From positions 108,283 to 172,282 of the forward strand of contig MEUZ01000007.1 in NCBI GenBank assembly GCA_001772615.1: a stretch of 64,000 bases of DNA, given 5' to 3'. The notes under the pieces are model-generated. The model did not search any database. It was given only the letters and a program-made list of their open reading frames with translations, and was not told the origin of the DNA. Position 1 is the first letter of the stretch, and every line of letters begins with the position of its first letter. This document shows, in pieces, positions 1-64,000 of this stretch. Made by a program: the position numbers and the translations under genes. This DNA is from a candidate division WWE3 bacterium RIFCSPHIGHO2_01_FULL_40_23 (GTDB lineage Bacteria; Patescibacteriota; WWE3; UBA101185; 2-01-FULL-41-18).

Positions 1-684
1 GTTGCGTTTTGGCTCCATGTACATGATATTTTCCACAATTCCTACCTGGTACGAAGGGTTTACTTCTTTTATCGCTTTATAGGAAGCATTGTGCCCGCGG
101 ATTAAACCCACCCACCCATCAAGAAAATCAAGAAATGTGGTTTTCATTGAGGGAATCCAAAGCTTGACTAAATGCCTTAAAGCTACATACGCCTGGGGTT
201 CATTAAGAGTTATAAAAAAATCTATATGTTCTCCTAATCTTTCTGCAACAAGCTTTGAGTACCTTGCAAAATACATGGGCGTAAGAAGATTTCCCCACCC
301 CTTCTTATCTCTTAACCAGTGCGGAAGAGAAAAATGCCAAAGAGTAACAAAAGTGCTCATACCTTTGCTTTTCAGCGATTTAAGGACTTTTCTGTAATGC
401 TCTATCTCTCTTTCATCAATTATTCCCTCCTGCGGCTCAATTCTTGCCCATTCAATAGACATCCTATGTGCATTGTGGTTTAAACTTTTTGCGAGAGTAA
501 AATCTTCTTCATAGCGATTATAAGAATCACAGGCAATTCCTGATCTTTCTTTAGGCCCGCCATCCTTTCCCGCAAATTCCGTTTCCCACACCCACCAGTC
601 CGAATGGACGTTATTGCCTTCTATTTGATGCGCGGCAGTGGCCGCCCCCCAGTAAAAATTATCGGGAAATTTTAAGAAAGACAT
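1..684 (-). CDS. Glycoside hydrolase family 1 beta-glucosidase, N-terminal part (gene continues past window start)
   Basis: Minus-strand translation from ATG at 684 reads MSFLKFPDNFYWGAATAAHQIEGNN..., the GH1 N-terminal signature. The frame stays open to position 1. It is absent from the ORF track because it runs off the edge. Confidence 0.8.
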   Translation of the reverse strand, partial: MSFLKFPDNFYWGAATAAHQIEGNNVHSDWWVWETEFAGKDGGPKERSGIACDSYNRYEEDFTLAKSLNHNAHRMSIEWARIEPQEGIIDEREIEHYRKVLKSLKSKGMSTFVTLWHFSLPHWLRDKKGWGNLLTPMYFARYSKLVAERLGEHIDFFITLNEPQAYVALRHLVKLWIPSMKTTFLDFLDGWVGLIRGHNASYKAIKEVNPSYQVGIVENIMYMEPKRN

Positions 685-787
685 ATGATTATTCTATAAG
701 TTAACTTCAGCTTGGTCTAGAGTTTATTTAAACTGGCTTTAAATATTAATCTGTGCTAAAAAGTAAAAAGACAAAGGAGAGACTAAA

Positions 788-1216
788 ATGAACCTGATTC
801 GGAAGTTTGGGAACATTTCTTCGCTCGTGAGGGATCAATTCGGGCTCATCTTCGGAGTTTGTGCGACCTTGACGATGGTTCTTGGGGTCATTAACCTTTT
901 TCTTGGGCCTCTTGGGGTTCTGGTCGAAAGCAAAGTTGTCGACTGGACGTTCGCGATCTTAGAAGGAGTTACGGCCCTATGCCTGTTTGTGGTTCTCACC
1001 GGCCTTCTTGCCTTGGGTCTAGATGGCGGCGGTAGTTTAAGAACCGGGCATATACTGTTCCTTCTCTGTATAGCACTGGCCTTCGCTCTTTCAACGGTGC
1101 CGCCCCTATCCCTTTACCTTGGGGGAGAAATTGAGAAAGAAATGAGATTTATCCCGGTGGCGCAAGCTGTTTTGTTTCTCGTGTCCCTGTGGATCCTATC
1201 TCTCCCAAGGCGATGA
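788..1216 (+). CDS. hypothetical multi-pass membrane protein
   Basis: 142-aa ORF; AAAGGAGAG RBS 6 nt upstream of the ATG; several hydrophobic helices. Confidence 0.5.
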   Translation: MNLIRKFGNISSLVRDQFGLIFGVCATLTMVLGVINLFLGPLGVLVESKVVDWTFAILEGVTALCLFVVLTGLLALGLDGGGSLRTGHILFLLCIALAFALSTVPPLSLYLGGEIEKEMRFIPVAQAVLFLVSLWILSLPRR

Positions 1217-1297
1217 TTCTCTTTGAGTTCTACTCAACCGCTTGCCGGATACTCACAGCCGGCAAGCTTCTTTCTCTTATCATCCCAAATTCGCTTC

Positions 1298-1378
1298 GTC
1301 ATCCTGAACCTGACTGCCGGCAGGCAGGCTTGATTCAGGATCTGTATTTTAGATTCTGGATCAAGTCCAGAATGACAT
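1298..1378. repeat. Family-1 nested palindromic repeat copy (GTCATCCTGAAC...ATTCAGGATC / GATTCTGGATCAAGTCCAGAATGACAT)
   Basis: Same GTCATyC-hairpin-GrATGAC architecture as copies at 5301, 8085, 13080, 17193, 25213, 27921, 43774 and 58941. Confidence 0.7.
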
Positions 1379-1451
1379 AAACCAAACCCTAACTTTCATA
1401 TCGTTGATATTAGAAACGGCGTAATATAAAATCTTAGTGCCTCATTTAAAG

Positions 1452-1527
1452 GCCCGGATAGCTCAGTTGGTAGAGCACGTCCATGGTAAGGATGGGGTCC
1501 CGAGTTCGACTCTCGGTCCGGGCTCCA
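1452..1527 (+). tRNA. tRNA-Thr (anticodon GGT)
   Basis: Cloverleaf by eye: acceptor GCCCGGA/TCCGGGC, D arm GCTC..GAGC, anticodon stem CGTCC/GGATG with loop ATGGTAA, T arm CCGAG TTCGACT CTCGG, discriminator T, CCA encoded. Confidence 0.8.
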
Positions 1528-1615
1528 AATCAGACACCACAATATTTCTCCCTTAATACCACTCCAAGGAAATGGTAAAATATGGGCTAGGCAGATCCAA
1601 AAGATCCAGCCCTAA

Positions 1616-1702
1616 GCCAGGTTCGGATAGCGGCAATTCCAACAGACTGTAAATCTGTCGCCCTAACGGGCTACGAAGGTTCGAGTCCTTCACCTGGCAC
1701 CA
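1616..1702 (+). tRNA. tRNA-Tyr (anticodon GTA), class II with long variable arm
   Basis: Acceptor GCCAGGT/ACCTGGC, anticodon stem ACAGA/TCTGT with loop CTGTAAA, long variable arm CGCCCTAACGGGCTAC, T arm GAAGG TTCGAGT CCTTC, ACCA end. Confidence 0.85.
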
Positions 1703-1870
1703 AAATCTGAAAACACATCGGGGTCATGCAGACATATAAAGTCGAGGCGAAGTACATCGGACTCGAATGCCGGACCCGCCTCTCAAGCGAAGCGAGAGGG
1801 TGGGGAGGCGGGAACGCGAACCTTAGGAACTGTTGCGAATATTAATGAGCTACAGTTTCTTAGGATTCGT

Positions 1871-1894
1871 GTTCGAGTCCTTCACCTGGCACCA
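1871..1894 (+). repeat. Exact 24-nt direct duplicate of the tRNA-Tyr 3' end (GTTCGAGTCCTTCACCTGGCACCA)
   Basis: Identical to 1679-1702. No matching 5' half (GCCAGGT) lies upstream, so this is a fragment, not a second tRNA. Confidence 0.8.
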
Positions 1895-1982
1895 TCCTCC
1901 TTTTGACACAATTTATACAAACTGATAACCTCCCAACTAGTTATTTTGTTCACCAAATAAACAATCCTGAAGGAGAGAACAC

Positions 1983-2336
1983 ATGAAGCACGTTCAACAA
2001 AATCCAAAGAGAGGCGGCGTTGATCTTAACAAGCGATTCTTTGAACTCTCCATCATCAACGGCTATGTGGTATCAATCCTTTGGCCGCTGTTTGTAAAGC
2101 TGCCCGCGCAATTCCACTGGGGGCAACAACTTCTGATCTGGCTTGGAATTGAGCTTTCGTCCATGCTGGTTGTCTTTATCATGGCAGGAATGCTTTACAA
2201 CTTGTCCAAGAGGCAAAACATTCCGATGCTCATGCTGCCTGCTAGCATCTGTCTTGGGATAACGGCAGGTATCCTTGCCGCAATACTCACCGTGGTATTG
2301 GTAGCTATACTCTACCTCATCCCTCCGCCCAGATAA
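1983..2336 (+). CDS. hypothetical membrane protein
   Basis: 117-aa ORF; GAAGGAGAG RBS; hydrophobic; followed by a strong terminator. Confidence 0.55.
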   Translation: MKHVQQNPKRGGVDLNKRFFELSIINGYVVSILWPLFVKLPAQFHWGQQLLIWLGIELSSMLVVFIMAGMLYNLSKRQNIPMLMLPASICLGITAGILAAILTVVLVAILYLIPPPR

Positions 2337-2339
2337 CAA

Positions 2340-2380
2340 CCTCGGCCGGAAAAGACCAGACCGGCCGAGGCTTTATTTTT
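2340..2380 (+). terminator. Rho-independent terminator
   Basis: CCTCGGCCGG-loop-CCGGCCGAGG perfect GC stem followed by CTTTATTTTT. Confidence 0.75.
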
Positions 2381-2450
2381 AATCCCAATCCTTCACAAAT
2401 ACATTAAACTCCAATTAAAATCTGATAAAATATCAAAGGCCAGCCTGTTA

Positions 2451-2524
2451 GCCCCCATAGCTTAGTGGCAAAGCGGCGGTTTTGTAAACCGTTGACGGGA
2501 GTTCGATTCTACCTGGGGGCTCCA
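2451..2524 (+). tRNA. tRNA-Thr (anticodon TGT, by manual fold)
   Basis: Acceptor GCCCCCA/TGGGGGC, D stem GCTT/AAGC, anticodon stem GCGGT/ACCGT with loop TTTGTAA, T loop TTCGATT, TCCA end. The anticodon call rests on a hand fold. Confidence 0.7.
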
Positions 2525-2730
2525 AAAAGCACTATCCTACAGTCGGTTTCAGATGAAAAAACATACCAAAGTCTCACAAACATCTCAACACTTTATTAAA
2601 ATAGCCCACGAACTTGGAAAAAAATGCTCCAAAACCTTTATAGAACTTTCAACTAAATAATTCTTCAACCATATAGAGTCTAGCTGAACTATCAAGAAAG
2701 TACCAAAAGTAAGTTATAAACTGAACAGAC

Positions 2731-4386
2731 CTATTCTTCCTTTGCGTCTGATAAGCTCTCTAAAACTCTCTTTGCGTCCTTGTTTTGAGGGTCAAGCTCC
2801 AAAACTTTTAAAAGATAAGATTGGGCCCAGCTCACCCTACCCTTCACCAGCTCAACTTCTGACATATTGTAGTAAGACTGCCACATTAAAGGGTAATTAT
2901 TGATATTACCCATGAAAATCTTCTCCGCCTCATTGACCTTGCCAAGCCTTAAGTAGCTTAATCCGAGATTATTGTAAGCATCAGGGTAAACACCGCCTCT
3001 TAACTCAATTGCCTTCTTAAATTCATCGGAAGCCCCTTCGTAATCTTTTTTAGTTAGGTATGTTTCACCAAGCAGTTTGTGGGCTCTTGAGCTATTGGGT
3101 ACAACTCTTACTGCAGATTTCCATAAATTTTCGGGTGTTGACCACTCTCTGTTCCTAAAAATCACCTTAGTTGAGTACAATATTACTAATATACCCCCTA
3201 GAATCATTGCCAAACTGTCAAATCTTGCCTTTTTTGATATCCAGATAAAAAACAATGCGACAAGTGAGCAGAAAGCCACGTTCCCAAGATATAAATACCT
3301 TTCGGTAAAATAAGAAGATGTCTGAACCGGGCTGAAAGTCGGCCCAAGAGAAACAACAACAAACAAGAGAAGTCCCGATACTTCCCTGTAAATCTCCCAC
3401 AAATACAAAATCAGACCGAATACCACAACGGTGAAAGCCCAGAATACAAAAACATCAAAGTCAGTAACAACATCACCTTCGTGAAATATAGACAATCCCA
3501 GGGGAAAGGACAAAAGCTTAAAGTTACTATAAATCTCATAAGGAACTCTCTCAAAGTAGGGGGCGGAACCCTCAATATTTGCCTCAAATGAGCCTTGGAG
3601 GTAGTCAATTCTTGCTGAATACGGCCTTACAATAAGAAAAATGTGGATAAGCATGACAAAAATAAGAGGGATAAAACGGAATCGGGAGGATACTTTTTTC
3701 TCAAACTGATAGTTATAAATCTGATCAATGATTATTAAAAGTGGAATAAACATCACCGAAAAGCTGTTATTTACAAGAACAAGAGTAATTCCGTAAACGA
3801 CGACGGTGCCTAAAAAATACCTGATTTTATTGGTGTTTCTAAACAAAAGGTATAAAACGGCCATAAATAGAAAACCCATGGCGTTTGTTATGTAAATTGA
3901 GGCCGAAATCCATGAGACTGCCTCCGTATTTATCGGAGAAACGGCAAAAAGCAGGGACGACAATTTTGCCGTTTTTTTATCAAAAAGCATTGAAACAAGG
4001 ACAAAAACTAAAATAACGGCCAAAATATGAAACAAAACATGAGTCAAATGCAAAGGAACAGGATTTAAGTCGAAAAACCTGAAAGACATGGCATAAATGA
4101 CCTTCTGCAGATTTAGTGTTTTAAGAGAGGCTTTTAAATCCCTCACTTCGACGTTTTCTTTAAAGCCAAGAATATCATCCGCTACAAACTCCCCTTTTAA
4201 AGAGTTAAAGTAAATCCCCAAAGCCGCCAAAACCACAAGTAAAATGAACTTATAGTTGGATAAAAGGTAACGGAGTACATTTGAAATAGAGTTAAACTCC
4301 CCGCTTTGAGCCGCTTCGGGGGCTTTTATCTCCCCTACCCTATTTAACCCTTTATCAAGTTTTCTTTTGGCTTTAGCATTTTTCAT
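2731..4386 (-). CDS. Polytopic membrane protein with C-terminal TPR repeats (GT39/PMT-like glycosyltransferase fold suspected)
   Basis: 551-aa ORF; many TM helices in the N-terminal 400 aa; the C-terminus has TPR-type repeats (YNNLGLSYLRLGKVNEAEKIF..., WAQSYLLKVLELDP). Confidence 0.65.
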   Translation of the reverse strand: MKNAKAKRKLDKGLNRVGEIKAPEAAQSGEFNSISNVLRYLLSNYKFILLVVLAALGIYFNSLKGEFVADDILGFKENVEVRDLKASLKTLNLQKVIYAMSFRFFDLNPVPLHLTHVLFHILAVILVFVLVSMLFDKKTAKLSSLLFAVSPINTEAVSWISASIYITNAMGFLFMAVLYLLFRNTNKIRYFLGTVVVYGITLVLVNNSFSVMFIPLLIIIDQIYNYQFEKKVSSRFRFIPLIFVMLIHIFLIVRPYSARIDYLQGSFEANIEGSAPYFERVPYEIYSNFKLLSFPLGLSIFHEGDVVTDFDVFVFWAFTVVVFGLILYLWEIYREVSGLLLFVVVSLGPTFSPVQTSSYFTERYLYLGNVAFCSLVALFFIWISKKARFDSLAMILGGILVILYSTKVIFRNREWSTPENLWKSAVRVVPNSSRAHKLLGETYLTKKDYEGASDEFKKAIELRGGVYPDAYNNLGLSYLRLGKVNEAEKIFMGNINNYPLMWQSYYNMSEVELVKGRVSWAQSYLLKVLELDPQNKDAKRVLESLSDAKEE

Positions 4387-4483
4387 ATTAATTACAGATG
4401 GAAATCAGACAGAAGCCTAAGTTGATTTCCTTCGTAAAAATTGATACAAGTATATTATCCTATTCCCCCTATGGAGGTTAAAT

Positions 4484-4672
4484 ATGTCAGCCTTTTGGAC
4501 GGCAGGAGCGATCCTGGTCGTGGTTCTGCTGGTTCTGTTCTTCGCAGCTATGTACAGCGCAGACGAGCGTGCCCGCCGCCAGAAAGAGGCGGAGGAAAGA
4601 TACATGGCCCCGACTCCGGACATGGTCGCGCAACCATTCATCCGCGACGGGCCAAATGGCGGCGGACAATAG
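4484..4672 (+). CDS. small hypothetical membrane protein (62 aa) in a GC-rich patch
   Basis: GGAGG RBS 8 nt upstream; one TM helix; two downstream hairpin terminators at 4723-4763 and 4906-4940. Confidence 0.4.
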   Translation: MSAFWTAGAILVVVLLVLFFAAMYSADERARRQKEAEERYMAPTPDMVAQPFIRDGPNGGGQ

Positions 4673-4722
4673 TTTCTCCAACCCAAAATCACAAAAAGAG
4701 GCGGTCTAAAACAGGCTCATCA

Positions 4723-4763
4723 CACACGGAGGTTTACACCAAAATCTCCGTGTGTCTTATCTT
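4723..4763 (+). terminator. hairpin terminator (CACACGGAG...CTCCGTGTG + T-rich)
   Basis: 9-bp perfect stem followed by TCTTATCTT. Confidence 0.5.
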
Positions 4764-5300
4764 AAACTTGACGGCCATTTACAATTAAGGTATAAATTAA
4801 AGCAATGAAAGAAGCGGCAATTTTCCTGTTACAACGACATATTTCGTATTGGCACAGACACAAACAGCTTGGTGTTTGACTCCGGGTTTATTAACCCAAT
4901 AATGTAAGCTCGGAGCTAAATCCCGAGCTTTTTTGTTTTTCTCTAAAAAAGTTGGGGCTTGGTTAAAAAGACAAATTTTGTTTGCCTTTTAAACCCCGTC
5001 CTAACCGCTTTGCAAAACCGAATTTAGTTTTGTGAGGACATGACGTGGAGAAAGGATCGGACTTAGCCATGACGTACCCGAGCTACCGCCCGGCCTACCC
5101 GCCCCCGGCTCGCCCCGCTGATGATTACGATCATCCGCCCCAGGCGCGCACCGCGGACGATTGGCCGCCTCCCGCTCGCCCTAGCTAAACCGGCACGGGA
5201 GTAAGACATTGGACGGTAAGGAGAGTAGTTTGAAAGAAGCAGCTTCCTTACCGTCCAAGTTCATTTTACCATTAGCGTATACATCAATAAGCAGGCTCAC

Positions 5301-5439
5301 GATTCCGGGATTTAGATCCCCGCTTTCGCGGGGATGACATCTGTAATACGGAATGACAACCCCCCCACTTGTCATTCCGTGCCTGACACGGAATCTCTCT
5401 AGGTTGTCGTTGAGATTCCGCATCAAGTGCGGGATGACA
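5301..5439. repeat. Family-1 nested palindromic repeat cluster (3-4 hairpin units)
   Basis: Contains AGATCCCCGCTTTCGCGGGGATGACA, GTCATTCCGTGCCTGACACGGAATC and GATTCCGCATCAAGTGCGGGATGACA. Confidence 0.7.
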
Positions 5440-5499
5440 GTATGAGACGTAAATTGAGCTTTGATATTATCGGACTTGAGCTATATATTGACAACAAAT

Positions 5500-6588
5500 A
5501 TGAACGAAAAATTACAAAGGCTTTCAAAAAAATTAAAAGACCAAAAAGTTGACACGTTTCTCATATCCAATTACTACAGCATTTATTATTTGAGTGGCTT
5601 TAAAGGAGCCGTATCCGAAGACAGGGAGGTATATTTAGTCTATTCAAAGAAAAAATTGAACCTAGTGGCTCCACGCCTCTATCAGGAGGAAGCGAAGGCT
5701 CTCTCATCCAAAGACCTGAAGGTTTTTATAACCAGTGAAAGAGACAAGCTCCTTGCAACGGCTACCGACCTTCTTGATGCCAAACAAACCGTCGGCTTTG
5801 AATCCGAGGACTTGAAGTACAAGGAGTATGAGGAAACCAGGCTTTTGCTAAAGGAGAAAAAGCTCATAAGCCTTGAAAATTTAGTGCTTGGCATAAGGGA
5901 GATTAAGACGGGAGAGGAAATAAGCCTTATAAGAAAAGCGCAGGAGATTACCTACAAAGCTTTAAAAAAGGTTCTTCCTTTAATTAAAGAAGGGATAACT
6001 GAAAAGGAAATTTCCGAGAAACTGCGTCTTTCAATGCTCTCACTAGGCGCAGAGAGCGAGTCTTTTGGCTCAATTGTTGCGGCAAATAAAGGTTCCGCAT
6101 TGCCGCATTACGAAACATCAAATAAAAAAATTAAAAACGGGGACATGATTTTAATTGATTGGGGAGCAAAATATAAAGGATACTGCGGTGACTCAACGAG
6201 AGTTATATTTCTTAAAAAGGTTCCTGGTGACACAGTTGCAAACGTTTATAATCTTGTTCTTAAAGCACAGGAAAAGGCTATAAATGGCTTAAAGGCTGGA
6301 ATGACAGGAAGTGAGGGTTATGATATGGCTAATAAAGTTTTTGTTGAGAACAAAGTTGAAAAATATTTTACGCACGGGCTTGGGCATGGCATCGGTCTTG
6401 CAGTTCATGAAGAACCTTATTTAAGAAAAACGGTAGAGAAACCGCTTCTTGAGGGATCTGTATTTAGCGTAGAGCCCGGTTTGTACTTTACAAAATGGGG
6501 AGGAATAAGAATTGAGGACCTCGTTGCCCTTAGAGCAGACAAAGCCGAGGTGCTTGGCAGTTACCCAAAAGAAATCGTCATTTTATAA
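5500..6588 (+). CDS. M24 family Xaa-Pro aminopeptidase / prolidase
   Basis: HGLGHGIGLAVHEEP and pita-bread fold motifs. The likely start is the internal Met MNEKLQRL, which is the 14th codon of the tracked ORF. Confidence 0.8.
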   Translation: MNEKLQRLSKKLKDQKVDTFLISNYYSIYYLSGFKGAVSEDREVYLVYSKKKLNLVAPRLYQEEAKALSSKDLKVFITSERDKLLATATDLLDAKQTVGFESEDLKYKEYEETRLLLKEKKLISLENLVLGIREIKTGEEISLIRKAQEITYKALKKVLPLIKEGITEKEISEKLRLSMLSLGAESESFGSIVAANKGSALPHYETSNKKIKNGDMILIDWGAKYKGYCGDSTRVIFLKKVPGDTVANVYNLVLKAQEKAINGLKAGMTGSEGYDMANKVFVENKVEKYFTHGLGHGIGLAVHEEPYLRKTVEKPLLEGSVFSVEPGLYFTKWGGIRIEDLVALRADKAEVLGSYPKEIVIL

Positions 6589-6639
6589 AAGTTCAAGTCT
6601 TAATTGACACAGGTTTAACTTTCAAAGATAATTCAACGC

Positions 6640-6813
6640 ATGGCAAAAAAGACTTCAAGAATACTTTTGTTACTTGTTTGCACCCAATGCAAAAGTCAAA
6701 ACTACATAACGGCAAAAAATAAAATTAACTCAACCGATAAGATAACGCTTAAAAAATACTGCAAAAAGTGTAAAGCCCATACTGAACACAAAGAATCCAC
6801 CAAGCTTAAATAA
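6640..6813 (+). CDS. rpmG: 50S ribosomal protein L33
   Basis: 57-aa ORF MAKKTSRILLLLVCTQCKSQNYITAKNKINSTDKITLKKYCKKCKAHTEHKESTKLK with the Cys4 pattern of L33. Below the ORF-track size cutoff. Confidence 0.8.
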   Translation: MAKKTSRILLLLVCTQCKSQNYITAKNKINSTDKITLKKYCKKCKAHTEHKESTKLK

Positions 6814-6881
6814 CCTATAATTTGACAACTCAGCGGGTTCTATTAGAATATTCTTATCCACACAAACAAAAGGAGAGGGAA

Positions 6882-7199
6882 ATGGCAACTGACGTTCAAG
6901 TTCGCCCAGACGATATCAACCTCCAAACAACACTTAGAGATACATTTGGAAAATGGGAGGCGGAACTTGCCGCAACTATAATCGTAGTTTTCTGTAGGGA
7001 TCGCAGGGGTTGGGTGAAGTTTTCATCCGAAGACATCACTCGCCTTGCGCCAGGCAGGGACGGGATTCTCGCACAAGTTGGACTCGAAATACTGGTTGAA
7101 AAGCGCTGGATAACAAAGGTCGAGGGTGATCTTCTTCAAGTCACACCGGCTTTCATAGAAAGGTGCCATGAAAAGCATCCCGTGATTGCCAGGGCATGA
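6882..7199 (+). CDS. small hypothetical protein, paralog 1 of 3
   Basis: AAAGGAGAGGG RBS. Shares the L..T....W...LAAT.IV..C....WV.F......L.VT..F...C..KHP pattern with 7358 and 7689. Confidence 0.6.
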   Translation: MATDVQVRPDDINLQTTLRDTFGKWEAELAATIIVVFCRDRRGWVKFSSEDITRLAPGRDGILAQVGLEILVEKRWITKVEGDLLQVTPAFIERCHEKHPVIARA

Positions 7200-7204
7200 A
7201 TGAT

Positions 7205-7247
7205 TCCAGGAGGAAGCTTAAACACATAAACTTCCTCCTTTTTGTTT
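7205..7247 (+). terminator. Rho-independent terminator
   Basis: AGGAGGAAGC-loop-CTTCCTCCT followed by TTTTGTTTC. Confidence 0.7.
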
Positions 7248-7357
7248 CAAAAATAACTCTACTTGTACGACCTAAAACACCACTCGTCCCCTCCTGACTT
7301 GACCAGGAACCTAATTAAAGTAAAATCTACTTAACCCTAAAAAAGCGGAGAGAACCA

Positions 7358-7672
7358 ATGTTAACCAGCACAATCAAACCTGAAGATATTGACCCCGAGG
7401 GGGTGCTGATGCCTGGAAAGTACGTTATGAAGGGAATTGAAATAGTCTGGCCATTAATTGTGAGATGGTGTCAGACTAAAGGCGGGTGGGTCCCTTTCTC
7501 TAATGCGGAGCTTCTTCCTTTTTGCAAAAACCATGTGACGGATGACCTCTACGTTGGCATCGGCCTGATGCAGCTCCACGAGAAAGGGTTTTTAACAAAA
7601 CTGGGTCAGTTTACATACGAAGTTACGGAAGCATTTGTCCAACTTCTTCCGAGGAAACAACCACCTAGATGA
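7358..7672 (+). CDS. small hypothetical protein, paralog 2 of 3
   Basis: GCGGAGAG RBS; conserved W..C....GGWVPF core shared with paralogs 1 and 3. Confidence 0.6.
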   Translation: MLTSTIKPEDIDPEGVLMPGKYVMKGIEIVWPLIVRWCQTKGGWVPFSNAELLPFCKNHVTDDLYVGIGLMQLHEKGFLTKLGQFTYEVTEAFVQLLPRKQPPR

Positions 7673-7688
7673 GAAATAAGGAGAGAAA

Positions 7689-7994
7689 ATGCTTACAGTT
7701 CAAATCTTGCCTGAACACATTCTGTTAACGGAAGGTCTTCGCGGTACTTTCCCTGGATGGGAAGGGAATTTAGCCGCGACCGTCATAGTTACATATTGTA
7801 TGAGCAAACAGGCGTGGGTCCCCTTCACTATGGGGGATTTGACCGAGTGGATGAAGCTATTTAGCTCGGCGCAGGATGGTATCTACATCCTTCTTGGGTA
7901 TGGGTACCTGACAGAGGGAAAAGGAGGACAGCTTCAGGTAACAGAAGACTTCGTTCGGCTCTGCTACCAAAAGCACCCCCACCCCAGACTTTGA
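7689..7994 (+). CDS. small hypothetical protein, paralog 3 of 3
   Basis: AAGGAGAG RBS; core WEGNLAATVIVTYCMSKQAWVPF...QVTEDFVRLCYQKHP parallels paralog 1. Confidence 0.6.
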   Translation: MLTVQILPEHILLTEGLRGTFPGWEGNLAATVIVTYCMSKQAWVPFTMGDLTEWMKLFSSAQDGIYILLGYGYLTEGKGGQLQVTEDFVRLCYQKHPHPRL

Positions 7995-8003
7995 ATCCCA
8001 AAG

Positions 8004-8040
8004 GAGGAAGCCAAACCCACAGCTTCCTCCCTTTTATTTC
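8004..8040 (+). terminator. Rho-independent terminator
   Basis: GGAGGAAGC...GCTTCCTCC followed by CTTTTATTTC. Confidence 0.7.
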
Positions 8041-8084
8041 ATGTCTATATTCTCTTCGACACCCTGGGGATTTTTTTTCAGGTT

Positions 8085-8114
8085 GTCATTCTGGACCTGA
8101 TCCAGAATCATGTC
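8085..8114. repeat. Family-1 palindromic repeat unit (GTCATTCTGGACCTGATCCAGAATCATGTC)
   Basis: ATTCTGGA / TCCAGAAT stem between GTCAT and ATGTC flanks. Confidence 0.6.
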
Positions 8115-8171
8115 TTAATTTCATAAAAATTGTACTTTCAAGACTAAAAACTTATAATTAGAGAGCCATAT

Positions 8172-8245
8172 AGGGGTGTCGTTCAGCGGCAGGACGTTGG
8201 TCTCCAAAACCAATAACGGGGGTTCGATTCCCTCCACCCCTGCCA
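8172..8245 (+). tRNA. tRNA-Trp (anticodon CCA)
   Basis: Acceptor AGGGGTG/CACCCCT, anticodon stem TTGGT/ACCAA with loop CTCCAAA, T arm GGGGG TTCGATT CCCTC, GCCA end. Confidence 0.8.
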
Positions 8246-8324
8246 AACAACCTATAGTTTGACTTAGGAATTTAAATCTTATACACTATAACAAGTTAAT
8301 CTTGATCACAAAACGGAGCTTAAA

Positions 8325-8609
8325 ATGCCAATGCAACCTGGTGAGGCCATCAAAAAAGCAATTGAATGGTTGGTTAGCAATAAAGATAACCTTGAAGGAA
8401 AAAAATGTTCCCTTCCTTACGTGGAGGAGCATTTAATCAGGGTTTTCTTTGGCGGCAGTACCCCTGAAAGCAATGGCTGGATTGCCATTTGGACAACTAA
8501 CCGAAATCCAAATGACAAACTCAAAGCCGAAGAAAGTGCTGCAGATATTGTAGCCGCCCTACACAGAGAACTCAAACAAAAGGGATACACAGTTACGACA
8601 TATCATTAA
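8325..8609 (+). CDS. small hypothetical protein
   Basis: 94-aa ORF with ACGGAG RBS. Confidence 0.5.
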   Translation: MPMQPGEAIKKAIEWLVSNKDNLEGKKCSLPYVEEHLIRVFFGGSTPESNGWIAIWTTNRNPNDKLKAEESAADIVAALHRELKQKGYTVTTYH

Positions 8610-8633
8610 AGCTATGCAGAAAAGGAGACGGAA

Positions 8634-8900
8634 ATGTCAGACACTTCAACAGCAGGATCAGATCAAGACTGGAAGGCAGAGAGCGCTGGATTAAGCGCCT
8701 TGGACTGGCTCCTAAAGAACAGGCCAGAGCGCCATACCCAAAAGCAGATCTTTGCAGTTTCCAAGCCCGCCATACTACCCTTAGAGGACGCTTCGGGGTA
8801 TAGCGTTATAATGGCCCTAAAGGGGACCGGCGGTTACTGGTTCTATACTTTTGAGGTACGCGGAGAACAGGTTACTTTAATAAGTGAAGAACAAAAGTAA
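8634..8900 (+). CDS. small hypothetical protein
   Basis: 88-aa ORF with AAAGGAGACGG RBS. Confidence 0.55.
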   Translation: MSDTSTAGSDQDWKAESAGLSALDWLLKNRPERHTQKQIFAVSKPAILPLEDASGYSVIMALKGTGGYWFYTFEVRGEQVTLISEEQK

Positions 8901-8942
8901 CCTGCACGGACTAAACTAATCCCAAATCCAAAGGAGGATACG

Positions 8943-9179
8943 ATGGACCCTATGGCAATAGCTATACTGGCCCTTATAGCTGCAACTGGCGAGAGGGTAG
9001 CAACGATAACGCAGCTTGTGGCCTGGCCAGATAGTTACGAATTCTGTGCGGTGACAGAACTTGGAAGGATCTTCTGCGTGATCGTGAGGCAGAAGGAAAT
9101 GTCAGGAACACTCCAGGATCTTTCCGCGAAGAAGTCAAGCGAGTTCTCCTACACTCCCAACGGCGTCATACTACAATAG
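8943..9179 (+). CDS. small hypothetical protein
   Basis: 78-aa ORF with AAAGGAGGA RBS; terminator hairpin at 9188-9226. Confidence 0.55.
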   Translation: MDPMAIAILALIAATGERVATITQLVAWPDSYEFCAVTELGRIFCVIVRQKEMSGTLQDLSAKKSSEFSYTPNGVILQ

Positions 9180-9339
9180 CCTCTGATGTCGGAACAAAAC
9201 GGTTCTTCTAAAAAGAGCCGTTTTTTGTTACCCACTTCTCACAACAATTAATCTGAAAAACTATAAAAAATCCCAACTTCTTCCACCACCCCCCAAATAA
9301 TTGGTTGACAGAATTCTGTAAGAATTCTATAATTTACCT

Positions 9340-9627
9340 GTGACTCAAGAACAAATTATAAAAAAGGAAAGATTTACCAGCATTCAGGAAGCACAGGCAG
9401 GGCTCACGAACATCCTTAAAAAAGCTCAGGAAGGTGAATTTTTCTATAGAGTCCTTCGAAACAATGAACCGATCGGTGTTCTCCTTCCCAATAACCTCTG
9501 GGAGGACTTAATTGAAGATTTGGAAGCTCTTAGTTCACCAAACTATTTAAAAAGCATAAAAGAAGCCAGAAAATCTAAAAAATTCTATACTCTAGAAGAA
9601 GTAAAAAAACAACTCAACCTCAAATAA
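9340..9627 (+). CDS. Phd/YefM-family antitoxin
   Basis: GTG start. FTSIQEAQAGLTNILKKAQEGEFFYRVLRNNEPIGVLLP matches the Phd/YefM N-terminal fold. Sits immediately upstream of a RelE-like remnant. Confidence 0.7.
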   Translation: MTQEQIIKKERFTSIQEAQAGLTNILKKAQEGEFFYRVLRNNEPIGVLLPNNLWEDLIEDLEALSSPNYLKSIKEARKSKKFYTLEEVKKQLNLK

Positions 9628-9879
9628 TGTGCGAATTATATTATCCAAGCGGGCTTTAAAAGATCTAAAGAAGATTAGCGCTGATAAAGGCGCCAGATCA
9701 TTGATAAGCTTTCTTATTTTGAAAAGCAAGAAAACCCTTTGCTGTTCTCCGGACCGTTAACACACTCTACACTTGGGCAAGCCAAGTTTAGAATTGGAGA
9801 ATACAGAGTAACTTTTGACCATGATAACGAAAAAATAATAATCTTAAGAATTGGGCACAGGAAAGAAATTTACAAATAA
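9627..9879 (+). pseudogene. RelE/ParE-family toxin, disrupted by at least two frameshifts
   Basis: Three frames carry successive pieces: MCELYY; then SKRALKDLKKISADK; then QIIDKLSYFEKQENPLLFSGPLTHSTLGQAKFRIGEYRVTFDHDNEKIIILRIGHRKEIYK*, a typical RelE C-terminus. The start overlaps the antitoxin stop. Confidence 0.7.
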
Positions 9880-9917
9880 TACAGGGTTCTAACTTCTCCC
9901 CCCACTCCCTGCCAAGC

Positions 9918-10247
9918 TTAGAAACTTAACATCGGATAAACGTCAAAAGCTACTTCTTCATAAGGATGGACTTCCCTTACAGCCCTCATCACTGCTTCAA
10001 GTTTATCTTTCTCACAAACAGTCTCAATTCTTTCCTCTTCCACTAATACCAGCCCTCCGACTTTTCCAATTGCGGGATGTGAACCTTCCAATGGTTTGTA
10101 CCTACCCTCTCCCTTAACAGAAAAACTGCAGTGACTGTAATTGCCTATCTTCCCCGCACCAGAATTCCCAATTGCCTCTCTTACCCTATCCGCGTGTGTT
10201 TGAGGAACAAAAACCACCAATTTAACTAATTCACCTTCCTGATTCAT
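9918..10247 (-). CDS. small conserved hypothetical (PII/CutA-like or Nif3-insert-like fold suspected)
   Basis: 109-aa ORF; VVFVPQTHADRVREAI...GAGKIGNY...VHPYEEVAFDVYP pattern. The family assignment is uncertain. Confidence 0.45.
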   Translation of the reverse strand: MNQEGELVKLVVFVPQTHADRVREAIGNSGAGKIGNYSHCSFSVKGEGRYKPLEGSHPAIGKVGGLVLVEEERIETVCEKDKLEAVMRAVREVHPYEEVAFDVYPMLSF

Positions 10248-10364
10248 CCTAATATCAATTTAGCAAAAAACCCCAACTTCTTCCACCACTTCCCCGCCAA
10301 ATGGGACCGTTTAAACAGATATAAAATTCTTGATTTTCATTTAAACATATCTTATAATACCCCT

Positions 10365-10628
10365 ATGATACAAAAAGCATTTGGAATAGGAAATAGCGTG
10401 GCTGTTACTATACCTAAAAAAGTCGGAATAAAACCTGGCACTAAAGTTGTGTTTAAAATGGAGGACAATAAATTAATATATGAGGTATTGAAGCATAGAT
10501 CTCCTACCCCACAAGATAAACTGATCATAAATACCAGCGGAGCTTTTAAAATAAAGGTCAAGAATCTCAAACAAGTACTTAAAGATCTCAAAGACAATCA
10601 GTATGACAAAAAAATCAGTTTTCCTTGA
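10365..10628 (+). CDS. AbrB/MazE (SpoVT-AbrB fold) antitoxin, VapB-like
   Basis: GIGNSVAVTIPKKVGIKPG swapped-hairpin motif. Overlaps the downstream PIN gene by 26 nt. Confidence 0.65.
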   Translation: MIQKAFGIGNSVAVTIPKKVGIKPGTKVVFKMEDNKLIYEVLKHRSPTPQDKLIINTSGAFKIKVKNLKQVLKDLKDNQYDKKISFP

Positions 10629-11049
10629 TACAAGCTTTCTGGTAGCTTCTCAAGTCAAAGGGCATGAATTTCTGGAAAGAACCATTGAACTTAGAAAACA
10701 GTTCATTTATGAAAAGGCAAACCTGATAACAAGTCAAATTGTCTTTGATGATTTCTGGTATGTTCTAATCGGACTAAGCAAAGCGTCCGTTACAAACATA
10801 GATCCGAAAAAGCTTTACAGCCAATTAAAGAAAGCTACCCAAAATGTCCTTTTGTTTGAAGCTTTGAGTCTCTTGGATTTAGATCTTACTGCAAAAGAGC
10901 TGGTTGATACACTTGATATAATGTATAGATTCAAACAAAGACCGAGAGATGCAATTATTGTGAAGATCATGAAAAAGGCAAAGGTAAAATATATTGCCAG
11001 TTTTGATGAGCATTTTGATAAAGTTTCAGGGATTTCCAGAATTTATTAG
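10603..11049 (+). CDS. PIN-domain toxin, VapC-like
   Basis: VFLDTSFLVA (Asp box 1), DAIIV and SFDEHF acidic motifs; partnered with the AbrB-type gene. Confidence 0.7.
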   Translation: MTKKSVFLDTSFLVASQVKGHEFLERTIELRKQFIYEKANLITSQIVFDDFWYVLIGLSKASVTNIDPKKLYSQLKKATQNVLLFEALSLLDLDLTAKELVDTLDIMYRFKQRPRDAIIVKIMKKAKVKYIASFDEHFDKVSGISRIY

Positions 11050-11478
11050 AAACTTTTGTTATCATCCCTATTCCCACATCGTAACAAAAAGATCAGCTAT
11101 TTAGACTGATCTTAGTGAACAGGATTTCAACAGACGGTTAAGGATTGTAATCTTCCGTCACAATAATCACCCTCACTTTGCCCTGGGGAATTATGTTAGT
11201 CACTCTCCCCGTCAAAATTTCCGCTTTCTCCCCCTTCAAGAGAAATAAATTCTCCAATCTCCAACACACCGCCGAAAACGTGAGGCTCCACAATTTGAAC
11301 AACTACACCCGTATTCACATGACTCATTTGGATTTCTCCTCTCTTTTAGCTTTAGGCGATTATAACATCACTCCGAATACCTACTGGTTCCAAGATTAAT
11401 TGAGTTGAAGCAAATGAAGCCCATAGTTGTGTATTGGAGTTGTTGATGGTAAAATCAGTGAATTCAAAGGAGACTGAC

Positions 11479-11865
11479 ATGCTAGCATTCCAAAAAGGCA
11501 GATTGTACGTGCGCCTGATGAACGGTGGTATCACGTTTTTCTTCTACACCTTAGAAGACGTTCAGCAGGGATACCAGTTTTTTGATGCTCAAAACATAGC
11601 TGAAATGAGAGGCGGCCACGGCCAACCCTCTTTCGGCGATGACATAGAGTATACCAGGGACGGCGGAGTTGTCGGCCTCGGAACGGTAACGTTTAGAGAG
11701 GCTACCCGCGAAGACTTCATGGCCCTCATTCAAAATTGGTCAGAAAGGACTACGGGAGTCTCGGTGCAAACCTGGCTGGAGGCGGTAATGGGGGTTCCCG
11801 GCGGTCTACTACAAAGCGAAAAAGAAAGAATCCTCCAGGCAGCAAACGCAGCCAACGTCCTGTGA
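11479..11865 (+). CDS. hypothetical protein (first gene of the GC-rich island)
   Basis: AAGGAGACTGAC RBS then ATG (MLAFQKGRLYV...). High GC third positions. Confidence 0.55.
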   Translation: MLAFQKGRLYVRLMNGGITFFFYTLEDVQQGYQFFDAQNIAEMRGGHGQPSFGDDIEYTRDGGVVGLGTVTFREATREDFMALIQNWSERTTGVSVQTWLEAVMGVPGGLLQSEKERILQAANAANVL

Positions 11866-11992
11866 TAAGAACGGAAGGAGCCATTACATTTCAATGGCTC
11901 CCTTTCACTTTTCTAAATTAAAATCCCATAGAAGCTCACTTCATCTAAAGTTAAAATTTTAAATTACACTAGGTTGTAAATTGAATTTTGGA

Positions 11993-12030
11993 AAATAAAA
12001 AAAAGCGCAGGTTCAGGCGAACTTGCGCTT
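11993..12030 (-). terminator. Rho-independent terminator for the 12061-12396 gene
   Basis: On the minus strand: GCGCAAGTTCGCCTGAACCTGCGC followed by TTTTTTT. Confidence 0.7.
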
Positions 12031-12060
12031 TGTTTCCGATGTGATTTTGGCTTGAGGCCT

Positions 12061-12396
12061 TTATTCTTCCTTCTCCTTCAACTCACCCCTTTGCCACGTG
12101 TAGATTATCCTTGCAATTGCCCCAGCGATGGCAAGGACCAAGAGCACCAAAGGTAGAACCTGGATCAAAATGGCCACAAATAGCAAAACTATAAACATGA
12201 CAACCCCGGCTCCAATCGGCGCACCTATGACAGTAACCCAGATAAACCAATATGGATGCCGCGAACCCCTGTGGATCACGTACAACACCCCAGCCGCGGC
12301 AACAAGTGTCAGTAAAACAAACACCGTCCGGCCGGGGAGTGTGTTAAACAGGCTGTCCAAGAAAACCTGAGCGGCTTGCTTCCAAAATTCCATCAT
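12061..12396 (-). CDS. small membrane protein, paralog A
   Basis: 111-aa ORF; 3 TM helices; N-terminal MMEFWKQAAQVFLD parallels the downstream paralog. Confidence 0.55.
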   Translation of the reverse strand: MMEFWKQAAQVFLDSLFNTLPGRTVFVLLTLVAAAGVLYVIHRGSRHPYWFIWVTVIGAPIGAGVVMFIVLLFVAILIQVLPLVLLVLAIAGAIARIIYTWQRGELKEKEE

Positions 12397-12517
12397 TTTC
12401 TCTTCTCGCTTTCTTTTTGCGTAGGTTTGTATGTAAAGCTTATAGCATCATAATAAATTTGGTTTTTGTTTGCAAATCGTATTGGGTAAAAAGATTATTC
12501 ATAAACAGATTTAGGAA

Positions 12518-12549
12518 GTAAAAAGCGCAGATTTTTTTGGACCTGCGCC
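12518..12549 (-). terminator. Rho-independent terminator for the 12577-12921 gene
   Basis: Minus strand: GGCGCAGGTCC...CTGCGC followed by TTTTT. Confidence 0.65.
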
Positions 12550-12576
12550 TCGGCTTGCGTATTTCGTTCTCTCCCA

Positions 12577-12921
12577 CTAAGTCTTATGCATTTTCTTCTG
12601 CAGGAAGGAAAAGAACAAAGCCATTATCAACCCGAACCCTGAAATCGGCAGGAGATATGGAGTAAGCCAAATGATCAGGGCTATTGCAGCCCAAATGACT
12701 GACAGTACCATCCCAGAACCCACGGGGAAAAGCAGCGAGAAAAGGAATAGTTCCCAAAACGGTGTAGGACGACCCGCCTTCCTCAACAACCAGTAGTTAA
12801 CAGCTTCCCCGATCACAATCGATCCTATGACCAGGAAAGGCAGACCTGATGGTGTGAAAGGAATATTTAAAAACTCCCCTGCCAGCTTCTTCCAGAACTC
12901 CAGCTGAAGTAGTGGTAACAT
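12577..12921 (-). CDS. small membrane protein, paralog B
   Basis: GGAGAGAAAA RBS before MLPLLQLEFWKK. Architecture parallels the 12061 gene. Confidence 0.55.
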   Translation of the reverse strand: MLPLLQLEFWKKLAGEFLNIPFTPSGLPFLVIGSIVIGEAVNYWLLRKAGRPTPFWELFLFSLLFPVGSGMVLSVIWAAIALIIWLTPYLLPISGFGLIMALFFSFLQKKMHKT

Positions 12922-13079
12922 TTTTCTCTCCATTCTTTTTTGATTTTGTGTCTTATAGTACTATACATAAATAGAGCTTTTGGGGCAAATCATTTCAATT
13001 TGAAGAATTTTATGTGAAGGTATATGAATCTTGTGGTTAATAAATGGGTTAGCCTTTTAAAGTGACATTTATTCTAAAT

Positions 13080-13148
13080 GTCATCCTGAACTTGATTCAG
13101 GATCTCATATTTTTACAGCAGAGATCCCGGATTTGATCCGGGATGACA
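13080..13148. repeat. Family-1 nested palindromic repeat (two hairpin units)
   Basis: GTCATCCTGAACTTGATTCAGGATC...AGATCCCGGATTTGATCCGGGATGACA. Confidence 0.7.
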
Positions 13149-13528
13149 TGCAAGCATATCACCTTAAAACGCCAGCCCAAATGAAAGGAAGAACCCGAAA
13201 GCCTGTCCGACGAAGCTTTTAGCGAAGTCGGATTCTTGTTCTTCCGTTTGGGCCGAATGGGAAAGATACAGGTTATCATTATCTCCAATGCATGCAATTT
13301 GCACATTGGTATCGGGCCGCCATCTCAAAACCTCCCAGCATACTCTTCCCGAAGTATGAAGGTACTGAAACCTAGCCCGTCGCCTTTTCGGCTTCGTCGC
13401 TCACTAATTTAGTAAGCCAAGGTCCAAACGAAATTTTTAATGGACCGCCTAGTCAGTTTTTACCCGCGTTCACTCTGGAGCGCAGGAGGCCAAACCGACA
13501 ACCTACACACCAAATCTACAAGGAGAAG

Positions 13529-13864
13529 TTAATCCTCCCAGTAGACCATTGACCCATCGCAAGTGCATTCAGGGTCAATGCAGACTCCGCCTTCCCTAAA
13601 GACTTTGGGGTTACCCAAAGAATCCAACCTATAATCGGAGTAATAGATCCAAGTAACCCCGATTGATGGGTTCTCCTTAAGGAACATTTTCGCATCCTCA
13701 AGGGAAAGGAACATACGGGAATTGGAAAAACCCCACAGTCTTACATAACCCAACAGTCTCATTCTCTCATTGGTCCAAGCCTGAACCATCTGATCAAAGA
13801 GAGTTTCCCTGTCCCTACCGACAAATAGAGCTCGAAAGAGGGCCAGGGTTAAAGTATCAGCCAT
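13529..13864 (-). CDS. hypothetical protein
   Basis: AAAGGAGAAG RBS before MADTLTLALF...; C-terminal CxC. Confidence 0.5.
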   Translation of the reverse strand: MADTLTLALFRALFVGRDRETLFDQMVQAWTNERMRLLGYVRLWGFSNSRMFLSLEDAKMFLKENPSIGVTWIYYSDYRLDSLGNPKVFREGGVCIDPECTCDGSMVYWED

Positions 13865-14251
13865 TTTTTCTTCTCCTTTTATCCCTAAGCTCATGGCAAA
13901 AGCTTGGGAAAGACTTAATTACCCTCAAGCCAATTCTTGAGAGCAGAATTTTAGAATCCATTAATCAAACATGAATCCCAAAATCCCATCAAAAAAGCCG
14001 GGAACCAAAGAGAAAACTTCTCTTAAGATCTCGGCCTTCCAACTCGCGCGAAACTATGAAAAAGATCATTGGACAAGCTTGGATCTCTGGTATCCTAGGT
14101 ACACCTTATTATACTATAAGTCATAGATAATGCCAAGCTAAACAAAAGGCCCGGGCGTATTTTTAATTCTCACCAAATACGCCGGGCCTTAACGAGAGTT
14201 CCACTTATCGTTTTTATAACCGGGAGACGTGTCAGCTCACGGTAACCAGGT

Positions 14252-16939
14252 TTATTCTTCAGCGTTATCCTGGAGAGCTTTTTTGAAGGCCGCGCTCATA
14301 GAAGTTTCTCCCTCTTCCCCACCTTCAGTGTAAAAAGGAGGTTTCTCGGGTTTGGCCTTCCTTGTGCCGCTTGGAATCGGAAAGGCCTTGATCTCCTCAA
14401 GCTTTTGCCTTGCGGTAGCAAGCTCAAGGCGGGTCTTTGCAATTTCCTCTTCATAGTCTTTCGGACCATAAATTGGAATCGCAAAATACCCATAGATCCT
14501 TACCTTCCGTCCTCCGCGGCCATTGGGACCCTCGGGATTATTGCCTTGATACTCAAACAGATGTAGCTGTGTTGAGTTCTTGGCCCTCACCCGAGCGTAG
14601 CATCGCACACCGGTCTTGGCCTGTGTGCGTGTGTAGGGATCAGCAATGAGCTTCACCCAGGTCCCGCTTGCCTCGTCAAAGAACGGACCAGCAATGAAAT
14701 TACTCTCGTCGCGGGAGCCTTGCTCACCGGTGATAAAAGTAACTTCAAACGCCGCCCCATCTTCAACGGGCATCAAACCATAAGCTGAAGAAAGGCGCTC
14801 AATAGCAGCCGCTTCAGCCTGGTCAACCTCGGTAGCGGTTTCATTGCGACTCCGTTCCAAGTCGCGAAGAGCCCACTCAAGCTGACCAATTTCTTCTTCC
14901 GCCGCCTTAATCGCCTTGCGGCGCTTGGTGACCTCGGGGCTTGTGGAAGAATAACACCACCCATTAAAATCCGGATCGTAGTCGTCACCGACAATTTCCG
15001 GATCCCAGCCGTAAACTTCGCACGGCCAGACGGTGGTTTCTTCCTCACCCGAAGCGGGTTTGAAGGACCGGATCGGATCCTCCCTTTCCTCACGGGAAAC
15101 GTGAATCGTCACATTCCCAACGTAGGAAAGGTCAAATCCCGTCCCCTCTCCGCGGAAGCGCTCGTGCGGTTCAAGTTCACGAGCTTTTATGGTCTGAATA
15201 CCGGTTATTCCTGAAGCGGGGAGCTTCACAACCTCCCAGCTCTCATCAAACCGGTTGTCAACTTGCCAGCGTGACCAACGCAAGGCAAGCATTTCGGGGC
15301 CAACCATCTCCCAGCGCTTTACGCCTTCCGAGGTATAGCGCTTGCGATAGTCAGTCCCCGACGGCTCAACTTCCTCCCCGTCAGGGCCGATAACCCACAG
15401 ATCACTCTGTTCGTTGTCGCCCATCCAGCGGAAGTGGCCGGAAAAGTTAAGAAGAATCCGGCCGCTTTCTGCTTCTGACAGAATCTCCTCACACTCGCGG
15501 ATCTTTTCAAGAGCCGCCGCGTAGTCCTGCTTTTTAGCCTGCAGGATACCCGCCACAGCCCTCGCCTGCTCGGAATCTTTACCCAGTTTTTCAACCAGGT
15601 TTTGATATCCACCAAGCGCTGCGAGTCGGCCGGCTTCCGAACCCCTTAACCTTATGGCCAGACTCTTCTCGGCCATAAAGTCATGCTCGGTCAGGGAGGG
15701 AAGCTCAACTTCCGATTTCCCTTTTACCTGCGAGTCGTAGTAAAAATCTCCTTTCTTCTCGCAGTCCCCGACCCGAACGTAGCCCCCAAGCCAAGCTACC
15801 AGCTCAACGAGCTGGTTTCCCACCGCCTGCGGCAAAAACTGCAGGACGGTGAGGGCTGCAGGAGAAAACTTGGAGCCGAAAACACCTTTTTCGGTGAAAT
15901 AGTAGAAGGCAAAATCCTTCCATTCTTTCACAAGGTGGTCTCGATCCCACTCGCTTTCAAGGTGATCCAGTGTTGAAGCAAGGATCACCTCTCCGGCTTC
16001 CCGCGGCAGGGCATCCACAGAAAGGAGAAGCTTAGCCATATCGGCAACTTCCAGCCTCTTCTCCATCTGAAATTTCTCCGCGATAATCTGCTCCGCTTTT
16101 TCATAACGGAGGCAGTTACCACAGATCATCCGGCCTTGGATCCACCACGGATACTTTCCTTCCCGCGTGTCCCCCCAGCCGGAGCAATCCTTGCCACATC
16201 GGCCGCAAGTTTCTTCGTGCCGGCAGGTTTCGCATTTGGGATATGAATCCCAAACTTGCAAATCCCGCCGCTTACGACCGCACGGGCATGGGGGGTAAGC
16301 TGACTCCAGCTCGGTCTGATACCAAGCTGGAAGGTAGCGAACGGACAAAACCACTTTCCAAGCCGGGTCGTACACCGGATCTAAGCGATGAAAATACCAA
16401 TCGCCTCGGTCCTGTACGACCAGCTTGGTCAGCTGGTTTATTATTACCGGCAAAGCTTCTTCCCGTTCGCCGGTCTTCTCCCACGCAAGCTCACCCCTAA
16501 AGCTTACTTTCTCCCGCTCAAGAGGAGTCACCCGAATCTGGTGCTCCTCAAGAATGGAAGACGAAAGGTCGGCACCCCACACTAGTGTGTAGGTTCTCCT
16601 GTAGAAAGGAGTGCCGTTCCTCTCCTGAATCGGCCGTTCGTCACGCACACCTTCTTCGCTCTCGTTAAAGAGCCAGTCGGTTGCGATCGTAACCAGACCG
16701 ATCATCCCGTTTCCCAGATCTTTCCACCTTTCGGTGTAAAGAGGAGGGGCGGGTTTCCCCCGATACATCGTCCGGCCACGACCATCTTTCTTCGTTGTAA
16801 TCTCCTCCAGCTCCACACGCACCGTTTTATTAACGGGGGTGCCGGAGGGGAGAAAGACGATACACCTTCCGTAGGAGGCAACAGCCTCCCCGGGATTCTT
16901 GCCCTCGCGTGTTTCGAGGGTAACGATTTCTCCGGACAT
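14252..16939 (-). CDS. Large hypothetical protein: N-terminal TRAM-like domain, central Cys cluster (Zn-ribbon-like), C-terminal coiled coil
   Basis: AAAGGAGG RBS. N-terminal GEAVASYGRCIVFLPSGTPVNKTVRVELEEITTKKDG resembles a TRAM fold. CPCGRKRRD...CETCRHEETCGRCGKDCSGW...CGNC gives 12 Cys in 60 aa. A heptad-rich segment follows (EEEIGQLEWALRDLERSRNETATEVDQAEAAAIERL). Confidence 0.6.
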   Translation of the reverse strand: MSGEIVTLETREGKNPGEAVASYGRCIVFLPSGTPVNKTVRVELEEITTKKDGRGRTMYRGKPAPPLYTERWKDLGNGMIGLVTIATDWLFNESEEGVRDERPIQERNGTPFYRRTYTLVWGADLSSSILEEHQIRVTPLEREKVSFRGELAWEKTGEREEALPVIINQLTKLVVQDRGDWYFHRLDPVYDPAWKVVLSVRYLPAWYQTELESAYPPCPCGRKRRDLQVWDSYPKCETCRHEETCGRCGKDCSGWGDTREGKYPWWIQGRMICGNCLRYEKAEQIIAEKFQMEKRLEVADMAKLLLSVDALPREAGEVILASTLDHLESEWDRDHLVKEWKDFAFYYFTEKGVFGSKFSPAALTVLQFLPQAVGNQLVELVAWLGGYVRVGDCEKKGDFYYDSQVKGKSEVELPSLTEHDFMAEKSLAIRLRGSEAGRLAALGGYQNLVEKLGKDSEQARAVAGILQAKKQDYAAALEKIRECEEILSEAESGRILLNFSGHFRWMGDNEQSDLWVIGPDGEEVEPSGTDYRKRYTSEGVKRWEMVGPEMLALRWSRWQVDNRFDESWEVVKLPASGITGIQTIKARELEPHERFRGEGTGFDLSYVGNVTIHVSREEREDPIRSFKPASGEEETTVWPCEVYGWDPEIVGDDYDPDFNGWCYSSTSPEVTKRRKAIKAAEEEIGQLEWALRDLERSRNETATEVDQAEAAAIERLSSAYGLMPVEDGAAFEVTFITGEQGSRDESNFIAGPFFDEASGTWVKLIADPYTRTQAKTGVRCYARVRAKNSTQLHLFEYQGNNPEGPNGRGGRKVRIYGYFAIPIYGPKDYEEEIAKTRLELATARQKLEEIKAFPIPSGTRKAKPEKPPFYTEGGEEGETSMSAAFKKALQDNAEE

Positions 16940-16966
16940 GGCTTTTTAGCCTCCTTTTATTTTTTT

Positions 16967-17033
16967 GTCATCGCAAGTGAAGGGCGGTGGTCCTGACTTG
17001 ATTGCTTCGGTCGCTCTGCTTCCTCGCAATGAC
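16967..17033. repeat. Family-2 palindromic repeat (GTCATCGCAAG...GATTGCTTCGG...CTCGCAATGAC)
   Basis: Nested palindromes with outer GTCAT/ATGAC and inner GATTGCTTCG; see other copies. Confidence 0.7.
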
Positions 17034-17192
17034 GAATAATTGGTCATTCTGATGCCTGCCCGCCTCTGGTGGGAAAGCCAGAATCTAGCTGCCTTACAGG
17101 CAACAACCCGCTCCCAAGATAGCAGACTGAATTAAAATTTTTTGAATTGGACCTACCTTCCAATTCCAATCTTATTCAGCCAATCCCACTTT

Positions 17193-17249
17193 AGATCCCG
17201 CATCAAGTGCGGGATGACAGAAGAGTCATTCCCGCGAAAGCGGGAATCT
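17193..17249. repeat. Family-1 nested palindromic repeat
   Basis: AGATCCCGCATCAAGTGCGGGATGACA...GTCATTCCCGCGAAAGCGGGAATC. Confidence 0.7.
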
Positions 17250-17431
17250 AAACATAGGAATTTTCTCCTGATCTTGGAAACGGATTGCTGCCAACAAATT
17301 TTAGAAATGAGCCGACAGCAGGATTAATACCTGTTACCTGTCGGCTCATGTGATTGCTTTGGAAACCTTTCTACCCCATAACCTAGAAGGTAGTTTCCAT
17401 TGAAGGTCTTGTACACGGCAATCCCATTTCA

Positions 17432-17509
17432 GATTGCTTCGCTACGCTCGCAATGACTAAATACATTGTCATCGCGAGGAGGCAGCCTATTGGCTGACAA
17501 CGAAGCGAT
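17432..17509. repeat. Family-2 palindromic repeat
   Basis: GATTGCTTCGCTACGCTCGCAATGAC...GTCATCGCGAGGAGG...CGAAGCGATC. Confidence 0.7.
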
Positions 17510-19273
17510 CTAAAAGTGGGAGAAGATTTGCTTCTCAGCGGTTTCGGCCGTGAATTTCGAAACCAGTTCTATCCGATCCGCGAACTCTTGGACAGTCGCG
17601 ATTGAGCTGGAACCAACATCGCACAAAATTACAAAGATGTTGATTTCCAATTCTTTCTTAACTGTTTTGAGAAAGCGGATAAACTCCGAGCTGACCGCGC
17701 ATTCGCCATCAGTGATGAGACAAATGTCGGCTTTTTTAAGGCCTTCTTCTTGAATCATCTCAATGGCTTTGCGCAGGGGTCGCTCAAAGTCAGTCCCGCC
17801 CCCTGCTTGGGCTTCGGCCAGCTCAAGCATTTGCTGGCCGGTCATCTGGCCCTGCGGATACACCTTTGACAGTTTTAGAACAGAGTCAAAGAGTATCCAG
17901 CCAAACGACCGTTTCTGGAGTTTTGCATAGTGAGCAAGAGACAACGTTGCTGCCTTTGCCCACTGTTGCTTTTCTCCCTCCATGGAACCCGATCCGTCTT
18001 CACAGACGATCACGGGGCCATGGCCCATCTTTTGCCGAACTTTCTGGCCATGAAGCCTAAGCTCCCCACGCGTCCACCTTTGAAGGGCTTTCGCGCGAAG
18101 AGCCGGGTGCACCAATGCAACCAACTCGGTCCTTTGAGCGCGCTTGAGATCGCGACCGGTTTCAACCGTTGCGACCCGCACGCCCTCCCCCGCGATTCTG
18201 GACCTAGCTTTGCGGGACGCGATCTTTCGAACACGCCCAAGCAAAGAAGCAAACTTTTTAAGCGCCTCGTTGCGCTTCATCCGTTCAAGTATCCCCAAAG
18301 TTTGCGGGATTCCCTGGCGGGTGAGTTCGCTTTCTTCCAAGCCCCAGGCCTCAATGGTTTCGGAAACCTCTTCCACCTTGGTCTGGGCATTGCGGACGGC
18401 TTGAAGTCCTATACGAGTCAGCTCACGCAGTTTTTCCTGCGCTTGCTGACTGCCGGGTTCCCCAAGCAGATCCCCTGCCAGTTTTTCGGCTTTAGCTTTT
18501 GCCAAATCAGCCTTTTGCTTTGCAGAATCCGCATTTGCTTTCGCATCGGCGGCTTCTTTAGCAAGCTGATCGGCAATTGCCCGCGCTTCCTCCTGGGTCA
18601 TACCAGAAGACAGCGCGCCCTCCATAGCTTCGTCAGAAGCGACGGAGGGTTGAGCCTGTTCCGAAGTCAACTGCCCTTGGCCGCCTGAGAGTTGACCACT
18701 TGGCTGTCCGCCTTGTGGTTGACCTCCCTGTTGACCTTGGGACTGACCCGAACCTTGTTGACCGGTCGCTTCCGCTGCAGCATCCGCCAACTGCTGAAGC
18801 ATCTGCGCTTGGGTTTGCGCCTGTTGCGCCTGTTCTTCAGCCTGATTGGCTTCCCCTTGAGCGGTTGCCTGCTCCCGGAGCTTTTGCCGATCCTCTTTTG
18901 GCACCAAAGCTAGGACGGATTCGCCCATTGCGACAGTCCCAAGGACCGACTTCAGCTCCGAAAGCGCCGTATCGGCATGAAGCTCCTGGTAAGCACCCGA
19001 TTTAAGGGCTTGCCCCAAAAGCTCCCACCAATACCGCCGATCGGCAGGGACCTCATCACTCACCTGCGGTTCTGGCGACCACAGGGTGTGATAAAGATCC
19101 AACAAGCAACCCTCAACTCCCGGAAGTGCCTCGGCACCTTTTTCTTCCAGTTCCGGGATTGAGGGTACATTCTCACGGTGACGGAGGTAACGCAGTGCCG
19201 TAAAGGCATCCGCGTCGGTCACCGCAAGCGCAAGTACTTCCTGCCGGGTGACCGGCCGTGGCCTAGTGGCCAT
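17510..19273 (-). CDS. von Willebrand factor A (vWA) domain protein with MIDAS motif; long Q/G/A-rich low-complexity and coiled-coil N-terminal half
   Basis: GGAGGAAGA RBS. C-terminal VIVCEDGSGSM (DxSxS MIDAS)...GGGTDFERPL...ICLITDGEC matches the vWA fold. Pairs with the upstream AAA+ gene as in RavA-ViaA / MoxR-vWA systems. Confidence 0.75.
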   Translation of the reverse strand: MATRPRPVTRQEVLALAVTDADAFTALRYLRHRENVPSIPELEEKGAEALPGVEGCLLDLYHTLWSPEPQVSDEVPADRRYWWELLGQALKSGAYQELHADTALSELKSVLGTVAMGESVLALVPKEDRQKLREQATAQGEANQAEEQAQQAQTQAQMLQQLADAAAEATGQQGSGQSQGQQGGQPQGGQPSGQLSGGQGQLTSEQAQPSVASDEAMEGALSSGMTQEEARAIADQLAKEAADAKANADSAKQKADLAKAKAEKLAGDLLGEPGSQQAQEKLRELTRIGLQAVRNAQTKVEEVSETIEAWGLEESELTRQGIPQTLGILERMKRNEALKKFASLLGRVRKIASRKARSRIAGEGVRVATVETGRDLKRAQRTELVALVHPALRAKALQRWTRGELRLHGQKVRQKMGHGPVIVCEDGSGSMEGEKQQWAKAATLSLAHYAKLQKRSFGWILFDSVLKLSKVYPQGQMTGQQMLELAEAQAGGGTDFERPLRKAIEMIQEEGLKKADICLITDGECAVSSEFIRFLKTVKKELEINIFVILCDVGSSSIATVQEFADRIELVSKFTAETAEKQIFSHF

Positions 19274-19287
19274 ATCTTCCTCCAGTT

Positions 19288-19354
19288 GTCATCGCGAGCG
19301 AAGCGTGACGATCTCGGCTTGATTGCTTCGGCCGCTCCGCTTCCTCGCAATGAC
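19288..19354. repeat. Family-2 palindromic repeat
   Basis: GTCATCGCGAGCGAAGCG...GATTGCTTCGGCCGCTCCGCTTCCTCGCAATGAC. Confidence 0.7.
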
Positions 19355-19359
19355 ATGAA

Positions 19360-20568
19360 TCACCTATTCGGTGCGATGAAAACCGCGATCACTTTCTGCT
19401 TCACGGCCTCCACCTGCTGGTGCAAATTGGCAATTTCCTGCCGCATTGCATCACCACCTTCCACCTCACCCTCAAGGCGCATCAGCTCTTTCACAGCGCT
19501 TTCGCACTGGGTCAGAGCCGCAACGCCCTTAGTGCGGTCACCACCCAAAACGATCTGAACGGTGCCGCCGGGGGCGAGGAGGCTGTCAACGAGCTCTTGG
19601 GCCTCCGTGAGCGCTGTCTGGGTATACGGCGCGAGCTTCGCCTTGACAACGGCGATTTGCTCGGGCGTATACCAGAGCAACCACTCAAGGACGACGAGGT
19701 CCTGCTTTCCAACCACTGTCCGACCGTTGAGCAAGGCGTTAGCCTGCATCACGTCGAACAGACGGCCGAAACGCCGATCGTCGTCCCAAGCCCACTTGAA
19801 GTCCGCCGAAGTGTCATCAACCAGCTCCTGGAGGATATCCAGGGTGGTGTCGATGATCGCCTCGGGGACCTCGACGAACAGACGAGCCTTGCGCAGAACC
19901 TCAACATCCGCCAGGGTTAACTGGGCGACTGCCTGACTCCGCGAGCTTGCGCGGTCGCGGCTGAGCCGAGCCTGCACAAGCTTCTTCTTCCCACCCCGAT
20001 CCAGTGGGTTCACCACAACACGGATGGTCATACGAGACCACACCGCACTAAGGTTTCCTTCCTGATCGGGCAGCTCGTTGCTAGCAGCGAGGAAAGCCAA
20101 TAATGGCGTTCTCACCATCTGGCCTTCATGCCTCACCCCATCGCCTTTAGAGAGATCGAGGAGAGTCTGAAGCACGCTGGCTTCCGACTTCCAGATCTCG
20201 TCGGCGAAGACGATGTGCGCGAGGGCCGCGCGCCCGAGCTGATCACGCGTTCGGATCTGCTTCCCACCATCCGCGGTCGGAACTTCTTCGATCGAGGTTG
20301 ACTCGACCAAAAGCTGTTCCACCGAGACGATGGTCGGCATGAGCGCGTCGTAAAAGACCGCGCCCGAAATCCGACGCACCAACGCCTGGATCGTTCCCGT
20401 CTTGTCAATCCCGGGCGATCCGAGGAAGAAAGCCGGACGACCAGACACGAGGGCAAGCCATGTTGCCCAAACGATATCGCTGCGCTGGATGTGGCTTGCT
20501 TCCACATCAGCGCTGATGTCCCTCACCTTGGGGGCAAGGGCTAAAGCCTCTTTTAGCAAGGCTTCCAT
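19360..20568 (-). CDS. MoxR/RavA-like AAA+ ATPase
   Basis: GAGGAGGTGGGG RBS. Walker A GSPGIDKT (GxPGxxK[ST] as in RavA), Walker B IVFADEI, sensor-1-like ASNELP. 402 aa. Confidence 0.7.
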   Translation of the reverse strand: MEALLKEALALAPKVRDISADVEASHIQRSDIVWATWLALVSGRPAFFLGSPGIDKTGTIQALVRRISGAVFYDALMPTIVSVEQLLVESTSIEEVPTADGGKQIRTRDQLGRAALAHIVFADEIWKSEASVLQTLLDLSKGDGVRHEGQMVRTPLLAFLAASNELPDQEGNLSAVWSRMTIRVVVNPLDRGGKKKLVQARLSRDRASSRSQAVAQLTLADVEVLRKARLFVEVPEAIIDTTLDILQELVDDTSADFKWAWDDDRRFGRLFDVMQANALLNGRTVVGKQDLVVLEWLLWYTPEQIAVVKAKLAPYTQTALTEAQELVDSLLAPGGTVQIVLGGDRTKGVAALTQCESAVKELMRLEGEVEGGDAMRQEIANLHQQVEAVKQKVIAVFIAPNR

Positions 20569-20753
20569 TTTTCCCCACCTCCTCGGGGGGGTATTCTAAT
20601 AATTGGGATTTGAAAGGTTTCCGGATTTACCGGAAAGAGGGTTTCTCCTCTCTAAAACTAAAACAACTGCGTTGAGTATAAATATTGTTTTAATCTTAGA
20701 GAGAAGGGCCAGCAGAAAGTATCTTTTGAATACATTGCTGACCCAGGCAATCC

Positions 20754-21096
20754 TTATATCTCCTCGAATTCAAAATGAAGCGCTTTAATCCGGCGGAACT
20801 CAACAAACTTGTACCACCGCCCTTTAACGCTCACTTCCCCTTCAGCCGGTGGAACCTGTTGCATTTGGGCCCACAAAGGCTTGACGCCAAGTTCCACGAG
20901 CTTTGCGATCACGGAGAGGGGAGCCCACGACAACGATGTCATCGTAACCACCACTACGAAACCGCACGACGATATCCTCAGCCGATGAAAACGGCTTCGG
21001 ATCCTTCACCACCTCAACCTCACCAAAAATCCGCTTGAGAGCAGAAATCTGAGAGGGGAGGGGCTCATGCTGGGACATCCACAAGATCTTCTTCAT
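20754..21096 (-). pseudogene. small hypothetical gene apparently split by a frameshift (or assembly indel) near 20950
   Basis: GGGAGG RBS before MKKILWMSQHEP... (ORF 20842-21144). The protein-like sequence continues in another frame (ORF 20754-20954). The in-frame continuation of the first piece is R/G-rich junk. Confidence 0.35.
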
Positions 21097-21277
21097 TTTT
21101 TGGGCCTCCCGTTTCCGATCAGTATAGTTGCTATTTTCCAGCACCAGCTATACCAATCGGTTTTGGCACTTTGGGTTTCGATCCAAGCTCGCCATCTATC
21201 ATGCGAGTCGGTTCTTCGCATCAATCTCCCAGCGAGAATCTTAAACCAAAGTTTTAAGAACTCCCAGAGGACCTCAA

Positions 21278-21553
21278 TCATTTCTCACCTCCGCGGAGTT
21301 CTTCCACCGCTTTTTTGAAAGCTTCTTCTCCTTCATCGCGACGGATAACTGCCAACCAGCGCGTACCCTTGGCAAAAGTCAGATTCGTCATCTGATCTTT
21401 TCCCATCAAACGCGTATACAAGCCAGCCGCATCAAACGAAGCCGATGGGGATTTGGATCCTGCAATTTCAATCGCCTTCTCAATATCTTTCCCATCGACC
21501 CTTCCCTCCTTATACAGAAGGGTCAAAAACTGGACACCGGTACGAGCATCCAT
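21278..21553 (-). CDS. small hypothetical protein
   Basis: AAAGGAG RBS; 91 aa. Confidence 0.55.
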   Translation of the reverse strand: MDARTGVQFLTLLYKEGRVDGKDIEKAIEIAGSKSPSASFDAAGLYTRLMGKDQMTNLTFAKGTRWLAVIRRDEGEEAFKKAVEELRGGEK

Positions 21554-21710
21554 CTTAAATCTCCTTTTTTTAATGGGCCAATATCAATATTAAGAAAAAG
21601 GTTATTCACCTCACAGAATTTTCTATTAACTAAATTGAAATAAAAAACTCTGAGAAAGGCTTAAGAGACTGGATTTACCAAAATCTTAAGCCTATGTGTG
21701 GGTCAGGATC

Positions 21711-22175
21711 TCAAACGGCGTACCGCCCGTCAGAAAGCGTGTACACCAAATCCCTCCTTTCACCAGCTAAACACTTGGCCCCCGCACTCTCCATAATTTC
21801 CGGAGTGAGCTGGACCCAGCCTTCCCCTGGTGAAGAAAGACCGAGGGTTGCCACCTTAAACATCTGGCTGTTCCAGTCTTGCGAAAGCCAGAACGTCCAG
21901 GAAGCGGCCTGATCTTCCGAAACCCACTCGGGAAGATCGAGCCGAAAGCCAGCAATCGCGGTTACGGCGATCATTGGCTCTATTCTCCCCTCCTCCCCAA
22001 ACCGGAAACCATGTGTTTCCTGGTAAGGTGGGGAAGGGTTTACCTCCCAACTCCCGTCGATGAAAGCGACAACGTCGCCCACGACGAGAGCTCCTTCTCT
22101 GCCTTCGACAGACAGAGCACGGACCGATGATCCGAGCTGCTGCCACTCAACGGCAGACGGGTATCTGATCTTCAT
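21711..22175 (-). CDS. hypothetical protein
   Basis: AAAGGAG RBS 8 nt upstream; 154 aa. Confidence 0.55.
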   Translation of the reverse strand: MKIRYPSAVEWQQLGSSVRALSVEGREGALVVGDVVAFIDGSWEVNPSPPYQETHGFRFGEEGRIEPMIAVTAIAGFRLDLPEWVSEDQAASWTFWLSQDWNSQMFKVATLGLSSPGEGWVQLTPEIMESAGAKCLAGERRDLVYTLSDGRYAV

Positions 22176-22271
22176 CTCAACACTCCTTTGTTTCCCGTCG
22201 GGCTCAAGGCCTTAATGGGATGTTGTTGAATGATTTCTTCTTTGAGCTTTCGCTCTCAAAATCTTCCATTA

Positions 22272-22361
22272 GATTGCTTCGCTACGCCTGCCTGCCGGCA
22301 GGCAGGCTCGCAATGACTTTAAACCAGGTCATTGCGAGGCTACAAAGTAGCCGAAGCAATC
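22272..22361. repeat. Family-2 palindromic repeat (extended, with CTGCCTGCCGGCAGGCAGG core)
   Basis: GATTGCTTCGCTACGCCTGCCTGCCGGCAGGCAGGCTCGCAATGAC...GTCATTGCGAGGCTACAAAGTAGCCGAAGCAATC. Confidence 0.75.
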
Positions 22362-22585
22362 TTGAGTAAATGGAAAACTTTAAGAGCGAGCCGACAGAAG
22401 AAGTACAAAGTACATTCCAAATTCTGTCGGCTCTAAGAGATAAATTGCTTTGTTGGTTTGATTTCTAATCGACGTTAGCGCGTCGTCAGGCTCAAACCTT
22501 CCTAAAAGCCTTTGGTTTCGGGTTCGGGTTAGAAGATCCAGGAATTAAGTCTCTCCCTTTTCTTCACCCCCGATTCCATTTTACT

Positions 22586-23851
22586 TTAAAGCGGAAACGG
22601 AATCACACTCCCAACAGGAACCTGGCTATCGTTTGAAAAAACAACGACAGCAGGCCCATGGCTGGGGTGAAGTTCGCTCCACTTTTTCCCGCTGACGGTG
22701 CGGGAAGACTCCCCAGGTTCAAATACAGCAACCCAGGAAGTTCCAGATTTGGTGTAGGACCTGGCGATAGCGCCGGTTAGCCACCGTGGCGCCTTGCCCG
22801 AAATCACTATACCCTTCTCCGTTTTCACGGAGGGCGGGATCACCAAGGGCAAATTCTTTACATCAAAAATCTGCCCGGGGATGCCAAACTCGACAAGAGT
22901 ATGATCATCCCTCTCCTCAACCCGCCAGTTGAGAAGTTGGCTGCCCTCACCCTGCGGTTCAACCTCCGGTATTCCTACATAACCCCAAGCTACCTTGGGA
23001 TCATAATAGAATACCTTCGTTGACTTTAGCCCGCAGGCGAGGGCATGGTATGGGGCTCCAAGCGGCGTGTTTCCCCAGAGGCACACCTTGCTTTGGCCGG
23101 CAACCTTTGCCGATACCATTGCAAGTAGCCCGGGGAGAACCGCCGGGAGCCAATCCCGATCCGATCCGCCATTTCGGACAGGGAGATTCAGACCCTCAGC
23201 CAGTCGCGGAAAGTTCACATCCGCAAGCTCGGACCCATCGGTCCAAGGCTCTGGCTGACCCGCAAGCTTTATTAAAAGCTCGGCCACCGCGCGGGCAGTC
23301 GGTGACCCAATCGGTGGCGTTTCCCGCTCAAGCCTCGTAATTCTGGCTTTGAGTGGAGCCCCCGTCTCAAACACCTCGTCCTCGGCCCCGACCAGAACCG
23401 ACTCCAGAATCGCCAAGGGTTTTACCCCAAGGCGCCCCGCTTCGGAAATCCAAGTCGGAACCACCTCGTCATATTTCGGCGACGCAATCACCAGAAGGTA
23501 ATCGCACCCCGAAAGAATGCGCTCGTTTTGGGAAGTCAGTTTAACCCCTGTCGGGGAAAACCTCCCTTCCACATCGAGCAACATCCCGCCAAGGTCGACG
23601 AGAGTCACGGGCATTCGGGAGTTGCGAACCGAGTCAACGACCCAGTCCACAAACCCATCAAGAAACTTGCCCTTGCGGCGAACCGCCTTGACAAGTTCCG
23701 GGTCCGCTTCAAAGCTCCAGCCGGTGATGCCCTCACCGTCAGGAGCCGCCTCAACGACGACAAAACTATCGCGAGGCAGAAGGGTCCGAAGCAGACCCAT
23801 GAGAACAGTCTTCCCCGAGTGGGGAGGACCGCCGATGGCCACTTTGACCAT
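22586..23851 (-). CDS. P-loop NTPase domain fused to an uncharacterised C-terminal domain
   Basis: AAGGAGGAGG RBS before MVKVAIGGPPHSGKTVLMGLL (Walker A GxxxxGKT); Walker-B-like LVDLGG. The C-terminal ~220 aa has no motif I recognise. Confidence 0.6.
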   Translation of the reverse strand: MVKVAIGGPPHSGKTVLMGLLRTLLPRDSFVVVEAAPDGEGITGWSFEADPELVKAVRRKGKFLDGFVDWVVDSVRNSRMPVTLVDLGGMLLDVEGRFSPTGVKLTSQNERILSGCDYLLVIASPKYDEVVPTWISEAGRLGVKPLAILESVLVGAEDEVFETGAPLKARITRLERETPPIGSPTARAVAELLIKLAGQPEPWTDGSELADVNFPRLAEGLNLPVRNGGSDRDWLPAVLPGLLAMVSAKVAGQSKVCLWGNTPLGAPYHALACGLKSTKVFYYDPKVAWGYVGIPEVEPQGEGSQLLNWRVEERDDHTLVEFGIPGQIFDVKNLPLVIPPSVKTEKGIVISGKAPRWLTGAIARSYTKSGTSWVAVFEPGESSRTVSGKKWSELHPSHGPAVVVFSNDSQVPVGSVIPFPL

Positions 23852-24124
23852 TTCCTCCTCCTTTTGGGGAGATAATCGAAGGGCGAATTCCCTTCTTAAC
23901 ATTTTGTTTAGTAAGTTTGATCAGCGTTAACTTACATCCGGTTAGTCTTCCGGAGAGCGCGGCAGTTGCGGAAAGAAAACCTGCTCAAGGTTAACTTTCC
24001 GTCCCTAATTCAAGTATGGCTGGGCTGACCCTTCCATTGTTTCATGAAGATTAAACTGCATCTCCACTACTCCATTCGATATTGCTATCGAAACTTAATT
24101 TGACAATCAGGGATTTGTAAAAAA

Positions 24125-25009
24125 CTAGGCCTTGGTCTCGCAGGTGGCCGAGGTGATGGCCAGGCGGAAAACCTGCCCACCTGGGAAGGCCACCGAGATG
24201 GTGCCCTCGCCGGCCTCGACCGAAACGCCATACGTACCGAGCTCGCTCGCCAATTGGCGAAGAGTCCCGGCGGTGGCGTCCGACTGCCACTTGGCAGTCA
24301 TGTTCGTGCCCCACAGGCGCATGTCCTGGGGGTCCACGATCTCACCAACGTGGAACGCCTTGTCGGCGCCACTGGCGAGGCGGATGGTCCGCGGCCAGCT
24401 CTCCGAAAGGCCGTGAATCGTCGCGGCTTGGAGAGCCGCGGCAAGACCGGCGCCCGCGGGGAGGTATAAAACCCGCCGCGAGGCCCAGTCGGCCTTGGTC
24501 AAACCGGTTGCGATCAGCCGGTCGACCATACCCTTGGTCGGGTCGGCCCAGTCGATTTGGCCGACGTTCGCGTCAATGGCGCGAATTTCCTCGACCGCCA
24601 CGTCGAGGATTTGGGCAAGCTCCCCAAGCTGCCCAGCGCTCATCCCCCGCCCGGACCCGTCCAAGACGGTGTAGCCGAGAAACGCTTCCCCTTGGGGGAC
24701 ATCACCGCGGCGACTGCGGACCGCCTGATGGCGGTAGCCACCGAGGTCCAAAACCCCCACCCGCTCGGCCTTTTGGCCGATCGAGTACAACGTCAGCGTC
24801 GGCAGTCCGCTGACCATTTCCAACCCCGCCGTGGCCAAAATGGCCGCCACGGCCTGCCCGGGAAGCGCGACCTCGCCCGCGGTCCGAAGACCGGGGCCGG
24901 CGGACTCCAAAATCTTTTGGACCTGGGCCAAAAAGTTCTGGCCAAAGTCCAGGGTTGCCGGCACGACCACGTCGGCCGGCAGGGCCAGATGAAACGAAAA
25001 TTTGGTCAT
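24125..25009 (-). CDS. hypothetical protein, possible ASKHA (actin/sugar-kinase-like) ATPase fold
   Basis: AAGGAGAAATCTC RBS. Gly-rich phosphate-loop-like segments VGVLDLGGYRH and YTVLDGSGRGMSAG. The fold call is weak. Confidence 0.45.
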   Translation of the reverse strand: MTKFSFHLALPADVVVPATLDFGQNFLAQVQKILESAGPGLRTAGEVALPGQAVAAILATAGLEMVSGLPTLTLYSIGQKAERVGVLDLGGYRHQAVRSRRGDVPQGEAFLGYTVLDGSGRGMSAGQLGELAQILDVAVEEIRAIDANVGQIDWADPTKGMVDRLIATGLTKADWASRRVLYLPAGAGLAAALQAATIHGLSESWPRTIRLASGADKAFHVGEIVDPQDMRLWGTNMTAKWQSDATAGTLRQLASELGTYGVSVEAGEGTISVAFPGGQVFRLAITSATCETKA

Positions 25010-25212
25010 GAGATTTCTCCTTTCTTCCTAGCCAACACTAATCCTTCCTGTTTTGTTTAAATCCCTCGGACGAAGCTATCCTTGGAAACAGAAAGGTTGA
25101 TAAATCCTGAATCTGCTCCAACTAAATTTTTGCCGTCACAAAAATCCGGTTGGAGAAAATCCAACGAATATACCCAATCCTTTAGTTTTTATTTCTAATC
25201 TGAACTTATGAA

Positions 25213-25264
25213 CGTCATCCTGAACTCGATTCAGGATCTAGATCCTGACTTGCGTCAGGATGAC
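25213..25264. repeat. Family-1 nested palindromic repeat
   Basis: GTCATCCTGAACTCGATTCAGGATCTAGATCCTGACTTGCGTCAGGATGACA. Confidence 0.7.
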
Positions 25265-25544
25265 AATTAGTAAGGACTTTTCAGAATGGGAACTTAAAAT
25301 GAAATTTCCAATCCGCAGAGCTCTTGCCAGCCATGCGACTTTAACTCAAAGTTAGAAGCCCACGCACCTTTAGTTGCGAGATACGGATTGGAATAAGAAA
25401 TGATTGCTGCCGTCTTCTCCGGAGTTAATTATTTTGATTACTCCAAAGAAAACCGGTCATAGGCAAATATTTTCCAAAGGGTATCTTTGGCCTTTTGTAA
25501 TTCCCGCCGCGAATACCACTGGAGGTTTCGCCTTTGCCATTTGT

Positions 25545-26012
25545 AGTGGCGGGAAGCTCAAGGATTTTATTAGTCTCGTCCGGGTTTCTCTATCCTCTTT
25601 GAGGTTCCACCGGGCGCCTTCGGCATTTCACAACAGCTTTTTTCAACTTATGAAGAGATACTTCACAAGTACTGTTGGATATTTGGGGCCGATTAGGTTG
25701 CATGCTTTTATGCATGGGGTATCCCAAACCCCGGGTGACTTGTTTTTAACCTTACCTGGGTCGATTCACCATTTCCCAGTACCAATACTTATCGCTTTTT
25801 AGGCGCCTTGGCAGGGCTATGCAATTTTAACGAAGGCATATCCTTCGGATAATCTATTTCGTGATTATCAATGTACGGGATTTACCCATCCTTGCGGATT
25901 GGGTTTCCTCTAATCGCCGGATCCTTCGGACCTGCCCACTGAAAAGTGGACTTGTCCTCCGTAGCCTTGGCGAAGGAGGATGAGTGACAAAGCCTAAATC
26001 CCTTCAGGCTTC
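25545..26012 (-). ncRNA. rnpB: Structured RNA with RNase P RNA hallmark motifs (candidate rnpB)
   Basis: Minus strand, 5'->3' in canonical order: GGAGGACAAGUCC (P4 5' strand-like), GGGCAGG, GAGGAAACCCA, CAGGUAAGG, UUCAUAAG, AGAGAAACCCGGAC (P4 3' strand-like). No protein-like ORF spans it; ORF 25404-25802 lies over it and is probably spurious. The P4 pairing is imperfect in my hand alignment. Confidence 0.45.
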
Positions 26013-26018
26013 GGGGGG

Positions 26019-26258
26019 CTAGTCGGCATGCATGACCTCTTCATGCACCCGGATCGCTTCCGCGATCAGGGCGTTGAAGTCGGTCGCCGGGTCCACGTGA
26101 AAAACCTGCACATAGACCGTAGGGCGGCCCTCTTTGACTGGATAAACCAGTCGGAAGGCCCCAACCTCGGCTACCCGATTCCCCCCATCAAATACCACCA
26201 CATTGTGGAGGTACTCCCCAGTCCGGTAGTTCCGGACGGGGACAAAGCTAAGACTCAT
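26019..26258 (-). CDS. small hypothetical protein
   Basis: AAGGAGGG RBS before MSLSFVPVRNY; 79 aa. Confidence 0.5.
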   Translation of the reverse strand: MSLSFVPVRNYRTGEYLHNVVVFDGGNRVAEVGAFRLVYPVKEGRPTVYVQVFHVDPATDFNALIAEAIRVHEEVMHAD

Positions 26259-26439
26259 CTTCAACCCTCCTTTCCTGCTCAAGGCTCATCCGCCTATGGC
26301 GGACGGTTGCGATTACTTAAATCGCAAGGAGCATGCCCACCCAGTGGACGAAGGAAGAAAATGAGTAATTGCCCACCCGATTTTGATAAGCAAATACTCA
26401 TCTTCTTTACTAAACTCTTGCTTTCAAAATTTTCTATAA

Positions 26440-26505
26440 GATTGCTTCGCTCCGCTCGCAATGACGTTAAACTAGGTCATAGCGAGGCTACAAAGTAGCT
26501 GAAGC
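26440..26505. repeat. Family-2 palindromic repeat
   Basis: GATTGCTTCGCTCCGCTCGCAATGAC...GTCATAGCGAGGCTACAAAGTAGCTGAAGC. Confidence 0.7.
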
Positions 26506-26969
26506 TTGAATAAATAAAAAACTTTGAAAGTGAGCCGACGGCAGGAATAGTACCTGTAGTTTACATCGGCTCAGAGATTTATTGCTTGCCATTTTCCCTT
26601 CAACCGTTACCGGATGTCGGGCACAACCCAATAGATTAACTTAAGTTTTGATCTCGCCTAAGATCTCACTTAAGAGCCGTTTCCTTTTTCATCACTCCGC
26701 GCGGTCCCCAGGGTAAGGTCTTAACCCGTAACCGCTTTGCGCTCATGCTTATCCCTCCGTCTCTATCAGGCGTTCAGGAGGTGCTCATCAGCCGCATGAG
26801 ATCGGTCCGTTCCGTTTGCTCTTCAAGGCTCTCCCTAAAGGAAAGCTCAAACGGAACTTTCCTCAGGGAGCCTCTTCACAAGAAACGAAGAGACCGTTCG
26901 CCTTAACCGGTTTTTCGCACATGGTGCCATGTTTCCGGAAAGGCAGGGTTTGCTGATAACCCTTTCACA

Positions 26970-27401
26970 CTAGGCGCGGGCGTGAAGGGCCTTGTGGACC
27001 TTCTGCCGCGCCTTCCGGCTTCCCCCTCCGCCGTACAACGCCCCCTTCTGCCCGGGAGCGCCCTGGGCTTTCCGGGAGTCCTGGGCCCGGGCGGCCTGCC
27101 GAGCCGCGCGAGCGCTCTCGCGGGCCGCGTTGAGGGCCCTCGCCTCGGGACTCCCAGGGGCTGGGCGGCGGGCTACCGCGGCGGACGCTTGTCGGCGCCC
27201 GAGTTCCCCTGCCGCTTTGCGAGCGGCCTCCTCCCCCCTGAACTTCTCCCAGGCCTCATCGGCCTGGACCTTCACCGTGCGGAAAGCACGGCACGCACGG
27301 TCGCAAAAGCTCTGCGACCTTGAGCTCCCCCACGTCGGGGGGAAAACGACCGTGGCGGTCGCGAGGGCTTTCGCCCCGCAACCGCAGTTAATAATATTCA
27401 T
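26970..27401 (-). CDS. hypothetical protein with N-terminal Cys cluster and Arg/Ala-rich tail
   Basis: AAAAGGAGAAG RBS; MNIINCGCGAK...CDRACRAF followed by low complexity. Last gene of the GC-rich island. Confidence 0.45.
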   Translation of the reverse strand: MNIINCGCGAKALATATVVFPPTWGSSRSQSFCDRACRAFRTVKVQADEAWEKFRGEEAARKAAGELGRRQASAAVARRPAPGSPEARALNAARESARAARQAARAQDSRKAQGAPGQKGALYGGGGSRKARQKVHKALHARA

Positions 27402-27494
27402 TTTTTACTTCTCCTTTTTGATTTATTTTTCCGTTCAAAGATTCCTTCCTTAAAAGAAATCCTCCAAAGGCAAAACAACTCTTTGGAGAAATAT

Positions 27495-27574
27495 GTCATC
27501 GCGAACGAAGTGAAGCGATCTCTTCAGATTGCTTCTCCGCTTCTGACAGTTGGCGGATAGTGGATCGCAATGAC
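27495..27574. repeat. Family-2 palindromic repeat
   Basis: GTCATCGCGAACGAAGTGAAGCGATC...GATTGCTTCTCCGC...GATCGCAATGAC. Confidence 0.7.
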
Positions 27575-27920
27575 TCAAGGAGGATAGGTTTTGGGGAGAA
27601 GGCAGGCTTACGAAAAACCTCACCCTCTCCCCTAACCTCAAAATACAAATTTCAAGTAATAGTTTATTCAATTGTCAAAGTGCTTTTGGGCCGTTATGAA
27701 AGTGTTAAAATACTAAATGAGTCAATAACGCAATCAAAAAACCCAAAAACGTACACAAAGCATTAATAAATGGATCAATACTTTGTCCAGTTTGGAGGCC
27801 CTACCACCTCCATCCTGGATAAAAGTCAACTACTTTTCATTTGGTAGGTTTAGTAATTGACCCTTCTTGATTGACAAGTCTCTTGTCAATCAAGAAGTTG
27901 ATTCATCGTTTACGGGTTCT

Positions 27921-28031
27921 GTCATTCCGGCGAAAGCCTGTCATCCTGACGTAAGTCAGGATCTAGATCCCGGGTCAAGCCCGGGATGACAAGGATCCAG
28001 TCCTGTACGACATAAAGTCAGCTCAGGATGA
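27921..28031. repeat. Family-1 nested palindromic repeat cluster (four hairpin units)
   Basis: GTCATTCCGGCGAAAGCC, GTCATCCTGACGTAAGTCAGGATC, AGATCCCGGGTCAAGCCCGGGATGACA and AGTCAGCTCAGGATGAC. Confidence 0.75.
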
Positions 28032-28326
28032 CTTAAAAAATTTAAATTTGGCTTAGGAAAATGAAGGTAGGGTTAAGTCTCTCCCCTAACTTCAATCCTA
28101 TTCATCCTAATCTGAACCTCCTTTTAAGAGGTTCAGTTAAGATCCAAACTGTGAGGAGTAATCCTCACGCTTGGGTTCTCTCCCCTCGTACCAAACATGA
28201 ATTTATTGGCAGGTTACGAAGGTAGGTTTCAGGCTTTAGCCTGATTCGTAAACAAATTAATGTTTACTACTTGTTTATAGTCCGCGCGGATTACTCCGGG
28301 CTAAGACTCCTTCAGTTTCAGCTTGA

Positions 28327-28383
28327 GATTGCTTCTCCCTCAACATCCACCTGCCTCAGGCAGGAGCTCGGGATCGCAATGAC
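28327..28383. repeat. Family-2 palindromic repeat
   Basis: GATTGCTTCTCCC...CTGCCTCAGGCAGG...GATCGCAATGAC. Confidence 0.65.
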
Positions 28384-29349
28384 GTACTGAAAGCAAAGAA
28401 CTTTAGCCCTGCTTCGCCCTTCGGGCTACACAGGACTTAAGAAACTGTATTTTCGCCAATGGCGAAAACAGTTTCTAAAGCAATCAATCTCTCGTATTAG
28501 AGGCCACCCTTTCCACCGGTTGGCGGACCAGATTCCTCAAGCATTTCCGGCAAAGCCGGTACTAATAAGCTTATTTACTCGCGGTAGGAGGCTAAATTTA
28601 CTGTCGGTGTTGGGATATACCCAAAACAGGCTCAAAGAGCGTAAACAAGCCAAGCTTTCAATAAACTACAGGTCTTGTCATACTTTTTCGCTAATTTACC
28701 GATACTTATAGGACAAGCCTTTAAACTGCGTGCTTTGTTATTTACCCTACTCCGTCCGCCTGTCGGCTGACTACGCAGGGCTTAAGAGCTCCCAATCTGC
28801 TTCGCAGGAAGAAGCCTCTAAAGCAGGCATAAATCTATCTGCACGGTCGGTAGGACCTTAAAAATCTCTCCCCTTTCAAGGCAGGTTAAACCTCCTAAAT
28901 ATCGGGTGTTTTCAAGTATTTCCGTGCCATGTAGACAGATCTCTACCTGCTATTTCTCTCATTGTCATATAACTATAGGTTCTTCTAATCCGGTTACCCT
29001 TAAAGGCCAACAGGACAAGACAAAGCTTTAGCCTTCTAACCCAAGTTATAGGCAACAAAAAAGCCAGGATCTAAGGAAAAGACTTTTCCCTAAATCCCGG
29101 CTTTCTATGAGAGTTACAAGCTTTGGTAGGCTTTAACTTAAGCACAAAGGATATGGTAGGTCTCTCCCTTCACTTAATTTCAATTTTCAAAGTCCATTTG
29201 ACTTTACGATCTTATTATATCCTATAGCAAACATTCTGTCAAGTGCTCTGACAAAATACACAAAATGAAAAGAAGCAATTTAGCTTCCATCACAGCACTA
29301 TAATACTACAGGTCTTGACATTTGTCAATAACTTTGACACTATTTCTTT

Positions 29350-30141
29350 ATGGATGTGTTTGAGGATACACTTTATCATTGCGGCTTGTCAGAGCCTGAA
29401 GCTAAAGTCTACACTGCTCTCCTTAACTCCGGAGGCCAAACTGTTTTACAGCTATCCGCCCACGCTTCGCTTAAGCGCACAAACCTCTATAACGTTCTTG
29501 AGGACCTCACCAAAAAAGGCGTTGTAGCGGGAAAGAAGGTTAGAGGCAAAACCTTATATTTCCCTGAATCACCCAGAAGACTTGAAGACCTGCTCCTTGT
29601 CAGGGAAAACAGTATTTACACGGCAAGACAAACCCTGGAACTTGTGATGGGCATCCTGCAATCAAAATTCAACCTGATTACCAACAAACCCGTAATAACC
29701 TATCTTGAGGGTCTGCCGGGACTTAAAAGGCTGTACCAAGATATCCTTGATACCGGCCAAGATATCCTTCTATTCAGATCAACTTTTGATGATAAAAGAG
29801 CCGATGTTGACAGGCTCATTAAAAAGCAAATCACCGACCAGGTAAAAAGGGGGATTCACGCCCGGGTCATAAGCCCCTTTGAAACGGACGCCAAGGAAAT
29901 GTATTTAAAATACGACAAGTTCAGGCTGGTATCGCAAAAGTTCACTACAAAATTTCCCTTAAACCTTCCCGCCCAGATAATTATTTATGGAAATAAAATC
30001 TCAATGTCTACAATAAGAAAGGACATCATCATTACTTTAATTGACAATAAAGACATAACCGAAACCTTTAAAGTCCTCTTTGAGTTTGTTTGGGCTTATC
30101 TTGAAACGGAGCACAAAGAGCTTGTAAAAAACTGGAAGTAA
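29350..30141 (+). CDS. TrmB-family transcriptional regulator
   Basis: N-terminal winged HTH LSEPEAKVYTALLNSGGQTVLQLSAHASLKRTNLYNVLEDLTKKGVV is typical of TrmB; 263 aa. A TTGACA -35-like hexamer lies at ~29317. Confidence 0.7.
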   Translation: MDVFEDTLYHCGLSEPEAKVYTALLNSGGQTVLQLSAHASLKRTNLYNVLEDLTKKGVVAGKKVRGKTLYFPESPRRLEDLLLVRENSIYTARQTLELVMGILQSKFNLITNKPVITYLEGLPGLKRLYQDILDTGQDILLFRSTFDDKRADVDRLIKKQITDQVKRGIHARVISPFETDAKEMYLKYDKFRLVSQKFTTKFPLNLPAQIIIYGNKISMSTIRKDIIITLIDNKDITETFKVLFEFVWAYLETEHKELVKNWK

Positions 30142-30145
30142 AGCC

Positions 30146-31684
30146 TTAAAACTTTTCTGATAAGTAATTATCAAACTTTCTTGCGGCCTGCGGGAATCTC
30201 TCCGCTAGTTCTCCTGAAAAAGAGGCTTCATTGTGGGCTTTCTCTATACTCACAAGGGCTAAAACCTTACCCGGCCTTTCAGAAGGATAAACTTTCCTCT
30301 TTACACCGTCCTCCGTCACCGTCTCAATCCTTCCGACGCCAAGATCAAGCGAAACAGCTTTGTGCCCTCGGGTTTTTAAGTCACTAAGATCAATTGCAAC
30401 CCTTCCCTCTTCTTTAGTTCTCCCATGTGTAGATTTAAAATTAATCCTGGCTTCTCCCCCCTCCACAGATTCAGGCCTGATGTTAACAACAAGTCTATCT
30501 AAAGTATCCGGGTTAATAAACTCGTATACCGTGGCATTGTTCCTCTTATCAACATTTTTAGGCTTCTCCAGTACAAGAGGAGAAGGGCTTAAAGACAGGT
30601 TTCCAATTAATGTAAGAGTATGCCTTATTATTCTCATGTTATCTAAAATATCTTTAACTTCTATATCTGTATCCCCACCGCTTCTTCCGAGTATTAAAGC
30701 CGCCCTCATAAACTCTGCGCTTTTTCTAATTAACGCCTCATAAGCCTGGTCTGAAAAGGATACGCCCACAGCTGTTTCAGTATTACGAAGGATGCTTCTT
30801 AATGAATCGGCTTCTTGCGTCAAAGCATTAAATTCATTAAACATGCTGATTTTCTCATGAAATGAAACTCTCTCTGACTTTGAAAACTCTAATATCTCTT
30901 CTCCGCTTGCTCCATAATCCATTGTTAGGAACGCTTTAAGACCGCTTTCTCCAAAGACTCTGATAAACTCTGTAAATTCGGTTTTTTTATCTTCCTCCAA
31001 AGATGAGTAATGAACTACAAACCAGCCTTGCTCATGTAATTTAAGTGAACTTAGTTTAACGCCCGTTTTCTTGTCCATTTCATCAAAAAGCTTTCCATAT
31101 CCAGACAAAAAAAGCTGAAGGAAGAATTCCCGTGAGGCTCTTTGCTCTTCAGTTTCATCCGCTTTTGGTAAAAATACATCTTTGGAAGAAAGTTCTAACA
31201 CAAGGGCATCAACTGCTTTTGCCTCTTCTTCCAAATCAAGTTTAAAAAACCCCAAAAGCCTCCCATCTCCTTGAAAAACACCAATCGAACCGCTATTGTC
31301 TATTCTTTGAACATAAGAATCACCGCTTCCATAAAGCCTTACAAAAAATTCAGGATCCTTCTCTTTTACAAGATGGTAAACTTTATCAAAATAATTTACC
31401 CCTTCCTCGCTCTCTACACCTATTTTTCCAAGCTCCAGCCTATATAAAACTTCCGCCGACATTCTTTTAGTTAGAACGTCACTGCTTTCAAGATTCGCAA
31501 GAAGAGGCTCATAAGCGTCATTAATACCAAGCTTTTCAAAAGCCTGCACATAGTGCCTAAGGGCACCATTTGATTGGTATCGCATAAAGTCACAAAGAAA
31601 ACCGATTAATGCCTCCTTGTCCTCTGAAGTCCCGGATTCTCCAAATCTAACAAGATAATCAAGCACATCAAGATGAAGGAGCAT
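30146..31684 (-). CDS. hypothetical protein; downstream segment of a TAG-interrupted ~900-aa ORF
   Basis: Same frame as 31853-32842. Protein-like translation continues for 56 codons upstream of the first ATG right up to the TAG at 31853-31855. No SD precedes the ATG at 31684. Confidence 0.55.
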   Translation of the reverse strand: MLLHLDVLDYLVRFGESGTSEDKEALIGFLCDFMRYQSNGALRHYVQAFEKLGINDAYEPLLANLESSDVLTKRMSAEVLYRLELGKIGVESEEGVNYFDKVYHLVKEKDPEFFVRLYGSGDSYVQRIDNSGSIGVFQGDGRLLGFFKLDLEEEAKAVDALVLELSSKDVFLPKADETEEQRASREFFLQLFLSGYGKLFDEMDKKTGVKLSSLKLHEQGWFVVHYSSLEEDKKTEFTEFIRVFGESGLKAFLTMDYGASGEEILEFSKSERVSFHEKISMFNEFNALTQEADSLRSILRNTETAVGVSFSDQAYEALIRKSAEFMRAALILGRSGGDTDIEVKDILDNMRIIRHTLTLIGNLSLSPSPLVLEKPKNVDKRNNATVYEFINPDTLDRLVVNIRPESVEGGEARINFKSTHGRTKEEGRVAIDLSDLKTRGHKAVSLDLGVGRIETVTEDGVKRKVYPSERPGKVLALVSIEKAHNEASFSGELAERFPQAARKFDNYLSEKF

Positions 31685-31852
31685 ATGTTCATGAGATCCC
31701 CACTCAAGTTCCGAAGGGGTAAAATACTCTTCGTCGGTTAAAGGACCAGCGGGTACTATGGTATCCGAGAGATCGACGGTATCAAAGAAGCCAAGCTCAC
31801 CGGTTTTGGTATTAAAAGCCCAAACAGCGTCTGAGGAGGGTGAAATACCGAC

Positions 31853-32842
31853 CTACTGTTTTATAATTGCCGTGCTCCGTTCACTTGAATCCCTTATCTT
31901 TTCTGACAAGTCTTCAAAAAGTTCTTTAACATAAGGAAGGCCGGAAACTCCGCCTACATTAACGACTGATGCGGCAAATTCATATCTTAATGTGTTAAAC
32001 ACCCCATGATCCGTATGAAAATGACTGGTAGCAAAATCGGATAAAGATTTCATGGCTTCTTCTTTTGATGCCTGATCAAAAGTTTTTGTCGCTTCTTCAT
32101 AGCTTTTTAAAGCGGGAACTAAAAACTCATTCATGAAATGAGCATGGCTGCCTCCCGCTCTGGTATCAAAGGTGTCGGTAAAAGAGAACATCATTGCCGG
32201 CATTTCTGACTTAAAAACCGGATATACATTATTTTCTAAAAGACCAATATAGGCTTTTACAGTTTCATCTGGGGATCTAGGGGCTGCCTGATTTTCGATC
32301 TCGGCAAGCCTTAAGCTAAATGAAGAAGATTGAGGCAAATATTTTGCTTTAGACTTTAAGTAATCCTTTCTTGAGTTATATTGAACCGGATAAAATCTTC
32401 TAGCAGCCCTTTCCTCATTCAATATTCTGGATTCTTCAAAGGAATCCCTTTTGGGTATCGGCTGTCCCTTACCGGAAAGCTCTCTAAACTCTTCAATTGT
32501 TATCGTACTTTCTGGTTGTACGTAGGCATTTGGGAAAAGTTGTGATTCATCCATACCTTTAAAAACAGGAGGAATATAATCGCCTGGTTCTGGTTTAAAC
32601 CAATCATGGGGGAGACTATCGTCATAACCGGGCTCCTCATCATTTTTTTTATCAGGTCTTTTTTTAGAATCATTAGAAATGGCTGCGCCTGGAAAGAGCT
32701 CACCTACAAGCGAGGTGTCTTCTTGTCCAGGAATTTTGGTTTGTGCATCGGGATCTATATCAAAACTTACATCGGAGGCGGATTTATTACCCACAAAACT
32801 ATTATACTTAAATCCAATCCTGAATGAACTAGTGAAATTCAC
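31853..32842 (-). CDS. hypothetical protein; upstream segment of a TAG-interrupted ORF
   Basis: 329 aa ending at TAG; acidic, Pro-rich N-terminal part. Confidence 0.55.
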   Translation of the reverse strand: MNFTSSFRIGFKYNSFVGNKSASDVSFDIDPDAQTKIPGQEDTSLVGELFPGAAISNDSKKRPDKKNDEEPGYDDSLPHDWFKPEPGDYIPPVFKGMDESQLFPNAYVQPESTITIEEFRELSGKGQPIPKRDSFEESRILNEERAARRFYPVQYNSRKDYLKSKAKYLPQSSSFSLRLAEIENQAAPRSPDETVKAYIGLLENNVYPVFKSEMPAMMFSFTDTFDTRAGGSHAHFMNEFLVPALKSYEEATKTFDQASKEEAMKSLSDFATSHFHTDHGVFNTLRYEFAASVVNVGGVSGLPYVKELFEDLSEKIRDSSERSTAIIKQ

Positions 32843-32913
32843 TTTCGCGAGTTTGAGAGCCTACGCGGCAATTTGATAATTATGATAATATCAACAAAGA
32901 AAGGAGAAAGGCC

Positions 32914-33234
32914 ATGGCTTACCTTACTTTTGACCCCTCAGACAAGGGTTTGGAAGATATTCTGGTTCAATACGCCCACCTGCTGGAAAAAGCCCTGGTG
33001 GAGGGGCTTATTCCGTTTGGAGTGGACGAAGACGACGTTATTGTGAGGGTCCTGAAGTGCACAACCCGCATTTGTAACAAAATGCACATCAAGGTCACTT
33101 TGGAAACAGATAACCCCGCTGTAACTGCCGACGCCGTTACCGTCATGCTTCGCAAGGTGCTGACTGCTGAACCCTTCGAGGTCTCCCGCATCTTTGTCGG
33201 CGATGAAGGGGACTGGGCTTCAAATTACGAATAA
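32914..33234 (+). CDS. small hypothetical protein
   Basis: GAAAGGAGAAAGG RBS; 106 aa. Confidence 0.55.
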   Translation: MAYLTFDPSDKGLEDILVQYAHLLEKALVEGLIPFGVDEDDVIVRVLKCTTRICNKMHIKVTLETDNPAVTADAVTVMLRKVLTAEPFEVSRIFVGDEGDWASNYE

Positions 33235-33312
33235 CTCAGAAACGGCGGCACCGGATTCCCAACTGCCGCTTAGCTTTATCGCCTCCGGTTTTATCAGAAC
33301 CTCGGAGGCGTT

Positions 33313-34497
33313 TTAACTCTCATCCGGGGAAAACCTCTTCGCATTCCACTTACCATCAGCTTTTTCCAAAACAATATATGGCTTTCCACGATCGTCTAAG
33401 TAACAATCCCTTAAAACTATCAAACGGTCGGAGATTACTAACGGTTCAAAATTTCTCCCCGTCCTCTTGCCAAGATCAGAACCGGGCTCATGGGTATAAA
33501 GCAAACTCTCCATTAATGAAAAATTATTCGGGTCACTTTCATCCCAAGTGACAAAACCATCTCTCCGCAGTATTCCCTCGTCATCCCTCTCAAGGCTAAG
33601 ACGATGGAATAATTCCTGAAGTGCGTTAGGTTTTTCTCCGGTCATAAAAACGCCCCTAACTATAGTGGAATTTTTATCAAAAAAATTAAGAAGCTTTTCG
33701 CGCGCAGTGTCATCAGGAACTTCTAAATTAACGCTGGATTGAATTTCCTGACCCTGCGGTGTATTTTCTAATGCTTGGATACCAGAAATCGTAGCTCCGG
33801 TTTGTGGGCCTCCTTTGTAAAACCTTGGGTAAAGCGCCCTCACATCATCATTCGAAAGCAAAACCCGTTTACCCTCCTCGTCTGAAAAATACGGAGATCC
33901 GGTTTTGGTATCGTACTCTACGTGAATCTCATTCCCTTCTTTATCCTTAAACCTTATTGTCTCTATCGGTCTATTGGTATCGGAAGTGTCTCTCATTCCC
34001 TTCCCAAGCGCGGCCATAACCAATGCTCTGGCTTTTGCTATCTGCGAATCTTTAATGTTATCCGGATCAATTTTAGGATCAGGTTCAAGTTTTCTAATAG
34101 TCAAACCCTCGTATTCGCCCTCGGCAGAATTCACTAAGTTCTGAGATGCCCCCTCCTTAAGCCCAATGCTTAATTTAATATCAGCGCGTACAGCTTTATC
34201 TTCTTCAAACATCCTATTAACAACCTTTCCCCAGACCGCTCCGTTCAAAATGTTGTGGGCCTCCAAAGGATCCATTCCTTTTGGCATGATAATAACTCCA
34301 GATGCCGGTATTAGAACAATCCCATCGGTAGTTGTTATTGTTTCAATGGAATTCCCTGCAGCTTTGCCTAAAATTTTTTCTGTCAGCTCCGCACCGAATG
34401 TATCAAATAAATCGGAAACTAAGCGCTCATTCAATTCTTCTATTTGAGAGGTTGAAAGTTCGTTTTTTATACCCTCTGTCTCGGCGACATTACTCAC
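33313..34497 (-). CDS. hypothetical protein
   Basis: 394-aa ORF with consistent codon usage; no motif recognised. Confidence 0.5.
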   Translation of the reverse strand: MSNVAETEGIKNELSTSQIEELNERLVSDLFDTFGAELTEKILGKAAGNSIETITTTDGIVLIPASGVIIMPKGMDPLEAHNILNGAVWGKVVNRMFEEDKAVRADIKLSIGLKEGASQNLVNSAEGEYEGLTIRKLEPDPKIDPDNIKDSQIAKARALVMAALGKGMRDTSDTNRPIETIRFKDKEGNEIHVEYDTKTGSPYFSDEEGKRVLLSNDDVRALYPRFYKGGPQTGATISGIQALENTPQGQEIQSSVNLEVPDDTAREKLLNFFDKNSTIVRGVFMTGEKPNALQELFHRLSLERDDEGILRRDGFVTWDESDPNNFSLMESLLYTHEPGSDLGKRTGRNFEPLVISDRLIVLRDCYLDDRGKPYIVLEKADGKWNAKRFSPDES

Positions 34498-34551
34498 ATA
34501 CTTAGCTTACAAGATTTTAATTGTGAAAGTAAAGCCGGACTTAAAATTTAC

Positions 34552-36135
34552 TTAAAGATACCTGATCTTTAATCCACCGTCTCTTAACTCCATCACCTTA
34601 TCCACATCAACCTCGCTCACAAAGTACCTGTCGTGGGAGACAAGAAGCAGAGCGCCCTGATACTCCCTTAACGCACTTTCAACAGCTTCCTTTGCCGAAA
34701 TATCAAGGTGGTTTGTGGGCTCATCAAGGATCAAAAAATCATATTCACCGCAGGCAAAGACCGATAGCTTCAACCTTGCACGCTCCCCCGGGCTTAACAT
34801 TTTAAGTTTTTTATTTAATGCCTCCCTTTCAAATAAGAAGTTTTTCAGGTGAGAGTAAGCCTTGTCATATATCAGAGAGGAGTTCTGTAAAAAGTAGTCC
34901 AATACATTTAGATCAAGGTTAATTGGCTCATTTGATTGAGCAAAGTACCCAATTTTCAACCTCTCCCCTACTCTTAGATCTCCGGAATCAGCTTTTAATA
35001 GGCTTATAGCGCTATTTTCCGGTGATTTATCATTCCTCAAAAGATAATTTGAGTAAATTAGTTTAACAATGGTGCTTTTTCCCGCTCCATTTGGCCCAAA
35101 AAGCCAAATTTTCTCTTTGCCTCTTATTTCAAAATCAACATCAGAGATAACAGGCTTTCCATCAAAAGATTTGGCCAGCTTTTCAGCTTTTACGATAAGC
35201 TTTCCCGAGTGGGTATCACCCGCAATGCGTAAGTTTTCCATTTTCTTAATTTCATATCTTGAAACTTTATTTTCTTCAATCTCCCTCTTAAAACGGCTTT
35301 TGGCTGCTTTTACAGCTCCGGTTTTGCTCCCTACTATCTTGTGAGCAAGGGCTAAAAGATCCTCAAGCTTCTTCTTTTTCTTTAAAAATCTTGTATATTC
35401 ATCCTTTTTCTTCTCGAGAAACTGAAACTTTTGCTCCTGGAAAGTATCATAATTTCCTTCAAAAACATGAAATTCTTTATTCTCAAGCTCAAAAACCCTT
35501 GAGACCGTGTTATTTATGAAAGATCGGTCATGGGAAATCATTAAAACATTTCCCTTAAAATTTTTTATAAAATCCTCAAACCATAAAATACCGTCTATAT
35601 CCAGGTGGTTTGTAGGTTCATCAAGTAAAAGGCTCGTGGGTTCATCCGCTAAAACTTCAAGGAGCTTTAGCTTCATCTGTTCTCCCCCGCTCAAAGAGCC
35701 TATTTTTGTGTATTCATCAAAATTTGAAAAGCCAAGGCGTGACAAGAGAGCGTCAACAAGATGCTTTTTACCCATTTTTAGGATAATTTTTTCTAAAAAT
35801 TCTCCTGCCAAGATTTCAAGAGGCAGATCAAGTTCCTGCGGAAGAAATCCGAGTTTTTCCGATTCAAGGAGAACTGAACCGCCTGTTTTTTCCTCAAGCC
35901 CTGCAATTATCTTAAGAAGCGTGGTTTTGCCGCAGCCATTCGGGCCGGTTAAAGCGACTTTTTCATTTTTAGAAAGCACAAAAGTAACCCCTTGAAAGAG
36001 GGTTTCGCCTGCAAAGTATTCTTTTGCGAGGTCCTTAACCTTAATCACGGAAGAAGTATAGGGTAAAAAAAGGCTATATGAAAGCATAAAAAACCGGCCT
36101 AGGGTTAATAGGCCGGTGATTCCTGCAATCTTCAT
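34552..36135 (-). CDS. ABC-F family ATPase (tandem ABC domains, no TMD)
   Basis: Two Walker A motifs (GPNGCGKTT, GPNGAGKST), two ABC signatures (LSGGEQMKL, LSPGERARL) and an inter-domain linker. The start is coupled to the upstream stop (TAA CTG ATG). Confidence 0.8.
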   Translation of the reverse strand: MKIAGITGLLTLGRFFMLSYSLFLPYTSSVIKVKDLAKEYFAGETLFQGVTFVLSKNEKVALTGPNGCGKTTLLKIIAGLEEKTGGSVLLESEKLGFLPQELDLPLEILAGEFLEKIILKMGKKHLVDALLSRLGFSNFDEYTKIGSLSGGEQMKLKLLEVLADEPTSLLLDEPTNHLDIDGILWFEDFIKNFKGNVLMISHDRSFINNTVSRVFELENKEFHVFEGNYDTFQEQKFQFLEKKKDEYTRFLKKKKKLEDLLALAHKIVGSKTGAVKAAKSRFKREIEENKVSRYEIKKMENLRIAGDTHSGKLIVKAEKLAKSFDGKPVISDVDFEIRGKEKIWLFGPNGAGKSTIVKLIYSNYLLRNDKSPENSAISLLKADSGDLRVGERLKIGYFAQSNEPINLDLNVLDYFLQNSSLIYDKAYSHLKNFLFEREALNKKLKMLSPGERARLKLSVFACGEYDFLILDEPTNHLDISAKEAVESALREYQGALLLVSHDRYFVSEVDVDKVMELRDGGLKIRYL

Positions 36136-36138
36136 CAG

Positions 36139-36519
36139 TTAGACGTCCACAAAAACCTCGCCTGTATGATCAACTTGGGAAAAGAGAACCATGAAGGCTA
36201 CACCCCACAGATCTCTTCCGGTCCCCGGCCAGTCGCTACTTACCTCACCGGTTTCCTGGTTAAAGAAATTCCTCCGAGAGTAAGCGAACCTGGGAAGTGA
36301 TTCGTCTTCTGGATCAAATCCTTTGCCGGAGAGTGTTTTGTACATCAGATCTAACATACCTTGTTCATACGCCATCTCCCCCGTTTCAATCTTTACAAGC
36401 GCGTAAACTGTCCTTCTTCCATCTCTGGCACAGCGACTGCAGTTGTAAATAAGCCTCTCCTCCTTTGGAGGAAAAACTTCCTCCCCGCAAAACGGGCAAG
36501 TTAGTTTTGCCATCGTCAT
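36139..36519 (-). CDS. hypothetical Zn-ribbon protein
   Basis: AAGGAG RBS; CPFCGEE...CSRCARDG (CxxC...CxxC). Confidence 0.55.
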   Translation of the reverse strand: MTMAKLTCPFCGEEVFPPKEERLIYNCSRCARDGRRTVYALVKIETGEMAYEQGMLDLMYKTLSGKGFDPEDESLPRFAYSRRNFFNQETGEVSSDWPGTGRDLWGVAFMVLFSQVDHTGEVFVDV

Positions 36520-36849
36520 TCTCCTTTCAAGTTTTCGAATTGTGAAATTTTAATTATACAAAAATAACAAAGCAAGACCCAATTTTAAAGGGTGATACGA
36601 TTAGGTAAAGAATTAGCGGGAACTTTCGTTAAGTATAAATTCTAAAGAAATAAAGATAAGACCGCGCCCCGATGATGCCGACGGCTTGTTAGTGATCCCC
36701 CTCAAAATAACGTGGGTATTCTCATTCACACTCCACAGAATGCGAAAATTTGAATTCCCTTTATCTAAAGGTTGAGGAAATCAATTAGTCACCAAGCCAT
36801 GCTCGTGCATCTCAGGACTAACTATATTTTATAATATTATAGATAACTG

Positions 36850-37233
36850 TCAATATACTTTTTTTGCTTCAGTTGAAGGGTTTTCCTTATGCAGGAAAAA
36901 AACGGAAACAAAAATTAAAAACCAGCCAAACATTTGCAAAAAAACAGGAAAGAGTTTTGAAAAAAACAAGTCGGCAAGGTTGAAAGATCTCCTGTGAGGA
37001 TCAACAAGTATGAGTTCGGTGACATTCTCCCTCACATGAGGCACAAGATGCTTTGTATACTCAAATTCAAAAAGAAGAGATAAAAATCCAAGAGCCAAAA
37101 ACGCGTAAAATCTTGATGGCTTAATAACAAGCCTTAAAAAGCACAAAAGCGCGAAACCCCCAAAATACACAAGCTCCCAGTTATGTGAATAAAAGCTGTA
37201 AGCCGTATTTATTAGGTTAATAAATGTTGTCAT
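36850..37233 (-). CDS. small membrane protein
   Basis: Start MTTFINL overlaps the upstream stop (ATGA 4-nt overlap, translational coupling); 3-4 TM helices. Confidence 0.5.
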   Translation of the reverse strand: MTTFINLINTAYSFYSHNWELVYFGGFALLCFLRLVIKPSRFYAFLALGFLSLLFEFEYTKHLVPHVRENVTELILVDPHRRSFNLADLFFSKLFPVFLQMFGWFLIFVSVFFLHKENPSTEAKKVY

Positions 37234-37844
37234 AGAAGAAGCTTGACTAAGAACCCGACCGGAAGTGAGACAAAATAATCGGTCACATTGGCAAAAATCA
37301 AAAGAAGGAGTATCCAAAGACCGTATGGTGCAAGATCAAGCCACTGCTCCGATAGATCGGGGGGCAAAAATCCCCACACAACTTTAAATCCATCAAGTGG
37401 ATGCACCGGAATAAGGTTAAAAAAACATAGAATCAAGTTAAAGTAAACCAAAGACTCTAAAATGTTTCCGATAAACCCCAGTCCAAATACCTTATGAATT
37501 AAACCAAATACAACCGCAAACAAGAAATTAGATGCAGGCCCGGCCAGTGAAATAAGCGCCGCGTCTCTTTTAGGACTGCGCAGGAAGTTTAAATTAAAAG
37601 GAACGGGTTTCCCCCATCCAAACCCCACAAGGGCAAGAAGGAGGGTCCCTACCGGATCAAGATGGGCAAGAGGATTAAGAGTAACTCTACCTGAAGCTTT
37701 AGCCGTCGGATCCCCAAGTTTTAAAGCAATAAAAGCGTGCGAAAACTCATGAATCGTTATGCACACGACAAGCATTGAAAACACGATCAGAAAGGCTAAA
37801 AGGCCAATCAATGGGTTTGCCCCGCTTAAGAAATTAAAAAGCAT
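37230..37844 (-). CDS. M50 family (site-2 protease-like) zinc metalloprotease
   Basis: HEFSHA HExxH motif in a TM helix, downstream LDG motif; polytopic; 204 aa. Confidence 0.7.
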   Translation of the reverse strand: MLFNFLSGANPLIGLLAFLIVFSMLVVCITIHEFSHAFIALKLGDPTAKASGRVTLNPLAHLDPVGTLLLALVGFGWGKPVPFNLNFLRSPKRDAALISLAGPASNFLFAVVFGLIHKVFGLGFIGNILESLVYFNLILCFFNLIPVHPLDGFKVVWGFLPPDLSEQWLDLAPYGLWILLLLIFANVTDYFVSLPVGFLVKLLL

Positions 37845-37898
37845 AAAGAGATGATAACACTTTTTTGAAGCCCTTTCTTATGCTAAAATCCTAAAATC

Positions 37899-38075
37899 AT
37901 GCTAAGTTTTTTTAAGGAGGCGTACTACGAGCTAACCAAGGTAAATTGGCCTGATAAAAAGCAGACCGTGCGCTTGACTCAATATGTGATAGGTGTTAGT
38001 TTGGTCGTTGGCATTTACGTAGCCATACTTGATGCCGTTTTTGGCCTCGGCCTTGAAAGATTTATCATAAGATAA
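37899..38075 (+). CDS. secE: Preprotein translocase subunit SecE
   Basis: 58-aa ORF MLSFFKEAYYELTKVNWPDKKQTVRLTQYVIGVSLVVGIYVAILDAVFGLGLERFIIR with a single C-terminal TM, immediately upstream of nusG. Below the ORF-track cutoff. Confidence 0.75.
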   Translation: MLSFFKEAYYELTKVNWPDKKQTVRLTQYVIGVSLVVGIYVAILDAVFGLGLERFIIR

Positions 38076-38078
38076 AAT

Positions 38079-38666
38079 ATGGATGACGCGCTATTAAAAC
38101 AGGATGAAAAAGGAATAATTAATATATCCGATACGGTTAATCCGAACGCGATTTGGTATGCCGTCCACACATACTCCGGCCATGAAAATAAGGTCGCAAT
38201 TACGCTTAAACAGCGGGCTGAATCTTCAGGCTATCAGGATAGAATTTGTCAGATTCTTGTCCCCACACAGGAAAAAATTGTAATCAGCGAAGGGAAGAAA
38301 AGGAAAGTTGACGAGCATCTTTTACCCGGATACATCCTTGTCAATATGGTAATGAGCGATGATGCCTGGCACCTTGTAAGGTCAACCACCGGCGTTACGG
38401 GATTCGTCGGAACGGGCACCACGCCGACACCGCTTCCCGAAGCCGAGGTTAAGTCCATCCTTAAGTTTATGAAAATGGAGGCCCCCAAGTTTGAGGCTAA
38501 GTTTAAGGTCGGAGACAGCGTAAAGATAATTGACGGACCATTTACTGACTTTCTTGGAAAAGTTGACGAAGTTAACGACAGCGCCGGAAAAGTGAAGATT
38601 TTGGTTTCGGTTTTTGGGCGAGAGACTCCCATGGAGCTTGATTTTTTGCAGGTAGCTCCTTTGTAA
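38079..38666 (+). CDS. nusG: Transcription termination/antitermination factor NusG
   Basis: NGN domain (WYAVHTYSGHENKV) and C-terminal KOW (FKVGDSVKIIDGPFTDFLGKV); conserved secE-nusG-rplK synteny. Confidence 0.9.
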   Translation: MDDALLKQDEKGIINISDTVNPNAIWYAVHTYSGHENKVAITLKQRAESSGYQDRICQILVPTQEKIVISEGKKRKVDEHLLPGYILVNMVMSDDAWHLVRSTTGVTGFVGTGTTPTPLPEAEVKSILKFMKMEAPKFEAKFKVGDSVKIIDGPFTDFLGKVDEVNDSAGKVKILVSVFGRETPMELDFLQVAPL

Positions 38667-38687
38667 AAGTAGTTTCTAGACCAACAC

Positions 38688-39110
38688 ATGGCTAAAAAGA
38701 TAAAAGCTTTTGTAAAACTTAATATACCTGCGGGAAAAGCTACCCCCGCTCCCCCGGTCGGACCGTCTCTTGGACAGCACGGCGTTCCCCTCATGGAATT
38801 CTGCAAGGAATTTAATGCGAGAACGGCCAAAATGGGAGATGACATAATACCGGTCGTTTTAACTGTCTATGAGGACAGAAGCTTTACCTTTATAACTAAA
38901 ACACCCCCGGCCTCATCTCTTCTTCTTAAAGCCTCGGGAGTTGCCAAAGGTTCGGGCACACCAAACAAACAAAAAGTCGGACAGGTTACAAAAGATCAGG
39001 TTTTGGAAATAGCTAAAAGAAAGATGCCTGATTTAAACGCGAGGGATATTAACCAGGCGGTAAAGATTGTGGAAGGAACTGCAAGGTCTATGGGTATTTC
39101 AGTAGTTTGA
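38688..39110 (+). CDS. rplK: 50S ribosomal protein L11
   Basis: [33 protein letters not shown] is canonical L11. Confidence 0.95.
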
Positions 39111-39111
39111 T

Positions 39112-39810
39112 ATGAAAAAACAAATTACTTTAAAATCAAAAAAGCATCAGAAGGCCTCAAAACTCCTTGAAGAAGGTAAGATGTACTCATTAGATCAGGC
39201 TTTAGATCTTTCAAAAGAAACTTCGTACTCAAATTTTGATGCGACTCTTGAAGCCCATTTTAATCTGGATCTTGACTTAAAAAGTGGTGATCAAAATATC
39301 AGAACAACAGTCACTCTCCCCCATGGAACCGGAAAGACCGTAAAAGTGGCGGTGTTTTCAACAGAAAAAGTAAAAGGCGCCGACCTCTCATTAGGTGAAG
39401 AAGGAATTACAATGATAGAGCAAGGGAAAATAAAACCTAAAACCGATTTTGACATAGTCGCTTCGGAACCTTCGTTCATGCCTAAACTTGCAAAAGTTGC
39501 CAAAATTTTAGGACCTGCGGGAATGATGCCAAACCCTAAAACTCAAACCGTTTCAAATGACCTTGAAAAAACTGTCTCCGATTTAAAAAAAGGAAGAATT
39601 GAACTTAAACTGGAAGCCAACGCACCAATCATTCACACAAAAATAGGCAAAATGAGCTTCTCAAAGGATGCCCTTAAAGAAAATTTTCTGGAAGTGTTAA
39701 AAGCGCTTAAGGCAAACAAACCGCAGAAAGCTTCACCGAGCTGGATTAAATCTTGTTTTTTATCGGCTACCATGGGCCCCTCAATCAAAGTAGATTTTGA
39801 AAGCCTCTAG
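39112..39810 (+). CDS. rplA: 50S ribosomal protein L1
   Basis: L1 family sequence; position after rplK; TAG stop. Confidence 0.9.
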   Translation: MKKQITLKSKKHQKASKLLEEGKMYSLDQALDLSKETSYSNFDATLEAHFNLDLDLKSGDQNIRTTVTLPHGTGKTVKVAVFSTEKVKGADLSLGEEGITMIEQGKIKPKTDFDIVASEPSFMPKLAKVAKILGPAGMMPNPKTQTVSNDLEKTVSDLKKGRIELKLEANAPIIHTKIGKMSFSKDALKENFLEVLKALKANKPQKASPSWIKSCFLSATMGPSIKVDFESL

Positions 39811-39967
39811 CTTCTTATACTTGACAAGAGAAAGGGGCTCATGTAACCTTTCTTCGTTTCCGTAGAAAGTAAGGTCCCGCTGTCAGCCAACTGGCGACAC
39901 GGGTCAATTAGAGGAATCTAGCCTACCGAGGAAAAACAATTTAAGATCCCTTTGCATTAAACTTTAA
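39811..39967 (+). promoter_or_regulatory. Structured leader upstream of rplJ (L10 leader-like)
   Basis: 157-nt untranslated, GC-balanced spacer between rplA and rplJ. Hairpin candidates GAAAGGGGCTCATGTAACCTTTCTTC and CGCTGTCAGCCAACTGGCGACACGGG. The position matches known L10(L12)4 autoregulatory leaders. Confidence 0.5.
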
Positions 39968-40528
39968 TTGTTATCCTCTAAGCTTGAAAATCAAATGCCA
40001 AATCAAAAAAACAAAGAGCAGGTTTTTGCTCTAAAAGATAAAATTTCAAAGGCTAAGTCCATTGTTTTTACCGACTATAAAGGGCTTAACTCAAATCAGG
40101 CAAACGAGTTAAGAAGGAAGCTTTCAGAAGAAGGCTCTGAAATAGAAATTGCCAAAAACACTCTTCTTAAAATCGCACTTAAGGAGTCAGGATATGAAAT
40201 AAAGGAAGTTGAAAAAACTTTTGAGGGATCAACCGCGGCAATTCTTTCTTACAGCGATCCTATCTCACCTCTTAAAAAGCTCTTTGAATTTATTAAAACG
40301 GCAGGTTTGCCAAAAGTTAAACTTGGAATCTTTGATGGCGGATTTCTCCCCGAGTCGGATGTGGAAACATTAAGCAAACTGCCTTCCAAAGAAGTCTTAG
40401 TGTCCAAGCTTCTTTCAACTTTCAACTCCCCTATCTTTGGATTTGTAAATGTCTTATCGGGAACCAAAAGAAAATTCGTTTACGCGCTAAATGAGATTAC
40501 AAAGAAGAAAGGTGGGGCCGCTTCTTAA
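39968..40528 (+). CDS. rplJ: 50S ribosomal protein L10
   Basis: L10 family (SIVFTDYKGLNSNQANELRRKL); position before rplL. Confidence 0.9.
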   Translation: MLSSKLENQMPNQKNKEQVFALKDKISKAKSIVFTDYKGLNSNQANELRRKLSEEGSEIEIAKNTLLKIALKESGYEIKEVEKTFEGSTAAILSYSDPISPLKKLFEFIKTAGLPKVKLGIFDGGFLPESDVETLSKLPSKEVLVSKLLSTFNSPIFGFVNVLSGTKRKFVYALNEITKKKGGAAS

Positions 40529-40587
40529 AAAGAAGCGCTTACGGGCATCAAAAATCCCGACAGAAGTCGGGACCTTTGAAAAGCTCA

Positions 40588-40725
40588 CTTAGTGAGAGTT
40601 TATTGGAACTACCAATCCTGGTGTATTGTACAACGCAGCTTTTTGTTTTGTCAATATTTCTTTGGTGGACCCTAGGGGAATTGCACCCCTGGGCTTTGGA
40701 TTGGTAGTTCCAAACCCACACTAAG
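40588..40725. repeat. Long inverted repeat in the rplJ-rplL spacer (28-31 bp arms enclosing an internal GC hairpin)
   Basis: Arm 1 CTTAGTGAGAGTTTATTGGAACTACCAATCC. Arm 2 GGATTGGTAGTTCCAAACCCACACTAAG. Internal hairpin CCCTAGGGGAATTGCACCCCTGGG. Confidence 0.7.
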
Positions 40726-40800
40726 TAGGGCCCACCAGTAATCTATATAACACAAGTTTAACTATACTACAATATATATTGTATAAAGGGGGTGTTAAAA

Positions 40801-41202
40801 ATGGCAGAATTATCAAAACATGCGGAAAAAGTTATGGAGCTTGTTGAAAGCATGACCGTTCTTGAACTTAATGATCTAGTAAAAGCGCTTGAAGAAAAGT
40901 TTGGTGTGTCGGCATCAGCACCCATGATGAACATGGTTATGCCTCAAGGAGGCGCAGCCAATGCTTCGGCCGAGCCGGTTGAAGAAAAAACATCATTTGA
41001 TGTGGTACTAGCCGATGCTGGAGCCACCAAAATCAATGTCATTAAAGCAGTAAGAGAAATAAATCAGCAGTTAGGGCTTGTTGAGGCCAAAACTCTTGTT
41101 GAATCGGCTCCTAAAGTCATTCTTGAAGGAGTTAAAAAAGAAGCGGCTGAAGCAGCAAAGAAAAAGCTTGAAGAGGCAGGCGCTAAAGTTGAGCTCAAAT
41201 AA
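40801..41202 (+). CDS. rplL: 50S ribosomal protein L7/L12
   Basis: AAAGGGGG RBS; [36 protein letters not shown] is canonical L7/L12. Confidence 0.95.
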
Positions 41203-41276
41203 TCATAGGGAGTAGAAGTTCACAACCCTCAATTCATTGACATTACAGAGCGCAAGCTAAATAATTTAAATGTCAA

Positions 41277-43664
41277 ATGAACCTGCTTGGGAAGAACTCA
41301 CAAAACAAAAAAGTCAGCTTTTCTATTTTCAAGTTGCCAAACGCTCTTGCAATTTCACTCCCGTTTTTACTCCTATTAGCAGGTATTGTGTACGCGGCCT
41401 CCGTTTTCTCTTTTGAAGCCGAGGAGGCTTCATTTCCAAATTCCGATCCAATTGACATCGGAACCGACCCTAATGCTTCGGGAAGAAAATATATAAAATT
41501 TAAAACCCCAACCACAATGCCCGCTTCCAAAAAATTTAATTATTTTCAAGACTTTCAGATCAAGCTTTCCGGGACCATGGAGTCTATCCTTTACCCAATC
41601 CGTAATTTTCAGCAATGGAAGGGCCAATTTGCTTGGCAATCGGTAAAATCAGATGCCAACCCTTCAGTCCTTTCATCTTCCGTTTTTACTTTCACAGCAG
41701 GAGGCGATACGGACGCAAACAGTGAAGCCACTATAGTCTTAAACAATATCGCCGCGTCGCAGGGAGCGTTTCATCTTCACCTTGGCGGAATGAGTTTTAA
41801 CACAATTACACCCGAACAGAGTTGGTGCAACTACGTAAACTTTTACGATTACCCCAAAAATAGCACTCCCAGATTTCCTTTTGGCTTCCCGTATGAAATA
41901 GTTTCAGGCGAGACCGAAGATAATGGTCCGTACGGACTCATTGATAACTTTGCTTCATGTCTACCCCATTCCGGGACAGCATTTGGGCCTTTGCCCGGAG
42001 GATCTTTATACGCCAAAGAGTACTATTTTGATTATGCAGGATTAGCCAGGATTATTCTGATATCTCCTGATCTTACGTTCGGATCCGAAACTTATGATTA
42101 TTCTTCAGGCGCACACAGAACATGGCTAACAAACACCATAGACTCTGCAAGATCACAAAATATTCCATGGGTGGTTGTTGGGATGCACAAAAACTGCATT
42201 ACCATGGGGGTTAAATCATGTGAAATATCACAGTCCCTTATGAATCTTCTTATTGAAAAGAAGGTGGATCTTGTGCTTCAGGGTGGAGAGCACAGCTATC
42301 AAAGGAGCAAACAGCTTGCTATCAACCCAAATTGTACGGGAGTATCCGCGAACACATATAACTCCGATTGCGTGACTGAAGACGGCTTGGACGGAGAACT
42401 CACTAAGGATGCGGGGACCGTGTTTGTAATAGTGGGAACAACCGGCGCGGGATTTCAGGGGGTAAACACATCCGATTCCGAAGCGCCCTACTTTGCAAGG
42501 TGGATGGGAAACGCAAATAATGTCTCAATCTGCAACAACCCGACATCAGGCTGCACCGCGAGAAAGGGATTTTTAAAGGCTACGGTAACAGACACCCAGC
42601 TTGTCGCAAATTATGTAGGCGTAACAAACGGCAACTTCTCTGACGGTTTCACAATTAGTGCCCCACTCCCTACACCCACGCCCTCTCCAACTCCGACACC
42701 CCCACCTGACACTACTCCACCGGTAGTATCAAACGGATCTCCGACCATTGAGCTTCCCGAAGGCACAACCTTCACAACAATCAGCGCAACAACCGACGAG
42801 AATGCCACATGCAGATATGACAGCGCTCCTGACATCTCATATCCCCTTATGAGATGGCCTTTTGCGGCAACCGGAGGCACTTCTCATTCTTCACTTGTCA
42901 CCGGTCTTGAGGACGGCACTTCCTACACAATTTACGTTAAATGTGCCGATACTCTCGGGAACGTAAACACAACAGACTATAACTTTACCTTCAGTGTGGC
43001 GGCACCGACATGCGTAACGCTTCCGACAAATACAGGTACGGCTACATTGATTTTATCTTTTGATCAAGGAACTTATAAAGTCTGGAGCAGAATAATGTCG
43101 GCAGGTGATTCTTCAAACTCTTATTACCTGCAGGTAGATGGGGGCTGCGCCATGAACGTTTCAGACTTAAACGGAATGCCAGTCAATACCTGGACATGGG
43201 TTGATTATCAAGACGGGGTAACTTCAGATAAAACCGAGGTTACTTTAACTGCGGGAACCCACACTGTGAAGCTGATTGGAAGAGAGGCTGATACCAAAGT
43301 TGACAGAGTTATCTTTACATCTGATCTTGCCTGTGTTCCAAACGGCAAAGGCGATAACTGCGCCGCACCAACATCAAGTGATGCTACAGCGCCTACGGTA
43401 TCTATAACATCGCCGTCAAACGGGGCCATTGTGCAGAGAAACTCTTCGGTTACAATTGATGCTACCGCTTCCGATAATGTGGGTGTTACAAAAGTTGAAT
43501 TCCGCGCCAATAATTCCGCTCTGTGTTCGGATCTTTCCGCTCCCTACTCCTGTGCCTGGCAAGTTGGAAACAAACCCAATGCATCTTATACATTATCATC
43601 AAAAGCCTTTGATGCCGCGGGCAATACCTCCACAACCTCAATAACTGTCTACTCTTCCCAGTAG
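41277..43664 (+). CDS. Secreted/anchored metallophosphoesterase-like protein with degenerate catalytic motifs, PT-rich linker, extra beta-rich domain and C-terminal Ig-like domain
   Basis: N-terminal signal anchor. Metallophos scaffold aligned to the downstream paralog, but GDxxY becomes HLGGMSF, GNHE becomes SGETEDNG and GHDH becomes QGGEHSY. PTPTPSPTPTPPP linker. C-terminal DNVGVTKVEF Ig-like domain. Confidence 0.65.
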   Translation: MNLLGKNSQNKKVSFSIFKLPNALAISLPFLLLLAGIVYAASVFSFEAEEASFPNSDPIDIGTDPNASGRKYIKFKTPTTMPASKKFNYFQDFQIKLSGTMESILYPIRNFQQWKGQFAWQSVKSDANPSVLSSSVFTFTAGGDTDANSEATIVLNNIAASQGAFHLHLGGMSFNTITPEQSWCNYVNFYDYPKNSTPRFPFGFPYEIVSGETEDNGPYGLIDNFASCLPHSGTAFGPLPGGSLYAKEYYFDYAGLARIILISPDLTFGSETYDYSSGAHRTWLTNTIDSARSQNIPWVVVGMHKNCITMGVKSCEISQSLMNLLIEKKVDLVLQGGEHSYQRSKQLAINPNCTGVSANTYNSDCVTEDGLDGELTKDAGTVFVIVGTTGAGFQGVNTSDSEAPYFARWMGNANNVSICNNPTSGCTARKGFLKATVTDTQLVANYVGVTNGNFSDGFTISAPLPTPTPSPTPTPPPDTTPPVVSNGSPTIELPEGTTFTTISATTDENATCRYDSAPDISYPLMRWPFAATGGTSHSSLVTGLEDGTSYTIYVKCADTLGNVNTTDYNFTFSVAAPTCVTLPTNTGTATLILSFDQGTYKVWSRIMSAGDSSNSYYLQVDGGCAMNVSDLNGMPVNTWTWVDYQDGVTSDKTEVTLTAGTHTVKLIGREADTKVDRVIFTSDLACVPNGKGDNCAAPTSSDATAPTVSITSPSNGAIVQRNSSVTIDATASDNVGVTKVEFRANNSALCSDLSAPYSCAWQVGNKPNASYTLSSKAFDAAGNTSTTSITVYSSQ

Positions 43665-43773
43665 AATGGCAGAAAAGACAACAGGATATGCCTCTACGGG
43701 GTCACGTCCGCTAGTCTCTAATAATTAATTGTATAGCACAGAACTCGCGGCGTTCTTTCTCGCGCAATGCAAT

Positions 43774-43855
43774 GTCATTCTCGTGAGAGCGGAGATCAAC
43801 ATTGTCATTCCCGCGAAAGCGGGAATCTAGATCCTGGATCAAGTCCAGGATGACA
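43774..43855. repeat. Family-1 nested palindromic repeat
   Basis: GTCATTCTCGTGAGAGCGGAGATC, GTCATTCCCGCGAAAGCGGGAATC, AGATCCTGGATCAAGTCCAGGATGACA. Confidence 0.7.
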
Positions 43856-43906
43856 AAACATTGCGCTCCGAGTTCCCCTTAAGAGGCATATCCTGTTGTC
43901 TTTCAA
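43852..43906. repeat. ~55-nt repeat element B (GATGACAAAACATTGCGCTCCGAGTyCCCCTTAAGAGGCATATmCTGTTGTCTTTC); second copy at 56905-56961, inverted partner at 43674-43696
   Basis: Near-identical copies in two unrelated intergenic regions. The 3' arm is the reverse complement of GAAAAGACAACAGGATATGCCTCT at 43674. Confidence 0.65.
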
Positions 43907-44007
43907 ACCCGAACCACGGCGGGCCTACTGCACCGTTTGACAGCCTGGAGCATTCTGTGAGAGCATAAACTTTAAGGAAGGTTTTTTGCCCTCGCCTAGT
44001 AAAACAA

Positions 44008-45729
44008 ATGAAGCCTTTATCTAAACTCAAATTAAAAACATTCTTTTTCTTACTAACCGCCGTAGCGGTTCTATTTTTGAGTCCAAAACCGCTCCAAAAA
44101 CTCGCTAGAGCCAACGTTGAATACTCCATGCAGGTTGAAAATCAAGATATTGAGGCTGATACCGTTTATGCCTCAAAAATCTCCGAGCTGTCAAAACCTG
44201 TAATAAAGAGTGAAAGCGGGGCCTCCGTGCCGCTTTCAGAATATTTACTTGATCTAGCCAGGAAGCTTCAAAGCCTTTTAATAGGAACTCTTTTTGGGCC
44301 TGGTGAGAATAAGGCTGAAACTTCACAAACACTCTCGGCGACCGCTTTTACGTTCTCGGCCGCAGGAGATATGGGCGGAAGCTCGGACGCCAGGGCAGTC
44401 CTGGACTCAATAGCTGCCAATGGCTCAACCTTCTTCATCCACCTCGGAGACTTAAAATACGGAGCCTTCTCAACGGCTGCTTCACCGGAAACGGAGTGGT
44501 GCAACTTTGTCAAATACTCAAACTACCCCACAAATACAATAAGGAGATTCCCCGAAGGCTATCCTTATGAGCTCATTTCGGGAAACCACGAAGACAATGG
44601 AGATGACGGGCTGATAGACAATTTTAAGGTTTGTCTTCCCCATGGAAGCTCCACACTGGGGCCTTTGCCGGGAGGAAGTGACTATGCAAAAGAATACTAT
44701 TTTGATTACCAAAACCTGGTAAGGGTAATTTTAATATCCCCCGCTTTAACTTACGGATCGGAAACCTACAGCTACTCTTCGGGCGCACACAGAGACTGGC
44801 TTATTAATACCATAGACTCGGCAAGAGCGGCCCAAATCCCATGGGTAGTTGTTGCCATGCATAAAAACTGCATCACCATGGGAGTTAAATCATGCGAGAT
44901 TTCAACTAGCCTTTTAAACCTCCTCATTGACAAGAAAGTTGATCTAGTTCTTCAGGGACATGACCATGATTACCAAAGGAGCAAGCAGCTTCTCCATTCA
45001 ACAACCTGTACGGCAATCAGTTCAGGCTCATATAATGCAGGGTGCGTTTCTGATGATGGTTCCGATGGAAGTTACACAAAAGGCAACGGGCCAGTTGTAG
45101 TGATTGCGGGGACGGCAGGCGCGGGCTTATACTCCCTTAATACTGCAGATCCCGAAGCTCCTTACTTTGTCAGATGGATGGGAGACAACATTTGCAATAA
45201 CCCTTCAAGCGGATGCACCAAAAGGAAAGGGTACTTAAAAGTTGATGTTTCAAGTTCAGAATTAAACGCTTCATATGTAGGCTTGCCTTCCGGTAATTTT
45301 ACGGATTCGTTCATAATAAGCCAAACCGCTTCACCTACACCGACACCTACTCCCACTCCAACAACGACTTCCACTCCAACGCCAACACCTACCCCGACCC
45401 CTACACCAACTGCCACCCCCACTACCACTGCAACCCCCGCACCCGACTCAACTCCTCCCTCGGTAAACATCACTTACCCACTTAATACCGCGATCATACA
45501 AAGAAACGCCTATATAACCATTCAGGCAACGGCAACAGACAACGTAGGCGTTACAAAAGTTAACTTTTATGTTAATGGAGCTTTAAAATGTGCGGATACG
45601 ACCTCCCCCTACACGTGCTTATGGAAGCCGACAGGCAAACCAAACGCAAGTTATACAATTAAAGCCACGGCCTATGACGCCGCTGGAAACAACACTTCCC
45701 ATTCAATCACCGTAAGAACATTAAAATAA
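44008..45729 (+). CDS. Secreted calcineurin-like metallophosphoesterase (purple-acid-phosphatase-like) with PT-rich linker and C-terminal Ig-like domain
   Basis: Signal anchor. Intact motifs GDMG, HLGDLKYG, SGNHEDNG, MHKNC, QGHDHDYQRS. (PT)n linker and DNVGVTKVNFYVNG Ig-like C-terminus. Confidence 0.75.
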   Translation: MKPLSKLKLKTFFFLLTAVAVLFLSPKPLQKLARANVEYSMQVENQDIEADTVYASKISELSKPVIKSESGASVPLSEYLLDLARKLQSLLIGTLFGPGENKAETSQTLSATAFTFSAAGDMGGSSDARAVLDSIAANGSTFFIHLGDLKYGAFSTAASPETEWCNFVKYSNYPTNTIRRFPEGYPYELISGNHEDNGDDGLIDNFKVCLPHGSSTLGPLPGGSDYAKEYYFDYQNLVRVILISPALTYGSETYSYSSGAHRDWLINTIDSARAAQIPWVVVAMHKNCITMGVKSCEISTSLLNLLIDKKVDLVLQGHDHDYQRSKQLLHSTTCTAISSGSYNAGCVSDDGSDGSYTKGNGPVVVIAGTAGAGLYSLNTADPEAPYFVRWMGDNICNNPSSGCTKRKGYLKVDVSSSELNASYVGLPSGNFTDSFIISQTASPTPTPTPTPTTTSTPTPTPTPTPTPTATPTTTATPAPDSTPPSVNITYPLNTAIIQRNAYITIQATATDNVGVTKVNFYVNGALKCADTTSPYTCLWKPTGKPNASYTIKATAYDAAGNNTSHSITVRTLK

Positions 45730-45989
45730 AAAGGCTTGACAATTTTTCTATATTATCAAGCCTTAAACAAGTCTCTCTATGAATGTAAAGTGCCGGTGAG
45801 GAATCCTTTGAAGATGCGCTGACTGATCATCAGTTATTCTTTGGAGGAGGGATCCCTCACACGGCACCTAAAGCAGGCGGAAAGTAAAACCCCAGCGGTG
45901 AATGCTCGGTGCAGCCACCAATCGTCTTGCTCTCCGCCTGCCACTCGCAATAATATACAAAAGGAAAAGAATGTCAAATAATGGGAATG

Positions 45990-46886
45990 TCAAATATTCT
46001 CTCTTAAAAGCTTTGCGGCGTCTTCAGGGGTGGCTTTATCCGATACCCAAATCCCCGCCCCAAGCTCAATTGCGCCAAACACTTTTAAGTGAGGCAAAAA
46101 ACCCACATGCCAGTGAAAAGGGTCAAATCTTTCAGTATGAATCCAGAAATTTCTGTCGGGATAATTAAATGCGTTTCCATAAGCCTGCACAACTTTCTGC
46201 AAAACCCCGGCAAAATTATTAATCTCGGTTTCGTCAATAAAAACAAGGCTTGGGCGGTGAGTTTTCGGGGTAATTCTGATTTCATAAGACCATCTGCAGG
46301 CTTTCGGCACAAAAACCACAAAATGACTGGTTTCAAGTATGACCCGGTCTTTCCCCGCAAGGACCTCGCTGATCTCGTCGCACCAATAGCACGTGTTTTT
46401 CTCATCGTAGTAGCGGATTGACCACTCTTTCTCACTCTGCAGAATCCCAGGAAAGCCTTTTAATGCAATGATCTGTGAATGGGGGTGGACAAGCGAAGCT
46501 CCAGCCTTTTTTCCGCGGTTATTAAATATAAACACCTCTTTTTCCTGCGAGCCGTAAAAATTGGCGCGGTTTAAATAAGCCCTTATTACTCTTACCACCT
46601 GCTCGTGGTCCAAGTCCTCAAGGTCTTTATCATGATCGGGGCTGTGGATGATAACCTCATGATCCTCAACTATGGGATACTTATTCTTAATTACCCTAAC
46701 GTGCCAGTCTTCCTGGTCTTTATAAGTGGCAGGAGGAGTTAAATGCTCGTTTCCCTTACAAAAGTAGCAAACATGATCGGTAACCGACATGGTCCCCGCT
46801 TTTGCCGTCTCCTCGGGTCTTTTTGCTCTTTCAGTAGCTAAAATTGTCGGCTCCCCAGTTAAGGGATCAAAAATAAACTTGCCCAT
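45990..46886 (-). CDS. GalT-like hexose-1-phosphate nucleotidyltransferase (HIT superfamily)
   Basis: FNNRGKKAGASLVHPHSQI matches the GalT motif FxNxGxxxGASxxHPHxQ; Zn-binding Cys/His near the N-terminus. Confidence 0.65.
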   Translation of the reverse strand: MGKFIFDPLTGEPTILATERAKRPEETAKAGTMSVTDHVCYFCKGNEHLTPPATYKDQEDWHVRVIKNKYPIVEDHEVIIHSPDHDKDLEDLDHEQVVRVIRAYLNRANFYGSQEKEVFIFNNRGKKAGASLVHPHSQIIALKGFPGILQSEKEWSIRYYDEKNTCYWCDEISEVLAGKDRVILETSHFVVFVPKACRWSYEIRITPKTHRPSLVFIDETEINNFAGVLQKVVQAYGNAFNYPDRNFWIHTERFDPFHWHVGFLPHLKVFGAIELGAGIWVSDKATPEDAAKLLRENI

Positions 46887-48317
46887 TTACTTTCTTAATT
46901 CTATCACCTTCTTATAAAGCTCTTTGTATTCTTTCGCGCTTTTTGACCACGAAAAATCATTTTTTAGTGCATTTTTAACCATGGCATCCCATTTCCTGCT
47001 TCCGTAAAGTTTGTAAGCCCTTGTGACCGCTCTTAAAAAAGCGTTAGGAGAGAAAATATTGAATGAAAAGCCGTCAATACCATCCTTAACAGTGTCTTTA
47101 AGCCCGCCCACGTTATGAACTACAGGCAAAGCCCCATATCTCATTGCAATCATTTGTGAAAGGCCGCACGGCTCCGTTCTTGAGGGCATCAAAAATATAT
47201 CGGAGGAAGCGTAAATTCTTCTTGCTAAACCCTCGTCAAAGCCTAGAGAGATGGAAAGCTTTTCATGGTATTTTTTAACTTTTGAAAGGTTTGCAAGCAT
47301 CTCTTCATATTTTTTATCTCCCTTCCCAAGAAGCACAAACTGAAGATCAAGCTTTAAGATGTCCTTTAGGCTTTCCCACAGGAGGTCAAGACCCTTTTGC
47401 TTGGGATCAAGCCTAGAGATAAGAGACACGAACGGGACGTTTTTAACTGGAAGAGAAAGCTCCTTCTGCAAAAGGGCTTTATTTTCATTTTTTGCTTCTT
47501 TCCAGTCTCTTACGCCGAATCGGTATTTGATATTTCTGTCTTTTTCGGGGTCAAAATATGAATTATCAATGCCATTTAAAATTCCAAAAAACCTTCCGCT
47601 TCTCCCTCTTAAAATATCGGAGATTTGCCCGCCAATATCATCAAAAAGAAGCTCTTTAGCATATGAAGGTGATACAGTGTTAACGGCGTCTGCCGAGGCT
47701 GCACCCTCAAGCATAAAGTTAATATTATTATCTTCAAGATCCCATTGAAGAATCCTATGAAGCGGAATGCTTAAATCAACTTCTCTTACAAGCTCAAGAC
47801 TTGACTGTCCCTGATAAGAAACATTGTGGATGGTTAAGAGAGTTGCAGGCCTTTCCTCCCCGACTTCCTCCTCCAATAGATGCGTTATAAGCCCTGTGTG
47901 CCAGTCATTGCAATGAATGAGATCATAAATGTTAAATGAAGCTTTAATAAACTCAACAACCGCCTTGTTAAAAAAGGCAAATCTCGCTACCTCGTCTTTT
48001 AAAGAAGAAAAGGCATCAACTCCGCCCCCCGAGAGAAATCTTTGATTAAAAAGAAGGATAACATCAACGTTTGAGCCGGGAATTTTAGTTTTATATACCG
48101 AAACATCATGCGTTTCCCCCGAATAAGGGACTTCTATGGTCAACTGCTTGATAATCTTGTAATCTCCTCTTTTTATAATTGAATAAAAAGGAACAATAAC
48201 GTCAACATCAACCCCAAGTTTTTCCAAAGCCTTGGGAAGTGAGCCGGCCACATCACCCAAACCCCCTACCTTTATAATTGGGGCAACCTCCGAAACAGCA
48301 AACAAAACTTTCATCAC
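46887..48317 (-). CDS. glgA: Glycogen/starch synthase-like GT5 glycosyltransferase
   Basis: N-terminal KVLFAVSEVAPIIKVGGLGDV (KxGGL motif); GT-B fold; sits in the glycogen gene cluster. Confidence 0.75.
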   Translation of the reverse strand: MMKVLFAVSEVAPIIKVGGLGDVAGSLPKALEKLGVDVDVIVPFYSIIKRGDYKIIKQLTIEVPYSGETHDVSVYKTKIPGSNVDVILLFNQRFLSGGGVDAFSSLKDEVARFAFFNKAVVEFIKASFNIYDLIHCNDWHTGLITHLLEEEVGEERPATLLTIHNVSYQGQSSLELVREVDLSIPLHRILQWDLEDNNINFMLEGAASADAVNTVSPSYAKELLFDDIGGQISDILRGRSGRFFGILNGIDNSYFDPEKDRNIKYRFGVRDWKEAKNENKALLQKELSLPVKNVPFVSLISRLDPKQKGLDLLWESLKDILKLDLQFVLLGKGDKKYEEMLANLSKVKKYHEKLSISLGFDEGLARRIYASSDIFLMPSRTEPCGLSQMIAMRYGALPVVHNVGGLKDTVKDGIDGFSFNIFSPNAFLRAVTRAYKLYGSRKWDAMVKNALKNDFSWSKSAKEYKELYKKVIELRK

Positions 48318-48374
48318 GTCAAGTTTAACAGTTAAGATTTATGGTGTGAAGAACAAACGGGATGACAAACCGAC

Positions 48375-48728
48375 CTAGACGGGAAAATACCTCTCCATCC
48401 TCTCTTGTATTAGCTTAACCAGCTCTGGGTCCCCGCGAATGTAGTTATCGGGAATGTTAAAGTCTATGATCCTTTTCTTCATGGGTCTTAAATAAGGAAA
48501 CTTCTGATATAGCTTAAAGGCGTGCCTATCCTCCTTATCACTCATTACCACTACCGTATCGGCCCAGTTCACAAGTTCTTTTGTTACAGGCTGTGTCGCC
48601 CCCAGCTCTGTCCCTGCGGATTTTACCTGAAACCTCGGATCATTTTTATATAAATCCTCCGCAGTAGTGCTTCTGTCTTTATTATTGCTGCAAACAAAAA
48701 GCAGTTTAATCGGCATAATTTTTGTCAA
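48375..48728 (-). CDS. Low-molecular-weight phosphatase family protein (LMW-PTP/ArsC-like)
   Basis: LLFVCSNNKDRS P-loop (CxxNxxRS). Confidence 0.55.
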   Translation of the reverse strand: MTKIMPIKLLFVCSNNKDRSTTAEDLYKNDPRFQVKSAGTELGATQPVTKELVNWADTVVVMSDKEDRHAFKLYQKFPYLRPMKKRIIDFNIPDNYIRGDPELVKLIQERMERYFPV

Positions 48729-50154
48729 TGAAAACCAAAAGCTCCTTTATTCTGTTTCTTAGCTGGGTCGCTCTTTCAAACTCAAGATTCCCTGAAAGCT
48801 CATTCATCTCTTTTGTAAGCCTATCAACCATTTCTAAAACATCCTTCTTTGAGTATTTGGAAAGATCCTTATCAACAACCATTTTGATTTCTTCATCATA
48901 CTTTCTTGATGTCTCGTCAACTTTTCCCGTTCTCTGCCACTCAAAACCGGTCGTTATAATATCAAAGTAGAACTTTCTTGCTTTTTCTTTATCTTTTTCA
49001 GTTGAGTCAGGCGCCGTATCTACTACGTCTGATAACTCCTTAGCTCCACGCTCAATCATCTCAAGGCTCCACCACGGCTTAGCACTTGCCCACCAGAACT
49101 GATCGGAATGAAGTGATCTATCCAGGAGGTTTCTTGCTTTTTTATACTTTTCCACCTCAAATTCAGATAATTTGGACAACTCTTCATCTTTCAGACCCGA
49201 AAAAGATGATCTGTTCACACATTCTATAGCAAGGTATGTCAAGTCCCACTGCATTTTATGAATTATGTTGTCAGGATCGTCCCATCTGGCAAATGGAACA
49301 CCGGAAGTGATATCAATTTCCATTAACGCCCAAGTTGCAGGTAAGGTTTCAACCTCGCAAATCTCAAAAGGAAGTTCTAAAAGCTCTGATATTTTTTTTG
49401 GGTCAATGCTTTTGTCCCTATAGATTTCAGCAAGTGTTTTATCAAGACCCGGTCTGTGATGGCCGAAGGTCTCCCCATCCATTGCCGTCAGGAAGTATTT
49501 TCCCGAAGTTCCTTTCTCCTTGAACTCTTCAAGAAATAATTTTGAGGTGGCAAGTTGGCCTGAAAGAACTTTGAATGAGGAGTACCTGTCTCTAAAAAAT
49601 ATGATGAGGTCGGTCCCTTTTACCTTATACAATCGGGAGAAATCAATTTTTCCAAACTCATAAGCATAAGAGAGCTCTTCTGCAAGAATCCACCTGTATC
49701 CAAGCTCCCCCACAATCCTTGCCAAATGTGATGAGTAAGCCATTTCCGGTGGAAAGAACCCTTTTAAAGAAATCTGACCTCCGTCTTGATACTTTTTTGA
49801 CAGAATTGGACCCTCGATACCAAAGTATTTATAAAGGGAGAGTTCATTCAGGTATATCTGGCGCTTAATTTCACTATCTGGGAGTTTAGGAAGAAGAGGA
49901 TGATATTTCGCTGAACCCGTAAGTTCAATTTGACCTCTTTCAAGAAGAGTCCTGATCTTATTAATAACATCATGATGGCCGTATGTGTCCCAGAGTTCAC
50001 ATAAAACGGCGCTTACATTTAACGTGAGCTTTGCATTCTCATTTTGAAGCAAATGATCCACTATCTTCCTGTAAGATTCCTCCGTAATTTTATCAACCCA
50101 GTATTTTTTTTGTGTAGGAGGCTGATAAAAATGTAAAAAATTAACCCAAAGCAT
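48706..50154 (-). CDS. GH57 family glycoside hydrolase with C-terminal UVR domain
   Basis: N-terminal WVNFLHFYQPP GH57 signature. C-terminal ELSGNLEFERATQLRNRIKEL resembles the UvrB/UvrC UVR motif. Confidence 0.7.
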   Translation of the reverse strand: MLWVNFLHFYQPPTQKKYWVDKITEESYRKIVDHLLQNENAKLTLNVSAVLCELWDTYGHHDVINKIRTLLERGQIELTGSAKYHPLLPKLPDSEIKRQIYLNELSLYKYFGIEGPILSKKYQDGGQISLKGFFPPEMAYSSHLARIVGELGYRWILAEELSYAYEFGKIDFSRLYKVKGTDLIIFFRDRYSSFKVLSGQLATSKLFLEEFKEKGTSGKYFLTAMDGETFGHHRPGLDKTLAEIYRDKSIDPKKISELLELPFEICEVETLPATWALMEIDITSGVPFARWDDPDNIIHKMQWDLTYLAIECVNRSSFSGLKDEELSKLSEFEVEKYKKARNLLDRSLHSDQFWWASAKPWWSLEMIERGAKELSDVVDTAPDSTEKDKEKARKFYFDIITTGFEWQRTGKVDETSRKYDEEIKMVVDKDLSKYSKKDVLEMVDRLTKEMNELSGNLEFERATQLRNRIKELLVFIDKNYAD

Positions 50155-50163
50155 ACAAAGTTT

Positions 50164-51438
50164 CTATTTGATAGAATTTAGCACCCTTTCCTTTAATACT
50201 TTAATATCCTTTAATATATCTTGGTCCAACGGGCTTATTTTTTCAGCAGACTTTACAAAAAGCTCAAGACTTCGTTTTATAAGATTAACGTCAAAAAAAG
50301 GATTTTTTGATGACCACCAGTATTTATCAGAGTTAAGAGCTTTATCTAAAAGTATTCTTGACTTAATAAAACTTTTTTCATTCTCCGATAAATCGGAGCT
50401 GACTGAAACCTTATTAAAGTCCCAGACCGGAAGATTTCCAATATGGTCTCCGCTGGTCTTACCTCCCATTTCTTTGCTTACTTTAGATAAACTGCTTAGC
50501 ATAAGAGATTCAAAATCGCTGAAAGCACTATGAACTTCATTGCCAGATAAATACCATTTAGGATAAACATTCCCCTCTTTCATATCTTCATCCGAAGCCC
50601 CCCATGAAGCTTCCACCACAGGCGTTTCTTTCTTACTATCAAATTCGTGCATAAGATTGCTAAGTGTACTAAATGTATGTCCTTCCGCTAAAATCGAATC
50701 TAACAAGTTATCAAGAAGGTCTATGCCTCCTTTGTTATGGTGACCAAAAGTTTCTCCGTCTAAAACTATCAAGGCAAATTTTCTTCCCAAAGAGCTTAAA
50801 AACTTCAAACCTTCTATGAAATCACCAGGATCAGAATCTCTTTTATAAGCAACGCCCAAACTTAACCCCCTGTCTCTAAAACAAATCTTGAGGTTAGATC
50901 CCAAAAGCCTGTAAAAGATTCCGGAGCTTTTTACCTCCTCTCTTTTATCCCCCGGAATACTAACTTCGTCCAGAATTACCCATTCATAACCCAAACTCTC
51001 TACAAGCTTCCCTAAGTCCGAGTTAAAAGCCATTTCAGGGGGGAAAAAACCTCCTAAGTTTTTTATCATAAAGGCATTCTCACCCTCAAAACCCTGCCTT
51101 CTGCCTAAATAATACCCAAGACCTGCCTCATTTAAAATGATCTGCCTTTCAACTTCGGCCTCACTTAATTTAGTAAGAATCGGGTGATAGGCTGCGCTTC
51201 CGGTAAGCTCAATCACTTCTTTATCCCTCAAAAGCGCAATTTCTTCCGTAAAGCCTTCCACTTTCTCTTTATCAAACCATTCAAGAAGACTTAAGGGAAT
51301 GTTAAGAGTTGCTCTAAACTCCTTTTTTCTTTTTAAAAGTCTTACAAGAGGAACGTAGCACTCACTCGCTAGCTCGTGAAAAATGCGAGCATACTGAAAA
51401 GGGGGTTGATAAAGGTGCAAAAGAAATGAAACAATCAT
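50164..51438 (-). CDS. GH57 family glycoside hydrolase
   Basis: N-terminal FLLHLYQPP motif; paralogous to the upstream GH57 gene. Confidence 0.7.
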   Translation of the reverse strand: MIVSFLLHLYQPPFQYARIFHELASECYVPLVRLLKRKKEFRATLNIPLSLLEWFDKEKVEGFTEEIALLRDKEVIELTGSAAYHPILTKLSEAEVERQIILNEAGLGYYLGRRQGFEGENAFMIKNLGGFFPPEMAFNSDLGKLVESLGYEWVILDEVSIPGDKREEVKSSGIFYRLLGSNLKICFRDRGLSLGVAYKRDSDPGDFIEGLKFLSSLGRKFALIVLDGETFGHHNKGGIDLLDNLLDSILAEGHTFSTLSNLMHEFDSKKETPVVEASWGASDEDMKEGNVYPKWYLSGNEVHSAFSDFESLMLSSLSKVSKEMGGKTSGDHIGNLPVWDFNKVSVSSDLSENEKSFIKSRILLDKALNSDKYWWSSKNPFFDVNLIKRSLELFVKSAEKISPLDQDILKDIKVLKERVLNSIK

Positions 51439-51447
51439 TAACTTTAT

Positions 51448-53070
51448 TTACATTCCAAAACTAGAGACGTGGGAAACCGAACTTTTCTTGTGAAATTCCA
51501 TTGCTCTTCTGTAAATCTTTGCATACTCTTTTGCGCTTTTATTCCAGCTGAAGTCTTTCCTCATAGCGTTTTTCTGAATTACTCTCCATACCTCTTTATG
51601 CTTAAAGCTTTCAACAGCACGCACAAGCTGGCCATAGAAGGCTATTACATCATAATCTTCAAAAACAAAACCTGTACCTTTGTGAGTTTTGGGGTCAAAA
51701 TTCTCAACTGAATCAGCCAAACCTCCGACTTTCCTCACAATAGGTATCGCTCCGTACCTCATTGCCTCAAGCTGTACAATGCCGCAAGGTTCAAACTTTG
51801 AAGGGTACAGGATCATGTCACATCCCGCGAAAATAAGCCTTGGAAGGGTGAAATTAGGAAGCAGGTGAAGTCCCACATTTTTAGGAAAAGCCGATTTAAG
51901 TTCTCTAAACTGCTCCGTATAAGTAAGGTCCCCTCCCCCAACCTGCACAAACTGAACGCCGAAGTCTTTAATCAGATACTTCATCGCAGGAACTATAAGG
52001 TCAATACCTTTCTGCTGATCAAGCCTTCCCACAAAGCCGATCAGAGGTATTTCATCCGAAACGGCTATGTTGTACTCTTTCTGGACTGCCACTTTGTTTG
52101 CCGTCCTCTGCTCCAAAGAAAAGGCGTCATAATTTTTCTCTATGACTTTGTCGGTCGCGGGGTCAAACGATTCAGTATCCAAGCCGTTTAAAACTCCATA
52201 GACTTTGCTTCTGACCTCAAGCAAAAGCCTGTCTAGACCTGCACCAAATTCCTGGGTTAGTATCTCTTTAGAGTAAGTTGGCGAAACCGTGTTCACCGCG
52301 TCGGAGTAAATAATTCCTCTTTTCATAAAATTCTGCTTGTTAAGCGCTTCGGAGAAAAAAGGTGCAACATCGGATTTTCCATCGTCAAAGTCAAGCTCGC
52401 TTATATTTTGTGGGTCAAAAAGCCCCTGATAATAAAGATTATGAATTGTTAACAGTGAGGCAACCTTGGAAAGCTTCGGGTCGTTATTGTAATAAGAGCT
52501 TAAATAGTTAGGGAGAACACCAGTATGCCAATCATTACAATGAATTACATCAGGGTAAAAATCATCGTCAAGAAACTCCTCTGTTTCGGGAAGCCTTTTT
52601 AGAAATTCTAAAGCGCCTCTTGATAAAAGAGCCCAGCGAGTGGGGTCGTCAGAGTAGCCGTAAACATTGGCTCTTTTTTCGTAATACTCCATGTTTTCAA
52701 GAAAATAAACCGTTACACCGGAAGGAAGTACACATTTTTTAACATTGCAGATAAGATTTGGGGTGGCTTCGTCTCCCGTCGGAACCGCTAAATCCGCAAA
52801 AACCATCTCAAGCTCATATTTCTCTTCGTCAATAAAACCAAATTTTGGCAAAAACACTCTTGCCTCATGTCCGGTTTTTCTTAAAGCTGTGGAAAGGGCT
52901 TCTATCACCCTTGAGAAGCCGCCGACGGCGGCAAAAGGCGAGGATTCAGCCGCCACTATTAAAACCTTAAGAGGCGGTTCTTTCCCTACAATCCCTTCAA
53001 GTTTTGAAAAAAGACCGTTATTTTTCCCGCTCATATTTCTCCCACTAAATTGTACGCAAAATTTAGACAC
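51448..53070 (-). CDS. Glycogen/starch synthase-like GT5 glycosyltransferase, second copy
   Basis: KVLIVAAESSPFAAVGGFSRV (KxGG motif), GT-B C-terminal half. The true start may be an internal Met. Confidence 0.7.
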   Translation of the reverse strand: MSKFCVQFSGRNMSGKNNGLFSKLEGIVGKEPPLKVLIVAAESSPFAAVGGFSRVIEALSTALRKTGHEARVFLPKFGFIDEEKYELEMVFADLAVPTGDEATPNLICNVKKCVLPSGVTVYFLENMEYYEKRANVYGYSDDPTRWALLSRGALEFLKRLPETEEFLDDDFYPDVIHCNDWHTGVLPNYLSSYYNNDPKLSKVASLLTIHNLYYQGLFDPQNISELDFDDGKSDVAPFFSEALNKQNFMKRGIIYSDAVNTVSPTYSKEILTQEFGAGLDRLLLEVRSKVYGVLNGLDTESFDPATDKVIEKNYDAFSLEQRTANKVAVQKEYNIAVSDEIPLIGFVGRLDQQKGIDLIVPAMKYLIKDFGVQFVQVGGGDLTYTEQFRELKSAFPKNVGLHLLPNFTLPRLIFAGCDMILYPSKFEPCGIVQLEAMRYGAIPIVRKVGGLADSVENFDPKTHKGTGFVFEDYDVIAFYGQLVRAVESFKHKEVWRVIQKNAMRKDFSWNKSAKEYAKIYRRAMEFHKKSSVSHVSSFGM

Positions 53071-53413
53071 TTGACAACAAAGCCTAAAATTATTTAGAGT
53101 ACATACAGTACACTGCCCAGTTTCATCTCACTGGCAAGGCGCTTGCAAAAGTGAGTAATTTTAAGGCGCATTACTATGCGCTACTTGGCACATTGAAAAG
53201 TAAATAAGCCAAGCCTCAAATCCTTTTTAAAGCTTGTAGCCGTCTGCTTTTGCAATCGGAGGAAGTTTTTAATACACGTCTTTATGCTTACTCCCCGGCT
53301 GACTAAGGTATAAAGACATACAAACTACGGATTTGAAGGAGAGAAATCTTTCTAAAGAAAGGGAGGACAAAACCCCCGGATGGGTAAGCTGTTTTGATAC
53401 TGTAAAAAAACGC

Positions 53414-53446
53414 CCCCAAACGGGGGTTTATTCGTCTTCGAGCAAC
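53414..53446. terminator. Bidirectional GC hairpin flanked by A-run and T-run
   Basis: AAAAAAACGCCCCCAAACGGGGGTTTATT reads as stem plus U-tract on either strand. Confidence 0.5.
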
Positions 53447-53677
53447 AATGGGCAACAATTTATAAGAAACTAACAAATACATCCGCAGTGGGCCTGCCGG
53501 AGTAAGTGCTTGGACGGATACTAGTCCACCTAGTCCAACCGAGTGCTGCCCTCAATATCTAGTGATATATTCCCTACCCATAAGTAATCCTAAGGTAACG
53601 CTATCGCGAAAGCCCCTAAGAGGGCTAGTACCGCCAAGCACTTCTCCGCCACCCCTACGGATGAATGTTCACTCTAT

Positions 53678-54802
53678 TTAACCTTCCACGAGTTCAAGCT
53701 CGGAGGCGTATTGGTCCTCGCCTGCCTCCGCCAGATCTTTTTTAAGCCTAATCGTTGAAACGACTTTAAGCCCGTGCATCTCTTTTAAGGTGTCAAATAT
53801 AAAACTGTCATTAGTTACTATAAGACAAAGTTGAGCGAGGTTTTTATTAGCTGGAGCAAGCTGCAAAACCTTCTCAAAAAAAGCTTTATGCTCCGGTTTT
53901 ATATAAGCATGAAGAATAGAAAAAGGTCTTATGGTTTTGTATAAAGACATTCCGGCATACATTGTAAAGGCGTAGGGAACATTGGAATTTACAGCCGATT
54001 TATGTAAAGCATTAGCTATCTCTTTTAGCCCTGGAAGGCCACTCGTGTAATAGTAAAACCCAAGCCCTTCTTCAGGCAGTTCTTCTTTTGCAGCCGGCGG
54101 CTCTTTAACGACAGGTGTTTCTTTCGGTTCTTCCGAAATACTTTGAACTGTAGGTTTATCTGCCATTCTTTGAGTAGCCTGAAATTTAGGTGCTGTTTCC
54201 CTAAGCTTACCGAATTTTGAACTGAAATCGTACTGATCTGCAAGACTTGCGCCGCTAGCGGCTGTTTGAGGACTGGAAGGCGCCTCACTGGATGTTTCGG
54301 AAGGCGTTTCTGTCACTTCTGCGGGCTTTTCCGCTAATTTTTCGCGGGCTTCTTTAAATTTTGCTAGCCAATCAACAGTTTCCACTGGTTTTGAGGGTTC
54401 GGCGCTCTGCGATGACATTATATTTGAATGTGCAACTGGAGTGCTGACATCAGAAGAAGGTTTATCCAGCGTTGTTTCGGTCGTGTGCTTTTCTTGTGCG
54501 GCTCTGAACCTTGCAAGCCAATCAACTTCCGAAACAGGCTGTTTTATTGCATCTTCATCCTTTTTAAGAGCTCGCCTACCCGGACTGAATTGAACATCGG
54601 ACAATGATTGACGGGAAGGAACTCTCTGGGAGGGATAAAGAAAGTCAAGAATGTTTTGTTTAGAAAACCTATGCCTTCCCGTAGCGGTTTTGACGTCGGC
54701 TTTGATTTTGCCGTCTTCGAGATATCTGTACACGGACCTTAAACTGACCCCAAGGATCTCTGAAACTTCCGTGGAGGAATAAAGCCTGTCTTCTAATTCC
54801 AT
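53678..54802 (-). CDS. HTH (MerR/excisionase-type) domain protein with disordered linker and uncharacterised C-terminal domain
   Basis: N-terminal STEVSEILGVSLRSVYRYLEDGKI HTH; S/T/P/E-rich middle; 374 aa. Confidence 0.55.
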   Translation of the reverse strand: MELEDRLYSSTEVSEILGVSLRSVYRYLEDGKIKADVKTATGRHRFSKQNILDFLYPSQRVPSRQSLSDVQFSPGRRALKKDEDAIKQPVSEVDWLARFRAAQEKHTTETTLDKPSSDVSTPVAHSNIMSSQSAEPSKPVETVDWLAKFKEAREKLAEKPAEVTETPSETSSEAPSSPQTAASGASLADQYDFSSKFGKLRETAPKFQATQRMADKPTVQSISEEPKETPVVKEPPAAKEELPEEGLGFYYYTSGLPGLKEIANALHKSAVNSNVPYAFTMYAGMSLYKTIRPFSILHAYIKPEHKAFFEKVLQLAPANKNLAQLCLIVTNDSFIFDTLKEMHGLKVVSTIRLKKDLAEAGEDQYASELELVEG

Positions 54803-54866
54803 AAAAATAGTATGATACTAAATGAAATAAATGTCAATAAAAAGAAATTTTGAAGGGCTTAACGTC

Positions 54867-55781
54867 CTATTTTTTCATTAAAGATCTAAAGTAAACAAGA
54901 AGTGGAAAATAAGGAAAAGCGCTAAGAACTCTACCTAACCTCTCAAAGGCCAGTTTGCCGTTTGACAACTCTGAAAAAGGTCTAAAAAAAAGCTCAAGCC
55001 CCCGTTCCTGTAAAAATTTAGGAGCTCTTTTTCTTCTTCCCGTTATAAAATCAAAAGCCCCTCCCACCCCCATCATAACTTTAAAAGGAAGCCTTCTTAT
55101 GTTCTCCTTTATCCAAAGCTCCTGCTTCACCTGACCGAAAGCGACAAAGCAAAAATCAACTGATTTTAACCCTGAAACTTTGATATCGGAATCAATTTTG
55201 TTAATAACATCTTGAATGGGTACAAAGTTGAAGCTTCCGTCTTCTTTTTGATATCTGCCGGAGCATGAACCAACAAACTTAATGAGGGGGAAACGCTCTT
55301 GTAATAAGCTTAAGGCATTTCTAGCACTTTCTACTTTGGTCTGATAAGAAGTCCCCACCAAATACACGGAAATACCTTTTTCACGATAAAAATCAAAGAT
55401 TTTTAGCATCAAATCCGTCCCTGTCACCCTCTCATTCAACACGTCAAGTGAACTTGGATTTAAGAATCCCAAAATTCCAATATTTATTCCGAGAAGGAAA
55501 GATTTTACAGGAAAAAGAAAGCCTCTTTTTAACTCATTAACATCTCGTAAATACTTAGCCGCGTATAGGACTCCGAACCCATCGGGTATAGAAAGATCGG
55601 CAGAATTTAGAGCGTTCAGAAATTCCTTATTCCCCTGCGCGTTAAGAATAAATTCGGAGTTAGTTGTCACAATCTGATGTTTTTTTTGATCTTTGAGCAT
55701 TTGATCAATCTCAAAAAGTGATTGCTTATAACCAACTTTAGACACTTTTACGCCTAGAATTTCAATGTTTGTCATAGTCAA
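54867..55781 (-). CDS. tagA: WecB/TagA/CpsF family glycosyltransferase
   Basis: IVTTNSEFILNAQ...ADLSIPDGFGV matches the TagA family N-terminal motifs. Confidence 0.7.
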   Translation of the reverse strand: MTMTNIEILGVKVSKVGYKQSLFEIDQMLKDQKKHQIVTTNSEFILNAQGNKEFLNALNSADLSIPDGFGVLYAAKYLRDVNELKRGFLFPVKSFLLGINIGILGFLNPSSLDVLNERVTGTDLMLKIFDFYREKGISVYLVGTSYQTKVESARNALSLLQERFPLIKFVGSCSGRYQKEDGSFNFVPIQDVINKIDSDIKVSGLKSVDFCFVAFGQVKQELWIKENIRRLPFKVMMGVGGAFDFITGRRKRAPKFLQERGLELFFRPFSELSNGKLAFERLGRVLSAFPYFPLLVYFRSLMKK

Positions 55782-55808
55782 AAAATAAACAGGGTAAGTG
55801 ATTGAAAA

Positions 55809-56813
55809 CTACCTCTTCATTACACTTTTGCCATATAAATCCATGCTTTCCATAGCCTGTGCCACACCTCTTACCACGCAAAGGAGAGGCTCGTCTGCTA
55901 CATGAGTCGGAACCCCCGTAGCTTGGGAAATAAAGGAGTCAAGGCTTCTTAAATGCGCCGTTCCCCCACTAAGAACGAAGCCTTTATCAATAATGTCGGA
56001 AGATAATTCAGGCGGTGTTTGCTCCAATACGTTCTTGATAGACAAGACAATTTGTGACAAAGGAGACTGAATAGCTTGTGAAACTTCATGTGAACCAACT
56101 AGGATCGTCTTAGGCAAACCTGAAATTGAATCCCTACCCTTGACCTCAAGAAACTCCTCTTTGTCCAAAGGAAAGGCAGTACCAATTGTTTTTTTAACGT
56201 CTTCACTGGTTTTGTCGCCTATTATCAATCCATACTTCCGTCTGATATGTTGTCCGATTGCTTCGTCAATCTTGTTACCCGCTACCCTGACACTGCCAAA
56301 TACAACTATGCCATAAAGTGACACTACTGCTATTTCACTCGTCCCCCCACCTATATTTACTATCATATTACCTGACGGTTCTGATATTGGCAGTCCAGTA
56401 CCAATGGCTGCTGCAAGAGGTTCAGGTATAAGATAAGCGTACCTTGCACCCGCCGAGTAGGCCGCGTCCAAAACCGCTCTTGCTTCAACCGAAGTTACCC
56501 CAGCAGGGACCGACACCATAACATCCGGTTTAAATATCCTTGAACCGCCGACTGACTTATTAATAAAATACTTAAGCATTGCCTCGGTAACCGCGTAGTC
56601 GGCAATTACGCCATCCCTTAGAGGCCTTAAAGCCGTTATCCCCTCCGGTGTTTTCCCAAGCATTTCCTTGGCGTCATTCCCTACGGCAACAACCCTTTCG
56701 TCATCCTCGGTGATGGCAACAACAGTCGGCTCATTAAGAACAATCCCCTTGCCAAGCACATACACAACTGAATTCGCGGTTCCAAGATCAATGGCAATTC
56801 TTTTATTAAGCAT
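55809..56813 (-). CDS. mreB: Rod shape-determining protein MreB
   Basis: IDLGTANSVVYV phosphate-1, DGVIADY, GGGTSEIAVVS phosphate-2; 334 aa. Confidence 0.9.
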   Translation of the reverse strand: MLNKRIAIDLGTANSVVYVLGKGIVLNEPTVVAITEDDERVVAVGNDAKEMLGKTPEGITALRPLRDGVIADYAVTEAMLKYFINKSVGGSRIFKPDVMVSVPAGVTSVEARAVLDAAYSAGARYAYLIPEPLAAAIGTGLPISEPSGNMIVNIGGGTSEIAVVSLYGIVVFGSVRVAGNKIDEAIGQHIRRKYGLIIGDKTSEDVKKTIGTAFPLDKEEFLEVKGRDSISGLPKTILVGSHEVSQAIQSPLSQIVLSIKNVLEQTPPELSSDIIDKGFVLSGGTAHLRSLDSFISQATGVPTHVADEPLLCVVRGVAQAMESMDLYGKSVMKR

Positions 56814-56904
56814 GTAACAGATTATATACCACGGAAAGAGCCCCTGATGCTATAAAGACTTGCTTTTACCGCCATCTGCCAACTGGCGGGAGCGGACAGG
56901 TTCA

Positions 56905-56961
56905 GGATGACAAAACATTGCGCTCCGAGTGCCCCTTAAGAGGCATATACTGTTGTCTTTC
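56905..56961. repeat. Repeat element B, second copy
   Basis: GATGACAAAACATTGCGCTCCGAGTGCCCCTTAAGAGGCATATACTGTTGTCTTTC. Preceded by a partial family-1 unit CAGGTTCAGGATGACA. Confidence 0.65.
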
Positions 56962-57018
56962 TGAAGTATGCGAGCGGATGGCTGTGAAGAAACCCCACTT
57001 TCATGGTAAAATCGGCTC

Positions 57019-58161
57019 ATGAAAAAGGTCTTTGCTACAGCTCTGATTTTTGCCGTTCTTGGCGGCATTACAATTGCAATTTACCTCTATTCAACCGGCT
57101 ACCGTGTGAACGTAAAAAAAGGAGAAATAACCCCGACCGGAATGATAGCGGCAAAATCAATACCCGATGGGGCGCAGGTATATGTTGATGGCGTACTGAC
57201 AACTGCAACAAACGGCACAGTTACAGGCATAAAACCTGGCACTCACAAACTTAAAGTTGTAAAAAACGGCTTTGTAACCTGGGAAAAAGATATTGAGGTT
57301 TTTGAACAACTTGTAACCGACATAACAGCCGTGCTTGTATCTAAAACACCTCGCCTTGAGCCGTTAACAAGTGAAGGGGCCAATTCGCCCGTTATCTCCC
57401 CCACCCTCACAAAAATTGCCTATTTTACAAAAGACGGCAAGAAGCCAGGTGTGTGGGTTTTCCCCCTCGGAGGAAATATCCAGGTCAACTTATTTAAAAC
57501 CGCCCCCGACGTCATTTTAGAAGACACGGCAAAAATCATCTTTTCAAACGGGGAATACATTGAATGGAGCCCCGACGAAAAAGAGCTTCTGGTTAAAGTA
57601 GACGAAAATAGACTTTTTACGGCAGACCTTGCTTCAAAGGTATTTGAGACAACCACCTCGGCAGAGCTCACCAGAAAAACATGGAACGAAAAAATTATGG
57701 AAAAAAGGTCGCTTTTCCTTTCAAGGCTTGCTCTTTCCGATGAAGTTAATAAACTTGCTCTTGACCCCGAAACAGTCTGGTCGCCCGATGAAAAAAAGTT
57801 CATGTATAAAGAAAAAGATGGAGACTTCACTTTATATAAAGTGTATAACCTTGAAAAACCGCTCCCTGTGGGTGAGAAAACAAACTATACGGTCTTTTCA
57901 GTAAAAAACGACACGCCCCAGCCTAAAGTTTACTGGTACAATGACAGCTTCCATTTAATTACGGTTGAAGGCGACATAAAAAAGGAAAATAAGGGAAGTA
58001 TTTACCTTATTAGAATAGACGGGACCAACAAAACTGAAGTCTATAACAATACTCTTTACTCGGATATTGCCTTTTCAACACCTTACGGAGATAAAATAGT
58101 AATCCTGACTTCTTTCAGATCTAATAATCAAACTGATCTGTATGCAATTGGTATAAGGTAG
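57019..58161 (+). CDS. Membrane-anchored PEGA-domain protein with beta-propeller-like C-terminal region
   Basis: N-terminal TM; PEGA motif PDGAQVYVDGVLTTATNGTVTGIKPGTHKLKVVKNGFVTWEKDIEV. Confidence 0.6.
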   Translation: MKKVFATALIFAVLGGITIAIYLYSTGYRVNVKKGEITPTGMIAAKSIPDGAQVYVDGVLTTATNGTVTGIKPGTHKLKVVKNGFVTWEKDIEVFEQLVTDITAVLVSKTPRLEPLTSEGANSPVISPTLTKIAYFTKDGKKPGVWVFPLGGNIQVNLFKTAPDVILEDTAKIIFSNGEYIEWSPDEKELLVKVDENRLFTADLASKVFETTTSAELTRKTWNEKIMEKRSLFLSRLALSDEVNKLALDPETVWSPDEKKFMYKEKDGDFTLYKVYNLEKPLPVGEKTNYTVFSVKNDTPQPKVYWYNDSFHLITVEGDIKKENKGSIYLIRIDGTNKTEVYNNTLYSDIAFSTPYGDKIVILTSFRSNNQTDLYAIGIR

Positions 58162-58885
58162 TGTCTATTACCGAGGGGGCGCGGGATGACGTAAAAAGCC
58201 CCGAGTCAAAGTAGCCGAAACTCCCCACCTCAATTAGTTTTGCAGTCACAACCAACCTATTAATAGTAGTCCCGGGCGGGTCACACGTCTGAAGGGTCAA
58301 AGTGGGATCAAGTACCTTTCTTGTTAAAGGCTTTGTATCAAACCCCTTTACAACTTCCTTTCCTATAACCTCATAAATGTAATCTTTATTCTGGTAAAAT
58401 ATATGGACTTTATCCCCTTTTTCAAGCTTTCTTAAAAGATTAAACGTGGTAGCGTATTTCCCAAGCTCAAAGAAATTAAGAGATGAATGAGCAAAAAGGT
58501 ATACATTTCCCTTCTCACCCGGGAAAGCCGTCCCAGCGGCATGTGCGACCCCGCTTTTAAGAGACTCTTTATAGGCTTTCTCATCAATAACTGACACATT
58601 GGGTACAATCGGCGCATTCACGTCAATTTTTTCAATGACTATAGAAAACTCTCGGTTAACAGGCACTATTTTAATGGGCTTTGAAGAAAGGTACCTTGCA
58701 AAAACGCTTGCTTGCCCAGAGCCTGTCGAAGCGCCAAGAGAATACTCCTGCTTCTTAAAGACTTTGAGCTGATACCAGACTTCCCCTACTAAAATAGGTA
58801 TATAGGTATATCCAAGTACGGCAAAACCGCCCAAAATTAGCAAATTCGCCAGAAACCTTGCCAGAAAGACCTTAAACTTACTCAT
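58121..58885 (-). CDS. Sortase-family transpeptidase
   Basis: TLQTCDP (TLxTC catalytic Cys), LFAHSS His, downstream Arg (NRLVV); N-terminal signal anchor from MSKFKVFLARF. The upstream extension of the ORF runs into a family-1 repeat. Confidence 0.6.
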   Translation of the reverse strand: MSKFKVFLARFLANLLILGGFAVLGYTYIPILVGEVWYQLKVFKKQEYSLGASTGSGQASVFARYLSSKPIKIVPVNREFSIVIEKIDVNAPIVPNVSVIDEKAYKESLKSGVAHAAGTAFPGEKGNVYLFAHSSLNFFELGKYATTFNLLRKLEKGDKVHIFYQNKDYIYEVIGKEVVKGFDTKPLTRKVLDPTLTLQTCDPPGTTINRLVVTAKLIEVGSFGYFDSGLFTSSRAPSVIDTTLYQLHTDQFDY

Positions 58886-58940
58886 AATAAAGCCAAGTAT
58901 ATCATCTTTACGCTCAAATCTTCCAAAGCCCTTCGTAACA

Positions 58941-59031
58941 GTCATTCCAGCGAAAGCTGGAATCTAAGATTAAAGATGCCGGATCATCTGCCGGCTGGCG
59001 GACGGCATGACATAAAAGTCAGTCCAGGATG
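58941..59031. repeat. Family-1 nested palindromic repeat
   Basis: GTCATTCCAGCGAAAGCTGGAATC (compensatory C->A / G->T relative to the CCCGCGAAAGCGGG copies) followed by GATGCCGGATCATCTGCCGGC...CATGAC. Confidence 0.7.
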
Positions 59032-59086
59032 GCAACTTGCGCTTCCCTAAAGCCTGGCTGTATTATAAAAGAGTCTGGAAACGAAA

Positions 59087-60067
59087 ATGTCAAAAACTTT
59101 CTTTGCAAAACTCCTGCTCCTTCTTTTATGCATCATTTCCTTATGGTTTATTTCCTCCGCGGTCACAAGAAGGAACCTTTCTCAATCGATAAATGATGCC
59201 TCAAAAGACAAAGAACTTCTTATTGCTAAACTAGCAGCAAAAGCGCTTGAAGATAAATTCAGCCTGACTGCGGTAAAAATCCAGACTCTTTCCAGGCTTC
59301 CCGAAATTAAAGAAGGGGACAAAAGCGAATGTGAGGAGATTCTAAAATCCCTTACACAAGGGAGTGATGAAACTCTCTTAAGAGCTGATGAGAAAGGCGC
59401 GGTTAACTGCTCTTCCAACTCGGAGCTTTTTGACCCTGACGCTGTGAAACTTAACCCCAAACTTAGTGAGTTCTATAAAGACCCAATACCCTCCGGCGCC
59501 CTTGTAAAGTCTTTTATAACCGACATAAGCTCGGAACCAGCATTTTTAATCCTCTACCCTATTTCTGACAACGAAGGTGATTTTAACGGAATTCTAGGGG
59601 CAGTCCTTCCATACGACAAGCTCTTTAATAAATACCTTGAAGCCATAAACACCAATAAGGGGGGAAGCGTGTCTATCCAAGATCAGGAAGGCTTAATAAT
59701 TTATCACCAAAGCAAGGCCTTTGCAGGCAAAAACTTCTGGTCGGAGGAGATCCAGAATACCATCACCCAAAGGGAAGCCTTAAATACAGCGATCAAGGAA
59801 GTCGCTTCAGGAAATAAGAAAGATACTTTCTTGAACCATAAAGAAGGTGATAAAGAGCTCATCACCGTAATTGCTTCATCAGAGATATTTCCCAATACAA
59901 GACTTCTTGTTGTGTCCTCAATCCCTTCAGACGGCATAGAAAAAAGTGTAATGAACCTTAATGTGGGTACTGGCCTTAACCTTCTTGCAATCCTTATGGC
60001 GGCCGTAACTATTCTTATTATCATCTCATTTGTGATGTACGTAAGAAAGATGAATGAGGCCATATAA
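59087..60067 (+). CDS. Membrane protein with extracytoplasmic Cache-like sensor domain
   Basis: N-terminal and C-terminal TM helices flanking a ~270-aa periplasmic-type domain; no output domain. Confidence 0.5.
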   Translation: MSKTFFAKLLLLLLCIISLWFISSAVTRRNLSQSINDASKDKELLIAKLAAKALEDKFSLTAVKIQTLSRLPEIKEGDKSECEEILKSLTQGSDETLLRADEKGAVNCSSNSELFDPDAVKLNPKLSEFYKDPIPSGALVKSFITDISSEPAFLILYPISDNEGDFNGILGAVLPYDKLFNKYLEAINTNKGGSVSIQDQEGLIIYHQSKAFAGKNFWSEEIQNTITQREALNTAIKEVASGNKKDTFLNHKEGDKELITVIASSEIFPNTRLLVVSSIPSDGIEKSVMNLNVGTGLNLLAILMAAVTILIIISFVMYVRKMNEAI

Positions 60068-61253
60068 ACATCACTTTTCAACGCTGCTTCATTTACCCCG
60101 CCGGCCAAGCGAGTTCCTCTCGCTTCTCTACTTAGTCGCTGTGATCAGAAACCTGGTCTTTATTCTTCTCAATTTGTTTCTTCCCATCTTTGTTTTTAAG
60201 ATCTTTCTTGAACTGGGATCTTCTGAAAAGGAGGCGCTTATTTTAATTGGACTTACCTTTCTTTACTTTCAAACGGTTCACGGGATTTTGACTTTTGCGG
60301 TATCTAAAGTTATTTCTCACTACGGGACCAAGGTTGGTTTTATTATAGGTCAGGTAGCTCTGTCCGGCTCTCTATATATGTTATTTCACTCCAAAAGTCT
60401 TGAAGGCGTATTTGCAAGTTTCCTTATTTGGGCCGTCGCGGCGGCATTTTACTGGATTTCATATCACACTTTCTTTCTTGAAATGGGAAAACCGGGCAAA
60501 TTTGGCGAGGAGCTTGGCCTTGTTGAGATGTTAACAATCCTCACAGGCTTAACTGCCCCAGCCCTCACAGGAGCTCTTATAGCCTTAAAGGGTCCCCAAA
60601 TCTTATTTACCGTCTGCGTTCTCCTTATTCTGGTAACTCTAGTCCTTATTCTTTTAGTTAAAGACAATCAAAAACTTGGCTCTGTCGGACTTAAAACGAC
60701 TCTGTTGGATATCCGCGGTAACAAAAGAGACTTCATTAGCTTCATTGGAGCCGGAGGGCAGGAAATTATATACTCTGTAGCCTGGCCTCTTATCCTTTTT
60801 GCAGTCTTTAAAAACTATCTTGAAGTTGGAATTATTGCCTCAATTATCCTTTTGACAAGCGGTTTGACCTCATTTTTTGTCGGAAAGTTAAGTGACCACG
60901 TAAACAAAGTGAGTATTGAAAAAATAGGCTCGGCGGTTATTTCGGCAACCTTTATTGGAAGGGTTTTTTTCCAGACTCCCCTTTCCTTATATGCTTTAGA
61001 CTCAATTTATAAGATTTTCTCCTCCGCGTTTAACCTTCCTCTTGAGGCTTTAGCTTATACAAAAGCCGTAGACGGAGACAAGGTAAGGTATATTGTCTTT
61101 AGGGAGCTTGGTTATAAAGCGGGTGGGATTCTTGGAATGGTTTCTTTCCTTGTGGTTTTATACCTTGGGCTGTCATTTTGGTGGACATTTGCCTTCGCGG
61201 CTTTATTTTCTCTGCTTCCTATGGCCGCAAGGCAAAAGAATTTTGAAGCCTAA
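60054..61253 (+). CDS. polytopic membrane protein (transporter-like)
   Basis: About 10-12 TM helices; overlaps the upstream stop. Confidence 0.5.
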   Translation: MRPYKHHFSTLLHLPRRPSEFLSLLYLVAVIRNLVFILLNLFLPIFVFKIFLELGSSEKEALILIGLTFLYFQTVHGILTFAVSKVISHYGTKVGFIIGQVALSGSLYMLFHSKSLEGVFASFLIWAVAAAFYWISYHTFFLEMGKPGKFGEELGLVEMLTILTGLTAPALTGALIALKGPQILFTVCVLLILVTLVLILLVKDNQKLGSVGLKTTLLDIRGNKRDFISFIGAGGQEIIYSVAWPLILFAVFKNYLEVGIIASIILLTSGLTSFFVGKLSDHVNKVSIEKIGSAVISATFIGRVFFQTPLSLYALDSIYKIFSSAFNLPLEALAYTKAVDGDKVRYIVFRELGYKAGGILGMVSFLVVLYLGLSFWWTFAFAALFSLLPMAARQKNFEA

Positions 61254-61552
61254 TGAGTTCCCCTGCCAAAAAGCTTTCTTAACTCGTCCTTTGATTTTTC
61301 AAGCACCTTCAGCCGACTTTTAGGAAGGCCTTTCCCCGCTCTATTTATATAAAAGTTAAGCATTGACATAGCTGACTGAAAGGATGAGACTTTTCTTCTC
61401 TTACTATCGTCAGCCGATCTTTTTAGCGATTTTGCAACTTTTAGAGGGTCGCTAAAGGTAAAGACCCCTTTCTCAAGGTCAAGCGCGTTACTGTTTTTGG
61501 TTACACCAGCCGACCAGTATTTTCTACTTTTCCTACCAGTTTGTGTTGTCAT
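61250..61552 (-). CDS. small basic hypothetical protein (DUF3175-like, tentative)
   Basis: 100-aa ORF; KRSADDSKRRKVSSFQSAMSMLNFYINRAGKGLPKSRLKVLEKSKDELRKLFGR pattern recalled from DUF3175 proteins. Confidence 0.45.
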   Translation of the reverse strand: MTTQTGRKSRKYWSAGVTKNSNALDLEKGVFTFSDPLKVAKSLKRSADDSKRRKVSSFQSAMSMLNFYINRAGKGLPKSRLKVLEKSKDELRKLFGRGTH

Positions 61553-61621
61553 ATGTGAAAGCTTGCTCTCTGCTTCATTAATGGCTGTGCCAAGTTAAAC
61601 TTGCGAAAGCAAGTTTTTACG

Positions 61622-61698
61622 TGGTCGGGGTGCTCGGACTTGAACCGAGAACCTCTGCGTCCCGAACGCAGCGCGCTAGCCAATTGCGCCACACCCCG
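61622..61698 (-). tRNA. tRNA-Pro (anticodon CGG)
   Basis: Minus strand: CGGGGTG TG GCGC AATTGGCTA GCGC G CTGCG TTCGGGA CGCAG AGGTT CTCGG TTCAAGT CCGAG CACCCCG A CCA. Confidence 0.85.
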
Positions 61699-62379
61699 TC
61701 AAACGGACTGGCCTTGTGGTTCATCATTATCAACTCTGCATATGATAGGCTACCACAGTTTTTATTATATCCCACCCATCAAACATTCGAAAACGATAGG
61801 AACTATATAAGTGTACTATAACGACAAATTAATAACTTATAGATATCTGACTTGCTCTTCTTTAGCAGCATATGCATAGGTTAAGCAATGCATAGGCATT
61901 AGATATGCATAGGTTGCTGACCCAACAACCAAAGCCGATTTTAGTGTGTACTCTTGTACTCATTTTGCCCTATCAAGCGAAGGCACATCCACAAAACCAA
62001 ATATCTTATATAACATTTCTTATAAGCCTAATGGTAGAACGCTTAAAAAACAGCTAAAGTTCTGAATGACTCCTTAGGGAGTCCGGAAAACAGAACCCCG
62101 CTAGTGGCCCTGCCATAGTCTGTCAAGGGTACCACACAGAAATCAAAATGTACCTTCAAAGAAGGATTCTCGCAGCCATTGCCTTGTATCTACGAATTAA
62201 TACTTTATAGCAATGGCGAGAGGAAGGGGCTGCGTGGCTGATGAGTTAACAGTTCTGTAACGTACCGCAAGATCCCGTGCCTTCAAGAAGGTATATTTTG
62301 ATTTCTGCTTTAAACCTCGTACGTCTCACGCAGGATACCCTGTATAAGTGACCTATGTACAAGCTTTCAAAGGCTCTGG

Positions 62380-63339
62380 TTAAAGCCTTATGTAACTTAC
62401 CGACCTGCCTTTACCGCTAGTTATAAGAAGGCCTAAAGAGGCAAGTTTAGCAAGGTCTCTGGAAGCCGTTATCTGTGATATCCTAAACATCCCCCGCACC
62501 TTCCGGTTTGTAATTGAAACCCCCGGTTGTTCAAGATATTCCATAATCCCCTTCTGCCTGTCGTTTAAGGCAAAATAAGCCGAGTGTACACTCTTAATAA
62601 AACTTAATTGCCTGACGGTCTCAAATGATTTTTCAGCCTGCAAAAGGAAGGATGAAGCAAAGTATTCAAGCCAGTAGGTAAGACTTCCCGAAACGGCCGC
62701 ACTTTCATACGCCTGGCTGAAAGAAACAAGGTCTTTTTTAAAGTGCTCCTCAAGGCACAAGAAACCCCTAAAATCATACCCATGCTTATACAGAAACAAA
62801 AGTGCTAGAAGCCTTGAAATCCTTCCGTTCCCCTCCTCAAAGGGCTTTATCCTTAAAATTTGCGCCATGGCTACCCCCGCCTGCACCACCGGGTGGTCAT
62901 TTCCCTTTTCCAGATATGAGAGAAAATGCTCAACTGACTCTTGCGCCTCACGCGCGCGAAATTTCTTCAACTTTCGCCCTAAAGGGCTAAAAAGCAGTCT
63001 ATGAACTTCCTCTACATCTTCCCCCGTGACGGGATCAGTTGAAGCAAGCCATTCATAACCTATAAGGCTTAAAGCATTTCTGTAAGCTAGGACGTTATAG
63101 TCATCCCGCATTACTTTCCCCCTACCCGCGTTAGTTAAAATCTTGATCACATCTTGTCTCGTTATGGAGCTTTTGGTAAGGGCCAAAGACCAATAAATTC
63201 TGTTAACGGTAAAATCCCATTTTAACCTTAGTTCATTTTCCGGAGATATTGGGGTCAAAAGTATCTCCCTGCGGATCGTTTCTATCCGATCAAGAAGTTC
63301 TATAAGTTTTGACGAAACATTGTAGGATAAAAGAAGCAT
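62380..63339 (-). CDS. Fic-family protein with C-terminal winged HTH; catalytic His replaced by Lys
   Basis: Fic core motif reads KPFEEGNGRISR instead of HPFx[DE]GNGRxxR (codon AAG at the His position). C-terminal ITNRKVRGMFRISQITASRDLAKLASLGLL HTH. Confidence 0.7.
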   Translation of the reverse strand: MLLLSYNVSSKLIELLDRIETIRREILLTPISPENELRLKWDFTVNRIYWSLALTKSSITRQDVIKILTNAGRGKVMRDDYNVLAYRNALSLIGYEWLASTDPVTGEDVEEVHRLLFSPLGRKLKKFRAREAQESVEHFLSYLEKGNDHPVVQAGVAMAQILRIKPFEEGNGRISRLLALLFLYKHGYDFRGFLCLEEHFKKDLVSFSQAYESAAVSGSLTYWLEYFASSFLLQAEKSFETVRQLSFIKSVHSAYFALNDRQKGIMEYLEQPGVSITNRKVRGMFRISQITASRDLAKLASLGLLITSGKGRSVSYIRL

Positions 63340-63540
63340 CCCAATCCCAACTCAAAACTTATCATATACTAGTCATTAAAGCAACATTTCTTAAAAGCTT
63401 GTTATCAGAACTAAAAACACTCAACCGGATAAGATTAGGATAAGCTTTGCCTATGCATTGGTTAACTATTGACTAGGTAGGTTTAGTGTGATGTAATTAA
63501 GAAAAGATAAGTATTGCATAGGTAATTTGCAACACTGTAA

Positions 63541-64000
63541 ATGAAAAAGAACCTGCCCGACAAACCCCATAAAGATAAAAAACTTGTATCCATAGGCGAA
63601 GCTGTGGATATTTTAGGTGTTTCCATTGACACTTTAAGAAGATGGGACAAAAACGGTACTCTAAAGTCAGTAAGACCCGATGGCAAAAACAGATTCTTCC
63701 CGCTTGAAGACATAGAAAACCTCAAATTTTCAAAACCTCTCTCCATCGGTGAAGCCTCAAAACAGCTTGATCTTTCAACATCAACGTTAAGAAGGCTTGA
63801 AGAAAAAGGTTTTATAGAACCTATAAGAAACAAAGCCGGGGAAAGATTGTACACAAAAGACTCTCTTGATAGATTCCTCCACTCCGAATATTACCTAAGA
63901 CAGAAACAAGTTGAGGAAAAAATACTTGAACCTCTTAAAAAACCCGAAGAAGTTACCGAAACTTCGTCCGTTACGGGGCCGAAAATAAACCCGAAGACTA
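63541..64000 (+). CDS. Tandem MerR/excisionase-type HTH protein (partial, runs off window end)
   Basis: From ATG 63541: MKKNLPDKPHKDKKLVSIGEAVDILGVSIDTLRRWDKNGTLK...LSIGEASKQLDLSTSTLRRLEEKGFIEP gives two HTH_17/MerR-like repeats. Open to the end of the window. Confidence 0.6.
   Translation, partial: MKKNLPDKPHKDKKLVSIGEAVDILGVSIDTLRRWDKNGTLKSVRPDGKNRFFPLEDIENLKFSKPLSIGEASKQLDLSTSTLRRLEEKGFIEPIRNKAGERLYTKDSLDRFLHSEYYLRQKQVEEKILEPLKKPEEVTETSSVTGPKINPKT

Follow-up and report, generated by a model that had tools for sequence, protein, structure and literature searches.

A Fic-fold protein without the catalytic histidine and a tandem MerR-type protein form a conserved divergent pair of putative DNA-binding genes in a candidate WWE3 genome

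Does a Fic gene with lysine in place of the catalytic histidine, lying between a tRNA gene and a gene for a protein with two helix-turn-helix (HTH) domains and bracketed by short repeats, belong to a mobile element or to the chromosome proper? This arrangement is found at one end of a 64,000-nucleotide stretch of DNA (hereafter the window, with positions counted from its first letter) from candidate division WWE3 bacterium RIFCSPHIGHO2_01_FULL_40_23 (contig MEUZ01000007.1, positions 108,283 to 172,282). A first-pass annotation had interpreted it as a small integrated accessory module. In the analysis reported here, insertion of a mobile module is largely refuted, and the locus is a conserved chromosomal pair of putative DNA-binding genes. 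It probably consists of a dead-Fic regulator and a tandem-MerR gene, each with operators of its own, with the adjoining tRNA-Pro gene as a bystander.

The Fic gene (62380-63339, minus strand) encodes 319 amino acids. Employing Pfam, we identified a Fic domain (PF02661; 2.1e-11, 44.9 bits against a cut-off of 24) encoded at 62791-63027 and a C-terminal DeoR-like winged HTH (wHTH; HTH_DeoR, residues 261-306) encoded at 62383-62559, both on the minus strand. An AlphaFold model (pLDDT 88, pTM 0.85) matched Fic structures at probability 1.00, and the top Foldseek matches were two-domain Fic+wHTH proteins: CbFic2 (8CIL), 4RGL, 7CB8, SoFic (3EQX) and 7XUX. The Fic motif reads KPFEEGNGRISR; the position of the catalytic His is occupied by Lys165 (AAG, 62845-62847, minus strand), and the rest of the motif, PFEEGNGRISR, is intact. 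The first-pass annotation had read the substitution correctly, and the missing His supports its prediction that canonical AMPylation has been lost. Two independent assemblies from other samples (L081 and L082) encode the identical protein, with one synonymous SNP at 62688 relative to the window, and this excludes an assembly error at the Lys codon. A search of the Fic protein for the inhibitory motif [ST]xxxE[GN] found none, and the position aligned with AIEGN of FICD reads ALTKS. There is no small antitoxin gene next to the Fic gene.

Loss of the motif extends across the family, which comprises 361 representatives at 50% clustering (E<=1e-30) and was found in at least 154 Microgenomates species genomes. 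As seen directly in the family alignment, none of the 269 relatives has a complete canonical Fic motif; His occupies the catalytic column in 2 of them, both without the remaining motif, and the other residues there include S (69), A (48), T (29), N (16), R (13), Q (13) and K (11). GNGR itself has decayed in many members. By this alignment, Lys165 is one of many residues tolerated at the His column, not a local mutation, and the most conserved part of the family is the C-terminal winged helix, in which SQITASRDL (S288-L296) is 95-99% invariant. We examined 80 related Fic loci for synteny and motifs. The arrangement of the Fic gene with a divergent partner is syntenic in the 80 related genomes, and the partner almost always encodes a large envelope or sensor protein. 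The first-pass annotation had conceded that its module would fall if relatives carried the same Fic protein as a conserved core gene without flanking repeats. A Fic protein without the His is indeed widely conserved and syntenic in those species genomes, and the flanking TGCATAGG repeats are missing in relatives other than carriers of the tandem-MerR gene.

The divergent partner in the window is the tandem-MerR gene (63541-64000, plus strand), of which the 5' part, 153 codons, is present before the gene runs off the window end; the first-pass annotation had overlooked that the open reading frame ends with the window at residue 153. Its description of two MerR/excisionase-type HTH domains was confirmed by Pfam (MerR twice, MerR/HTH_17, 2.7e-23), with a MerR-type wHTH at the N-terminus, and the first HTH passed the NCBIfam 'excise' domain model (TIGR01764; 42.5 against 28.8 bits). 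All named NCBIfam MerR-type equivalogs scored far under their cut-offs. The close homologues are membrane-anchored proteins of 208 to more than 800 amino acids: P0121 (66% identical, 208 aa) ends in a transmembrane (TM) helix, as does P0122, and the L006 homologue (800 aa) has a TM helix and an ectodomain of about 600 amino acids. From homologues 52-66% identical to it, the protein of the window is predicted to carry a TM anchor as well. In the homologues, the place of the C-terminal coiled-coil or effector domain of classical MerR proteins is taken by another HTH together with a linker and a TM helix. The excisionase-like role proposed earlier did not hold up, since an Xis is a small single-domain protein whose gene lies beside that of an integrase and these proteins have two HTHs and, in the homologues, a TM anchor. 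Two MerR HTHs per chain recall the NCBIfam family 'HspR, fused homodimer type', although the score was far under the cut-off. A cytoplasmic HTH, a single TM helix and a variable outside domain make the homologues resemble regulators of the ToxR/CadC type, but the DNA-binding fold is OmpR-type there and of MerR/excisionase type here.

Exact copies of TGCATAGG number 5 in the 64 kb, all within 61873-63522 (1.65 kb), against 1.35 expected, and 0 of 100 shuffles reached 5. On the far side of the Fic gene, the distal cluster (61867-61915, plus strand) holds three direct ATGCATAGG boxes at 61872-80, 61888-96 and 61905-13, of which the middle one extends to the full 19-nt GTTAAGCAATGCATAGGCA (61880-98, plus strand). 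The first-pass annotation had noticed these three repeats but gave their spacing as 10-11 bp; start to start they are 16 and 17 nt apart, with gaps of 7-8 nt. The inverted pair that it placed upstream of the Fic gene is present at 63450-63458 (minus strand) and 63514-63522 (plus strand). The first member falls in a 32-bp palindromic TGCATAGG-type putative operator, TGCCTATGCATTG-GTTAAC-TATTGACTAGGTA (63448-63479); the second, TTGCATAGG, is contained in the fifth box, GATAAGTATTGCATAGGTA (63506-63524, plus strand), which ends 16 nt before the ATG of the MerR-like gene. The right half of the palindrome overlaps a -35-like TTGACT (63469-74), at which we place the putative MerR-side promoter. The repeat unit exceeds 9 nt; read as an inverted repeat, 61880-61898 and 63448-63466 agree at 18 of 19 positions. 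As a separate matter, these 19-nt inverted repeats were considered as the ends of an invertible or mobile segment, and this was rejected because both are MerR-type boxes with no recombinase nearby, because the Fic gene and its operators keep their layout in relatives without such repeats, and because both other samples show the same orientation.

Across genomes, the boxes follow the tandem-MerR gene. They accompany it in 10 of 10 carrier genomes, of which 4 have no Fic gene in the DNA examined, and they track it even where it adjoins an rRNA operon; at the 75 Fic loci without the tandem-MerR gene, TGCATAGG-type boxes occur at background level only. Equivalent palindromes lie immediately 5' of the tandem-MerR start codon in L014, L034, L083 (box GATAAGGTTTGCATAG at the MerR start), L206 and L207; L085 has three comparable direct ATGCATAGG-type repeats upstream of the gene, and L208 has seven boxes. 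In nine other tandem-MerR genomes, 15 TGC[AC]TAGG cores were counted in 6.4 kb upstream of the gene versus 4 in 61.4 kb elsewhere (Poisson P ~1e-18). When the noncoding gap of the window was aligned with those of L006 and L085, the boxes alone were in common, and in L208 and L006 the DNA separating the boxes showed no notable structure (z -0.5 to -2.4). This co-occurrence suggests that the TGCATAGG boxes, distal cluster included, are binding sites of the tandem-MerR protein. Of the two roles once offered for the repeats, that of operator sites is the best reading, and that of arm-type sites is not supported. A metagenome scan for paired ATGCATAGG boxes gave at least 120 loci; among the matches listed, none was a tandem-MerR or Fic relative, these being chance or unrelated matches, so a box pair alone is not diagnostic.

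The boxes might instead fix DNA to the membrane, as RacA-like anchoring or centromere-like sites, or serve as replication or partition iterons. RacA has multiple repeated DNA sites, and a likeness is provided by the number of boxes, which in the window and in L208 extend over 0.7-1.6 kb and face both ways, by the TM anchor of the homologues and by weak similarity to RacA and RepA HTH models. However, the matches to RacA and RepA are far under cut-off, the neighbourhood contains no gene for a partition ATPase or for replication, and the boxes of L206, L207 and L014 form a single palindrome at the gene start, the classic autoregulatory position. We regard anchoring as unlikely, and operators of the tandem-MerR gene as the preferred reading of the boxes.

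Between the distal cluster and the Fic gene lies a further feature absent from the first-pass annotation, a Y-shaped structured element of 171 nt (62137-62307, plus strand weakly favoured), recognised by its inverted repeat and folding. It has a 21-bp closing stem with a 5-bp extension and two inner hairpins; folding gave z scores of -6.0 (plus strand) and -5.05 (minus strand), with an advantage of 9 kcal/mol in stability for the plus-strand fold over its mirror. The element is identical in L081 and L082. No copy was found elsewhere in the window or in the 80 related loci (blastn, nhmmer), the long inverted repeats in the downstream gaps of relatives did not match it, and it had no match in viral contigs, phages or plasmids. 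Rfam, at the gathering threshold and at E<=1, returned the tRNA alone for the locus.

A second kind of site lies upstream of the Fic gene. GATAAGATTAGGATAAG (63428-63444, plus strand), unrelated to TGCATAGG and also missed earlier, consists of two 11-bp units whose orientation is opposite to that of the Fic gene; it lies 89-105 bp before the Fic ATG and is the sole good match in the 64-kb window, and we consider it the distal putative operator of the Fic-wHTH protein. In 57 related loci, the layout TTGACA-N4-GATAAGATTATGATAAG followed by the ATG is kept, such that a tandem operator of 11-bp units (TGATAAGATTA twice) fills the spacer of the Fic promoter, and an inverted copy lies about 70 bp upstream. 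By comparison with these loci, the Fic promoter of the window is proposed at 63356-63384 (minus strand), with TTGCTT (63379-84) as -35 and TAAGTT (63356-61) as -10, and a proximal operator remnant, GACTAGTATATGATAAG (63358-74, minus strand), differs from the operator at 4 of 17 positions. Fic autorepression may be weak here because this proximal operator is degenerate. A sigma-70 consensus scan of the intergenic region reported no promoter; the promoters proposed for both genes derive from cross-locus comparison and from reading of the sequence.

We found 135 sites of this GATAAG motif within 300 bp upstream of the Fic gene, in 71 of 80 loci, and 5 elsewhere in about 618 kb of the same loci, which is the level of a reversed-sequence control. 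The motif is also found where the divergent gene encodes no HTH (locus classes A and C), so its conserved binder must be common to all loci, as the Fic-wHTH protein is. Specific repeated sites in its own promoter region, conserved in 57 loci and located in the window at 63428-63444 and 63358-63374, are the arrangement of a CccR-like regulator, and the Fic-wHTH protein appears to be a self-regulating transcription factor. Both motif-gene co-occurrence and promoter geometry were observed directly; which protein binds which motif is assigned by that co-occurrence only, and the direction of regulation is inferred.

The proximal copy of the GATAAG motif falls on the -10 and spacer of what looks like a sigma-70 promoter, and the motif could accordingly be a lineage-specific promoter element for RNA polymerase or sigma rather than a Fic-wHTH site. 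Promoter spacers are not normally 90% conserved across phyla, and the motif is missing at the other approximately 8 genes per locus throughout the 80 loci, the 5 stray matches being at control level. Nor does the distal inverted copy have a -35 at the corresponding distance: no TTGACA stands upstream of the operator, and cCTTGACAa comes after it. These points make a promoter element quite unlikely and favour a site for the Fic-wHTH protein.

Could the Fic protein still be an enzyme? Lys165 or another residue might support a non-canonical transfer, perhaps in a SoFic-like abortive-infection toxin. Besides the intact remainder of the motif in the window, the protein shares its fold with SoFic and CbFic2, and the SoFic model was the best PADLOC match at 1.4e-29, in a library without curated cut-offs; but the NCBIfam SoFic equivalog (NF046030) gave 30.2 bits against a cut-off of 550. 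The hypervariable His column and the decay of GNGR argue against catalysis, as does the lack of the inhibitory motif by which active Fic enzymes are kept in check, and the gene is syntenic and widespread, unlike patchy defence genes. Moreover, defence by SoFic is reported to require AMPylation (PMC12249575). Altogether, an enzymatic role is very unlikely. A Fic/MerR toxin-antitoxin pair was likewise rejected: FicTA systems join an active toxin to a co-transcribed small antitoxin supplying the inhibitory Glu, and the present pair combines a dead motif with a divergently encoded neighbour that is, by homology, membrane-anchored.

SoFic (SO_4266; 3EQX/3ZCN) and Coxiella CbFic2 (8CIL) have the same Fic core with a C-terminal wHTH, but they are active AMPylases/deAMPylases with HPFxxGNGR and an inhibitory TxxxEG helix, whereas the motif of the present family is dead. 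The DNA binding of CbFic2 is not sequence-specific and has a stimulating effect on catalysis (PMC10628234); beside the Fic-wHTH gene, in contrast, there is a specific and conserved putative operator. A like architecture, with sites within its own promoter, is that of CccR of Yersinia pseudotuberculosis, in which a Fic domain is joined to a C-terminal HTH and a dimer on spaced inverted sites or palindromes represses its own promoter (PMC9755527). CccR is an effector secreted by the T6SS that AMPylates FtsZ and keeps the catalytic His, its toxicity being abolished by H192A (PMC9755527), whereas the Fic-wHTH family has neither the catalytic His nor the inhibitory motif, has another operator and occurs in a housekeeping-like chromosomal context in CPR bacteria. 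7XUX, an unnamed FIC-domain structure released in the same month as the CccR paper, is possibly CccR. FIC domains are reported to persist without the canonical motif, for example in Bartonella Bep effectors (PMC8401265) and in Campylobacter fetus Fic proteins (PMC5651007). These differ in being secreted effectors or toxin-antitoxin components of pathogens, with no invariant wHTH fusion, and are not lineage-wide regulators.

The tRNA gene remains to be placed. ARAGORN and Rfam (65 bits) confirmed the tRNA-Pro (anticodon CGG) at 61622-61698 on the minus strand, as annotated before, and in 0 of 80 relatives does a tRNA-Pro adjoin the Fic gene; it is a bystander outside the conserved module. In the 64-kb window there is no att-like repeat of the tRNA, exact matches being of 11 nt or less and one match of 15 nt having one mismatch, which is chance level. 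No integrase is encoded within 14 kb to the left (open reading frames at 50-61.6 kb), where MreB, sortase and glycogen synthase genes are found. The GC content of the locus (0.35-0.46) is like that of its surroundings, without a shift, and searches of the locus against phages and plasmids matched nothing but the tRNA. The contig of L082 diverges from the window exactly past the CCA end of the tRNA, on the side away from Fic. A small accessory module integrated at tRNA-Pro, with arm-type or att-associated repeats, an HTH excisionase and Fic as cargo, is suggested by the adjoining tRNA gene, the 'excise' match, the 19-nt inverted repeats bracketing 1.55 kb, a right flank past 64000 that lies outside the window and the divergence of the other strain at the tRNA 3' end, but, given the above, the conserved pairing in 80 genomes, the membrane-protein homologues, the boxes that go with the MerR gene and the unchanged orientation in both other samples, it is highly improbable and already largely refuted.

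The locus would accordingly comprise two divergent DNA-binding genes with one operator set apiece, in ordinary chromosomal surroundings of a Microgenomates (CPR) genome. The Fic-wHTH protein would be a transcription factor that has kept the Fic fold and lost the catalytic His and the inhibitory Glu. It would repress its own gene by binding the tandem 11-bp units that occupy the spacer and -10 of the Fic promoter, and would also bind the inverted copy just before the -35 of the divergent gene; its dead nucleotide pocket may be a sensor or dimerisation module. The tandem MerR-type protein would recognise the TGCATAGG boxes that overlap and flank its own promoter, together with the three-box cluster 1.6 kb off, and the TM helix seen in its relatives would tether it to the membrane. 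The tRNA-Pro gene would be a neighbour without relation to the pair.

A broader reading, which we hold to be conceivable but doubtful, is that the Fic-wHTH protein is a lineage-wide Microgenomates regulator whose disabled pocket senses a ligand and which controls the very large surface or sensor protein encoded divergently from it in each genome (envelope proteins of 600-1260 aa with SH3, LVIVD, Cache or HTH domains), serving as a switch for the cell-surface or host-contact apparatus of these epibiont-like bacteria. In the sub-lineage of the window, the partner would be a membrane-tethered double-HTH protein coupling the membrane to DNA at the TGCATAGG boxes, with the 171-nt structured RNA that adjoins the three-box cluster among its targets.

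Regulation in CPR/Patescibacteria is almost unexplored, and in this case the operator, promoter geometry and partner gene of one family are all sharply defined. Gene family, operator and partner span at least 5 candidate phyla whose members are mostly unculturable, which would make this a regulator-operator pair open to direct test. Annotation pipelines for defence systems and Fic proteins are expected to mislabel such genes as SoFic toxins or AMPylases. The Fic-wHTH protein appears to be a clear example of a Fic fold kept as a pseudoenzyme and fused to a DNA-binding domain, and as a catalysis-free form it would extend the single characterised Fic-HTH autorepressor, CccR.

The last 2.4 kb of the window contains tRNA-Pro(CGG) (61622-61698, minus strand), a 680-nt gap without a credible ORF, and a 319-aa Fic ORF (62380-63339, minus strand) whose product matches Pfam Fic at 2.1e-11 and ends in a C-terminal DeoR-like winged HTH (Fic-wHTH). 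Beyond a 200-bp intergenic region, a divergent ORF from 63541 on the plus strand encodes two MerR/HTH_17 domains (tandem-MerR) and leaves the window after 153 codons. In the first-pass annotation this arrangement was likened to a small integrated accessory module. We found no break in GC content at the locus, no att-type direct repeat of the tRNA-Pro end in the window and no recombinase among the genes of the preceding 14 kb (MreB, sortase, glycogen synthase, WecG, MFS transporter and DUF3175); in phage and plasmid collections, the tRNA was the only match. In the 80 loci that we fetched with a related Fic gene, tRNA-Pro was never beside Fic, and about 10 showed a convergent tRNA-Ala instead. 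From 63827 to the CCA end of tRNA-Pro, L082, a contig assembled from another sample, is identical to the window; past that end, the two diverge fully. This strain-variable junction (window 61622, L082 2207-2225) is on the DUF3175/MFS side, so any variability at tRNA-Pro lies away from Fic. These results argue against an integrated module.

The Fic motif of the window reads KPFEEGNGRISR, with K165 encoded by AAG (62845-62847). Two contigs from other samples, L081 and L082, encode the identical Fic protein with one SNP (at 62688) relative to the window; the Lys codon proposed earlier at the catalytic His position is therefore genuine. Both assemblies, which are independent, end exactly at 63827 within the tandem-MerR gene, a hint that strains differ there or that a repeat follows.

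None of the 120 best homologues (40-50% identity; from Woese-, Levy-, Gottesman-, Blackburn- and Chisholmbacteria and unnamed Patescibacteria) carries the canonical HPFx[D/E]GNGR motif. We aligned these with the best 150 of 361 representatives from an exhaustive profile search (E<=1e-30). In the catalytic column of the 269 sequences, S (69), A (48), T (29), N (16), R (13), Q (13) and K (11) were found, and His in only 2, both without the remaining motif (HAFTKGNGR and HPFSKNNN). The inhibitory [S/T]xxxE[G/N] helix known from active Fic enzymes is likewise absent. Positions of the C-terminal recognition helix (SQITASRDL) are 95-99% invariant. An AlphaFold model of the protein (pLDDT 88, pTM 0.85) gave two-domain Fic+wHTH proteins as best structural matches: CbFic2 (8CIL), Dde_2494 (4RGL), 7CB8, SoFic (3EQX/3ZCN) and 7XUX. 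Lys165 is no mutation particular to this genome, and the loss of His is family-wide. With the catalytic motif lost, the recognition helix invariant and the Fic+wHTH fold preserved, the family has kept the fold and abandoned the chemistry, so that selection acts chiefly on the DNA-binding domain. By genome scan, the gene is present in at least 154 species-level genomes. Many of the fetched contigs (L002, L003, L005 and others) are titled 'uncultured Gammaproteobacteria bacterium' and carry plainly Microgenomates-like genes; these are probably mislabelled public MAG records.

Fic is divergent from a gene for a large envelope-type protein (600-1260 aa) in about 72 of the 80 loci. These fall into four classes: proteins with a signal peptide, CTVGxxCxIGEFLYDD and SH3; a MerR-type HTH with a long C-terminal region (an LVIVD propeller in L049); ATGINxxINFQGK proteins; and HTH_17 with dCache. 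In the small sub-group that includes the window, the partner starts with two MerR HTHs. The first of these in the window passes the 'excise' domain model. In the closest full-length homologues, P0121 (66% identical, 208 aa) and P0122, a linker connects the two HTHs to a C-terminal TM helix, and a Chisholmbacteria homologue of 800 aa has a TM helix and a Gly/Thr-rich ectodomain of about 600 aa. Such an architecture is not that of an excisionase, as the gene had been taken to resemble. Elsewhere in the window (53678-54802, minus strand), another protein has an N-terminal HTH_17/MerR-type HTH followed by about 320 aa without a Pfam match, and may share the 'HTH plus large C-terminal part' design.

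Employing blastn with the window intergenic region against the 80 loci, we found that one short stretch stood out, GATAAGATTAGGATAAG (63428-63444), which recurs 5' of Fic in dozens of them. With up to 3 mismatches allowed, 135 sites were counted in 71 of the 80 loci, all within 300 bp upstream of Fic; the other ~618 kb contained 5, the same as reversed-sequence controls. The operator consists of two tandem 11-bp units, TGATAAGATTA. Its proximal copy has a fixed position, TTGACA-N4-GATAAGATTATGATAAG, and thus occupies the 17-nt spacer and provides the -10 (TAAGAT or TAAATT). The distance from the start of this copy to the ATG is typically 25 nt, which implies an mRNA that is leaderless or nearly so. 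The -10 ends about 7 nt 5' of the ATG in most of the 80 loci, and their Fic mRNAs are probably leaderless; the window Fic has a leader of ~10 nt containing GGGA. A second, inverted copy without a -35 of its own is positioned ~70 bp further upstream, followed after 12-30 nt by cCTTGACAa directed at the divergent gene. In the window the distal site (63428-63444) is perfect and the proximal one (TTGCTT-taat-GACTAGTATATGATAAG, 63358-63384) is degenerate, with 4 mismatches. A further conserved block, GAGGCTAA, lies between the two operators, ~12-20 nt from the distal one, in many related loci.

The operator occurs both with and without an HTH protein encoded by the divergent gene; the simplest candidate for a binder shared by all loci is therefore Fic-wHTH itself. 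On sequence grounds, we consider Fic-wHTH the putative binder, which would act as an autorepressor via the operator in its own promoter and possibly regulate the neighbour too. CccR, a Fic+HTH protein that represses its own promoter via spaced palindromes, is a characterised precedent (PMC9755527).

The second motif set is unrelated to this operator. Exact copies of TGCATAGG, the 'iterons' of the first-pass annotation, number five in 64 kb, all between 61873 and 63522, versus 1.35 expected, and none of 100 shuffles reached five. Three are direct repeats, as had been reported, starting at 61872, 61888 and 61905 with a spacing of 16-17 nt rather than 10-11; the fourth (63450-58, minus) and fifth (63514-22, plus) lie between the Fic and tandem-MerR genes. 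Across the 80 Fic loci, the 8-mer does not exceed background (10 copies in 642 kb), and the extended 19-nt box, GTTAACCAATGCATAGGCA, is confined to the tandem-MerR loci L006, L014, L034 and L048, where it is usually arranged as a 32-bp palindrome around GTTAAC. In loci fetched via tandem-MerR proteins, we found the palindrome with extra boxes (L083), the palindrome 4-5 nt upstream of the tandem-MerR ATG (L206, L207) and seven boxes in 700 bp (L208). In L085, the tandem-MerR gene follows a 23S-5S rRNA operon with no Fic gene within 6 kb, and ATGCATAGG-tc-ATGCATAAG-ct-ATGCATATA and another TTGCATAGG are located upstream of it. Over these nine genomes, TGC[AC]TAGG cores number 15 in 6.4 kb upstream of tandem-MerR versus 4 in 61.4 kb elsewhere (Poisson P ~1e-18), and in 4 of the nine the Fic gene is absent from the fetched DNA. 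The boxes accompany tandem-MerR with or without Fic and are thus its cis-element, not that of Fic or the tRNA; judged from this co-occurrence, they are putative recognition sites of the tandem-MerR protein. The window palindrome (63448-63479) overlaps a -35-like TTGACT (63469-74), and the fifth box sits between a -10-like TGTAAT (63492-97) and the ATG, a layout that, read from the sequence, suggests autoregulation. In L085 (4244-6000), L208 (590-1584) and L006 (4945-6250), unusually long stretches of non-coding DNA (1-1.75 kb) lie next to the tandem-MerR gene or its boxes, with no common sequence except the boxes.

The DNA separating the three-box cluster from the Fic 3' end contains a Y-shaped element of 171 nt (62137-62307) with a closing stem of 21 bp plus 5 bp. 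Folding gave z = -6.0 for the plus strand and -5.05 for the minus strand, the plus-strand fold being 9 kcal/mol better than its mirror. Neither Rfam nor viral contigs gave a match to it, the window and the related loci contain no second copy, and box-flanked regions of L208 and L006 lack a comparable structure. At both ends, a small CCTTC/GAAGG hairpin precedes a T-rich run on the outgoing strand, so the element could serve as a 3' end common to convergent transcripts, encode a small RNA downstream of the three boxes or be a MITE-like DNA element. Perfect or near-perfect long stems occur in other intergenic elements at 43674-43903 (22 bp; about -105 kcal/mol), 40603-40713 (16 bp) and 4906-5325 (20 bp), none matching an Rfam family; the genome seems to carry several such elements of unrelated sequence. 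The second overlaps a sub-threshold tRNA-like match (40666-40733, minus strand; 20 bits versus a gathering score of 29) that ends ...GGGUCCACCA and could be a tRNA fragment or interrupted tRNA.

Apart from the spacing, the sequence features first noticed here are real, and the best-supported reading of them, in place of an integrated module, is a conserved chromosomal regulator pair with separate operator sets: a family-wide Fic pseudoenzyme that would work via its wHTH, and a membrane-tethered tandem-MerR protein that would recognise the TGCATAGG boxes. This variant is new beyond the known CccR, SoFic, CbFic2 and degenerate Bep FIC domains, and a text search of one paper library found no paper joining Fic proteins with CPR/Patescibacteria. 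The PADLOC 'SoFic' defence model matches the catalytically dead window Fic (62380-63339) at 1.4e-29; pipelines that annotate defence systems automatically would probably mislabel all of this dead-Fic family.
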